Part shown: positions 1 through 19,058 of the stretch, piece after piece | How the letters are laid out: each line of letters opens with the position of its first letter | Numbering within the stretch: position 1 is the stretch's first letter | DNA from: Promethearchaeota archaeon | Lineage (GTDB): Archaea > Asgardarchaeota > Lokiarchaeia > Sigyniarchaeales > SOKP01 | DNA: 19,058 bases | Assembly (NCBI GenBank): GCA_048941265.1 | Contig: JBHLNT010000074.1 | Span: forward strand, 1 to 19,058 | Direction: 5' to 3' | The notes under the pieces: model-generated | What the model saw: only the letters and a program-made list of their open reading frames with translations | What the model was told of the DNA's origin: nothing | Database searches by the model: none | Position numbers and translations under genes: made by a program

Positions 1-145
1 AATCATTATTTTTGTTGACTATATAAACTATATAGATCTAATAAAATATATAGATAAAATATATAATATATAACGATCCCATTTAATAAAAGAATAATAG
101 AATATAATATCTTAAATTAAGACTAGATCAAAGAGGAGGTTTTAT

Positions 146-1186
146 TTGTTTCATATCGAGACAAGAAAGGTACAAAAAACGGGAGGCTCATCTTATATTG
201 TTAGCCTCCCAATAGATTGGATTAAATCGCATAATATTCATGAAGTTTTTAATAAAAATGGATATACATTAGGGATAATTTCCCAACCGGATGGAAATTT
301 ATTAATCACTCCTAATCCAAATTCAGAAGAAATTTTAAAAGCAAAAGAAATAAGTGTTGATGACATCGAAGGTTATGACTTTCTATTCCGTATTTTAATT
401 GGAGCATATATAATGGGATATTCAAGAATAATTATAAAATCCAGTAAAAGATTTGAAACTTTTATACGGGATTGTGTGAATAATTTTACTCAAATTGCGA
501 TTGGTCCTGAAATTATAGAAGAGTCTAATCAAATCATTGTGATTAAAGATTTACTTAATCCAAAAGAGATGCCTTTTGAAAAAACAATAAGGCGAATGTA
601 TATCCTTGCGGAGTCGATGCATGAAGATGCCATTGAAGCTTTGAAGACGAAAAATAAGGATTTAGCTGAAGAAATTGTAAAAAGAGACGATGAGATCGAT
701 AGATTGCATTGGTTAATTGGTAGACAGTCTCATATTGTATTGAAAGATATTATTTTATGTCAGAAAATGGGAGTAACTTTACAAGAGGCTAATCAATTTC
801 AAATCTTTAGCAAATTTTTAGAACGGATTGGAGACCATGCAGTAAAAATTGCTAGGAATGTGGCAGAAATAATTGACGAGGATATTAATCAAACTCTTGT
901 CAATGAAATTTCAAAAGCTAGCGAATTTTCCTTAGATTTACTTAATAAGAGCTTAGATGCTTGGTTACAAAAAGATATTCAATTAGCAAATAGTAATATT
1001 GATTTAGTTAAAGATTTGATAAAAATGTGTGAAGTTATTCCCGCAAAAACTGAGAATTTTAACATGGAATCATCCATAGCAATCAGTTATATTGTTGAAA
1101 GTATTAGAAGGACAGGCGAATATGCTTCTGATATCTCAGAAATTATCATTAATAGTTTGATAGAGAAATTAGAAAAGGTTTGCTAA
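146..1186 (+). CDS. phoU: Archaeal phosphate uptake regulator: N-terminal AbrB/SpoVT domain plus PhoU domains
   Basis: N-terminal RKVQKTGGSSYIVSLP (AbrB-like). PhoU repeat motifs RDDEIDRL...LERIGDHA and IRRTGEYASDISE. SD GAGGAGGT just upstream of the TTG start. Confidence 0.9.
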   Translation: MFHIETRKVQKTGGSSYIVSLPIDWIKSHNIHEVFNKNGYTLGIISQPDGNLLITPNPNSEEILKAKEISVDDIEGYDFLFRILIGAYIMGYSRIIIKSSKRFETFIRDCVNNFTQIAIGPEIIEESNQIIVIKDLLNPKEMPFEKTIRRMYILAESMHEDAIEALKTKNKDLAEEIVKRDDEIDRLHWLIGRQSHIVLKDIILCQKMGVTLQEANQFQIFSKFLERIGDHAVKIARNVAEIIDEDINQTLVNEISKASEFSLDLLNKSLDAWLQKDIQLANSNIDLVKDLIKMCEVIPAKTENFNMESSIAISYIVESIRRTGEYASDISEIIINSLIEKLEKVC

Positions 1187-1431
1187 CTTTTTTTAAAAAA
1201 AATTTATTATTTCAATATTTAACACTTTTTCTTATTTGGTTAAATATAAGAATTTAAAATATTATTATGTTGACAGATCGGTTGATTATCTATTTCATTT
1301 AATATGGTAAATATATAAAATATATATACTATATAAGAAACTCCTTAAAGACTAATTGATCTAATTTTAAATAATAACTATTTGAAAAATTATCAAAATT
1401 ACACATTTGATATTCATAGGATTTCAATGAA

Positions 1432-2493
1432 ATGAGTTATTATAAGAGTGAAAACAATGGAAAACTGTTTTTAGCAATTTTTATTTTGGTTCTAGTAATA
1501 TTTACAATTAACCAAATCAATTCTAATCCTATAATTGATGAAAAGGAAGAAGTGGGTTTTTTGAATATAACTGAAGATCTAAAAAATCCTACATTATCTG
1601 ATTTTTGGGATGAAGAAGAGGTTAATTTTATCCATATTAAGAATGATAATTGGTCAGCAATAGAGTTCGATTGGATTCAAAATAAGACAGGAACATGGAA
1701 TGATCCACACGTAATTGAAAATATTACAATTAATGCTGGAAAATACGGAATTGGCATATTAATTGAAGATTCTAGTGAATTTTTCATTATTAATAATTGT
1801 ACGATTTACAACTCAAGTACGGGACAATTTAGCACAGCAGGGATTTATTTAAAAAATGCTAACAATGGAACAATTACCAATAATAAATTATCATATAATA
1901 ATGGTTCAGGGTTGATACTTGATAATTCAGTTAATATCACTATATCAGATAATTATATAACAAATAATAAAGAGGATGGAATTTATGTCATTGGTCAAAG
2001 CAGAAATAATACTTTTCATGATAATGGCATTGTGAATAATACAATTAGAGGCATAGATTTCAATGATACAACTAACTGGAATACTGTTTATAAAAACAAT
2101 TTCACAAATAATGGAATAAACGCTATAGATAATGGTACAAACAACCAGTGGGATAATGGACAAATTGGGAATTACTGGGATGACTATCCTAAATGTGATG
2201 CGAATGGGGATAATATTGGAGATTGGCCCTATGATATCCCAGGTAAAGCAGGAGCTCAAGATAAATATCCAATTTGTTATAAAAAATGTGTATTTGCTCA
2301 AAGAGAAGCAAAAAGTAAGATTGTAGAAGAGAATGAAGAAGTGATTGCTGCAGCTAACGAATTCGTAGAATTTTTATTAGATAATCTTGGATTATATGCA
2401 ACATGGGCAATTATTATTGAAATAATAATTGGAGTTGTAATAGTCGTAAATAAGAAAAGAAAGAGTAATATTTCAGAAGAAAGATTTTGGTAA
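1432..2493 (+). CDS. Membrane-anchored NosD/CASH-type right-handed parallel beta-helix protein
   Basis: N-terminal hydrophobic signal/TM, GTWNDPHVIEN, Asn-rich PbH1 repeats (GIYL..NNGTITNN), GNYWDDY and D.NGD.IGD.PY motifs, C-terminal TM followed by a KKRK tail. Confidence 0.8.
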   Translation: MSYYKSENNGKLFLAIFILVLVIFTINQINSNPIIDEKEEVGFLNITEDLKNPTLSDFWDEEEVNFIHIKNDNWSAIEFDWIQNKTGTWNDPHVIENITINAGKYGIGILIEDSSEFFIINNCTIYNSSTGQFSTAGIYLKNANNGTITNNKLSYNNGSGLILDNSVNITISDNYITNNKEDGIYVIGQSRNNTFHDNGIVNNTIRGIDFNDTTNWNTVYKNNFTNNGINAIDNGTNNQWDNGQIGNYWDDYPKCDANGDNIGDWPYDIPGKAGAQDKYPICYKKCVFAQREAKSKIVEENEEVIAAANEFVEFLLDNLGLYATWAIIIEIIIGVVIVVNKKRKSNISEERFW

Positions 2494-2599
2494 AAAACAG
2501 ATATTCTTTTTTTCTCATTTTTTGAATTTTTTTGACAATGTTTTAATTTTCATTTTAGCGATTTATATTAGAAATAATTCAGGTTTAAAGTTTCTTTAG

Positions 2600-3703
2600 T
2601 TATTTCTTAAGACTTCTAATATACTGATAAATCAATTCAGCAGCGGCTTCTATACCACTAAGAGTACTAATTTCCGGTACATTATGACTGAATTTAACAG
2701 GAATTCCGATTAGAGCCGAGGGAATTCCTAACCATTTCTGTGTTTTTCCAGCATCAGAACCATAACTTTCAAATACACCATTTTGAAATACGATCTTATT
2801 TTTTTCTGCAACATTAGCCAAATCTTTACAAAATTCATAATCATAGATTCCTTTTCCAAGGCTATCTTGCCACACAATGACCGGTCCGTCATTCAATTTA
2901 ATATCTGAATTCACGCTTTTCGGTTCTGCTACTAACCCGATATCAATACCAATTACTTTGTCAATGGGATTGTTTTTAACAAAAAACAAGGCACCTTCGG
3001 TTCCAATTTCCTCCCTTGTCGTGGCAACAATATAGACATCATAGGGCACTTTAATAGTCCCGAACTCATTTCCTAGATTTCTTACAATTTTTTCTGCTAA
3101 TACGATATTACAAGTTAAGGCGGCTAAATTATCCATCGAATATCCAGCAATGATATCATCATTAATTTCAGGATTTAGCAATCCAAATTCCCCGGAGAAT
3201 ATTATAGGGGCACCTATATGTATCTTATACTCATTTAACACTTCTTCTTTATTGTTTGCGCCAATATAAACTTCCAATTCAAGAGGATCAATTAATTCCT
3301 TACCTTTTAATTTACTAGGAGTTGAGTGAGTTGACCTACCAGCAATTACTCCATTAATCCATACCCCTTCTTTATTTAAAATCTGAATTTTTTGTGAAAC
3401 GAGCCATCTTCCCTCGTAGCCACCTCGTTTTGAAAATTCTAAGGTTCCTTTTTTCTTAATTCTTCTTACAGTCCCTCCAATTTCATCAATGTGAGATAAT
3501 ATAGCTAGTGCTTTTTTTCCAGTAGTGCCCTTAAATCGAACATAATAATTTCCCAAGTTATCAGTTTTTACAGGGATTTCTTTATCCATTAGGAGTTTTT
3601 CAACTTCACTTTTGAATAATTCTCCGCGAGCTTTTTCCATTCCCGAGGGAGCTCTAGCGGATGCCAAGTTTTTAATAATGCTTAGGATGTCTTTTTTATT
3701 CAA
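2600..3703 (-). CDS. M42 family metallopeptidase (TET/Frv-like aminopeptidase)
   Basis: APSGME, SHIDEIG, SMDN, REEIG, GIDIG, GSDAG and FSHNVPE metal-binding/catalytic motifs in M42 order. Confidence 0.88.
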   Translation of the reverse strand: MNKKDILSIIKNLASARAPSGMEKARGELFKSEVEKLLMDKEIPVKTDNLGNYYVRFKGTTGKKALAILSHIDEIGGTVRRIKKKGTLEFSKRGGYEGRWLVSQKIQILNKEGVWINGVIAGRSTHSTPSKLKGKELIDPLELEVYIGANNKEEVLNEYKIHIGAPIIFSGEFGLLNPEINDDIIAGYSMDNLAALTCNIVLAEKIVRNLGNEFGTIKVPYDVYIVATTREEIGTEGALFFVKNNPIDKVIGIDIGLVAEPKSVNSDIKLNDGPVIVWQDSLGKGIYDYEFCKDLANVAEKNKIVFQNGVFESYGSDAGKTQKWLGIPSALIGIPVKFSHNVPEISTLSGIEAAAELIYQYIRSLKK

Positions 3704-3886
3704 TGAACATTCACACTTTTCTTATTTCTTTTAATGTAATTTTGTGAAAATTTATATTTATAATTTAACAGATTATAGATAGAATAAAAAATTTTTACGA
3801 ATCTAATGCCTATATAAATAGGAATAAATTCATAAAATCCATAGATTTTTCAATACTATGGTTTGAATTAAAAATATTATTTATAA

Positions 3887-4327
3887 TTGATCAAAATGGA
3901 AGATGGTCTTTTAAAAGAATTACTCAATGTTGAGGATTCCATTGAATTAAAAGTAAGATTTAATGATATAGACGCTATGGGAGTAGTCCATTTCAAAAAA
4001 TATTTGGAATATTTTGATGATGGTTTTATAAGTTTTATGAATAATATACAAGATCCTCTAGCCGCTGAAAACCTACTTAAAAGTGGAATTGTATTTCCTG
4101 TCAAAAAAGTTAATATAGAATATGAAATATCTGCTGAATTTGGAGATCATGTAATCGTAAAAACACATATAAAAAATATTGGAGAAACATCGATTTCTTT
4201 TTTTCATGATATTTATCGTGAATCTGATAATGCTTTATTAGCGAAAATAATATGTGATAGATATATAATGGACTTAAAATCTAATAAATTAATTAATGTC
4301 AAGCAATTTTTTAGTAAATTTGTTTAA
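3887..4327 (+). CDS. Acyl-CoA thioesterase, 4HBT/YbgC hotdog family
   Basis: VRFNDIDAMGVVHFKKYLEYFD matches the YbgC/4HBT signature; length 146 aa. Confidence 0.88.
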   Translation: MIKMEDGLLKELLNVEDSIELKVRFNDIDAMGVVHFKKYLEYFDDGFISFMNNIQDPLAAENLLKSGIVFPVKKVNIEYEISAEFGDHVIVKTHIKNIGETSISFFHDIYRESDNALLAKIICDRYIMDLKSNKLINVKQFFSKFV

Positions 4328-4372
4328 ATAAATCTAAGCAATGAGTAAAAAAATTAATAGAACGAGCTAATA

Positions 4373-5026
4373 TCACGCATTTTTGGGAGGAATAATTCTA
4401 TTGATTAATTGTCTTCCGCATTCAGTAAAACTTCGATAAACGTTTTTTCTCATATCATATAGAGCACAAGTCTCATAAATTATAGGATTATAATTATGTA
4501 ATTCATTACCAAGTTCAAACCAAAGTCCCTCATCTTTAAGGACTTGTAAAAATTCTGCCTCCCCGATAACATCTTTGAGATCTTGTTTATTCAACATCAC
4601 AATCAAAGGGAGTTCTTTTATTAATTTACCTTTTGCGATATTTTTTAATTCTTTTAATGCTTCAATGTTATCTTCAAAAAATTTAGTCTGGGAATCAACA
4701 ACTAAAATAACTCCATCCGTTCCAAGAAAGATTTTCTCTCTTAAAGCGGAAAAGCTACTTTGCCCGGCAACTGTCCAAATGTGATAAAAAACTTGTCTTT
4801 GTTTTTTAGATTGAAAAACACCTCTGTCAAAATATAGAGTAGCTCCGCTTGCTCTCTCAATCTTTGTTAGAGTCCCCACTGGAATAACATCCTTGTTTTG
4901 TTCTTTTGTTAATCGATACAGGGTATCAACTATGGTTGTCTTTCCAGAACTATGCATCCCCCAGTAGAGGATTTTTATATATATTTTATTATCTTCCGTT
5001 ATTTGAACCAAATTATACCTCACCAA
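4373..5026 (-). CDS. Small GTPase, MglA/Arf-like (probable true start TTG at 5011)
   Basis: G1 GMHSSGKTT, switch I TLYFD, MglA-type G3 TVAGQ, G4 NKQD, G5 TCAL. SD-like GGTGAGG lies 6 nt before the TTG at 5011. Confidence 0.88.
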   Translation of the reverse strand: MVRYNLVQITEDNKIYIKILYWGMHSSGKTTIVDTLYRLTKEQNKDVIPVGTLTKIERASGATLYFDRGVFQSKKQRQVFYHIWTVAGQSSFSALREKIFLGTDGVILVVDSQTKFFEDNIEALKELKNIAKGKLIKELPLIVMLNKQDLKDVIGEAEFLQVLKDEGLWFELGNELHNYNPIIYETCALYDMRKNVYRSFTECGRQLINRIIPPKNA

Positions 5027-5268
5027 TTGGGGACAAAAGTTTCGAGGAGACCATTAACTTTTTGATGATAATGGGCTTTTTGGTTTTACACTCCTCATAT
5101 CTAATTGTACAATAATAATCAATCTTAGATATAATTAATATTGCTCTCTGATATTTATAACTTATTCTTTAAGAAATTAGATATTTCTCATTTAGAATCG
5201 TTGAAATATTTTTCATAGAACTCAATAATTTTGACAATCCTTTATAAGCTTATAAAAAAGAAAGAGAT

Positions 5269-6378
5269 TTAATTCGTCGTGATTTTCGGGGGTGGAACAT
5301 ATACTTCTCTATTTCCAGTTCTCTTTAAATTAATAGCACTCTCAGGACAATGATGAGCACACACCCCACATCCAATACATTTATTTATATCGACAACAGC
5401 AATGGTATCTTCTAAATCTATTGCTTCCATGGGACATTTTTCAACACAGGTTCCGCAACCTATACATTCTGAATCATTTACTTGTGCTAAATAACTGGTA
5501 TAACAATGATATGGTGAGATCCCTCCATAGTACATTTGAAAAATACCGCAACAACATTTACAACAATTACAGATTGCTTCTTCTTCTAATTCTGGTTTTA
5601 AATGTACATGAAACGCCTTATGTACAAGTCCCTCATCTTCAGATAATTTTAAAATCCTTTTTGCTTCATCTTTGCCGATGGGTTCTCCAAATTTATGCTC
5701 AATTACAAACTGTGCACTTTTACCAAATAATAGGCAGTTTGTCCTTTCTTGCGTGATTTTACATGGATCATCTAAAAGATCTTTTTCATGTCGACAATAA
5801 CAATGAGTATAAGCAATATCTTCATATTTATCTATGATTTTTGACACTTCTTCATATGGAAGGATTTGTTCTTCTGGAAGTTCTTCAATTTTCTCTTCAA
5901 CAGGGACAATTCGAGTTACAGGTGGAAAATTTTTAAATCCTTTCACAACAGTTTCATAGTTTTTCTGTGTCACCTCACTCATTCCTCTAAATAATTTGTC
6001 GAACGCTTTTGCTAATTTTTTTTGTTTCTCTCCTGTTTCTCCCCTATTTAATGTATATTCAAACATTCCAGGGAAAGGACCAAGAAGGCGATAAACTTTT
6101 ATCCCTGTTCTTCTACTAGTTGTACCAACTACAATTCCACCATCCATTAAATCATTTAACATCGTATTTAAGGAAGTATCATCCAAATCAATCTTTTCTT
6201 TTACTTGATCAATGCTTAAGCTTGGTTTTCTATTAAATACTTTAATAATAAATTGAGCTTGTGGTTCTGTCATTATTATTTGTAATAATTCAATAAGATT
6301 CTCATTAATTGGCATTGGCATTTGACCTGCTTTAGCAACAGTTCTTGCTGCTTTATACCATAATTGCTCCTCAGACAT
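5269..6378 (-). CDS. 4Fe-4S dicluster ferredoxin-domain protein with extra Cys cluster
   Basis: C-terminal CIGCGTCVEKCP and CIGCGVCAHHCP; central CYCRH and ICNCCKCCC motifs. Confidence 0.88.
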   Translation of the reverse strand: MSEEQLWYKAARTVAKAGQMPMPINENLIELLQIIMTEPQAQFIIKVFNRKPSLSIDQVKEKIDLDDTSLNTMLNDLMDGGIVVGTTSRRTGIKVYRLLGPFPGMFEYTLNRGETGEKQKKLAKAFDKLFRGMSEVTQKNYETVVKGFKNFPPVTRIVPVEEKIEELPEEQILPYEEVSKIIDKYEDIAYTHCYCRHEKDLLDDPCKITQERTNCLLFGKSAQFVIEHKFGEPIGKDEAKRILKLSEDEGLVHKAFHVHLKPELEEEAICNCCKCCCGIFQMYYGGISPYHCYTSYLAQVNDSECIGCGTCVEKCPMEAIDLEDTIAVVDINKCIGCGVCAHHCPESAINLKRTGNREVYVPPPKITTN

Positions 6379-6587
6379 TTTTTATCCTTTATTTAGTAAT
6401 TTTCGAAATTAAAATTGTTGCCATAATAAAATAAGCATAATTTAATTATCTTATGTAAGAGTTTAGTAAGAAAATAATAGAATTCAGTCGGACTTGAAAA
6501 ACCAAAAGTAAATTAAGTTTAAAAATACATACATCTAATATTTAAAAAACAAATTCGATTTTTTAAAAAATATTTTAGGTATTTAAT

Positions 6588-7979
6588 ATGGAGAATATTG
6601 TACATTCAAAAAGTAGTATGGCATCCTATGGATGTGCTAAAGCATTGAATGAATTTTTCAATATGGCATTTATGGCTTTTGGTTTCTTTTTTTATGAGAC
6701 AGAGATTGGTTTAAACGTCTGGTATGTTGGACTTGGCTTTATCATCTTTGCTATATGGAATGCGATTAATGACCCTCTAGTGGGATATTTAACTGATCGT
6801 CCATTCAAATTTACAAGGAAATTGGGTAGAAGATTTCCATGGATAATGCTCGGAGGAACTTGCTGGATCTTTAGTTATATTCTCATCTTCATTCCACCTA
6901 ATGTCAATCCAAAATCAGGAGCTTGGATCATATTTTCATGGCTCGTTGCTGCTACTTGTCTTTATGATTTATTTGCTTCAATATTTTTTGTGAATTTTGC
7001 CGCTCTTTTCCCTGATAAGTTCCGTTCAGTAGAAGAACGCAGGAAGGTTAACGCGATCGCTACCCCAATAGGAATTTTGGGCATTGTCACTGGAGGAATT
7101 GTACCACCGCTTTTTATTGAATTTGGAAACACCACTTCGTATATTATCCAAGCGGGTATGATGATTATTATTGCTCTCATTATTTTAGCGCTCTCTATTC
7201 CTGGTTGCCGTGATGAAAAAGTAATTGTCGAACGCTACCTCACAACATTTGAAACAAGGAAAGTAGAAGAAGAGTCATTTTTTAAGTCCTTAAGAGTTGC
7301 CATGAAACAAAAATCCTTTGTGTACTTTATCCTTGCATACCTTTGTTATCAAACTACTACAACGCTTATGCAAACATCTGTTTCTTATGTTATACGATTT
7401 ATTTTAAGATTGCCGGCAACTTCCATGATTTTTATAATGTTAGCACTTCTTGTAGGAGCAGTTATTTCTATTCCTATCTGGATATATTTAGCAAATAAGA
7501 CAAATGACAATAGAAAAATAATAATGACCGCTGGAGCATTGATGGTGATAGCTACAGCTCCATTGATATTCCTAGATAATTATATTGCCATTATTATCGC
7601 AATGTTTCTATGGGGTTTATGTTTCGGAGGTTATTGGGTAATGTTAGCACCTGTTTTAGCTGATGTGATTGATGAGTCCGTAGTAAGAACAGGTAAACGC
7701 GAAGAAGGTGTATATAATGGATTTCAGCAATTCTTTGGGCGCCTTTCTTTTCTCTTTTCTGCTCTTTCCATTGCAATAGTTCATACACTCACAGGATTTA
7801 AAGAAGGAGCTAAACCAGAAGCTCAAACTACTCTCGCAATAATCGGAATTCATATCCATTTTGGGTTAATCCCGATGCTTTTTATGATTGTATCTGTTTT
7901 CCTCTTATGGAAAGGGTATGACCTAGTTCCAGAAAAAGTAAAAGCCAATCAAGAAAAAATCAAGGAAATGGGTCTTTAA
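6588..7979 (+). CDS. MFS transporter, glycoside-pentoside-hexuronide (MelB/GPH) family
   Basis: About 12 hydrophobic segments; WNAINDPLVGYLTD, GRRFPW, LADVIDE and KREEGVY motifs. Confidence 0.9.
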   Translation: MENIVHSKSSMASYGCAKALNEFFNMAFMAFGFFFYETEIGLNVWYVGLGFIIFAIWNAINDPLVGYLTDRPFKFTRKLGRRFPWIMLGGTCWIFSYILIFIPPNVNPKSGAWIIFSWLVAATCLYDLFASIFFVNFAALFPDKFRSVEERRKVNAIATPIGILGIVTGGIVPPLFIEFGNTTSYIIQAGMMIIIALIILALSIPGCRDEKVIVERYLTTFETRKVEEESFFKSLRVAMKQKSFVYFILAYLCYQTTTTLMQTSVSYVIRFILRLPATSMIFIMLALLVGAVISIPIWIYLANKTNDNRKIIMTAGALMVIATAPLIFLDNYIAIIIAMFLWGLCFGGYWVMLAPVLADVIDESVVRTGKREEGVYNGFQQFFGRLSFLFSALSIAIVHTLTGFKEGAKPEAQTTLAIIGIHIHFGLIPMLFMIVSVFLLWKGYDLVPEKVKANQEKIKEMGL

Positions 7980-7998
7980 ATAAAAACTTAATATCTAA

Positions 7999-8020
7999 AT
8001 CTTTTTTTTTCTCTTTTTCC
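7999..8020 (+). terminator. Oligo-T archaeal terminator candidate after the MFS gene
   Basis: T-rich tract (cttttttttt ctctttttcc) about 20 nt after the stop codon. Confidence 0.4.
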
Positions 8021-8140
8021 TTATAAATTATTAACTATATTAAGTAAAAAAATATATTTTCTAGGATTAATATTAAAAAGATGCTATTATAATGGTTCAA
8101 TTTAATTTAACCGTTCAAAAAAATATTAGTTTGAGATACT

Positions 8141-9202
8141 ATGAGATATATTGAATATCAAATTGTTATAGGGGATTCCCCCCCTGGAGTAATGCTTAAT
8201 GATTTAAGAAATTTAGCGCATGTTGAATATTATGTATCAGATGAAATACCTACTGAAAAGGATATTGAACAAAATCAAAAGGCTTTATTTCCGAAAGGTA
8301 TTATCCACCACCTTCCCCAAGAGAGTTATGTTTGGAATTTTTCATTAGTGTATAGGGAAGAAAATTTTGATATAATCAAATGGAAAACTTCATTTGCTTG
8401 GAAAACAATCGATAAAACTGGTGATTACAATCAAATTGAAGCTAATAAGGCTTTATTTATTGGAGCCACTGCAGGAATATTTTTTATTATGATAGATGAG
8501 GAAATTTATGAGAATTTTAATAAACTTGCAGATATGATGGACATTTTTATAGAAAAAACTGATGAAAATGCCCCATTTATAGTATACGGATTGATTGAAA
8601 ACAAGCAAAAAGTTGCGGAATTAAAGGAAAATGAAGAATTATTAAAAAATGTAGCAGATGTTAAAAAATGGGTTACCACTCACAAAGGTGAATTTCGTAT
8701 GGAAATTTTAAAAGAGATTAAATCTAATCCAATATCTCTTATCAATGATTATTCTCATTTTATTCTTACAGCACGAAAATCCTATTATCCTAAGCTTAAA
8801 TTAGGTGAAGTTCATTATTTAGATTATGATGATTTAATCGCATGGAAAGGAATTGAAAATTCATTAGTAGAGCATACTGATAAAAATCAAACAATTGATC
8901 AACTAATTTTTAACTATTTAAAAAATATTGATTTCCAAGAGGAAAAAATTGAAACCATTACTGCCGTGAAACTCCAAGATGATAAACAACCTCTAAAAGA
9001 TGTTATCGAACCTCGTCCCTTAAAAATGAAGAAAATCATTAAAGAAATTCAAAAAACAATTAGACGAACTTGCCCCAATTGTGGAAATAACAATCGTAAA
9101 ATGATTCGTGAAGTAATAGATAGAGAGAATATTATTATGGAAAATCCCAATGTCTATGGTTTGAAGTTTACGTGCGGTAAATGTGGTTTCGAGTGGAAAT
9201 AA
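8141..9202 (+). CDS. Hypothetical protein: probable degenerate small-GTPase-like fold plus C-terminal Zn ribbon
   Basis: IVIGDSPPGV in a P-loop-like position; ALFIGATAGIFFI...ENFNKL...APFIVYG follows the Rab beta4-alpha3-beta5 pattern. C-terminal CPNC...CGKC zinc ribbon. Confidence 0.6.
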   Translation: MRYIEYQIVIGDSPPGVMLNDLRNLAHVEYYVSDEIPTEKDIEQNQKALFPKGIIHHLPQESYVWNFSLVYREENFDIIKWKTSFAWKTIDKTGDYNQIEANKALFIGATAGIFFIMIDEEIYENFNKLADMMDIFIEKTDENAPFIVYGLIENKQKVAELKENEELLKNVADVKKWVTTHKGEFRMEILKEIKSNPISLINDYSHFILTARKSYYPKLKLGEVHYLDYDDLIAWKGIENSLVEHTDKNQTIDQLIFNYLKNIDFQEEKIETITAVKLQDDKQPLKDVIEPRPLKMKKIIKEIQKTIRRTCPNCGNNNRKMIREVIDRENIIMENPNVYGLKFTCGKCGFEWK

Positions 9203-9278
9203 TTCTTTAATGCAAAAAATTTTTGAAAGCTTTTGAATCTCTATAAAACGTGGATTAAATAGTTCTAGTTGCACATCA

Positions 9279-10016
9279 TTAAGGTTTAAATCTCCAGAAT
9301 CGATTCATCTGACCGTAATAGTCAAATAATGCATCTATACCCCTAATTTTAAGGTCAGTGTTGAGGCAAATTTTATTATGAAGAGCTCCTTCAGCAGGTA
9401 TCGCGGCAATCTCAGTAGCCAGTTTGTTAACTTCTTCTTCAAGTTTATCTCGAGGAACACTTATACTCACAAGTCCTATTTGTTCAGCTTCTTTTCCATT
9501 TATTCTTCTACCACTCATTAAAAGGTAACGTGCTTTTTTGACACCTAAATAAAGTTGCCAAAGAGGCATGCTTTGAGCCCCGCCCCATAACTGGGCAGGG
9601 TGTCCTAATATAGCATCTTCTGCCGCTACAGAGATATCGCATAGAAGCTGAAGATAACATCCCGCATCTGTACAATAACCATGAATTTGAGCTATAGTTG
9701 GTTTTGGGAAATTGAATATTCGTGGATATTTCGCATAAATTTTTTTATTTAGTATCTCATAGGAATTTTTATATTTCCAACCTCCTTCAGGTGGTATGAT
9801 ATAGTAGGATTCCTTAAGATCAAAACCTGAGCAAAAACTTTTACCGGCACCCTTTAACACTATTACTTTTGCCTTATTATCTGCTTCGGCATGATCAAAA
9901 ACGGCGTCTATGTCATCAAGTAACTGATAACTCAGAGCATTATGTTTTTCTGGTCTATTTAAAGTTATATATCCAATTTTCTTTTTTGATTCATAAAGAA
10001 CAGTTTCAAACTCCAT
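9279..10016 (-). CDS. Enoyl-CoA hydratase/isomerase (crotonase) family protein
   Basis: ITLNRPEKHNAL, FCSGFDL, PKPTIAQIHGYC, EAEQIGLV. SD GGGTGA precedes ATG at 10016; the ORF track extends to 10052. Confidence 0.88.
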   Translation of the reverse strand: MEFETVLYESKKKIGYITLNRPEKHNALSYQLLDDIDAVFDHAEADNKAKVIVLKGAGKSFCSGFDLKESYYIIPPEGGWKYKNSYEILNKKIYAKYPRIFNFPKPTIAQIHGYCTDAGCYLQLLCDISVAAEDAILGHPAQLWGGAQSMPLWQLYLGVKKARYLLMSGRRINGKEAEQIGLVSISVPRDKLEEEVNKLATEIAAIPAEGALHNKICLNTDLKIRGIDALFDYYGQMNRFWRFKP

Positions 10017-10187
10017 TTTATCACCCATTATTTTTTTATTTATAACTAACATTATCTCTCAACATATTTAAAAATTTGACAAACAGAAAGAGAATGATTG
10101 GATTATGAAATGGAAAAAAATTAGTATTCAAAAAATTTTTAAAAGTTAATTAATGATTAAGCTCACACTTTTTTAAAACTTATATTA

Positions 10188-11378
10188 TTGTTATTGGTGT
10201 TGAATATAAGAGTAAAATTTGCTGAAAGAATAGGTAGGCTGCCACCATATATATTTGCCGAAATAGAGCAATTAAAATTAGAAAAAAAAAAGCAAGGAAT
10301 TGATTTAATCCCGTTAGGTATTGGGGATCCTGATTTGACAACTCCAGAATTAATCCTAAATGAGCTTATTGAACAAGTTAAAGTTCCTGAAAATCAAAAT
10401 TATCCAACTAGTGCCGGAGAAGAGTTCTTTAGAGAAGCCGTGGCTAGATGGTGTAAAGTGAGATATGGTCTAAATTTAGATTTAAACAGACAAGTCACAA
10501 ACGTACTTGGAGGAAAAGAAGGAGTGGCCAATATTGCTAGGGCGTTTGTTAATCCTGGAGATATTGTTCTTTGCCCAAATCCGGGGTATCCTGTATATGA
10601 AAATGGTGCTACTAAATTATGTGATGGAAATCCTTACGTAATGCCATTAAAAAAAGAAAATAATTTTCTTCCTGATTTAGAAGCTATTAGCACAAAATTT
10701 CTGAAAAAAGCTAAATTTATGTATTTAAATTATCCAAACAATCCTACTGGGGCTATTGCATCGATGGATTATCTCAAAAAGGCAGTAGATTATGCTGAAG
10801 ACTATAACTTTTTTATAGTGTACGATAATCCCTATTCTGAATTTACTTATGGCGATTATATTGCTCCTAGCATACTGCAAATTAGTCAAGATCATCTTGA
10901 AATTTATAGTGCATCAAAAATGTTTAATATGACAGGCTTTAGGTGCGGATGGGCAATAGGAAACGCAGAAATTATTGATGGATTAAGAAAAGTGAAATCT
11001 CAAATAGATTCAGGTTGTCCTATATTTATCCAAAAAGCAGTCGTGAAGGGTTTAAACGAATATTCTTCAGAGAAGAAACCTGAGATTGTTGCAAAAACAA
11101 TGGAAGTTTATGAAAAGCGCAGAGATATATTTGTCGATGGTCTAAACAAAATGGGATGGAAAACTGAAAAACCTCAAGCAACTTTTTATATTTGGACGCA
11201 AATTCCAGAGGGAGAGAAAAATAGCATGGAATTTGTTAAAAAGTTAATAGATGTAGGAGTAGTTCTTACCCCTGGAATAGGTTTTGGTGAATATGGGGAA
11301 GGTTTTGTACGAATTGCCTTAACTCAACCAATTGAAAGGTTACAAGAAGCATTAATAAGAATAGAAAAAGTCATTTAG
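10188..11378 (+). CDS. dapL: PLP-dependent class I/II aminotransferase, probably LL-diaminopimelate aminotransferase
   Basis: LPPYIFAEI, LGIGDPD, NYPNNPTGA, YDNPYSE, PLP-lysine motif SASKMFNMTGFRCGW, TPGIGFGEYGEGFVRIAL. Substrate is inferred from family resemblance. Confidence 0.7.
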   Translation: MLLVLNIRVKFAERIGRLPPYIFAEIEQLKLEKKKQGIDLIPLGIGDPDLTTPELILNELIEQVKVPENQNYPTSAGEEFFREAVARWCKVRYGLNLDLNRQVTNVLGGKEGVANIARAFVNPGDIVLCPNPGYPVYENGATKLCDGNPYVMPLKKENNFLPDLEAISTKFLKKAKFMYLNYPNNPTGAIASMDYLKKAVDYAEDYNFFIVYDNPYSEFTYGDYIAPSILQISQDHLEIYSASKMFNMTGFRCGWAIGNAEIIDGLRKVKSQIDSGCPIFIQKAVVKGLNEYSSEKKPEIVAKTMEVYEKRRDIFVDGLNKMGWKTEKPQATFYIWTQIPEGEKNSMEFVKKLIDVGVVLTPGIGFGEYGEGFVRIALTQPIERLQEALIRIEKVI

Positions 11379-11400
11379 TACTTGTTAGAAAATTTTTCAT

Positions 11401-11586
11401 TTATTTGGATTTTTGTTTATATTTTTTCCATAGAAATCCCATTCGAATTTCCTCCTCTATTTCGATTTCTGCTGGCACATTATCAGACATATCGAATATA
11501 TTTATATAAGAAAACTCATTAAATGGTTTATCTTTTTCTTTTTCTTCTTTTTCATAAAAATCGGCTGTTAGTTCCATATAGACCAA
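11401..11586 (-). CDS. Small hypothetical protein (58-61 aa), acidic with basic C-terminus
   Basis: ORF track. Shares F-x-Y-x-N-x-F-D-x(6-7)-A-E with the neighbouring 45-aa ORF. Alternative ATG at 11577. Confidence 0.6.
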   Translation of the reverse strand: MVYMELTADFYEKEEKEKDKPFNEFSYINIFDMSDNVPAEIEIEEEIRMGFLWKKYKQKSK

Positions 11587-11819
11587 AACTTAATATTTTT
11601 TTAAAAAATAAAGCTAAATTTGCTGTTCAAATAACGTTATAAATTAAAAGTTAAACCAATTATATAAATCTTCTGATTAAATTATCTGAATAGGTATATA
11701 AATAAATCTGAATAATAAAATAAATAATAATTCTTATATATACCATCCAATTCTAGAAAATTTACATAATCAATAATATTTTTTTGAAACTATGGAAAAT
11801 AAATACAATTTCTAATTTA

Positions 11820-11957
11820 TTACCATGCTATTTCTTTATCAAAAAGATGACATTCAGCAGATATCGGAAATTTAGTAGTATCAAAAAAGTTACTATAATC
11901 AAATGGCTCTTCAATGATTTCCGGCTTAATAATATCCTCTTCACGAATGGTGGTCAT
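11820..11957 (-). CDS. 45-aa microprotein MTTIREEDIIKPEIIEEPFDYSNFFDTTKFPISAECHLFDKEIAW (not in ORF track)
   Basis: Hand translation; strong SD AAAGAGGTG ending 4 nt before ATG; motif shared with 11401-11586. Confidence 0.7.
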   Translation of the reverse strand: MTTIREEDIIKPEIIEEPFDYSNFFDTTKFPISAECHLFDKEIAW

Positions 11958-12184
11958 TCTACACCTCTTTTCTGTTTTAATTTTTTATCGATTTTAGACC
12001 TCTCAGCAGCAAATTACTCGAATATGACCACTTTCAAATAAATCACACGCGCCAAGCAAACAAATCCGTGAAAAATTTATAAGAAAGAGGTTAGATTCGC
12101 TTGCTTGATCTATAATACTACTACTAGTACTAATACGCCTAAAACGCGTAACAATGTATTTGATGTAGTAGTATTCGAAGTCAT
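11958..12184 (-). ncRNA. Candidate structured cis-regulatory leader RNA (three hairpins, closing stem, anti-SD)
   Basis: Perfect 11-bp stem 12114-12124/12165-12175. 15-bp stem 12053-12067/12093-12107 whose three mismatches are G.U only on the minus strand. G.U-rich stem 12022-12029/12041-12048. Begins about 25 nt downstream of a TATA box. Confidence 0.6.
12110..12184 (-). CDS. Putative leader peptide/uORF MTSNTTTSNTLLRVLGVLVLVVVL (24 aa)
   Basis: ATG at the predicted transcription start (leaderless), TAG at 12110-12112; 5 Thr, 6 Leu and 6 Val codons. Confidence 0.45.
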   Translation of the reverse strand: MTSNTTTSNTLLRVLGVLVLVVVL

Positions 12185-12208
12185 TATTATAAAATATTAT
12201 ATAATAGT

Positions 12209-12224
12209 TTTATATAAACTTTTT
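12209..12224 (-). promoter_or_regulatory. Archaeal BRE-TATA promoter (AAAAAG-TTTATATAAA)
   Basis: Purine-rich BRE-like run directly followed by a consensus TATA box, about 25 nt upstream of the structured leader/uORF. Confidence 0.6.
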
Positions 12225-12271
12225 GTTATTTTACGTAAGGTTAAAAGTATTGAGTATGTATATTAGTTTCA

Positions 12272-12457
12272 TTAAAGCAATGTGTATAATTTTATTATCC
12301 TTGATAATTTATCATCAACATCGTGCTTTAACTCAATAATTCCCTTTTTAGTTTTTTTATAATAATAAAGCAATTTGTCATATTCTTCCTTTTGCTTAGA
12401 GAGCGATACTACCTGGTAATCAAGCTCGTTTTTATCAATTTTAATTGCGATATTCAA
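12272..12457 (-). CDS. Small hypothetical, likely helical/coiled-coil protein (61 aa)
   Basis: ORF track; GAGGGAAG RBS-like sequence shortly upstream of TTG; same orientation as neighbouring microproteins. Confidence 0.55.
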   Translation of the reverse strand: MNIAIKIDKNELDYQVVSLSKQKEEYDKLLYYYKKTKKGIIELKHDVDDKLSRIIKLYTLL

Positions 12458-12528
12458 GTTAATCTTCCCTCAGTTCTATTCTTTTAAATTTTAAATTATA
12501 TATTTTAGAAAATATATTTAAATTAGGA

Positions 12529-12708
12529 TCAAAAACTTTTAATTTTCCAGTTTCTCATAAAATCTTTGAAATATTTATCTGAAATTCCAAGCGAATTGAT
12601 ATTTACATCGTTATTATTTATTTTATTCCTAAAATTTTCCTTTTGAATTTGATCTGTCTTTTTTCTGAAAGTTAATTGCCAATCAAAAAAAGAATTTGGT
12701 TTTGACAT
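12529..12708 (-). CDS. 59-aa microprotein MSKPNSFFDWQLTFRKKTDQIQKENFRNKINNNDVNINSLGISDKYFKDFMRNWKIKSF (not in ORF track), paralogue of 12909-13088
   Basis: Hand translation; gapless alignment with the upstream ORF gives 24/59 identities. Confidence 0.8.
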   Translation of the reverse strand: MSKPNSFFDWQLTFRKKTDQIQKENFRNKINNNDVNINSLGISDKYFKDFMRNWKIKSF

Positions 12709-12908
12709 TGATTTAAAATCGAATTTACATTTTTGATAAAATAATAAAATTAGTTTATAAACAACTTTGTTTTCAAAGTTAATATTCGTACTAAAAGAAC
12801 GGATTTTTTACGGAAATGTTAAATCGTAATTTATTATTTAAAAACCTTTATTTAGAGTGATTTGGAACAAATAATTCGATTTAAATGAAGGAAAATAAAT
12901 TTATGTGG

Positions 12909-13088
12909 TTAAAGATTTTTTTCTTTCCATTTTTTCATAAAATTTTTATATATATTCTCATCAATTCCAAGAGAATTAACTTCTTTTTTATTTGTTATTC
13001 TCATTATCTTAATTTCGGAATTGTGATTTAATTGAGACTTTTTACGAAAATCCAATTCCCAATCAAAATAAGAAAGTGCTTTTGACAT
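12909..13088 (-). CDS. 59-aa microprotein MSKALSYFDWELDFRKK...NSLGIDENIYKNFMKKWKEKNL, paralogue of 12529-12708
   Basis: ORF track gives 13094; the ATG at 13088 aligns with the paralogue start. Conserved blocks SxFDWxLxFRKK and NSLGI...KxFMxxWK. Confidence 0.8.
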   Translation of the reverse strand: MSKALSYFDWELDFRKKSQLNHNSEIKIMRITNKKEVNSLGIDENIYKNFMKKWKEKNL

Positions 13089-13166
13089 GATCAAAATACT
13101 ATCTTATTCAACTATAAATCCCAAGAGGGTAAAAATTTTCTAATACCTAATTTTTAGGGAATATTC

Positions 13167-13176
13167 AAAAAAAAAA
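13167..13176 (-). terminator. Oligo-T terminator candidate after polB2
   Basis: Run of 10 T on the minus strand about 30 nt after the polymerase stop codon. Confidence 0.5.
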
Positions 13177-13205
13177 CCTGAATCAAAATCTTAAACCATT
13201 CGGAA

Positions 13206-15611
13206 TCAACTTAAATAACATGAAAGGTCTTTTTGACTCGATTTTCGATTAGCACGAGACTTCAATCGCTCTTCAAGTTCAGGAAACTCAAATGGGAATA
13301 TGTTTTGAAACGCCCTTTTTAATAACTCAATGTATTTTTTTTTATCGTACTGATGTTTTTTCTTGTCATACCAATCTGAAAGGATTACTTTCTTCTCTGG
13401 AAAATCGGGATCTGCCTCTGCATTCAAAATAATATATCTAACATTTTTTCCGGGAGTCGCCATGAATCCCGCTTGTTCTAATTGTTTTGCAGCCACTGCC
13501 TGATAGGAGTTTACCTTATATTTCGAAGGAGTTCTGGAGATTCGTTGACGAATAGTGAGTTCATCCTTTGAAATTTTGCCACTTTCAATTTTATCAGCAT
13601 ATTTGAAAAGGGTTTTCACAGCATTAGGTATTGTTTCCATGAATTCCTTTACAGAAGTTGCACTTTTAAAGATATCTATAAAAGCATATTGAGCTTTTTT
13701 GACTATTTTAGGGATATCTCTTCGTCGCACCTCAATTCCTCTTACCTTCGTTTCACCATCAGCTTTAATGCCCCAATAATGACTGAGAGCTGGAACATTA
13801 GGTTCTGCTTGAGAAGGAAGAAAAACAATGATATTAAATCTTCCCTCCCAGCTCATAGGAATATTTGTTTCCTCGGTGATTCGATTGGCAATTTCTTTTG
13901 TTACTCTTTCGAATTCTTCGGGAGATCTCCCTAAAGTATCTTGAATATAGATCGAATCCACAATTCCATGAATAATTCGACATCCATAGAATTCTGCTAT
14001 CTCTGCTGTGCGCATAATGAATTCGCGAGCAAATGCACAAACCGTTTGATGTGCTTCAATTTTTCCGAATCGAGCGTTTTTAAATCCTAGATACCCAAAG
14101 CTTACCACGAGCACCCATTTTAGCGCTATGTCAGTGAATTTATATCTGAGATCCCCAGTCCTTCTTACATGTTTCTTGCATTGCAATCTTTTGGTCAATG
14201 GTAAACTAATCGACTTTGAAATTATGCCTTCTCTTTTTGAACATATGTGAAAATTTAATCCTGGCACTTTTATACCCGTTCCATCATCTTTGCAACATTT
14301 GCAATTAATAGTTTCTGAAGAAATATTATAATTTGCCATTAAAGAGGGATACATTGAAGAGAAATCTAGTTCGACTACTTGATCGAAAACCCCGATTAAT
14401 GGCTCGAATATATGTCCCCCTCGATCACCTCTGATTAAATCAATACCATTCCGAAATCCTTCAGGACTTTTCTTAAAAGGAGGGATAAGATGATCAAGTT
14501 TATAGGCGTTATAGTATTGGATTGATTGAAGTGCACCGCCAATTGTAATTCTACATAATCTTTGTAGCGGCACTCGAGAGATGCGAGCAACTTCAATCAC
14601 TCCAGGAATGTTTCCTTCGCTAAAATGCAAGCTCCCGTAGGTTGTTGTGTCCAAATGGAATCGTCCAGTAAAATACACTTGTGTTTTTGATCGTCGTCTA
14701 ATTATTCCGTAGGACATATAATGATCTGAACCTCCTGAAAGCTCAAAAATGCAGTTCTTTAACGGTGTTTTTGTTCGAGAAAGATATAACTCCTTCGATA
14801 CATGATTTACTGACGCTCGAGCTGCCAGATAGGGGAAAATAAACTCATCACCGCCTTGTGTAAGAATAATGTCAGGATCGCGTTTTTCGATTAACTTACT
14901 GATTGCCTTTAAAGTCTCTGCTTCATCAGCTTCATCGATAAGAATCTTCCTTCTTCTTAGCCCATCGGCTCGAGGGATGTTGTTTCGCTTGTCTTTTTCA
15001 ACAATACTAATTTCAGCATAAGCAAGCGGATCATTGTAATAAGATCTGAGTCCCCGCTGCTGGATTTTTACATCGAGCCATACAGCCTTAAGAGGAGGTA
15101 AATCGTAAAACAGTTTCTCGTTGTCATCTTTAAGCTCAAACGAGATCAAGCTCATTTTGATGCTTTTATCTTGCTTGTCTTTTTCAATTTTGACCTTAAA
15201 GCTACAAAAAGACATAGGGAATAAATCATTTATATAAAAATACATCTGAGAGATTGGTAAGTCAGTGTTATACAACGTAAAATGACCAATTTCGTCAATT
15301 TCTTTAATGACCTTTTTGAATTCTGAAGGTTTTGATACAGACACACCAAAAATTTTTGTTTTTTTATGATCCTCCAACCTAACAAACTTCTCACAAACCC
15401 TTACTTTTTTTACGTTAGGATGCGCCTCGATAATACTTTTTAATCTCTTCAAATCACTACCAATATTCTTCTTTGGAACAGCAAAAAATTCGGGGTAGAA
15501 TTCTTGAAATATCTCCAAGATCCTTTTCTCCCTTTTTATCCAAAGGATTATTCCATCGCTACACGTTGAAACATCTAAAAGCCAGCCATCAAATTGTTCG
15601 AAACAATCCAA
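13206..15611 (-). CDS. polB2: Family B DNA polymerase, archaeal PolB2 group (degenerate exonuclease)
   Basis: Motif A ELDFSSMYPS, motif B LKWVLVVSFGYLG, variant motif C HGIVDS instead of YGDTDS, KVRGIEVRRRD, degenerate Exo motifs (WLDVKI, TQGGDEFIFPYL), C-terminal PIP-like QKDLSCYL. Confidence 0.88.
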   Translation of the reverse strand: MDCFEQFDGWLLDVSTCSDGIILWIKREKRILEIFQEFYPEFFAVPKKNIGSDLKRLKSIIEAHPNVKKVRVCEKFVRLEDHKKTKIFGVSVSKPSEFKKVIKEIDEIGHFTLYNTDLPISQMYFYINDLFPMSFCSFKVKIEKDKQDKSIKMSLISFELKDDNEKLFYDLPPLKAVWLDVKIQQRGLRSYYNDPLAYAEISIVEKDKRNNIPRADGLRRRKILIDEADEAETLKAISKLIEKRDPDIILTQGGDEFIFPYLAARASVNHVSKELYLSRTKTPLKNCIFELSGGSDHYMSYGIIRRRSKTQVYFTGRFHLDTTTYGSLHFSEGNIPGVIEVARISRVPLQRLCRITIGGALQSIQYYNAYKLDHLIPPFKKSPEGFRNGIDLIRGDRGGHIFEPLIGVFDQVVELDFSSMYPSLMANYNISSETINCKCCKDDGTGIKVPGLNFHICSKREGIISKSISLPLTKRLQCKKHVRRTGDLRYKFTDIALKWVLVVSFGYLGFKNARFGKIEAHQTVCAFAREFIMRTAEIAEFYGCRIIHGIVDSIYIQDTLGRSPEEFERVTKEIANRITEETNIPMSWEGRFNIIVFLPSQAEPNVPALSHYWGIKADGETKVRGIEVRRRDIPKIVKKAQYAFIDIFKSATSVKEFMETIPNAVKTLFKYADKIESGKISKDELTIRQRISRTPSKYKVNSYQAVAAKQLEQAGFMATPGKNVRYIILNAEADPDFPEKKVILSDWYDKKKHQYDKKKYIELLKRAFQNIFPFEFPELEERLKSRANRKSSQKDLSCYLS

Positions 15612-15613
15612 TT

Positions 15614-15898
15614 CTATTCTTTTCCATTTATTTTTTCTTCCAGTTCCTTAACCTTTCTCTCTAACATCTCAATTTTCTTCTCCTGCTCAATAGCAAAAGA
15701 CATGAAAAGAATTTCAGAAAGCATGGGTCTCGCACTTAAACTCCCCGCATCAGCATGAATTCGCGCGAAATTCATTAACTTATTCAAAATGTCTTGCTCG
15801 TGAGGACGAAGTGCCCTTTTAAAATCTTTCCAGCTTTCTATTTCATGTTCCAAGGCAGGACGAAAAGAAGGTACCGTGCGACCCATAATAATAACCAA
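15614..15898 (-). CDS. PolB2-associated small helical protein (arCOG07300-like); probable ATG at MGRTVPS
   Basis: MGRTVPSFR...WKDFKRALR...ARIHADA...EQEKKI pattern typical of the gene preceding polB2; stop codon 2 nt from the polB2 start. Confidence 0.75.
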   Translation of the reverse strand: MVIIMGRTVPSFRPALEHEIESWKDFKRALRPHEQDILNKLMNFARIHADAGSLSARPMLSEILFMSFAIEQEKKIEMLERKVKELEEKINGKE

Positions 15899-15970
15899 AG
15901 AGATTAGTTAATTATCAATTTTAAAAGGGATTAGATCGAGAATTTTCTGATTTTCAATGATGTTCCTTCA

Positions 15971-17059
15971 TTATGTAAAGAATTGACTAATTAGGTTATC
16001 GGCTTTCCCGAACGGTTTTAATTGACCATTCCAATCCTCAAGATTCTCTCCTCCGAATAGTTTTTCAAATGATAAATGAAACATCTTTAACCGATATTTA
16101 AATTCGGAAAAAAGGCTTGATGTGATTAATATACATAATGTAGATATTCCATGAGAAAAGATTATATTTTTATCTCCGTGCGATATTTCTTTAAGATAAC
16201 CATTGCTAGATAAAATCTCTCTTAATATAACGTCAAATCCGCCAAATGCTCCGCTTATTAAATCTCCCTCTATGCTAATTTCTGATAATTTGAACTCATA
16301 ATGGTATATTAACCTAGATGATTTAAGATGGATTACTAAAAGGCGCTCCAACTTTACCATCCAATCTAGTTCGGATAAACTGGGTAATTTACTCCACGTC
16401 CATGTCATTAAAAGGCCTCCCACAATGATTAAGAGGCTGTTTATAACTAAAATATTCCAAATACCAAAATAGTAGAGGAATATATCAACCATTAAAAAAT
16501 TTGAAAATCCCACTAAACTTAAACCAATATAAAACAACTCTATGATTTTTGAACGTCTTATAATTTCAAAGGACCTGTATTTATTTAAAAATATTTTCGT
16601 AACCATTATCACAGGTACAACTATAAAAATATAAACAAAAACAATAGTAATAATATGAAAATACACAAGGAAACCTAAAAAAGGTGCTCCTATACCTGTA
16701 ATAATGGAGAGTAGAAAGACATTTTTTTCTTTTTCTTTAATAGAACCATGTAAATATTCGTCTAACTCTGTAAAAAATATAAAGCAATACATACCACATA
16801 AAAATAATGCGTTAATTACTATATAATACATTAAATGAGGTAACAGTTCAGGATATAAATGGGGAAATGCCATTAAATAATGAAAAAGCGCTTGGGTTAT
16901 AAGAAAGATTCCAAAACCGGTGGTTGTTGATAAAATGCTGGTTTCCCTTATTTTTTTCATTACTTGAAATGCCATAAAAAAAATGATAAGTACCGCAAAA
17001 AATCGTAATAAAAGAATTATATCGCGATTAATCCCGTATTCAATGATTTGAAGAAGCAT
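15971..17059 (-). CDS. Multi-pass (about 7 TM) membrane protein with C-terminal longin/roadblock-like domain
   Basis: About seven hydrophobic segments in residues 10-225, then LLVIHLKSSRLIY...DLISGAFGGFDVILREI...LKEISHGDKNIIF...FHLSFEKLF with longin-like beta-beta-alpha-beta-beta-beta-alpha pattern. Confidence 0.65.
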   Translation of the reverse strand: MLLQIIEYGINRDIILLLRFFAVLIIFFMAFQVMKKIRETSILSTTTGFGIFLITQALFHYLMAFPHLYPELLPHLMYYIVINALFLCGMYCFIFFTELDEYLHGSIKEKEKNVFLLSIITGIGAPFLGFLVYFHIITIVFVYIFIVVPVIMVTKIFLNKYRSFEIIRRSKIIELFYIGLSLVGFSNFLMVDIFLYYFGIWNILVINSLLIIVGGLLMTWTWSKLPSLSELDWMVKLERLLVIHLKSSRLIYHYEFKLSEISIEGDLISGAFGGFDVILREILSSNGYLKEISHGDKNIIFSHGISTLCILITSSLFSEFKYRLKMFHLSFEKLFGGENLEDWNGQLKPFGKADNLISQFFT

Positions 17060-17213
17060 AAATAAACTTGATATCGACCATCTGTTTGATTTATTTGAAA
17101 AAGTTTACTCTTATAAATCTATCTTAGTAAATTTAAAATATTTTTTAGAGATTCTAAATCTATTTTAACTATATCTCAAATATATTATAATAAGAATCTT
17201 CGAAGTTATAGGA

Positions 17214-17582
17214 ATGAAGGTTATGGCATATAAAATAATTGATTCGCTTTGTTATGTACCGACTGAGGAGGTTTTTATTGATTTATTGGTATCATTGCCT
17301 CCTCAAATGTCAAGATATTTAAAGGATGTATTTGATCCGAGAGTTGCTCCATTATTAGGTATAACTGCTGAAGAGCTTTATAACATGAAAATGTCTCTTA
17401 GTCCACATGAGCTTAGAAAAGCTGTTGAGCCTTTTTTGCCGAAGATTAGAAGATTAACGATGACGGTAGAAGAATTTGTAATACAACTTAATAAAATGGG
17501 AGTAGAAAAAGCGGTAATTTTTAATCTTGATGAACAAACACCAAGTGGAATAGCAGGACTTCCTAATGACTATTATAAATAA
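17214..17582 (+). pseudogene. N-terminal fragment of an amidohydrolase_2 (TIM barrel) family protein
   Basis: IIDSLCY start motif and MGVEKAVIF...PNDYY, then a stop at 122 aa followed by AT-rich sequence with no evident continuation. Confidence 0.55.
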
Positions 17583-17696
17583 ATTTCTTTTTGGATATAT
17601 TAACATTTATTTAAATTTAATAATTTAATTTCAAAATAAAAACAGTTTTAAAACCTCTAAGCGAATAATTAATAAAATACAAATAGTGCATTATTT

Positions 17697-18113
17697 ATGA
17701 GCGAAGATTTAAAAGAGTGGCATGCCCCTTGCGGGATTTACTGTAAAAGATGTCCTGGCGTGAAATTTTATAATTGTAAAGGATGTCGAGAGCAAAAGGG
17801 ACAAGTTTATAAGCTTCCTTTATGCAAAACTTATGAATGCGTGACAAGCAAAGGACATGATTTCTGTTATGAATGTGAAGATTTTCCGTGCGAAATGCTC
17901 CAGCCGATCGTGAATTTTGAGATATTTGCTCCTCACAATTCAAAAGTATATAATTCAATCATGATACAGAAGCTAGGATTAGATGAGTGGGATAAAATAT
18001 GCGAAGAAAAAACCACACTTTATTATCAGGGAAAAAAGGTTCAATATGGTGGAGATCTTCTTACCTTAGAGAAGAAAGATCCTAAGATGTACAAAAAGAA
18101 AAACAACAAATAA
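17697..18113 (+). CDS. DUF3795-like Cys-rich (Fe-S/Zn-binding) protein
   Basis: APCGIYCKRC...CKGCR...C...C...FCYECEDFPC pattern. Confidence 0.8.
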   Translation: MSEDLKEWHAPCGIYCKRCPGVKFYNCKGCREQKGQVYKLPLCKTYECVTSKGHDFCYECEDFPCEMLQPIVNFEIFAPHNSKVYNSIMIQKLGLDEWDKICEEKTTLYYQGKKVQYGGDLLTLEKKDPKMYKKKNNK

Positions 18114-18120
18114 AAACAAA

Positions 18121-19058
18121 TTAAATTATTATCTCTAAAAATTCATCGATTACTTCAGCTGTTCGATCAATTCTTCCCGATTTTTTAAGTTCTCTACCAA
18201 GGATATACGTATCAATTTCTAAAAAATCTAGACCAATTAATTCACATTTTTTTAATTCCATGAATGCCTTAATCACTCTTGCAGCATTCAAAATCAATTC
18301 TTTTTCAATACCTATAACATTCATAAATCGAGCTGCAAGAATTTCTTTAAATATCCCTACATCTACATCAAATGAGATGTAAACATAAGGCACTTTGTAC
18401 TCTTCTAAAGATTCTTTTAATTTCTTTACCATATCATTTTTATCATTTATTCCAGAAATAATTTTTGCGCCCTTCTCCTCAAAGAATTGATAATACTCTA
18501 CAAATTTCTTTACCCTTGAATCGTCTATAGAGCGATATTCCTTGCTAGGATAATCTTGACAACCAAAAACAATCAAATTTTCTGGTAATATAGTCCCATC
18601 TTGAATTAAATAATCCAAGAAAGAAGCACATGAATAGCTATCTTTTAATATAATAGAATTAACATCCATAGAGTCGAGTAATCCAGGAGAAAGTACATGA
18701 ATTTCCTTTTGATGTTCTTGCATATATTTTACTAAGTCTAACGAGACTTGAGCAGGAATAGCATCGAAGTGAGCGTCAAATATTACTATTAATATATTTT
18801 CCGGTCCATACTTCTTCGAAAGAGCACTCAAAACCCCCCCAGTTAAAGAATGATCCACCCCAATCATTAAGGGTATATCTGGTAATACTTTTCCTATAAC
18901 AAAATTCTCTAACTTTTTAGAAAGTGTTCTCACTGCCCCACTATTTACATATTCTTGATATTTAAAAGGATCCAAGAGAGGATAATCTTCAATATTAGGT
19001 TTAGGAGTTAACCAAGACTCGATTGAAAATTTCCCTATTTTGATATATTTTTCCTTAT
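18121..19058 (-). CDS. Arginase/ureohydrolase family protein, 5' end outside the window
   Basis: GVDHSLT, DAHFD, SFDVD and DFLEI motifs. The frame stays open from 18975 to the window edge (..KEKYIKIGKFSIESWLTPKPNIEDYPLLDPFKY). Confidence 0.8.
   Translation of the reverse strand, partial: KEKYIKIGKFSIESWLTPKPNIEDYPLLDPFKYQEYVNSGAVRTLSKKLENFVIGKVLPDIPLMIGVDHSLTGGVLSALSKKYGPENILIVIFDAHFDAIPAQVSLDLVKYMQEHQKEIHVLSPGLLDSMDVNSIILKDSYSCASFLDYLIQDGTILPENLIVFGCQDYPSKEYRSIDDSRVKKFVEYYQFFEEKGAKIISGINDKNDMVKKLKESLEEYKVPYVYISFDVDVGIFKEILAARFMNVIGIEKELILNAARVIKAFMELKKCELIGLDFLEIDTYILGRELKKSGRIDRTAEVIDEFLEIII

What the first reader, a model, noticed from the sequence alone, without database searches (positions are those of the whole stretch)
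11958..12224. Unannotated ~230-nt structured leader RNA with its own promoter upstream of a 45-aa gene
Seen on the minus strand after a BRE-TATA (12209-12224): hairpin A, a perfect 11-bp stem AAUACUACUAC/GUAGUAGUAUU with inner UACGC/GCGUA; hairpin B, a 15-bp stem CAAGCAAGCGAAUCU/GGAUUUGUUUGCUUG with three G.U pairs that would be A.C mismatches on the plus strand; hairpin C, GUGUGAUU/GGUCAUAU; and a closing stem ACUUCGAAUA/UAUUCGAGU that partly competes with A and C. Strand-specific G.U pairing points to selection at RNA rather than DNA level. It matches no tRNA, SRP, RNase P or riboswitch I recognise. Inference: an undescribed archaeal cis-regulatory RNA.
Basis: partly seen in the sequence, partly recalled or inferred. 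Interest (0 to 1): 0.85.

Follow-up and report, generated by a model that had tools for sequence, protein, structure and literature searches.

The report
Leader-peptide RNA switch in Asgard archaeon
The "structured leader" is real, but its first third is a tiny gene packed with valine and leucine codons, followed by an RNA that can fold in two exclusive ways: the build of an amino-acid attenuator, a device known from bacteria but, in my searches, not described in archaea.

Summary
Hairpins A and B exist as described. Both are conserved and covary in 91 distinct copies from one archaeal family whose named relatives are labelled Promethearchaeota. The element was found in 111 of 126 genomes of that family and in 0 of 24 genomes of six sister families. 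Hairpin C and the closing stem are not conserved.

Its AUG sits 34 nt after the TATA box, so the mRNA is probably leaderless. An ORF ending at the base of hairpin B occurs in 90 of 91 copies, against 7.4 expected.

The peptide tail tracks the downstream gene:
- Leu-rich before three different LeuRS lineages
- Ile/Val-rich before an FrhB-like gene
- Ala/Val-rich before a branched-chain aminotransferase
- Val/Leu-rich here, before the 45-aa and 61-aa genes

The 5' arm of B, with the loop box L, can instead pair with D1 and a mimic of B's 3' arm. This forms a long helix P that excludes B.

A second, unrelated Leu-tract leader precedes leuA in the same genome.

Best reading: a ribosome-sensed attenuator. 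The regulated output step is unknown. No Rfam family matches, and transcription could not be tested.

The parts
12211..12224 (-). Promoter: TATA box TTTATATA (12218-12211) with an A-rich BRE-like stretch upstream
   Evidence: Read directly. In 84 of 89 homologous copies a TATA-like hexamer starts 29-35 nt before the sORF ATG, with a mode of 34 nt in 46 copies. No TSS data are available.
12110..12184 (-). Leaderless sORF of 24 codons, MTSNTTTSNTLLRVLGVLVLVVVL, stop TAG at 12112-12110: the proposed leader peptide with a Val/Leu tract
   Evidence: Listed. An ORF is present in 90 of 91 copies against 7.4 expected after shuffling. Lengths of 20-32 codons (two called at 36 and 44) are all in frame. 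Tail composition follows the downstream gene.
12165..12175 (-). Hairpin A, outer 5' arm AAUACUACUAC (codons 4-7)
   Evidence: I11. The cognate 5'/3' duplex averages -15.2 kcal/mol, against -9.6 for codon-shuffled and -9.7 for other-class arms, and is better than its own shuffles in 68 of 72.
12114..12124 (-). Hairpin A, outer 3' arm GUAGUAGUAUU (Val-Val-Val-Leu codons, next to the stop)
   Evidence: In 71 of 72 sORF RNAs the MFE closes the 5' end onto the 3' end; mean z against codon shuffles is -2.96.
12134..12150 (-). Hairpin A, inner stem UACGC (12150-12146) / GCGUA (12138-12134)
   Evidence: Other classes carry different complementary pairs at the same place, such as AAGGG/UCCUU and AGCCAU/AUGGCU. 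I read this by eye and in the MFEs; it was not formally counted.
12093..12107 (-). B5': 5' arm of hairpin B (CAAGCAAGCGAAUCU), starting 2 nt after the stop codon; also the 5' strand of the alternative helix P
   Evidence: The stop codon lies within -4..+2 nt of the first modelled pair of stem B in 50 of 57 copies.
12083..12091 (-). L: pyrimidine box ACCUCUUUC in the loop of B; pairs with D1
   Evidence: RNAalifold chose this helix on the raw alignment. It has 9 pairs, 90.3% paired, with double changes at 6 pairs, and it was not part of the model used for the alignment.
12053..12067 (-). B3': 3' arm of hairpin B (GGAUUUGUUUGCUUG), the best-conserved block of the element
12024..12035 (-). D1: purine box GAAAGUGGU plus CAU, a Shine-Dalgarno-like partner of L
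   Evidence: The distance from stop to the end of D1 is 86-91 nt in 16 of 19 copies.
12004..12023 (-). B3*: mimic of B3' (AUUCGAGUAAUUUGCUGCUG) that can pair with B5', extending L:D1 into the long helix P
   Evidence: The window duplex is -17.6 kcal/mol. The cognate duplex of B5'-plus-linker with the 28 nt after D1 is better than its own shuffles in 55 of 58. There are 9.8 against 4.8 pairs after shuffling B3*, and the energy is lower in 44 of 46.
11992..12004 (-). D2: second GAGAGGUC box followed by an A-run; role unknown
   Evidence: Similar boxes are seen in several classes. No conserved partner turned up in the duplex screen (segment 'mid').
11820..11967 (-). Shine-Dalgarno GAGGUG (11967-11962) and the 45-aa gene (11957-11820)
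   Evidence: Orthologues follow the element in 12 of the 91 copies. No Pfam or NCBIfam family matches.
11401..11577 (-). 58-aa acidic protein gene read from the ATG (61 aa from an upstream TTG), probably in the same operon
   Evidence: Related small genes follow the element directly in other genera. No family matches, and only 3 proteins were found, one of them the window's own.

Best explanation
The region is a ribosome-sensed attenuator of the leader-peptide type.

Proposed mechanism:
- Transcription starts at or within a few nt of the AUG at 12184 (inferred from TATA spacing).
- The 24-codon sORF is translated, and it ends in a tract of Val and Leu codons.
- The tract forms the 3' arm of hairpin A. 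The stop codon abuts the base of a two-state RNA switch.
- In one state B5' pairs with B3' to give hairpin B, and loop box L is free or pairs with D1 as a pseudoknot.
- In the other state B5' plus L pairs with D1 plus B3* to give the long helix P.

Inferred logic:
- A ribosome held up on the tract, because the cognate charged tRNA is scarce, leaves B5' free. Hairpin B then forms as soon as B3' is made.
- A ribosome that runs to the stop codon covers B5' while B3' emerges. After release, the more stable helix P forms, nucleated by L:D1.
- The B/P choice then sets expression of the genes behind it: here the 45-aa and 61-aa genes, elsewhere LeuRS, a branched-chain aminotransferase or an FrhB-like gene.

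What is shown: the ORF, the three helices, the alternative helix, and the link between tail composition and downstream gene.

What is inferred: translation, the leaderless start, which state arises under starvation, and the regulated step. That step could be premature termination at the T-tracts in B's loop, factor-dependent termination, or translation or stability of the downstream message. I do not know the direction of control.
For: 1. ORF
- An ATG-to-stop ORF of 18-45 codons ends at the base of B in 90 of 91 distinct copies, against 7.4 of 91 after shuffling the upstream 120 nt.
- Many different lengths are all in frame.
- A TATA-like hexamer starts 29-35 nt before the ATG in 84 of 89 copies.

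2. Tail composition follows the downstream gene (last 10 residues)
- LeuRS_bact: L 68% (n=4)
- LeuRS_archA: L 57% (n=33)
- LeuRS_archB: L 58% (n=4)
- FrhB-like: I 45%, V 23% (n=13)
- 45-aa class: V 48%, L 38% (n=12)
- BCAT: A 32%, V 24% (n=5, one of them misassigned)

3. Leu positions are kept through synonymous changes across both codon families (TTA, TTG, CTC, CTT, CTA).

4. Structures
- Stem B and L:D1 covary. 0 of 500 shuffles reach the observed values, and the covariation score is 0.294 against at most 0.095 for slid partners.
- Hairpin A is supported.
- The alternative B5':B3* pairing is supported.
- In an all-against-all screen of 11 segments, only A5:A3, B5:B3, L:D1 and B5:B3* stand out.
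- P is the MFE in 38 of 46 full leaders and B in 8 of 46, the window among the 8.

5. The stop codon lies within -4..+2 nt of stem B in 50 of 57 copies.

6. Independent case in the same genome
- A sequence-unrelated leaderless 37-codon sORF ends LLSLLNLFLLLLL. A 22-pair hairpin follows it 3 nt after the stop, and it precedes 2-isopropylmalate synthase.
- The Leu tract is kept in 6 further genomes.

7. Distribution: 111 of 126 genomes of the family carry the element, with up to 4 copies each.
Against: - No transcript, TSS, ribosome or peptide data exist.
- No hairpin followed by a U-run, as in bacterial attenuators, follows B or P in most classes.
- No segment is complementary to the translation start of the downstream gene. 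Predicted accessibility of that start does not differ consistently between states. The output step is therefore unexplained.
- Each gene class is largely one orthologous group. The tail-to-gene correlation therefore rests on few independent events: three LeuRS lineages, plus one group each for the other classes, plus leuA.
- The tract codons also form an arm of hairpin A, so part of their conservation could be an RNA constraint.
- The window's own downstream genes have no known link to valine.
- One class, before 61-aa-like genes in genus g11, has a different, well-conserved peptide (MSFSQY..DYWCGLH..VKPIFIRSIIKRE) without a simple tract.
- The alignment used for stem B was fitted to that stem.
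Confidence: 0.6

Rival explanations
1. The sORF encodes a functional hydrophobic micropeptide, for example a membrane-associated one, that is simply co-transcribed with various genes. The downstream helices would serve transcript stability, processing or termination and would sense nothing.
For: The ORF is strongly conserved. The N-terminus M-I/T-S-N and a hydrophobic C-terminus are kept across classes. The g11 class before 61-aa-like genes has a well-conserved peptide of ordinary composition.
Against: Tail composition switches with the downstream gene: Leu before three LeuRS lineages, Ile/Val, Val or Ala/Val elsewhere. The middle of the peptide is poorly conserved, while the RNA pairing there is kept by changes that alter the peptide. 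Length varies from 20 to 32 residues, and the hydrophobic stretch of about 10-12 residues is short for a membrane helix (general knowledge). The conserved N-terminal codons are the 5' arm of hairpin A. A mutually exclusive helix pair that starts at the stop codon has no role in this reading. The leuA leader has the same tract logic with an unrelated sequence.
Confidence: 0.15
2. The element is a purely RNA-level sensor: a riboswitch, or a protein- or tRNA-binding leader analogous to a T-box. The open frame would be a by-product of the hairpin.
For: All helices covary. B3' (CACGGAUUUGUU) is more conserved than pairing alone needs. L:D1 with stem B has the topology of an H-type pseudoknot, and the connecting loop keeps a length of 15-34 nt, median 18.
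Against: A stop-free frame from a fixed AUG in 90 of 91 copies, against 7.4 expected, is not explained by a hairpin in an AT-rich genome. Leu is kept through synonymous changes in two codon families. No Rfam family is hit, the T-box model included, at either the gathering or the E-value threshold. Tracts of many identical codons are not needed for a single specifier-type contact (general knowledge of T-boxes, recalled).
Confidence: 0.1
3. The element is a type I toxin-antitoxin-like module or a small mobile repeat: a hydrophobic toxin peptide with a structured mRNA.
For: It has a small hydrophobic peptide, an mRNA whose 5' end is closed onto its 3' end, and several copies per genome.
Against: Copies sit at conserved, syntenic positions directly upstream of the same genes in the same orientation across genera. 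There are at most 4 copies per genome. Composition follows the gene behind it. No terminal repeats or antisense gene were noticed, but I did not test for them formally.
Confidence: 0.03

Closest known systems
Bacterial leader-peptide transcription attenuators of branched-chain amino-acid operons (leu, ilvGMEDA, ilvBN) and of pheST. Recalled from textbooks; no paper on them was read here.
   Same: A short ORF ends in a run of codons for the amino acid linked to the controlled gene, including an aminoacyl-tRNA synthetase as in pheST. Mutually exclusive RNA helices begin at the stop codon, so ribosome position can choose between them. Several operons share the logic.
   Different: The ORF is leaderless, with TATA spacing and no Shine-Dalgarno sequence. 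The two alternatives share the 5' strand (B5' with B3', or with D1 plus B3*) rather than following the 1:2/2:3/3:4 scheme. No terminator hairpin with a U-run is present. The whole ORF is itself closed into a hairpin. The host is an archaeon with a different RNA polymerase and different termination. No Rfam leader model matches.
Mycobacterial leaderless polycysteine sORF attenuators (Canestrari et al., bioRxiv 10.1101/834739; abstract and outline read)
   Same: A leaderless short ORF is the first cistron, it carries an amino-acid tract matched to the function of the downstream genes, and several loci form a ribosome-directed regulon.
   Different: [quoted passage not shown] Here no segment, the tract included, is complementary to the downstream start region. 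The tract pairs with the 5' end of its own ORF, and the switch is B versus P. The domain of life also differs.
T-box riboswitches (recalled)
   Same: They control aminoacyl-tRNA synthetase and amino-acid genes according to tRNA charging, through alternative helices in a 5' leader.
   Different: Rfam gives no T-box match, and no Stem I, specifier loop or T-box sequence was recognised. Sensing here would be through a translating ribosome, not direct tRNA binding.
Ribosome shunt of the cauliflower mosaic virus 35S leader (recalled)
   Same: A short ORF terminates a few nt before the base of a long stable helix.
   Different: The shunt is eukaryotic, scanning-dependent and has no amino-acid tract logic. 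It is a resemblance of layout only, and nothing here tests it.

Membership tests
Leader-peptide (ribosome-mediated) attenuators | A short ORF in the 5' leader with a run of codons for the amino acid related to the controlled gene | tested here: met
   41 LeuRS-linked sORFs have 57-68% Leu in the last 10 residues; other classes are rich in Val, Ile/Val or Ala/Val. The leuA leader has a Leu tract. For the window copy (Val/Leu) the downstream genes have no known function.
Leader-peptide (ribosome-mediated) attenuators | Mutually exclusive RNA helices placed so that the ribosome footprint at the tract or at the stop codon decides between them | tested here: met
   B5':B3' and B5'+L:D1+B3* are both supported. 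The stop lies within -4..+2 nt of stem B in 50 of 57 copies. That the ribosome decides is inferred.
Leader-peptide (ribosome-mediated) attenuators | One alternative is an intrinsic terminator (hairpin plus U-run) or sequesters the downstream ribosome-binding site | tested here: not met
   There is no consistent U-run after B or P, and no complementarity to the downstream start region. T-tracts of 5 or more lie inside B's loop in 51 of 58 copies; their role is unknown.
Leader-peptide (ribosome-mediated) attenuators | The ORF is translated and expression responds to supply of the amino acid | not testable with these tools
No experiment was possible.
Rfam leader and riboswitch families (Leu, Thr, His and Trp leaders, T-box and others) | A match to the family covariance model | tested here: not met
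   There are 0 matches at gathering score in the whole window. At E up to 10, only three chance-level matches to unrelated families appear.
Mycobacterial leaderless sORF attenuators | The transcript starts at the start codon of the sORF | tested here: inconclusive
   A TATA-like hexamer starts 29-35 nt upstream of the ATG in 84 of 89 copies. This fits a start at or just before the AUG, by recalled archaeal promoter geometry. No TSS data exist.
Mycobacterial leaderless sORF attenuators | [quoted passage not shown] | tested here: not met
   A3:TIR and A5:TIR duplexes are no better than shuffles.
Type I toxin-antitoxin | An antisense or overlapping antitoxin RNA, and a toxic hydrophobic peptide | not tested
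   No search for an antisense promoter was made. Synteny and the gene-matched tails argue against it.

The most novel reading that the evidence does not exclude
These Asgard archaea run a ribosome-directed regulon for branched-chain amino acids and leucyl-tRNA charging. Leaderless leader peptides with Leu, Val or Ile tracts are read by the first ribosome behind RNA polymerase. They set a two-state RNA switch (hairpin B versus long helix P) upstream of LeuRS, the branched-chain aminotransferase, an FrhB-TrmB-type gene and two small acidic proteins. A second leader family serves leuA. This would be the first leader-peptide attenuation system in Archaea. Its output step would have to work without a bacterial-type terminator, for instance through T-tract or factor-dependent termination gated by transcription-translation coupling.
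Probability: 0.5. Interest if true: 0.85.

Novelty: new variant of a known kind. Interest (0 to 1): 0.8.

Why it matters
Attenuation by leader peptides is a classic of bacterial gene control and depends on coupled transcription and translation. My five literature searches found no description of it in archaea (listings and abstract starts only).

[quoted passage not shown] It would give a direct handle on three things:
- whether ribosomes follow RNA polymerase closely enough in these organisms to set RNA folding
- how archaeal polymerase or termination factors read such a switch
- how leaderless mRNAs are used for sensing

It also flags unannotated small genes, and it points to an unknown pair of small acidic proteins (45 aa and 61 aa) as probable members of a branched-chain amino-acid response.

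Tried and rejected
- **Known RNA families.** Rfam gave nothing at gathering score or at the E-value threshold, and there is no tRNA.
- **Folding energy as evidence.** Both strands score about z = -2.5 to -2.7, so energy alone does not show strand or function.
- **Hairpin C and the closing stem.** Both were rejected.
- **Hiding of the downstream start.** I looked for sequestration of the downstream Shine-Dalgarno sequence or start codon by L, D1, B3* or the tract. I first saw complementarity by eye in the window (D1 GUGGUCAU with AUGACCAC; L with AAGAGGU). The 46-leader screen shows no excess over shuffles, and constrained folds show no consistent change in accessibility.
- **Terminator after B or P.** A bacterial-type terminator was not seen in most classes.
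- **A second small ORF after D1.** It is not conserved (by eye).
- **Function of the 45-aa and 61-aa proteins.** No Pfam or NCBIfam match, and 3 proteins (one the window's own) without names in the large protein collection.
- **Scan of the own genome for other tract-type leaders.** I scanned for TATA-spaced sORFs. It yielded 11 candidates with LVIA-rich tails. Four lie before the window genes, LeuRS, BCAT and leuA. No His, Trp, Cys or Thr tracts were seen. The scan is crude and its sensitivity is unknown.
- **Formal pair counts for hairpin A and for B5':B3*.** These were not made, because MAFFT did not put the arms in register. Duplex-energy tests were used instead.
- **The 16-base pattern scan of genome contigs**. 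Only the six archaeal records confirmed with the model were used.
- **Supplementary files of papers.** None was needed or opened.
Full report
**What is at the coordinates**

On the minus strand a TATA box (TTTATATA, 12218-12211) follows an A-rich stretch. The outer stem is a perfect 11 bp, 12175-12165 with 12124-12114 (I11), and the inner stem is UACGC/GCGUA. Hairpin B is also as described: 15 bp, 12107-12093 with 12067-12053, with three G.U pairs.

Folding energy is only modestly better than shuffles and equally so on both strands. The minus strand gives z = -2.52 with 3 of 200 shuffles as good, and the plus strand gives z = -2.71 with 0 of 200. Energy therefore says little. Rfam gives no match at gathering score or at a loose E-value, and there is no tRNA.

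The AUG at 12184-12182 lies 34 nt after the start of the TATA box. It opens a 24-codon frame, MTSNTTTSNTLLRVLGVLVLVVVL, that stops at 12112-12110, two nt before hairpin B. The outer stem of hairpin A is (ACU)3 Thr codons pairing with (GUA)3 Val codons of this frame.

**Homologues**

- A BLAST-type search of 41 related genomes found 15 further places at E of 2.4e-8 or better, including a second copy in the window's own genome.
- A covariance model of the stretch from the stop codon to box D1 (R1) found three copies in the own genome. It matched in 98 of 135 genomes of the family.
- A second model built from 59 aligned matches (R2) matched in 111 of 126 genomes of the family. It matched in 0 of 24 genomes from six other families of the same class. 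This means "not found in those searched", and several of those genomes are incomplete.
- Named records that carry the element are labelled Promethearchaeota or Promethearchaeia (three records), uncultured archaeon (one), Hermodarchaeota (one) and Thorarchaeota (one). Promethearchaeia is a class of the phylum Promethearchaeota, which I recall to be the Asgard lineage.

**The small ORF**

I analysed 91 distinct copies: 58 plus 37, with identical ones merged.

- An ATG-initiated frame of 18-45 codons ends within -9..+13 nt of the model start in 90 of the 91. After shuffling the upstream 120 nt, 7.4 of 91 are expected.
- Lengths run from 20 to 32 codons in nearly all; two were called at 36 and 44 codons with a probably wrong upstream ATG. 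All are in frame.
- A TATA-like hexamer starts 29-35 nt before the ATG in 84 of 89 copies, with the mode at 34 nt in 46 copies.
- With the archaeal TATA box centred about 26-27 nt before the start site (recalled), this places the 5' end at or a few nt before the AUG. That would make it a leaderless mRNA.

**The tail follows the downstream gene**

Downstream genes were identified as follows.

| Downstream gene | Evidence |
|---|---|
| Bacterial-type LeuRS | leuS_bact 657 bits on the N-terminal half, above the 548-bit cut-off |
| Two archaeal-type LeuRS paralogues | leuS_arch is the best hit at 518-562 bits for N-terminal halves, below the full-length cut-off |
| Branched-chain aminotransferase | NF009897 423 bits against cut-off 307 |
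| FrhB/FdhB-family protein with a C-terminal TrmB domain | |
| The 45-aa and 61-aa genes of the window class | No family |

Composition of the last ten residues:

| Class | n | Composition |
|---|---|---|
| LeuRS_bact | 4 | L 68% |
| LeuRS_archA | 33 | L 57% |
| LeuRS_archB | 4 | L 58% |
| FrhB-like | 13 | I 45%, V 23%, L 17% |
| 45-aa class (the window) | 12 | V 48%, L 38% |
| BCAT | 5 (one misassigned) | A 32%, V 24%, I 14% |

Within the largest class the Leu positions are kept through synonymous changes in both Leu codon families. At codon -7, for example, the 23 Leu codons include CTC 14, CTT 4, CTA 2 and TTA 2. The own genome has only the bacterial-type LeuRS (the genome is 91% complete).

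A caution applies. Each class is largely one orthologous group, so the number of independent associations is small.

A further class, before 61-aa-like genes in genus g11, has a different and well-conserved peptide, MSFSQY..DYWCGLH..VKPIFIRSIIKRE. Its stop lies inside B's 5' arm.

**RNA structure**

*Stem B and the L:D1 pairing.* These were counted on the model-based alignment A5 (59 rows, one of them a spurious antisense match).

- Stem B has 15 pairs, 93.6% paired, with double changes at 12 pairs.
- The pairing of loop box L (ACCUCUUUC) with D1 (GAAAGUGGU) has 9 pairs, 90.3% paired, with double changes at 6 pairs. This pairing was not part of the model.
- 0 of 500 column shuffles reach the observed values. 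The covariation score is 0.294, against 0.044-0.095 when partners are slid by 1-3 columns.
- RNAalifold had already picked L:D1 on an unfitted MAFFT alignment.
- Many G.U and U.G pairs support the minus strand as the RNA strand.

*Hairpin A.* It closes the whole sORF.

- The first 33 nt after the AUG and the last 33 nt form a duplex of -15.2 kcal/mol on average. With codon-shuffled 3' parts the value is -9.6, and with 3' parts of other gene classes it is -9.7.
- The cognate duplex is better than its own shuffles in 68 of 72, and better than other-class arms in 64 of 72.
- The MFE of the sORF RNA has mean z = -2.96 against codon shuffles. It is below -2 in 57 of 72, and the 5'/3' closure is present in 71 of 72.
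- The arms change together with the peptide: (AAU)3 Asn with (UUA)n Leu before bacterial-type LeuRS, AAUAAUACUGC (NNTA) with GCAGUAUUAUU (AVLL) before archaeal-type LeuRS, and (ACU)3 Thr with (GUA)3 Val here.

*The alternative helix P.* The sequence just after D1 (B3*, 12023-12004) resembles B's 3' arm and is complementary to B's 5' arm.

- The cognate duplex of B5' plus linker with the 28 nt after D1 averages -10.9 kcal/mol. With other-class partners it is -7.8, and shuffled it is -5.8. It is better than its own shuffles in 55 of 58.
- With B3' blocked, the MFE has 9.8 B5':B3* pairs, against 4.8 after shuffling B3*. It has at least 6 pairs in 42 of 46 and a lower energy in 44 of 46.
- Together with L:D1 this makes a long helix P that excludes hairpin B.
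- In unconstrained folds of 46 complete leaders, P is the MFE in 38 and B in 8, the window among the 8.
- For the window, B alone is -16.6 kcal/mol and the P duplex is -17.6 kcal/mol.

An all-against-all duplex screen of 11 segments in 46 leaders singles out only A5:A3, B5:B3, L:D1 and B5:B3*. Nothing pairs preferentially with the downstream translation start.

*Geometry.*

- The stop codon lies within -4..+2 nt of the first pair of stem B in 50 of 57 copies.
- B's loop is 22-31 nt and contains a run of at least five T in 51 of 58 copies.
- The spacer from B to D1 is 15-34 nt, median 18.
- The distance from the stop to the end of D1 is 86-91 nt in 16 of 19 copies.

**How it most likely works**

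The layout has four parts: a short ORF with a gene-matched codon tract, the tract next to the stop, the stop abutting the shared strand of two exclusive helices, and several operons sharing the design. This is the layout of ribosome-mediated attenuation.

My model, which is inference, runs as follows.

1. The first ribosome loads on the 5' AUG before the 3' arm of hairpin A is made.
2. If it stalls on the tract, B5' stays free and hairpin B forms as soon as B3' is transcribed.
3. If it reaches the stop, it covers most of B5' while B3' emerges. After release, L:D1 nucleates the more stable helix P.
4. Once the ribosome has gone, hairpin A would close the sORF and limit further initiation.

I cannot say which state is "on", nor what reads it.

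- There is no bacterial-type terminator.
- The T-tracts inside B's loop could be archaeal termination signals whose use depends on a closely following ribosome.
- A termination factor, translation, or RNA stability could also be the target.
- For leuA and LeuRS the expected logic is induction on starvation. For an aminotransferase in an amino-acid-degrading organism the reverse is possible.

**Independent support from the same genome**

I made a crude scan for TATA-spaced sORFs with LVIA-rich tails. It returned 11 candidates.

- Three are the copies already known.
- A fourth, on contig C184, is a 37-codon sORF, MKTLRKNITFDIRISLRRLSSLSVLLSLLNLFLLLLL. A 22-pair conserved hairpin follows it 3 nt after the stop.
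- It lies upstream of 2-isopropylmalate synthase (NF002085 587 bits against cut-off 517).
- The leader is unrelated in sequence to the element studied here and is not found by its model.
- Its Leu tract is kept in five further genomes of the genus and one of another genus.

**Literature**

Five full-text searches turned up no archaeal leader-peptide attenuator and no description of this element. I saw listings and abstract starts only. The nearest analogue found is the set of leaderless polycysteine sORF attenuators of mycobacteria (10.1101/834739; abstract and outline read). In PMC2965389 I saw only two reference-list mentions of archaea. My belief that attenuation of this kind has not been shown in archaea is otherwise recalled, not tested.

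**Verdict**

The best reading is a leader-peptide attenuator with a novel two-state switch, at confidence 0.6. The main rival is a functional micropeptide gene. Transcription, translation and the regulated step remain untested.

Noticed in passing
L232 372-485 (+), which is G000:C184 about 33271-33384, and L233-L239: This is a second leader family, unrelated in sequence. A leaderless 37-codon sORF ends LLSLLNLFLLLLL. A conserved 22-pair hairpin starts 3 nt after its stop, and it lies upstream of 2-isopropylmalate synthase. It is conserved in 6 further genomes.
   Followed up: partly
L002 1-1389 (-), which is G000:C41: The only LeuRS-like gene found in the window's genome is of the bacterial type (leuS_bact above cut-off on half the protein). 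It carries the element with a Leu-run sORF. Other genera of the family have two archaeal-type LeuRS paralogues, each preceded by the element.
   Followed up: partly
window 12529-12708 (-) and 12909-13094 (-): Two paralogous ORFs of 59-61 aa (…SFFDWQLTFRKK… and …SYFDWELDFRKKS…) lie upstream of the element, between it and the family-B DNA polymerase gene. One was scanned against Pfam and gave no match.
   Followed up: no
L068 11-1459 (-) and relatives: The genes behind the Ile/Val-tract leaders encode an FrhB/FdhB-family iron-sulfur protein fused to a C-terminal TrmB-type helix-turn-helix domain. Its link to branched-chain amino acids is unknown.
   Followed up: no
window 11401-11577 (-) with 10188-11378 (+): The small acidic protein gene, and its relatives in other genera, is always convergent with a class I/II aminotransferase, with only about 22 nt between the stop codons here. 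The aminotransferase's best NCBIfam hit is LL-diaminopimelate aminotransferase, below cut-off. Read-through from the leader-controlled operon would be antisense to the aminotransferase.
   Followed up: no
L212-L215, L223, L225, L226, L229, L231 (genus g11): A variant class of the element has a well-conserved 28-32-aa sORF, MSFSQY..DYWCGLH..VKPIFIRSIIKRE. Its stop codon lies 11-13 nt inside stem B, upstream of a 52-59-aa protein (…LDYYKDWDS…LGYLRKKY).
   Followed up: partly
window 11992-12004 (-): A second GAGAGGUC box (D2) followed by an A-run recurs after helix P in several classes. It had no conserved pairing partner in the screen.
   Followed up: partly

Follow-up and report, generated by a model that had tools for sequence, protein, structure and literature searches.

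A Candidate Ribosome-Sensed Attenuator for Branched-Chain Amino Acids in the mRNA Leaders of One Promethearchaeia Family

A Conserved 5′ Leader in One Promethearchaeia Family

The window analyzed here is a stretch of 19,058 nt from a Promethearchaeota archaeon. The element under study lies on its minus strand, where it constitutes the 5′ leader of an mRNA encoding a 45-aa protein, and its principal features are as follows.

12211–12218, minus strand: TATA-like box TTTATATA, 34–27 nt 5′ of the leader ATG and preceded by an A-rich stretch
12110–12184, minus strand: leader ORF of 24 codons plus TAG, MTSNTTTSNTLLRVLGVLVLVVVL, with homologous ORFs in relatives
12113–12136, minus strand: regulatory codon run GUA UUA GUA CUA GUA GUA GUA UUA (VLVLVVVL), extending to the last sense codon
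12114–12175, minus strand: hairpin A, within the leader ORF (predicted fold and partner-swap test)
11958–11973, minus strand: RBS region AGAAAAGAGGUGUAGA of the 45-aa ORF, with the Shine-Dalgarno (SD) sequence GAGGUG at 11967–11962
11950–11957, minus strand: start codon plus 5 nt, AUGACCAC, a perfect complement of the P1 tail GUGGUCAU
11820–11957, minus strand: 45-aa ORF (MT..PAE..IAW family; 15 homologues aligned)

The whole element is conserved in one family of Promethearchaeia, where it occurs in 110 of 126 genomes, and it was found in none of 24 genomes from six sister families. The Promethearchaeia are Loki-type Asgard archaea, and the host organisms are uncultured. The comparative set comprised 81 model hits and 20 further hits, about 100 natural variants in all; three BLAST hits (L025, L028, and L029) were excluded as short spurious matches, and PolB was used solely for the taxonomy of the relatives. 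Tests involving the main start omit 13 of the 81 copies, in which the start is uncertain or the locus truncated (n = 68). Because the sequences are related and not independent, all p values given below are inflated.

The genes found behind the leader encode leucyl-tRNA synthetase (LeuRS), an aminotransferase, an acyl-CoA dehydrogenase (ACAD), an FrhB-like protein, and unknown small proteins of two families. Neither the 45-aa nor the 61-aa ORF matched a Pfam family, and both scored <0.9 in the ESM Atlas. Leaders with Leu runs precede both a bacterial-type LeuRS (in the window's own genome, contig C41) and archaeal-type LeuRS (in other genera). The distance from the leader to the main start is nearly constant, at 132–166 nt in most copies and 195–199 nt for bacterial-type LeuRS.

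The best match to TTTAWATA begins between −35 and −31 in 61 of 79 copies, 40 of which have it at −34. Given the typical archaeal spacing between TATA box and transcript start, the position of the TATA-like box implies that transcription starts a few nucleotides 5′ of the leader ATG; with this predicted transcript start, the leader ORF is apparently near-leaderless. A bacterial-type scan for promoter-like sites between 11300 and 13300 gave no excess over shuffled sequence.

A Leader ORF Whose Codon Run Tracks the Downstream Gene

Comparison of the relatives establishes both the leader ORF and its codon bias. A homologous ORF is present in all 81 model hits and in 19 of the 20 further hits (100 of 101 copies), and Leu, Val, and Ile together account for a mean of 6.5 of the last eight codons, with at least five in 79 of 81 copies. 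The composition of the tail follows the downstream gene (n = 100, with genes sorted into rough regex classes): LeuRS-linked tails (n = 56) have a Leu fraction of 0.67 and an Ile fraction of 0.00, FrhB-like-linked tails (n = 14) have an Ile fraction of 0.43, and the Val fraction is 0.52 in the 45-aa group and 0.58 for ACAD (n = 3). What precedes these genes is a short upstream ORF whose codon run matches the gene it would regulate or the pathway of that gene, and we consider that it very probably serves as a leader-peptide sensor.

The codon run also forms the 3′ arm of hairpin A, in which an outer stem pairs 12175–12165 with 12124–12114 and an inner stem pairs 12155–12146 with 12138–12129. The hairpin stands out in the partner-swap test (p = 7e-10, n = 68), and the number of UAC triplets in the 5′ part correlates with the number of GUA triplets in the 3′ part (rho 0.72), such that N-terminal and run codons change jointly and preserve the pairing. 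In 64 of 81 copies, the fold of the leader ORF has z < −2.

The C-terminal half of the encoded peptide is very hydrophobic and its N-terminus, M(I/T)SN(N/K)T, is conserved, as might suit a functional micropeptide (such as a type I toxin or membrane peptide) encoded by an mRNA whose hairpins are ordinary structure. This explanation is hardly credible: the hydrophobic residues swap between Leu, Val, Ile, and Ala with the downstream gene, the conserved N-terminal codons are the RNA-level complement of the run codons, and another gene always lies downstream at a fixed distance. The earlier note, prepared from the sequence of the window, had named a type I toxin mRNA among the possible models for the switch on the 45-aa protein, but that product is acidic and hydrophilic, not hydrophobic.

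Two Mutually Exclusive Folds Downstream of the Leader ORF

The region between the leader ORF and the 45-aa ORF contains the following segments.

12093–12108, minus strand: seg2, the 5′ arm of stem B, about 2 nt past the leader stop (co-variation)
12082–12095, minus strand: CU tract UCUAACCUCUUUCU, reaching from the top of stem B into the 5′ side of its loop, taken for an anti-SD in the earlier note
12052–12067, minus strand: seg3 GGAUUUGUUUGCUUGG, the 3′ arm of stem B and the apical loop of Alt (co-variation)
12024–12035, minus strand: P1 purine box GAAAGUGGUCAU, the conserved partner of the CU tract, with a tail (12031–12024) complementary to the main start
12003–12108, minus strand: span of the long hairpin Alt (window fold and co-variation)
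11997–12004, minus strand: P2 box GAGAGGUC, the “decoy” of the earlier note

In stem B, 12108–12093 pairs with 12067–12052. In Alt, a 5′ strand made up of seg2, the CU tract, and the remainder of the loop pairs with 12051–12005, which comprises 12051–12036, P1, and seg5 (12023–12005). Both folds and the complementarities within them were recognized by comparison of the relatives. RNAalifold on MAFFT alignments gave no usable consensus, likely because the arms are misaligned and the two folds compete, and the structures were therefore set by hand and their pairs then counted.

Stem B has 15 pairs, 13 of them in its main helix, where 11 pairs show changes in both partners and the paired fraction of cells is 96.4%; in an unfitted alignment the stem is 90.8% paired, against 26%–57% when the strands are slid. 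Alt (35 pairs) is 77.5% paired, against 42%–54% when slid, with 94 double-change cells, a result equaled by none of 500 shuffles, as counted in 56 of the 81 copies, all of subtypes other than that of the window. The window itself folds into Alt at −22.8 kcal/mol. The partner-swap test (n = 68) gave p = 3e-9 for stem B, 2e-6 for seg2:seg5, 9e-6 for CU:P1, and 7e-5 for the loop with the segment that follows stem B (loop:post). Within CU:P1, alignment pair 53:170 is UA in 31 copies, CG in 18, and UG in 14, and pair 60:167 is UG in 31, UA in 29, and CG in 11. Alt is the minimum free energy (MFE) structure in 69 of 81 leaders and stem B in the other 12; stem B is 5′-proximal and less stable than Alt, by a median of 9.5 kcal/mol. 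Relative to the first pair of stem B, the end of the stop codon falls between −4 and +2 nt in all 81 copies, a span of 6 nt.

Stem B and Alt thus each co-vary, share seg2, and are mutually exclusive, and together they probably constitute a switch. The element is attenuator-like, as the earlier note suggested. The alternative-pairing switch proposed there holds insofar as the loop does enter exclusive pairings with downstream purine boxes; the conserved partner is P1 and not the RBS. By eye, a GAGAUC-like box recurs at the place of P2 in homologues. Another possible hairpin, in which seg2 would pair with sequence 5′ of it and form a terminator with the U-run of the loop, was rejected, as seg2 is mostly unpaired in the nascent RNA (mean pairing probability ≤0.3 in 76 of 81 copies).

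A structured and bistable leader with an aminoacyl-tRNA synthetase gene downstream, as with T-boxes, could also be a riboswitch that works without translation, or a tRNA sensor of the T-box kind, in either of which the leader ORF would play no part. We regard this as very unlikely. Rfam at its gathering score has no match in the whole window, which also speaks against the riboswitch expression platform of the earlier note, and between 11380 and 13210 there are only five hits, all at chance level (E ≥ 1.9). Furthermore, the ORF is kept, with gene-matched codon runs, in nearly every copy, its stop is fixed within a few nucleotides relative to stem B, and its N-terminal and run codons change in concert.

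The CU Tract and the Start Region of the 45-aa ORF

According to the earlier note, the CU tract acts as an anti-SD that switches translation of the 45-aa ORF by pairing with its RBS, and a second GAGAGGU acts as a decoy. The strings lie on the minus strand where they had been placed, at 12095–12082 and 11973–11958, with the ATG at 11957–11955; 12095–12093 is indeed the top of stem B and 12092–12082 its loop, and the second GAGAGGU is found at 12004–11998. The complementarity between loop and RBS is real, with a predicted duplex energy of −12.4 kcal/mol (RNAduplex), but consists of 12 bp with one bulge instead of the 14 bp with two counted in the earlier note. In the window it is stronger than CU:P1 (−9.2 kcal/mol) and CU:P2 (−9.5 kcal/mol). 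When 38,084 16-nt windows on both strands were scanned at a threshold of −12.4 kcal/mol, 35 reached it, in four distinct sites, namely this site, the antisense copy of the tract, and two elsewhere; with only two unrelated sites equaling it in 38 kb, the match exceeds what random sequence would give. The loop core ACCUC is the core of the 16S rRNA 3′ end GGAUCACCUCC, taken from the relative G077 as 16S rRNA was not found in the window's own genome or in G001, and the RBS of the 45-aa ORF pairs with the anti-SD at −9.7 kcal/mol. Such a match is, however, what one would expect of an anti-SD-like tract and a strong SD. Constrained two-state folding of the window also pairs the CU tract with the RBS (about 10 bp) when a ribosome is placed on the stop codon, where the SD is unpaired with a probability of 0.19, versus 0.60 when the ribosome is stalled.

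The homologues argue against a general role for this pairing. CU:SD averages −5.9 kcal/mol versus −11.7 kcal/mol for CU:P1, and is the stronger of the two in only 5 of 68 copies; even the two closest relatives (86%–88% identical) reach only −8.0 and −8.7 kcal/mol, below their own CU:P1. The compensatory changes expected of a loop:RBS helix are lacking in the partner-swap tests (p = 0.27 and 0.42), and more than one CU:RBS pair is predicted in only 8 of 63 copies. Most copies control LeuRS genes with a weak SD or none, archaeal-type LeuRS among them. The supposed decoy at 12004–11998 can pair with the loop (−9.5 kcal/mol) but does not co-vary with it (p = 0.089). A CU tract working as an anti-SD on the 45-aa ORF is consequently improbable, and the loop:RBS pairing is peculiar to this window and not a general rule. 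The leader ORF with its Val/Leu run, the likely sensor, and the 8-bp complementarity between P1 and the start codon had been missed in the earlier note.

The P1 tail GUGGUCAU and the start region AUGACCAC form 8 bp at −12.8 kcal/mol in the window. Of the 15 copies in the 45-aa group, 9 pair at −6 kcal/mol or stronger, versus 4 of 45 LeuRS-type copies, and the mean for the 45-aa group is −6.9 kcal/mol, compared with −3.1 kcal/mol for shuffled starts (p = 6e-4); the copy L007 carries a compensatory pair, AUGGUCAU:AUGACCAU. In this group the AUG is unpaired with a probability of 0.37 when stem B is forced and 0.58 when Alt is forced, its accessibility being higher with Alt in 10 of 15 copies and the reverse in one. 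Adding the start region to the fold makes stem B the MFE structure in 8 of 15 copies, versus 2 of 15 before. As the P1 tail is perfectly complementary to the main start, the loop is more likely an anti-sequestor than an anti-SD. In the gene group of the window, the switch does seem to extend to the translation start; for the window's own 45-aa ORF we put control through P1:start pairing at even chances. This pairing cannot serve as the output throughout the family: 6 of the 15 copies in the 45-aa group have only a weak one or none, as do 41 of the 45 LeuRS-type copies.

A search for other partners of the SD and AUG (105 segment pairs, 68 copies) gave no co-variation that survived 105 tests, and in 63 copies folded with the ribosome stalled or at the stop, the accessibility of SD and AUG did not change consistently. 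Two signals were discarded, one between P2 and the linker, which arises from overlapping windows, and one between start5 and seg3, for which the energies are tiny.

A Model for Ribosome-Sensed Attenuation

On balance, we favor a model in which the leader is a ribosome-mediated attenuator that senses branched-chain amino acids; how the ribosome acts, which state turns the gene on, and what the output step is are what we infer from the comparisons above. Transcription would begin a few nucleotides 5′ of the leader ORF, and a ribosome arriving at the end of the ORF would melt the base of stem B. Since it must do so, the distance that ribosomes advance along the Val/Leu codons and the time they spend there, set by the supply of charged tRNA, would decide between stem B and Alt, such that the choice of fold would depend on ribosome position. 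In the 45-aa group, stem B would hold the CU tract and leave P1 free to cover the start (off), and in Alt the CU tract would hold P1 and the start would be open (on). The loop would then be an anti-sequestor that mimics the start region, and not primarily an anti-SD.

The polarity can be proposed only tentatively. Under starvation, a ribosome parked on the last hungry codons might destabilize stem B, allow the Alt core to form, and turn the gene on. Against this, the fold of the window with the ribosome at the stop predicts a CU:SD duplex, which would give the opposite polarity. The geometry would suit the classical logic equally well, with a ribosome stalled further upstream leaving seg2 free to form stem B and the gene then on. 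A terminating ribosome would mask stem B in the same way as one stalled on the last codons, and the proposed polarity would thus depend on dwell time alone.

The same sensor and the same B/Alt pair might instead act through premature termination or processing in the untranslated spacer of ~150 nt, as a family-wide output to which the start-region pairings would be incidental or a local add-on. Oligo-U tracts and FttA act in archaeal termination, and either U-rich tracts or aCPSF1/FttA, or both, could be used. The loop of stem B contains a T-run of at least five in 75 of 81 copies, and the U opposite the G of P1 is kept as a U·G wobble rather than replaced to give C-G, suggesting that the U-run itself is selected. 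A 5′-proximal stem B weaker than Alt is also the usual layout of a co-transcriptional switch, and both the lack of family-wide SD/AUG co-variation and the rarity of P1:start pairing before LeuRS genes favor this reading. However, a bacterial-type scan found no terminator in 11300–13300, and no conserved intrinsic terminator (hairpin plus U-run) was found after stem B, P1, or seg5. T-runs of at least five occur within 28 nt past P1 in only 13 of 81 copies, and those of at least four between stem B and P1 in only 22 of 81. The conserved U-run itself lies 5′ of the 3′ arm of stem B, so that neither fold exists when it is transcribed, and the near-constant distance from leader to start may reflect a structural connection with the start. 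We see termination or processing in the spacer as possible but rather unlikely.

A more specific form is improbable. Here the leaderless ORFs of this family would make up a branched-chain amino acid “ribulon” in which tRNA charging is sensed through the ribosome, B/Alt would gate transcript termination or cleavage by aCPSF1/FttA (CPSF73-type), and the site of either would be the conserved oligo-U/CU tract, which P1 would mask. If true, the closest prokaryotic relatives of eukaryotes would have an archaeal equivalent of Rho-dependent attenuation, and functional transcription-translation coupling would be demonstrated in these Asgard archaea.

Relation to Known Attenuation Systems

Leader-peptide attenuation is a textbook bacterial mechanism, with ribosome-mediated transcription attenuators in the trp, his, leu, ilvGMEDA, and pheST leaders. 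We found no archaeal example in a search of full texts outside subscription-only papers. The leader described here resembles the bacterial attenuators in its short ORF with a codon run for the gene-linked amino acid or acids, with a synthetase as target as in pheST, in the stop codon at the foot of mutually exclusive helices, and in the use of a single leader type for several genes of one pathway. It differs in its archaeal host and in that a hairpin-plus-U-run terminator is not conserved. Furthermore, its regulatory codons find their partner earlier in the ORF itself, forming hairpin A, rather than in the next segment, and stem B competes with a long hairpin that takes up its 5′ arm and loop.

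The leaderless polycysteine short ORFs of mycobacteria are experimentally proven in a bacterium, and stalled ribosomes are proposed to block RNA structure that hides the start (Canestrari et al., 10.1101/834739). The 45-aa group may work in a similar way. Like the present leader, they have a short sensory ORF, leaderless or nearly so there and predicted to be near-leaderless here, with a tract of codons for a particular amino acid, and the design recurs at several loci (the “ribulon”) (10.1101/834739). In the mycobacterial case the tract itself helps to sequester the RBS, whereas here the predicted relay runs from stem B through the CU tract and P1 to the start codon, in one gene group; the amino acid there is Cys, as against Leu, Val, and Ile here (10.1101/834739).

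Translational attenuation of ermC and cat uses a chain of alternative hairpins to couple the position of a leader-ORF ribosome to exposure of a downstream start, as is predicted for the 45-aa group, the signal there being a drug-arrested ribosome and here, in our model, tRNA supply (10.1101/834739). The last hairpin of ermC and cat holds the SD, whereas the predicted sequestor in the 45-aa group covers the AUG, in 9 of 15 copies only.

If the attenuator model is correct, leader-peptide attenuation would be family-wide in these Promethearchaeia, and the leader family would offer a direct handle on the readout of ribosome position in archaea, whether through translation or through transcription-translation coupling, with ~100 natural sequence variants supplied for testing. 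It would also tie unknown small proteins to valine and leucine physiology. With regard to T-boxes, the physiological role is likely the same, namely raising LeuRS when tRNA charging drops, but there is no Rfam T-box match, and a conserved leader ORF takes the place of translation-independent tRNA-binding features. In the window's own genome, which is 91% complete, the leader-controlled LeuRS is the sole LeuRS found.

Conservation of the Leader Element

Comparison of its copies identifies the hairpin region as a conserved Asgard element, putatively an attenuator for branched-chain amino acids, and of high interest. The region lies in a 1.8 kb interval (11379–13205) in which no long ORF and no Rfam match were found. 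On contig C41 of the same genome (5.0 Mb in 361 contigs, 91% complete), a second copy precedes a LeuRS gene, and by BLAST 19 of 61 related genomes contain relatives. Covariance modelling of stem B with its flanks (R1) located the element in 75 of the family's 135 genomes, and a model made from 81 hits (R2) recovered it from 110 of 126 genomes in family f1 and from none of the 24 that represent six other families of the class. Relatives of PolB belong to MAGs named Promethearchaeota or Promethearchaeia, which makes the host a Loki-type Asgard archaeon. A genome carries as many as four copies; that of the window has three (C351, C41, and C266), and in the window the leader region comprises the following.

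12184–12110, minus strand: leader ORF MTSNTTTSNTLLRVLGVLVLVVVL*, homologous to those of other copies
12175–12165 with 12124–12114, minus strand: outer stem of hairpin A, within the leader ORF (fold)
12108–12093 with 12067–12052, minus strand: stem B (co-variation)
12095–12082, minus strand: CU tract UCUAACCUCUUUCU, top and loop of stem B
12035–12024, minus strand: purine box P1 GAAAGUGGUCAU, partner of the CU tract
5′ arm of stem B, CU tract, and rest of loop with 12051–12005, minus strand: Alt, a long hairpin alternative to stem B (fold)
12004–11998, minus strand: second GAGAGGU
11973–11958, minus strand: RBS region AGAAAAGAGGUGUAGA, adjoining the ATG at 11957

The ATG within a conserved AAUAAUGA opens an ORF of 20–31 codons, present in 81/81 model hits and 19 of 20 further hits; in the twentieth (L188), inspection by eye shows a frame that opens with TTG and closes with IIVVIIL. 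In all 81 copies the stop codon ends close to the first pair of stem B, from 4 nt inside it to 2 nt ahead of it, and a mean of 6.5 of the last 8 codons encode Leu, Val, or Ile. A TATA-like box starts at −35 to −31 of the leader ATG in 61/79 copies (12218–12211 in the window) which, with the usual archaeal TATA-to-start spacing, places the predicted transcript start a few nucleotides before that ATG. The composition of the codon run tracks the downstream gene, as tabulated for gene classes that derive from rough regular expressions, in which related copies are not independent and the window, L004, L005, L098, and one LeuRS copy (under aminotransferase) are mis-binned.

Composition of the last 8 leader codons by downstream gene
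LeuRS (n = 56): Leu 0.67, Ile 0.00
FrhB/FdhB-like Fe-S protein (n = 14): Ile 0.43
45-aa ORF group: Val 0.52
Acyl-CoA dehydrogenase (n = 3): Val 0.58
Class IV aminotransferase: mixed Ala/Val/Leu

Two Mutually Exclusive Folds

The 3′ arm of hairpin A is the codon run itself, with which the 5′ codons co-change (ACU ACU AC:GUA GUA GU in Val types, AAU AAU AAU:AUU AUU AUU in Leu types; partner-swap p = 7e-10); UAC and GUA counts in the leader ORF are correlated (rho 0.72), and its folding z is below −2 in 64/81 copies. In the main helix of stem B (13/15 pairs), 11 pairs change on both sides, with 96.4% of cells paired in the alignment fitted to B; in an unfitted MAFFT alignment of 56 copies, 90.8% are paired versus 26–57% when slid. 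The CU tract also co-varies with P1, which lies outside the model's structure, at the flanks of their pairing (pair 53:170 is UA in 31, CG in 18, and UG in 14). This pairing belongs to Alt, in which the 3′ arm of stem B becomes the apical loop. In the unfitted alignment of 56/81 copies, which excludes the window's own subtype, the 35 pairs of Alt are 77.5% paired versus 42–54% when slid, with 94 double-change cells, a value reached in 0/500 shuffles. Partner-swap over 68 copies, including the window subtype, supports each Alt helix (5′ arm of B with 12023–12005, p = 2e-6; CU tract:P1, 9e-6; loop:post, 7e-5). Alt exceeds B alone in stability in 80/81 copies (median difference 9.5 kcal/mol), and the leader MFE is Alt in 69/81 copies and B in 12, including the window. 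These comparisons show that the leader carries a probably sensory ORF, whose codon run matches the gene behind it and whose stop codon sits at the base of stem B, together with two co-varying folds that exclude each other.

In the unconstrained fold of the window, the first leader codons GACUUCGAAUA (12184–12172) pair with UAUUCGAG (12023–12014), just after P1; by eye, L007 and L008 show no such pairing, so it may be local to the window.

Pairing with the Start Region of the 45-aa ORF

The earlier note had proposed that the loop of stem B is an anti-SD sequence that switches translation of the 45-aa ORF (11957–11820, minus strand) by pairing with its RBS, with the second GAGAGGU as a possible decoy. 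The two complementary strings and the second GAGAGGU are indeed where it had placed them, and their duplex is strong (−12.4 kcal/mol; loop:“decoy” pairing −9.5 kcal/mol), although RNAduplex gives 12 bp and one bulge rather than 14 bp and two. Among 38,084 16-nt windows on both strands, −12.4 kcal/mol is reached at only four distinct sites (the loop:RBS site, the antisense copy of the tract itself, and two more), so the match is not random. ACCUC, at the center of the loop, also forms the core of the 16S 3′ end (GGAUCACCUCC, from the relative G077), and the loop will thus match any strong SD. When a ribosome is placed on the stop codon, the state-constrained fold of the window yields the CU:RBS duplex, with SD access falling from 0.60 to 0.19; the proposed switch may therefore operate as a local feature. 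The pairing is not kept in homologues: CU:SD outweighs CU:P1 in only 5/68 copies (means −5.9 versus −11.7 kcal/mol), is −8.0 and −8.7 kcal/mol in the closest relatives, and gives partner-swap p values of 0.27 and 0.42. State-constrained folds of 63 copies predict two or more CU:RBS pairs in 8, and the SD is weak or absent in archaeal-type LeuRS copies. The proposal of the note is partly supported; its particular anti-SD:RBS pairing is most probably a by-product or addition confined to the window.

For the 45-aa gene group, a possible link to translation through P1 has better support. The P1 tail GUGGUCAU (12031–12024) is a perfect complement of AUGACCAC (11957–11950; −12.8 kcal/mol). Pairing of −6 kcal/mol or better occurs in 9/15 copies before the 45-aa ORF versus 4/45 LeuRS-type copies, the former group averaging −6.9 versus −3.1 kcal/mol for shuffled start regions (p = 6e-4), and L007 carries a compensatory variant. 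With B forced, the freed 3′ strand and the start region form ~15 bp, leaving the AUG 0.37 unpaired, versus 0.58 with Alt forced. The AUG is more open in Alt than in B in 10/15 copies of this group, with one opposite, and inclusion of the start region raises the number with a B MFE from 2/15 to 8/15. Across all 68 copies the start region is slightly more open in Alt (0.60 versus 0.52; 30 copies versus 3 opposite). Since (A)UGACC-like letters occur within the CU tract in many copies, the tract seems to imitate the start region and to compete with it for P1.

Proposed Mechanism and Output

We propose that charged-tRNA supply would determine ribosome dwell on the run and thereby the B/Alt balance. 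A ribosome covers ~12 nt downstream of the A-site codon in bacterial footprinting, so one on the last codons or stop would have to melt the base of B, whereas the Alt core would be independent of the bases at the foot of B. In the window group, P1 released by B would mask the start (off), and with Alt the start would be left open (on). The leader-controlled LeuRS of the window's genome, which is of bacterial type, is the only LeuRS found there, so starvation should turn it on; a ribosome parked on the last hungry codons would destabilize B and let Alt form, consistent with this polarity. The classical logic, with a stall at the first hungry codon leaving the 5′ arm of stem B free and B as the on-state, fits the geometry equally well.

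For LeuRS copies, which are without P1:start pairing, the output may instead lie in premature termination or in processing. In 75/81 copies the loop keeps a run of at least five Ts, and a U·G is kept there instead of a C-G opposite P1: at alignment A4 columns 60:167 (window ~12086 with 12031), where the loop U-run faces P1, UG occurs in 31, UA in 29, and CG in 11. There may be selection on the unbroken U-run itself, e.g. as a polymerase pause or termination signal, but a hairpin-plus-U-run terminator is not conserved.

The nearest known parallels are leader-peptide attenuators of bacteria and, in mycobacteria, short leaderless polycysteine ORFs (10.1101/834739). No relevant precedent for archaeal or Asgard leader-peptide attenuation was found in the freely accessible papers searched. 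We provisionally class the element as sharing the sensing principle of known attenuators, in a new domain of life and with a different architecture.

Putatively Controlled Genes

The ValRS (C34) and IleRS (C223) genes of the window's genome are without the element. The archaeal-type LeuRS of other genera carries the same leader; genus g1 (the C41 copy, L002) has the bacterial-type enzyme, other genera (e.g. L043) the archaeal type, and a Leu-run leader precedes both. The leader seems to have outlived, or moved together with, replacement of the LeuRS enzyme. In three g1 LeuRS copies (L002, L017, and L022), the 195–199-nt spacer from P1 to the LeuRS ATG contains a possible second ORF (GUG/AUG AAA AAA .., ~15–22 codons), the place of which, by eye, is kept, its sequence not clearly so.

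The 45-aa ORF (..F.PAE..I..(E/K)IAW*) and a 61-aa ORF downstream of it (11401–11586, minus strand; ..PAEIEIEEEI.MGFLWKKY..) look like distant paralogues by sequence; neither has a Pfam family or an informative Atlas match. Other genomes also have members of both families following the leader; in L014 and L015 it is the 61-aa type that comes immediately after. A variant leader ending ..VKPV.IRSIIKRE*, with no hydrophobic run, occurs in L196, L200, and L207, and in the latter two precedes 52–57-aa ORFs that end in ..KLGYLRKKYSKS and are related to the 61-aa family. Two further small ORFs, 12529–12708 (minus strand, 59 aa) and 12909–13094 (minus strand, 61 aa), which resemble each other (..FDW.L.FRKK....NSLGI...Y.(K/N)FM..WK.K..), sit between the leader promoter and the PolB gene.

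Follow-up and report, generated by a model that had tools for sequence, protein, structure and literature searches.

A structured RNA leader with a conserved short reading frame in one family of Asgard archaea, a candidate for ribosome-sensed control

The leader frame and its surroundings

The window (the whole stretch of DNA analysed, 19,058 nucleotides of a Promethearchaeota archaeon, contig JBHLNT010000074.1) holds a leader ORF of 24 codons followed by TAG, at 12110..12184 on the minus strand, which reads from 12184 to 12110 and translates as MTSNTTTSNTLLRVLGVLVLVVVL*. The initial annotation had placed a 24-codon ORF here; its sequence is borne out, while the strand had been left unstated. 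Translation confirms as well that Leu or Val fills 12 of the 14 final codons, and the reported GTA GTA GTA is read directly from the sequence. The frame is positioned within a hairpin (hairpin A, 12114..12175, minus strand), which it had been said to span exactly; more precisely, an 11-bp stem lies inside the frame, with its 5' arm AAUACUACUAC at 12175-12165 (codons 4-7) and its 3' arm GUAGUAGUAUU at 12124-12114 (the last codons). Taken from the window alone, hairpin A has an MFE of -19.8 kcal/mol and a z-score of -2.31, with 6 of 200 shuffles folding at least as well, so that in this single sequence it is barely beyond chance and weak evidence. The plus strand folds just as stably at this position, and its ORF translations also include a Thr/Val-rich frame. 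A z-score of just -2.3 and this second frame both favour taking the ORF for an untranslated accident of AT-rich DNA, produced by an (ACU)n/(AGU)n inverted repeat, a reading on which the homologous loci bear most directly (next section).

An archaeal promoter precedes the frame at 12211..12225 on the minus strand and consists of an A-rich BRE (12225-12219) and the TATA box TTTATATA (12218-12211), which ends 26 nt upstream of the ATG. When 147 homologous loci were aligned on the ATG, positions -41..-35 were A-rich and positions -34..-27 nearly free of G/C. Because the spacing between TATA box and ATG is fixed across the homologues, transcription is predicted to start ~3-5 nt ahead of the leader ATG, a start placed by promoter position rather than by mapping; this agrees with the leaderless start proposed earlier. 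At the LeuRS (leucyl-tRNA synthetase) loci of the leader family, no positioned TATA box was found before the LeuRS ATG itself.

Two small genes follow on the same strand. The first (11820..11957, minus strand) encodes a 45-aa acidic protein (MTTIREEDII...DKEIAW) and carries the Shine-Dalgarno (SD) sequence GAGGUG; a homologue of this protein is encoded behind the leader at 16 of 150 loci. The second (11401..11586, minus strand) encodes an acidic protein of ~58-61 aa (..ADFYE..PAEIEIEEEIRMGFL..) that resembles small ..DYYKDW..PGEIE.. proteins behind other leader copies. Neither the 45-aa nor the ~58-61-aa protein matched a Pfam family, and in the protein atlas the 45-aa and 58-aa proteins fell only into unnamed clusters, with scores below 0.9. 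A family of small acidic proteins forms the most frequent non-enzymatic group of putative targets of the leader. That no ilv genes lie downstream, as had been remarked, is true of the window copy, where the 45-aa and 61-aa ORFs come next; two paralogous leaders in the same genome precede a leucyl-tRNA synthetase gene (contig C41) and an ilvE-type branched-chain aminotransferase (BCAT) gene (contig C266). ARAGORN found no tRNA or tmRNA gene in the window, and none of 4227 Rfam families, the T-box model included, matched anywhere in the window at E <= 1.

Conservation of the frame and the fold

A covariance model of the element (model R2) matches the window over its full length at 12005..12196 on the minus strand (189.9 bits, E 4.5e-35). 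Searches with the covariance model placed the element in all 13 genera of the window's family and in 124 of its 135 genomes. Each of these carries 1-4 copies, about 240 in all, and the relatives that have names are Promethearchaeia MAGs. The same model found it in none of 24 genomes from six sister families of the same class (0/24); in one of these families (f2), the LeuRS upstream regions of two complete genomes (G050 and G055) lack such a leader both by model and by eye. The counts below refer to 150 loci out of the about 240 copies, 92 weaker model matches having been left out.

An ORF of 20-35 codons begins at the same start in all 150 loci, in 13 length classes that all keep the frame, with ATG as start codon in 149 and TTG in one; homologues that keep the hairpin and lose the ATG or the frame, which the initial annotation had named as the outcome that would speak against its proposal, were not seen. 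The two other frames are stop-free in 0/150 (frame +1) and 10/150 (frame +2) loci; frame +1 has 681 stops in total, and the 3' arm of hairpin A would read TAG TAG there. The chance reading introduced above does not account for a frame kept in 150/150 loci through 13 length classes, for the stops in frame +1, or for the constant spacing between the ATG and a conserved promoter; on this comparison we consider it highly improbable and close to refuted. The caveat that the inverted repeat might itself create the Thr and Val runs was right in part: the stem does dictate Thr/Val versus Asn/Leu, but the frame survives 13 length classes. The 24-codon frame is, judged from these comparisons, real, and a member of a widespread family of folded and, by prediction, translated RNA leaders in one Asgard archaeal family. 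This family is a previously undescribed structured RNA, absent from Rfam, and the literature searched, mostly by listing, contained no published description of it or of archaeal leader-peptide attenuation.

The fold is supported by covariation. In hairpin A, changes on both sides occur in 10 of 11 pairs and 91.9% of cells are paired (101 distinct sequences); its stem covaries from ACU/AGU to AAU/AUU, which turns a TTT..VVV peptide into NNN..LLL. Hairpin B (12052..12109, minus strand; 5' arm 12109-12093, 3' arm 12067-12052, loop of ~25 nt) begins immediately 3' of the leader stop codon in the window, and in 117 of 150 loci the offset from the last base of the stop codon to the first base of the stem is -3..+4 nt. 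RNAfold recovered it in 22/22 first loci, 10 of its 12 pairs covary with 94.1% of cells paired, and its G-U pairs are compatible with the minus strand only. An antisense TATA-like sequence was seen in its loop, in the window only. Also within the loop lies the 5' strand of a pseudoknot, ACCUCUUUC (12083..12091, minus strand), formed by a U5 tract in most family members; its partner, 12035-12027, is part of a hub element, GAAAGUGGUCAU (12024..12035, minus strand). Covariation is seen at 6 of the 9 pseudoknot pairs, with 83-87.5% of cells paired. Hub bases 12029-12024 (GGUCAU) are also able to pair with AUGACU at the 5' end of the leader ORF, and this helix, P1, is 55-85% paired with little covariation. 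The pseudoknot and P1 pairings overlap on the hub and therefore cannot coexist.

An unbiased helix scan returned hairpin B, hairpin A, the pseudoknot (third) and P1 (fourth, 6 pairs) as its four best helices. For the whole fold, 91.0% of cells are paired, versus 37-54% with slid partners, and 27 of 33 pairs show changes on both sides, values matched by 0 of 500 shuffles. The alignments thus support, as a structure, a switch element with alternative pairings. The model was built from 8 well-aligned sequences and then extended by realignment, since MAFFT had misplaced the 5' arm of hairpin B among 22 sequences and RNAalifold recovered no fold from that alignment. By eye, the hairpin B 3' arm and hub seem to be repeated farther downstream in the window's class; no such repeat was found in the LeuRS classes.

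Runs of at least five T occur within 60 nt past the stop in 130 of 150 loci, versus 34 of 150 in the following 60 nt. These U-tracts sit in the hairpin B loop and not after the hairpin as in bacterial hairpin plus U-run terminators, of which none was found in the leader family. Pairing of the ORF with either arm of hairpin B does not exceed shuffled controls (mean z 0.03 and 0.19, 117 loci); classical alternative hairpins were rejected on this ground, and there is thus no terminator/antiterminator pair of the bacterial kind.

Two further interpretations concern hairpin B and the pseudoknot. A repetitive codon run, a stop, and then a pseudoknot within 0-6 nt are arranged as in known recoding sites, so that the hairpin and pseudoknot might be a signal for readthrough or frameshifting that extends the peptide; however, median open lengths past the stop are 10, 22 and 12 codons in frames 0, -1 and +1, and all three stops are used (TAA 79, TGA 51, TAG 20). 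We rejected this reading, which we regard as barely conceivable, because no frame remains open beyond the stop. The second interpretation has the hairpin B/pseudoknot fold itself as the sensor, binding a protein, a metabolite or tRNA; the ORF would be translated merely since the transcript starts with AUG, would at most remodel or stabilise the RNA, and amino-acid supply would not be read. Consistent with it, conservation and covariation are strongest in hairpin B, the pseudoknot and the hub; the hairpin B loop and hub mimic an anti-SD/SD pair, several peptide residues are dictated by the hairpin A stem, and the downstream genes resemble a regulon such as might be governed by a factor acting in trans. 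It would leave unexplained, however, why the stop codon lies at the base of hairpin B in 117/150 loci and why the frame is retained in 150/150 loci over 13 lengths, and no Rfam riboswitch or T-box model matches. With the two further points that it does not account for, given below with the codon runs, we judge it unlikely.

Downstream genes and the hydrophobic run

A co-oriented ORF starts within 260 nt of the leader in 148 of 150 loci. The genes behind the leaders encode LeuRS (72 loci), an FrhB-TrmB fusion (18), BCAT (5) and acyl-CoA dehydrogenase (ACAD; 4), or else small acidic proteins. The LeuRS start lies 107-199 nt past the leader stop (68 LeuRS loci), and only 12 of these 68 LeuRS genes have an SD-like motif before them; at such a distance, and mostly lacking an SD, simple masking of the ribosome-binding site (RBS) is unlikely. 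Masking by the hairpin B loop is possible in the window's class but not general, for the same reason.

Most leaders end in 8-14 hydrophobic residues, and the composition of this run differs by gene class: the mean fraction of Leu is 0.31 in the 72 LeuRS leaders, that of Ile 0.24 in the 18 FrhB-TrmB leaders, that of Val 0.29 in the 4 ACAD leaders and that of Ala 0.24 in the 5 BCAT leaders. When copies from one genome are compared, the LeuRS leader has the highest Leu content in 23 of 24 genomes, and Leu-rich leaders accompany both the bacterial-type LeuRS of one genus (g1) and the archaeal-type LeuRS of other genera. The initial annotation had proposed looking for Leu runs with synonymous changes; outside the stem, Leu is indeed retained through both codon families. 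Among 69 distinct ORFs of LeuRS leaders, Leu at position -7 is written CTC 21 times, TTA 11, CTT 7 and CTA 3, and at position -8 TTA 27, CTT 9 and TTG 6. These data support the view that run composition follows the class of the downstream gene, clearly so for Leu with LeuRS, although the classes are clades of orthologous loci and the link between run and gene therefore rests on few independent events. A fold that senses on its own explains neither the class-dependent composition nor the fact that LeuRS leaders retain Leu while drawing synonymous codons from both families. Ile with FrhB-TrmB and Ala with BCAT are weak and not obvious functional matches; the correspondence is less clear than for LeuRS in all the other classes, and likewise for the window copy, whose run is Val/Leu; its sister copies in the same genome have a Leu run (LeuRS) and an Ala/Ile/Val run (BCAT).

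The hydrophobic ends and the strictly conserved reading frame could also point to a functional small peptide, a membrane micro-protein or type I toxin, whose own mRNA would be controlled or stabilised by the RNA structures, with the downstream genes merely co-transcribed; an antisense TATA-like sequence in the hairpin B loop, as in the window, would suit such a system. The peptides are nevertheless very diverse (145 distinct among 150 loci), the stretch of 8-14 residues is below the usual length of a membrane helix, and the class found upstream of ..DYYKDW.. small-protein loci and in one further locus (L133) has no hydrophobic end at all but a charged one, ..IRSIIKRE. Across the 150 loci, no conserved hydrophobic membrane-spanning peptide was found. 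The N- and C-terminal ends of the peptide change together in the way needed to preserve the RNA stem, which is not protein-like, and the loci are syntenic, one copy per gene class, before housekeeping genes such as LeuRS, rather than patchy or mobile. The type I toxin that had been offered as an alternative is thus poorly supported, and we think a functional peptide quite improbable.

Proposed mode of action and related systems

The reading that we prefer, and hold to be probable, takes the ORF to be the sensing part of a leader RNA that acts in cis and would form the 5' end of the downstream mRNA, that is, a ribosome-sensed leader-peptide regulator. Two hallmarks of leader-peptide attenuators can be recognised in the sequences: a short leader ORF, with predicted translation, upstream of a putatively co-transcribed gene, and apparently regulatory codons relevant to that gene, in the case of Leu with LeuRS. 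The initial annotation had proposed ribosome-mediated attenuation; what stands is a conserved, frame-constrained, apparently leaderless ORF within a covarying RNA before co-oriented genes, and what does not is any terminator/antiterminator pair like those of bacteria.

We envision the following course, in which the comparisons above support the sensing part, while the output step is inferred. With transcription starting a few bases before the AUG, ribosomes would load without a Shine-Dalgarno sequence, and 20-35 codons would be translated. The last codons (the Leu, Val, Ile or Ala run) would double as the 3' arm of hairpin A, and the stop codon would contact the base of hairpin B, so that a ribosome pausing there must keep both hairpins open. 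When charged tRNA is scarce, the ribosome would pause on the final hydrophobic codons, or sit on the stop, and hold hairpins A and B open; when it departs quickly, both would refold. The U-rich loop of hairpin B could then pair with the downstream GAAAGAGGUCAU, which could instead pair with the 5'-terminal AUG. The state of hairpin B and the pseudoknot may set how much RNA polymerase or mRNA reaches the downstream gene, most likely through early termination, or cleavage, at U-tracts within the hairpin B loop, such tracts being archaeal termination signals. In the window, the regulated genes would be those for the two small acidic proteins. Opposite directions of response would be expected for LeuRS and for a catabolic ACAD or BCAT, a point that counts against the proposal.

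In bacteria, attenuation by leader peptides is textbook knowledge; it needs coupled transcription and translation, and we know of no case established in Archaea. If the proposal is true, this would be the first archaeal leader-peptide attenuation, operating on eukaryote-like transcription machinery without hairpin terminators, in the archaeal lineage closest to eukaryotes. The about 240 covarying copies before LeuRS and branched-chain amino-acid genes offer a concrete and testable case of ribosome-sensed control. They bear on RNA-based control of an archaeal polymerase that terminates at U-tracts, on the regulation of amino-acid metabolism in amino-acid-fermenting Asgard archaea, and on how many unannotated archaeal small ORFs are sensors and not proteins. 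The leader also adds a structured RNA family to those outside Rfam and draws attention to a family of small acidic proteins as putative targets.

Among known systems, the classical bacterial leader-peptide attenuators (the ilv, leu, thr, his, trp and pheST leaders) share with the Asgard leader an ORF rich in amino acids tied to the controlled genes. One of them, pheST, exerts leader-peptide control over an aminoacyl-tRNA synthetase gene, and in all of them folding depends on ribosome position, as we propose here. The Asgard leader differs in having no set of alternative 1:2, 2:3 and 3:4 hairpins and no hairpin-plus-U-run terminator, in its leaderless start and pseudoknot, and in matching no Rfam leader. 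T-box riboswitches are alike in their regulon of aminoacyl-tRNA synthetase and branched-chain amino-acid genes and in a logic that senses tRNA charging; unlike them, the Asgard leader matches no T-box model and has no specifier loop, its codons being read, as proposed, by the ribosome in the ORF. Type I toxin-antitoxin mRNAs likewise have a short hydrophobic ORF in a structured mRNA whose 5' end can pair downstream, whereas the Asgard loci are syntenic before housekeeping genes and encode very variable peptides, one class of them with a charged tail.

Mycobacterial polycysteine leaderless short ORFs, which act as attenuators (Canestrari et al., bioRxiv 10.1101/834739), can be compared point by point. 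(i) In both systems the first cistron is a short ORF that is leaderless, by prediction in the Asgard case. (ii) In both, a run of codons for a single amino acid relates to the downstream genes. (iii) Several loci per genome share the design, for which those authors coined the term 'ribulon'. (iv) For both, the proposal is that a ribosome stalling in the run blocks the formation of an RNA structure. The mycobacterial system is bacterial and has no sequence homology to the archaeal leader. As described there (10.1101/834739), its structure sequesters the RBS of the next gene, whereas in the Asgard loci the next start is 107-199 nt off and mostly without an SD; the Asgard leader further differs in its conserved two-hairpin fold, pseudoknot and AUG-pairing element. 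Extending the term, the window's Promethearchaeia family may have a 'ribulon' of its own, in which runs of Leu, Val, Ile or Ala in leaderless peptides signal how far the matching tRNAs are charged, and the stop-abutting hairpin and pseudoknot control read-through into genes for LeuRS, BCAT, acyl-CoA dehydrogenase, a TrmB-type regulator and small acidic proteins; to this wider proposal we give an even chance. The leader itself looks like the first archaeal counterpart of the bacterial leader-peptide attenuators.

The leader ORF, its relatives and their coding constraint

On the minus strand of the window, 12184..12110 reads ATG ACT TCG AAT ACT ACT ACA ... GTA GTA GTA TTA TAG, a 24-codon ORF translated as MTSNTTTSNTLLRVLGVLVLVVVL*; Leu or Val occupies 12 of the 14 final codons, as claimed in the initial annotation of a Leu/Val-rich uORF. 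Within it lies hairpin A, whose 11-bp stem pairs AAUACUACUAC (12175-12165) with GUAGUAGUAUU (12124-12114); the hairpin's MFE is -19.8 kcal/mol (z-score -2.31). Six of 200 shuffles are at least as stable and the opposite strand of the region folds equally well, so that this one sequence is little proof. The caveat raised earlier, that Thr and Val runs arise from an (ACU)n/(AGU)n repeat on its own, was a fair one. ARAGORN finds no tRNA in the window, and none of the 4227 Rfam families searched matches at E <= 1.

Just upstream of the leader are two paralogous small minus-strand ORFs of 59 and 61 aa (12529-12708 and 12909-13094), sharing the motifs ..FDW(Q/E)L(T/D)FRKK.. and ..NSLGI(S/D).., and a third of 61 aa (12272-12457); none of the three has a Pfam family. 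The genes upstream of orthologous leader loci differ in other genomes. Elsewhere in the window, a 353-aa ORF (8141-9202, plus strand), for which Pfam has no family either, has in its C-terminal part two CxxC pairs (..CPNCG.. and ..CGKCG..), which suggests a zinc ribbon.

A search for paralogues in the source assembly (5.0 Mb, 361 contigs) revealed another copy of the leader on contig C41, with the same ATG context, a 25-codon ORF (MISNNNMKNSLSLQILSKVLLLLLL*) and an almost identical hairpin B, the second hairpin of the element, immediately 3' of the stop. In its hairpin A, A-U pairs replace C-G pairs, by which Thr/Val becomes Asn/Leu in the peptide. About 195 nt beyond this copy lies a leucyl-tRNA synthetase (LeuRS) gene (Pfam; NCBIfam leuS_bact, 645 bits, cut-off 548). 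At the DNA level the element was found in 19 of 61 related genomes, and all 22 near-full-length loci have both an ORF of 20-30 codons and a hairpin B found by RNAfold. A covariance model first built from 8 sequences was used to re-align these 22 loci and was then rebuilt as R2. It gives about 242 matches in 124 of the 135 genomes of the window's family, at 1-4 copies per genome; each of the 13 genera is represented, as are 30 of the 36 genomes of high quality. Three copies are present in the source genome, namely that of the window, that on C41 with LeuRS and one on contig C266. A class-wide sample searched with R2 had 115 of 126 genomes of the family positive and 0 of 24 genomes from six other families. 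The named relatives are 'Promethearchaeota' or 'Promethearchaeia' MAGs, i.e. Asgard archaea of the Loki group, a placement that fits the Arf/Roc/Ras-like small GTPase, typical of Asgard archaea, encoded in the window at 4373-5026 on the minus strand. None of the complete genomes searched outside the family has the element, so none of these is usable as a test system. Two complete genomes of a sister family (L271 in G050, L272 in G055) are without the leader. At 200-250 nt upstream of their archaeal-type LeuRS they share a short conserved block, ..CTTGGTGAAA..ATG.GTGA..ATTTTCTC.., and a very short ORF; this may be a regulatory element of another kind.

The best 150 of the about 242 R2 matches, from 108 genomes, were surveyed locus by locus, the 92 weaker matches being left out. 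In all 150 an ORF runs from the conserved start (ATG in 149, TTG in 1) and ends at hairpin B; the ORFs fall into 13 length classes (20-35 aa) and encode 145 different peptides. Read in frame +1, the 3' arm of hairpin A becomes TAG TAG, and across the 150 loci this frame contains 681 stops and is stop-free in none; frame +2 is stop-free in 10. These stop counts indicate that the frame is kept through every length change in the variable middle. Synonymous change in the runs, proposed earlier as a check along with the conserved ATG and frame, is also evident: Leu in the LeuRS leaders is kept through both codon families, at position -7 by CTC (21), TTA (11), CTT (7) and CTA (3) and at position -8 by TTA (27), CTT (9) and TTG (6), among 69 distinct ORFs. 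Comparison of the loci thus shows an ORF under translated-frame constraint.

Alignment on the ATG was possible for 147 loci, three having too little upstream sequence. Positions -34..-27 have nearly no G or C, as in a TATA box (window 12218-12211, minus strand), and positions -41..-35 are A-rich, as in a BRE (12225-12219, minus strand). The centre of an archaeal TATA box lies about 26-27 nt upstream of the start site, and from this spacing transcription is predicted to start 3-5 nt ahead of the AUG, which would make the ORF leaderless. The fixed spacing of TATA and BRE relative to the ATG in the 147 loci agrees with the leaderless start proposed from the window alone.

A covarying fold locked to the stop codon

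Base pairs were counted in alignments of 100 of the 150 loci (all 78 non-LeuRS and 22 of the 72 LeuRS loci), giving 102 rows, 101 of them distinct, with two further tandem copies included. Changes on both sides occur in 10 of 11 pairs of hairpin A (91.9% of cells paired) and in 10 of 12 pairs of hairpin B (94.1%), counts to be read with the fitting of these alignments to R2, which favours the modelled hairpins. Outside the model, the hairpin B loop (ACCUCUUUC) forms a pseudoknot with a downstream strand (GAAAGAGGU), with both-side changes in 6 of 9 pairs and 83-87.5% of cells paired. Also outside it is P1, in which a (G)GUCAU just 3' of the pseudoknot strand is complementary to the 5'-terminal AUGAYY; its pairing is 55-85%, with little covariation. 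The pseudoknot and P1 have bases in common and are mutually exclusive. In the window, all on the minus strand, the arms of hairpin B are 12109-12093 and 12067-12052, the pseudoknot strands 12091-12083 and 12035-12027, and the GGUCAU of P1 12029-12024. The structure as a whole has 91.0% of its cells paired, where slid partners give 37-54%, and 0 of 500 shuffles reach the observed values; the 22-sequence alignment gives the same covariation outcome. An unbiased scan of all column pairs returned hairpin B, hairpin A, the pseudoknot and P1 as its top four helices. G-U pairs are frequent and are compatible with the ORF strand alone. The comparison shows a fold in which two hairpins and a pseudoknot covary.

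It shows likewise that the stop codon is locked to the base of hairpin B: in 117 of the 150 best-match loci, the first base to pair in this hairpin is at -3 to +4 nt relative to where the stop codon ends. The 3' arm of hairpin A is made up of about the last four codons. A ribosome on the final codons or the stop must therefore open hairpin B, having already opened hairpin A. A 2:3 antiterminator of the bacterial style was rejected: pairing of the ORF with the hairpin B arms is that of shuffles (mean z 0.03 and 0.19; 117 loci), so the ribosome would act directly. In 130 of the 150 loci a run of at least five T is found in the first 60 nt beyond the stop (median +21 nt, in the hairpin B loop), against 34 loci with one in the following 60 nt; such T-tracts are archaeal termination signals.

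The reverse complement of the hairpin B loop, on the plus strand at 12071-12085, is a TATA-like box, TTTATAAG, present in the window and close relatives only. It could drive an antisense transcript over the leader ORF.

Downstream genes and codon runs

A co-oriented ORF starts at most 260 nt downstream in 148 of the 150 best-match loci. These genes were classed by Pfam (99 ORFs of at least 100 aa), by NCBIfam on representatives and, for two truncated LeuRS loci, by motif. The largest class is leucine-tRNA ligase (72 loci), with a mean Leu fraction of 0.31 in the leader peptide, followed by an FrhB-like protein fused to a TrmB domain (18 loci; Ile 0.24) and the window's own class, a 45-aa acidic protein (16 loci; Leu 0.23, Val 0.23). 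Smaller classes are a ..DYYKDW.. small protein (15 loci; Leu 0.06), an MEKEVLDKIE.. small protein (11; Leu 0.23, Val 0.24), an ilvE-type branched-chain aminotransferase, BCAT (5; Ala 0.24, Ile 0.15; the representative on C266 scores 422.6 bits, NCBIfam cut-off 307), acyl-CoA dehydrogenase, ACAD (4; Val 0.29), and a ..DFYE.. small protein (2; Leu 0.28); seven loci have other genes. Within genomes having two or more leader classes, the LeuRS leader is the copy richest in Leu in 23 of 24, the FrhB-TrmB leader richest in Ile in 14 of 14 and the BCAT leader richest in Ala in 5 of 5, and the hydrophobic codon runs are by this comparison shown to be class-specific, a link resting on few independent events since the gene classes are orthologous clades. 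The pairings of Ile with FrhB-TrmB and of Ala with BCAT have no obvious rationale, and the window copy's own targets are small proteins without an assigned Pfam family or an informative protein atlas match.

Some loci have two leader and small acidic protein units in tandem (872-1066 and 1498-1697 in L041, G029:C14; L156/L159 in G015:C73), adjoining a convergent LL-diaminopimelate-aminotransferase-like gene, which is also a neighbour of the leader in the window. A divergent leader class (L129, L134, L135, L140, L141, L161-L165 and others) encodes peptides such as MSFSNNTTTHWCRLHLGVVPVFIRSIIKRE, with His, Trp and Cys present and a charged tail at the end, upstream of ~60-aa ..ILDYYKDWDS.. proteins.

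Leu-rich leaders stand in front of LeuRS of both types: the bacterial type in g1, the genus of the source genome (G000:C41, L002/L037), which has no archaeal-type LeuRS above the cut-off, and the archaeal type in other genera (L064, L031, L138, L093). This suggests exchange of the LeuRS gene behind a leader that stayed in place. The LeuRS ATG at these loci has no positioned TATA box ahead of it; among 68 of the 72 LeuRS loci, an SD-like motif precedes the gene in 12, and the leader stop lies 107-199 nt (median 151) from the LeuRS start. The element is on these grounds the 5' leader of the downstream mRNA, and by this comparison it is co-transcribed with genes that centre on the metabolism of leucine and branched-chain amino acids.

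Possible control and nearest precedent

Ribosomes pausing on the codon run would signal how much charged tRNA is available, and read-through into the gene would depend on the state that the fold of hairpin B, pseudoknot and P1 then takes. A ribosome stalled on the last codons would adjoin the loop U-tracts and might shield them from termination or cleavage; starvation would then switch the gene on, a logic that suits LeuRS. By the opposite logic, a closely following ribosome would prevent termination, as would suit the catabolic BCAT and ACAD.

A literature search of limited depth found nothing on this RNA or on archaeal leader-peptide attenuation. The element, which has no Rfam family, would be a case in Archaea of leader-peptide control. 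Its closest precedent is found in mycobacteria, in the form of polycysteine leaderless short-ORF attenuators (10.1101/834739). What sets the archaeal leader apart from leader-peptide control as known is that its start is predicted to be leaderless, that its fold contains a pseudoknot and that no hairpin terminator is present.
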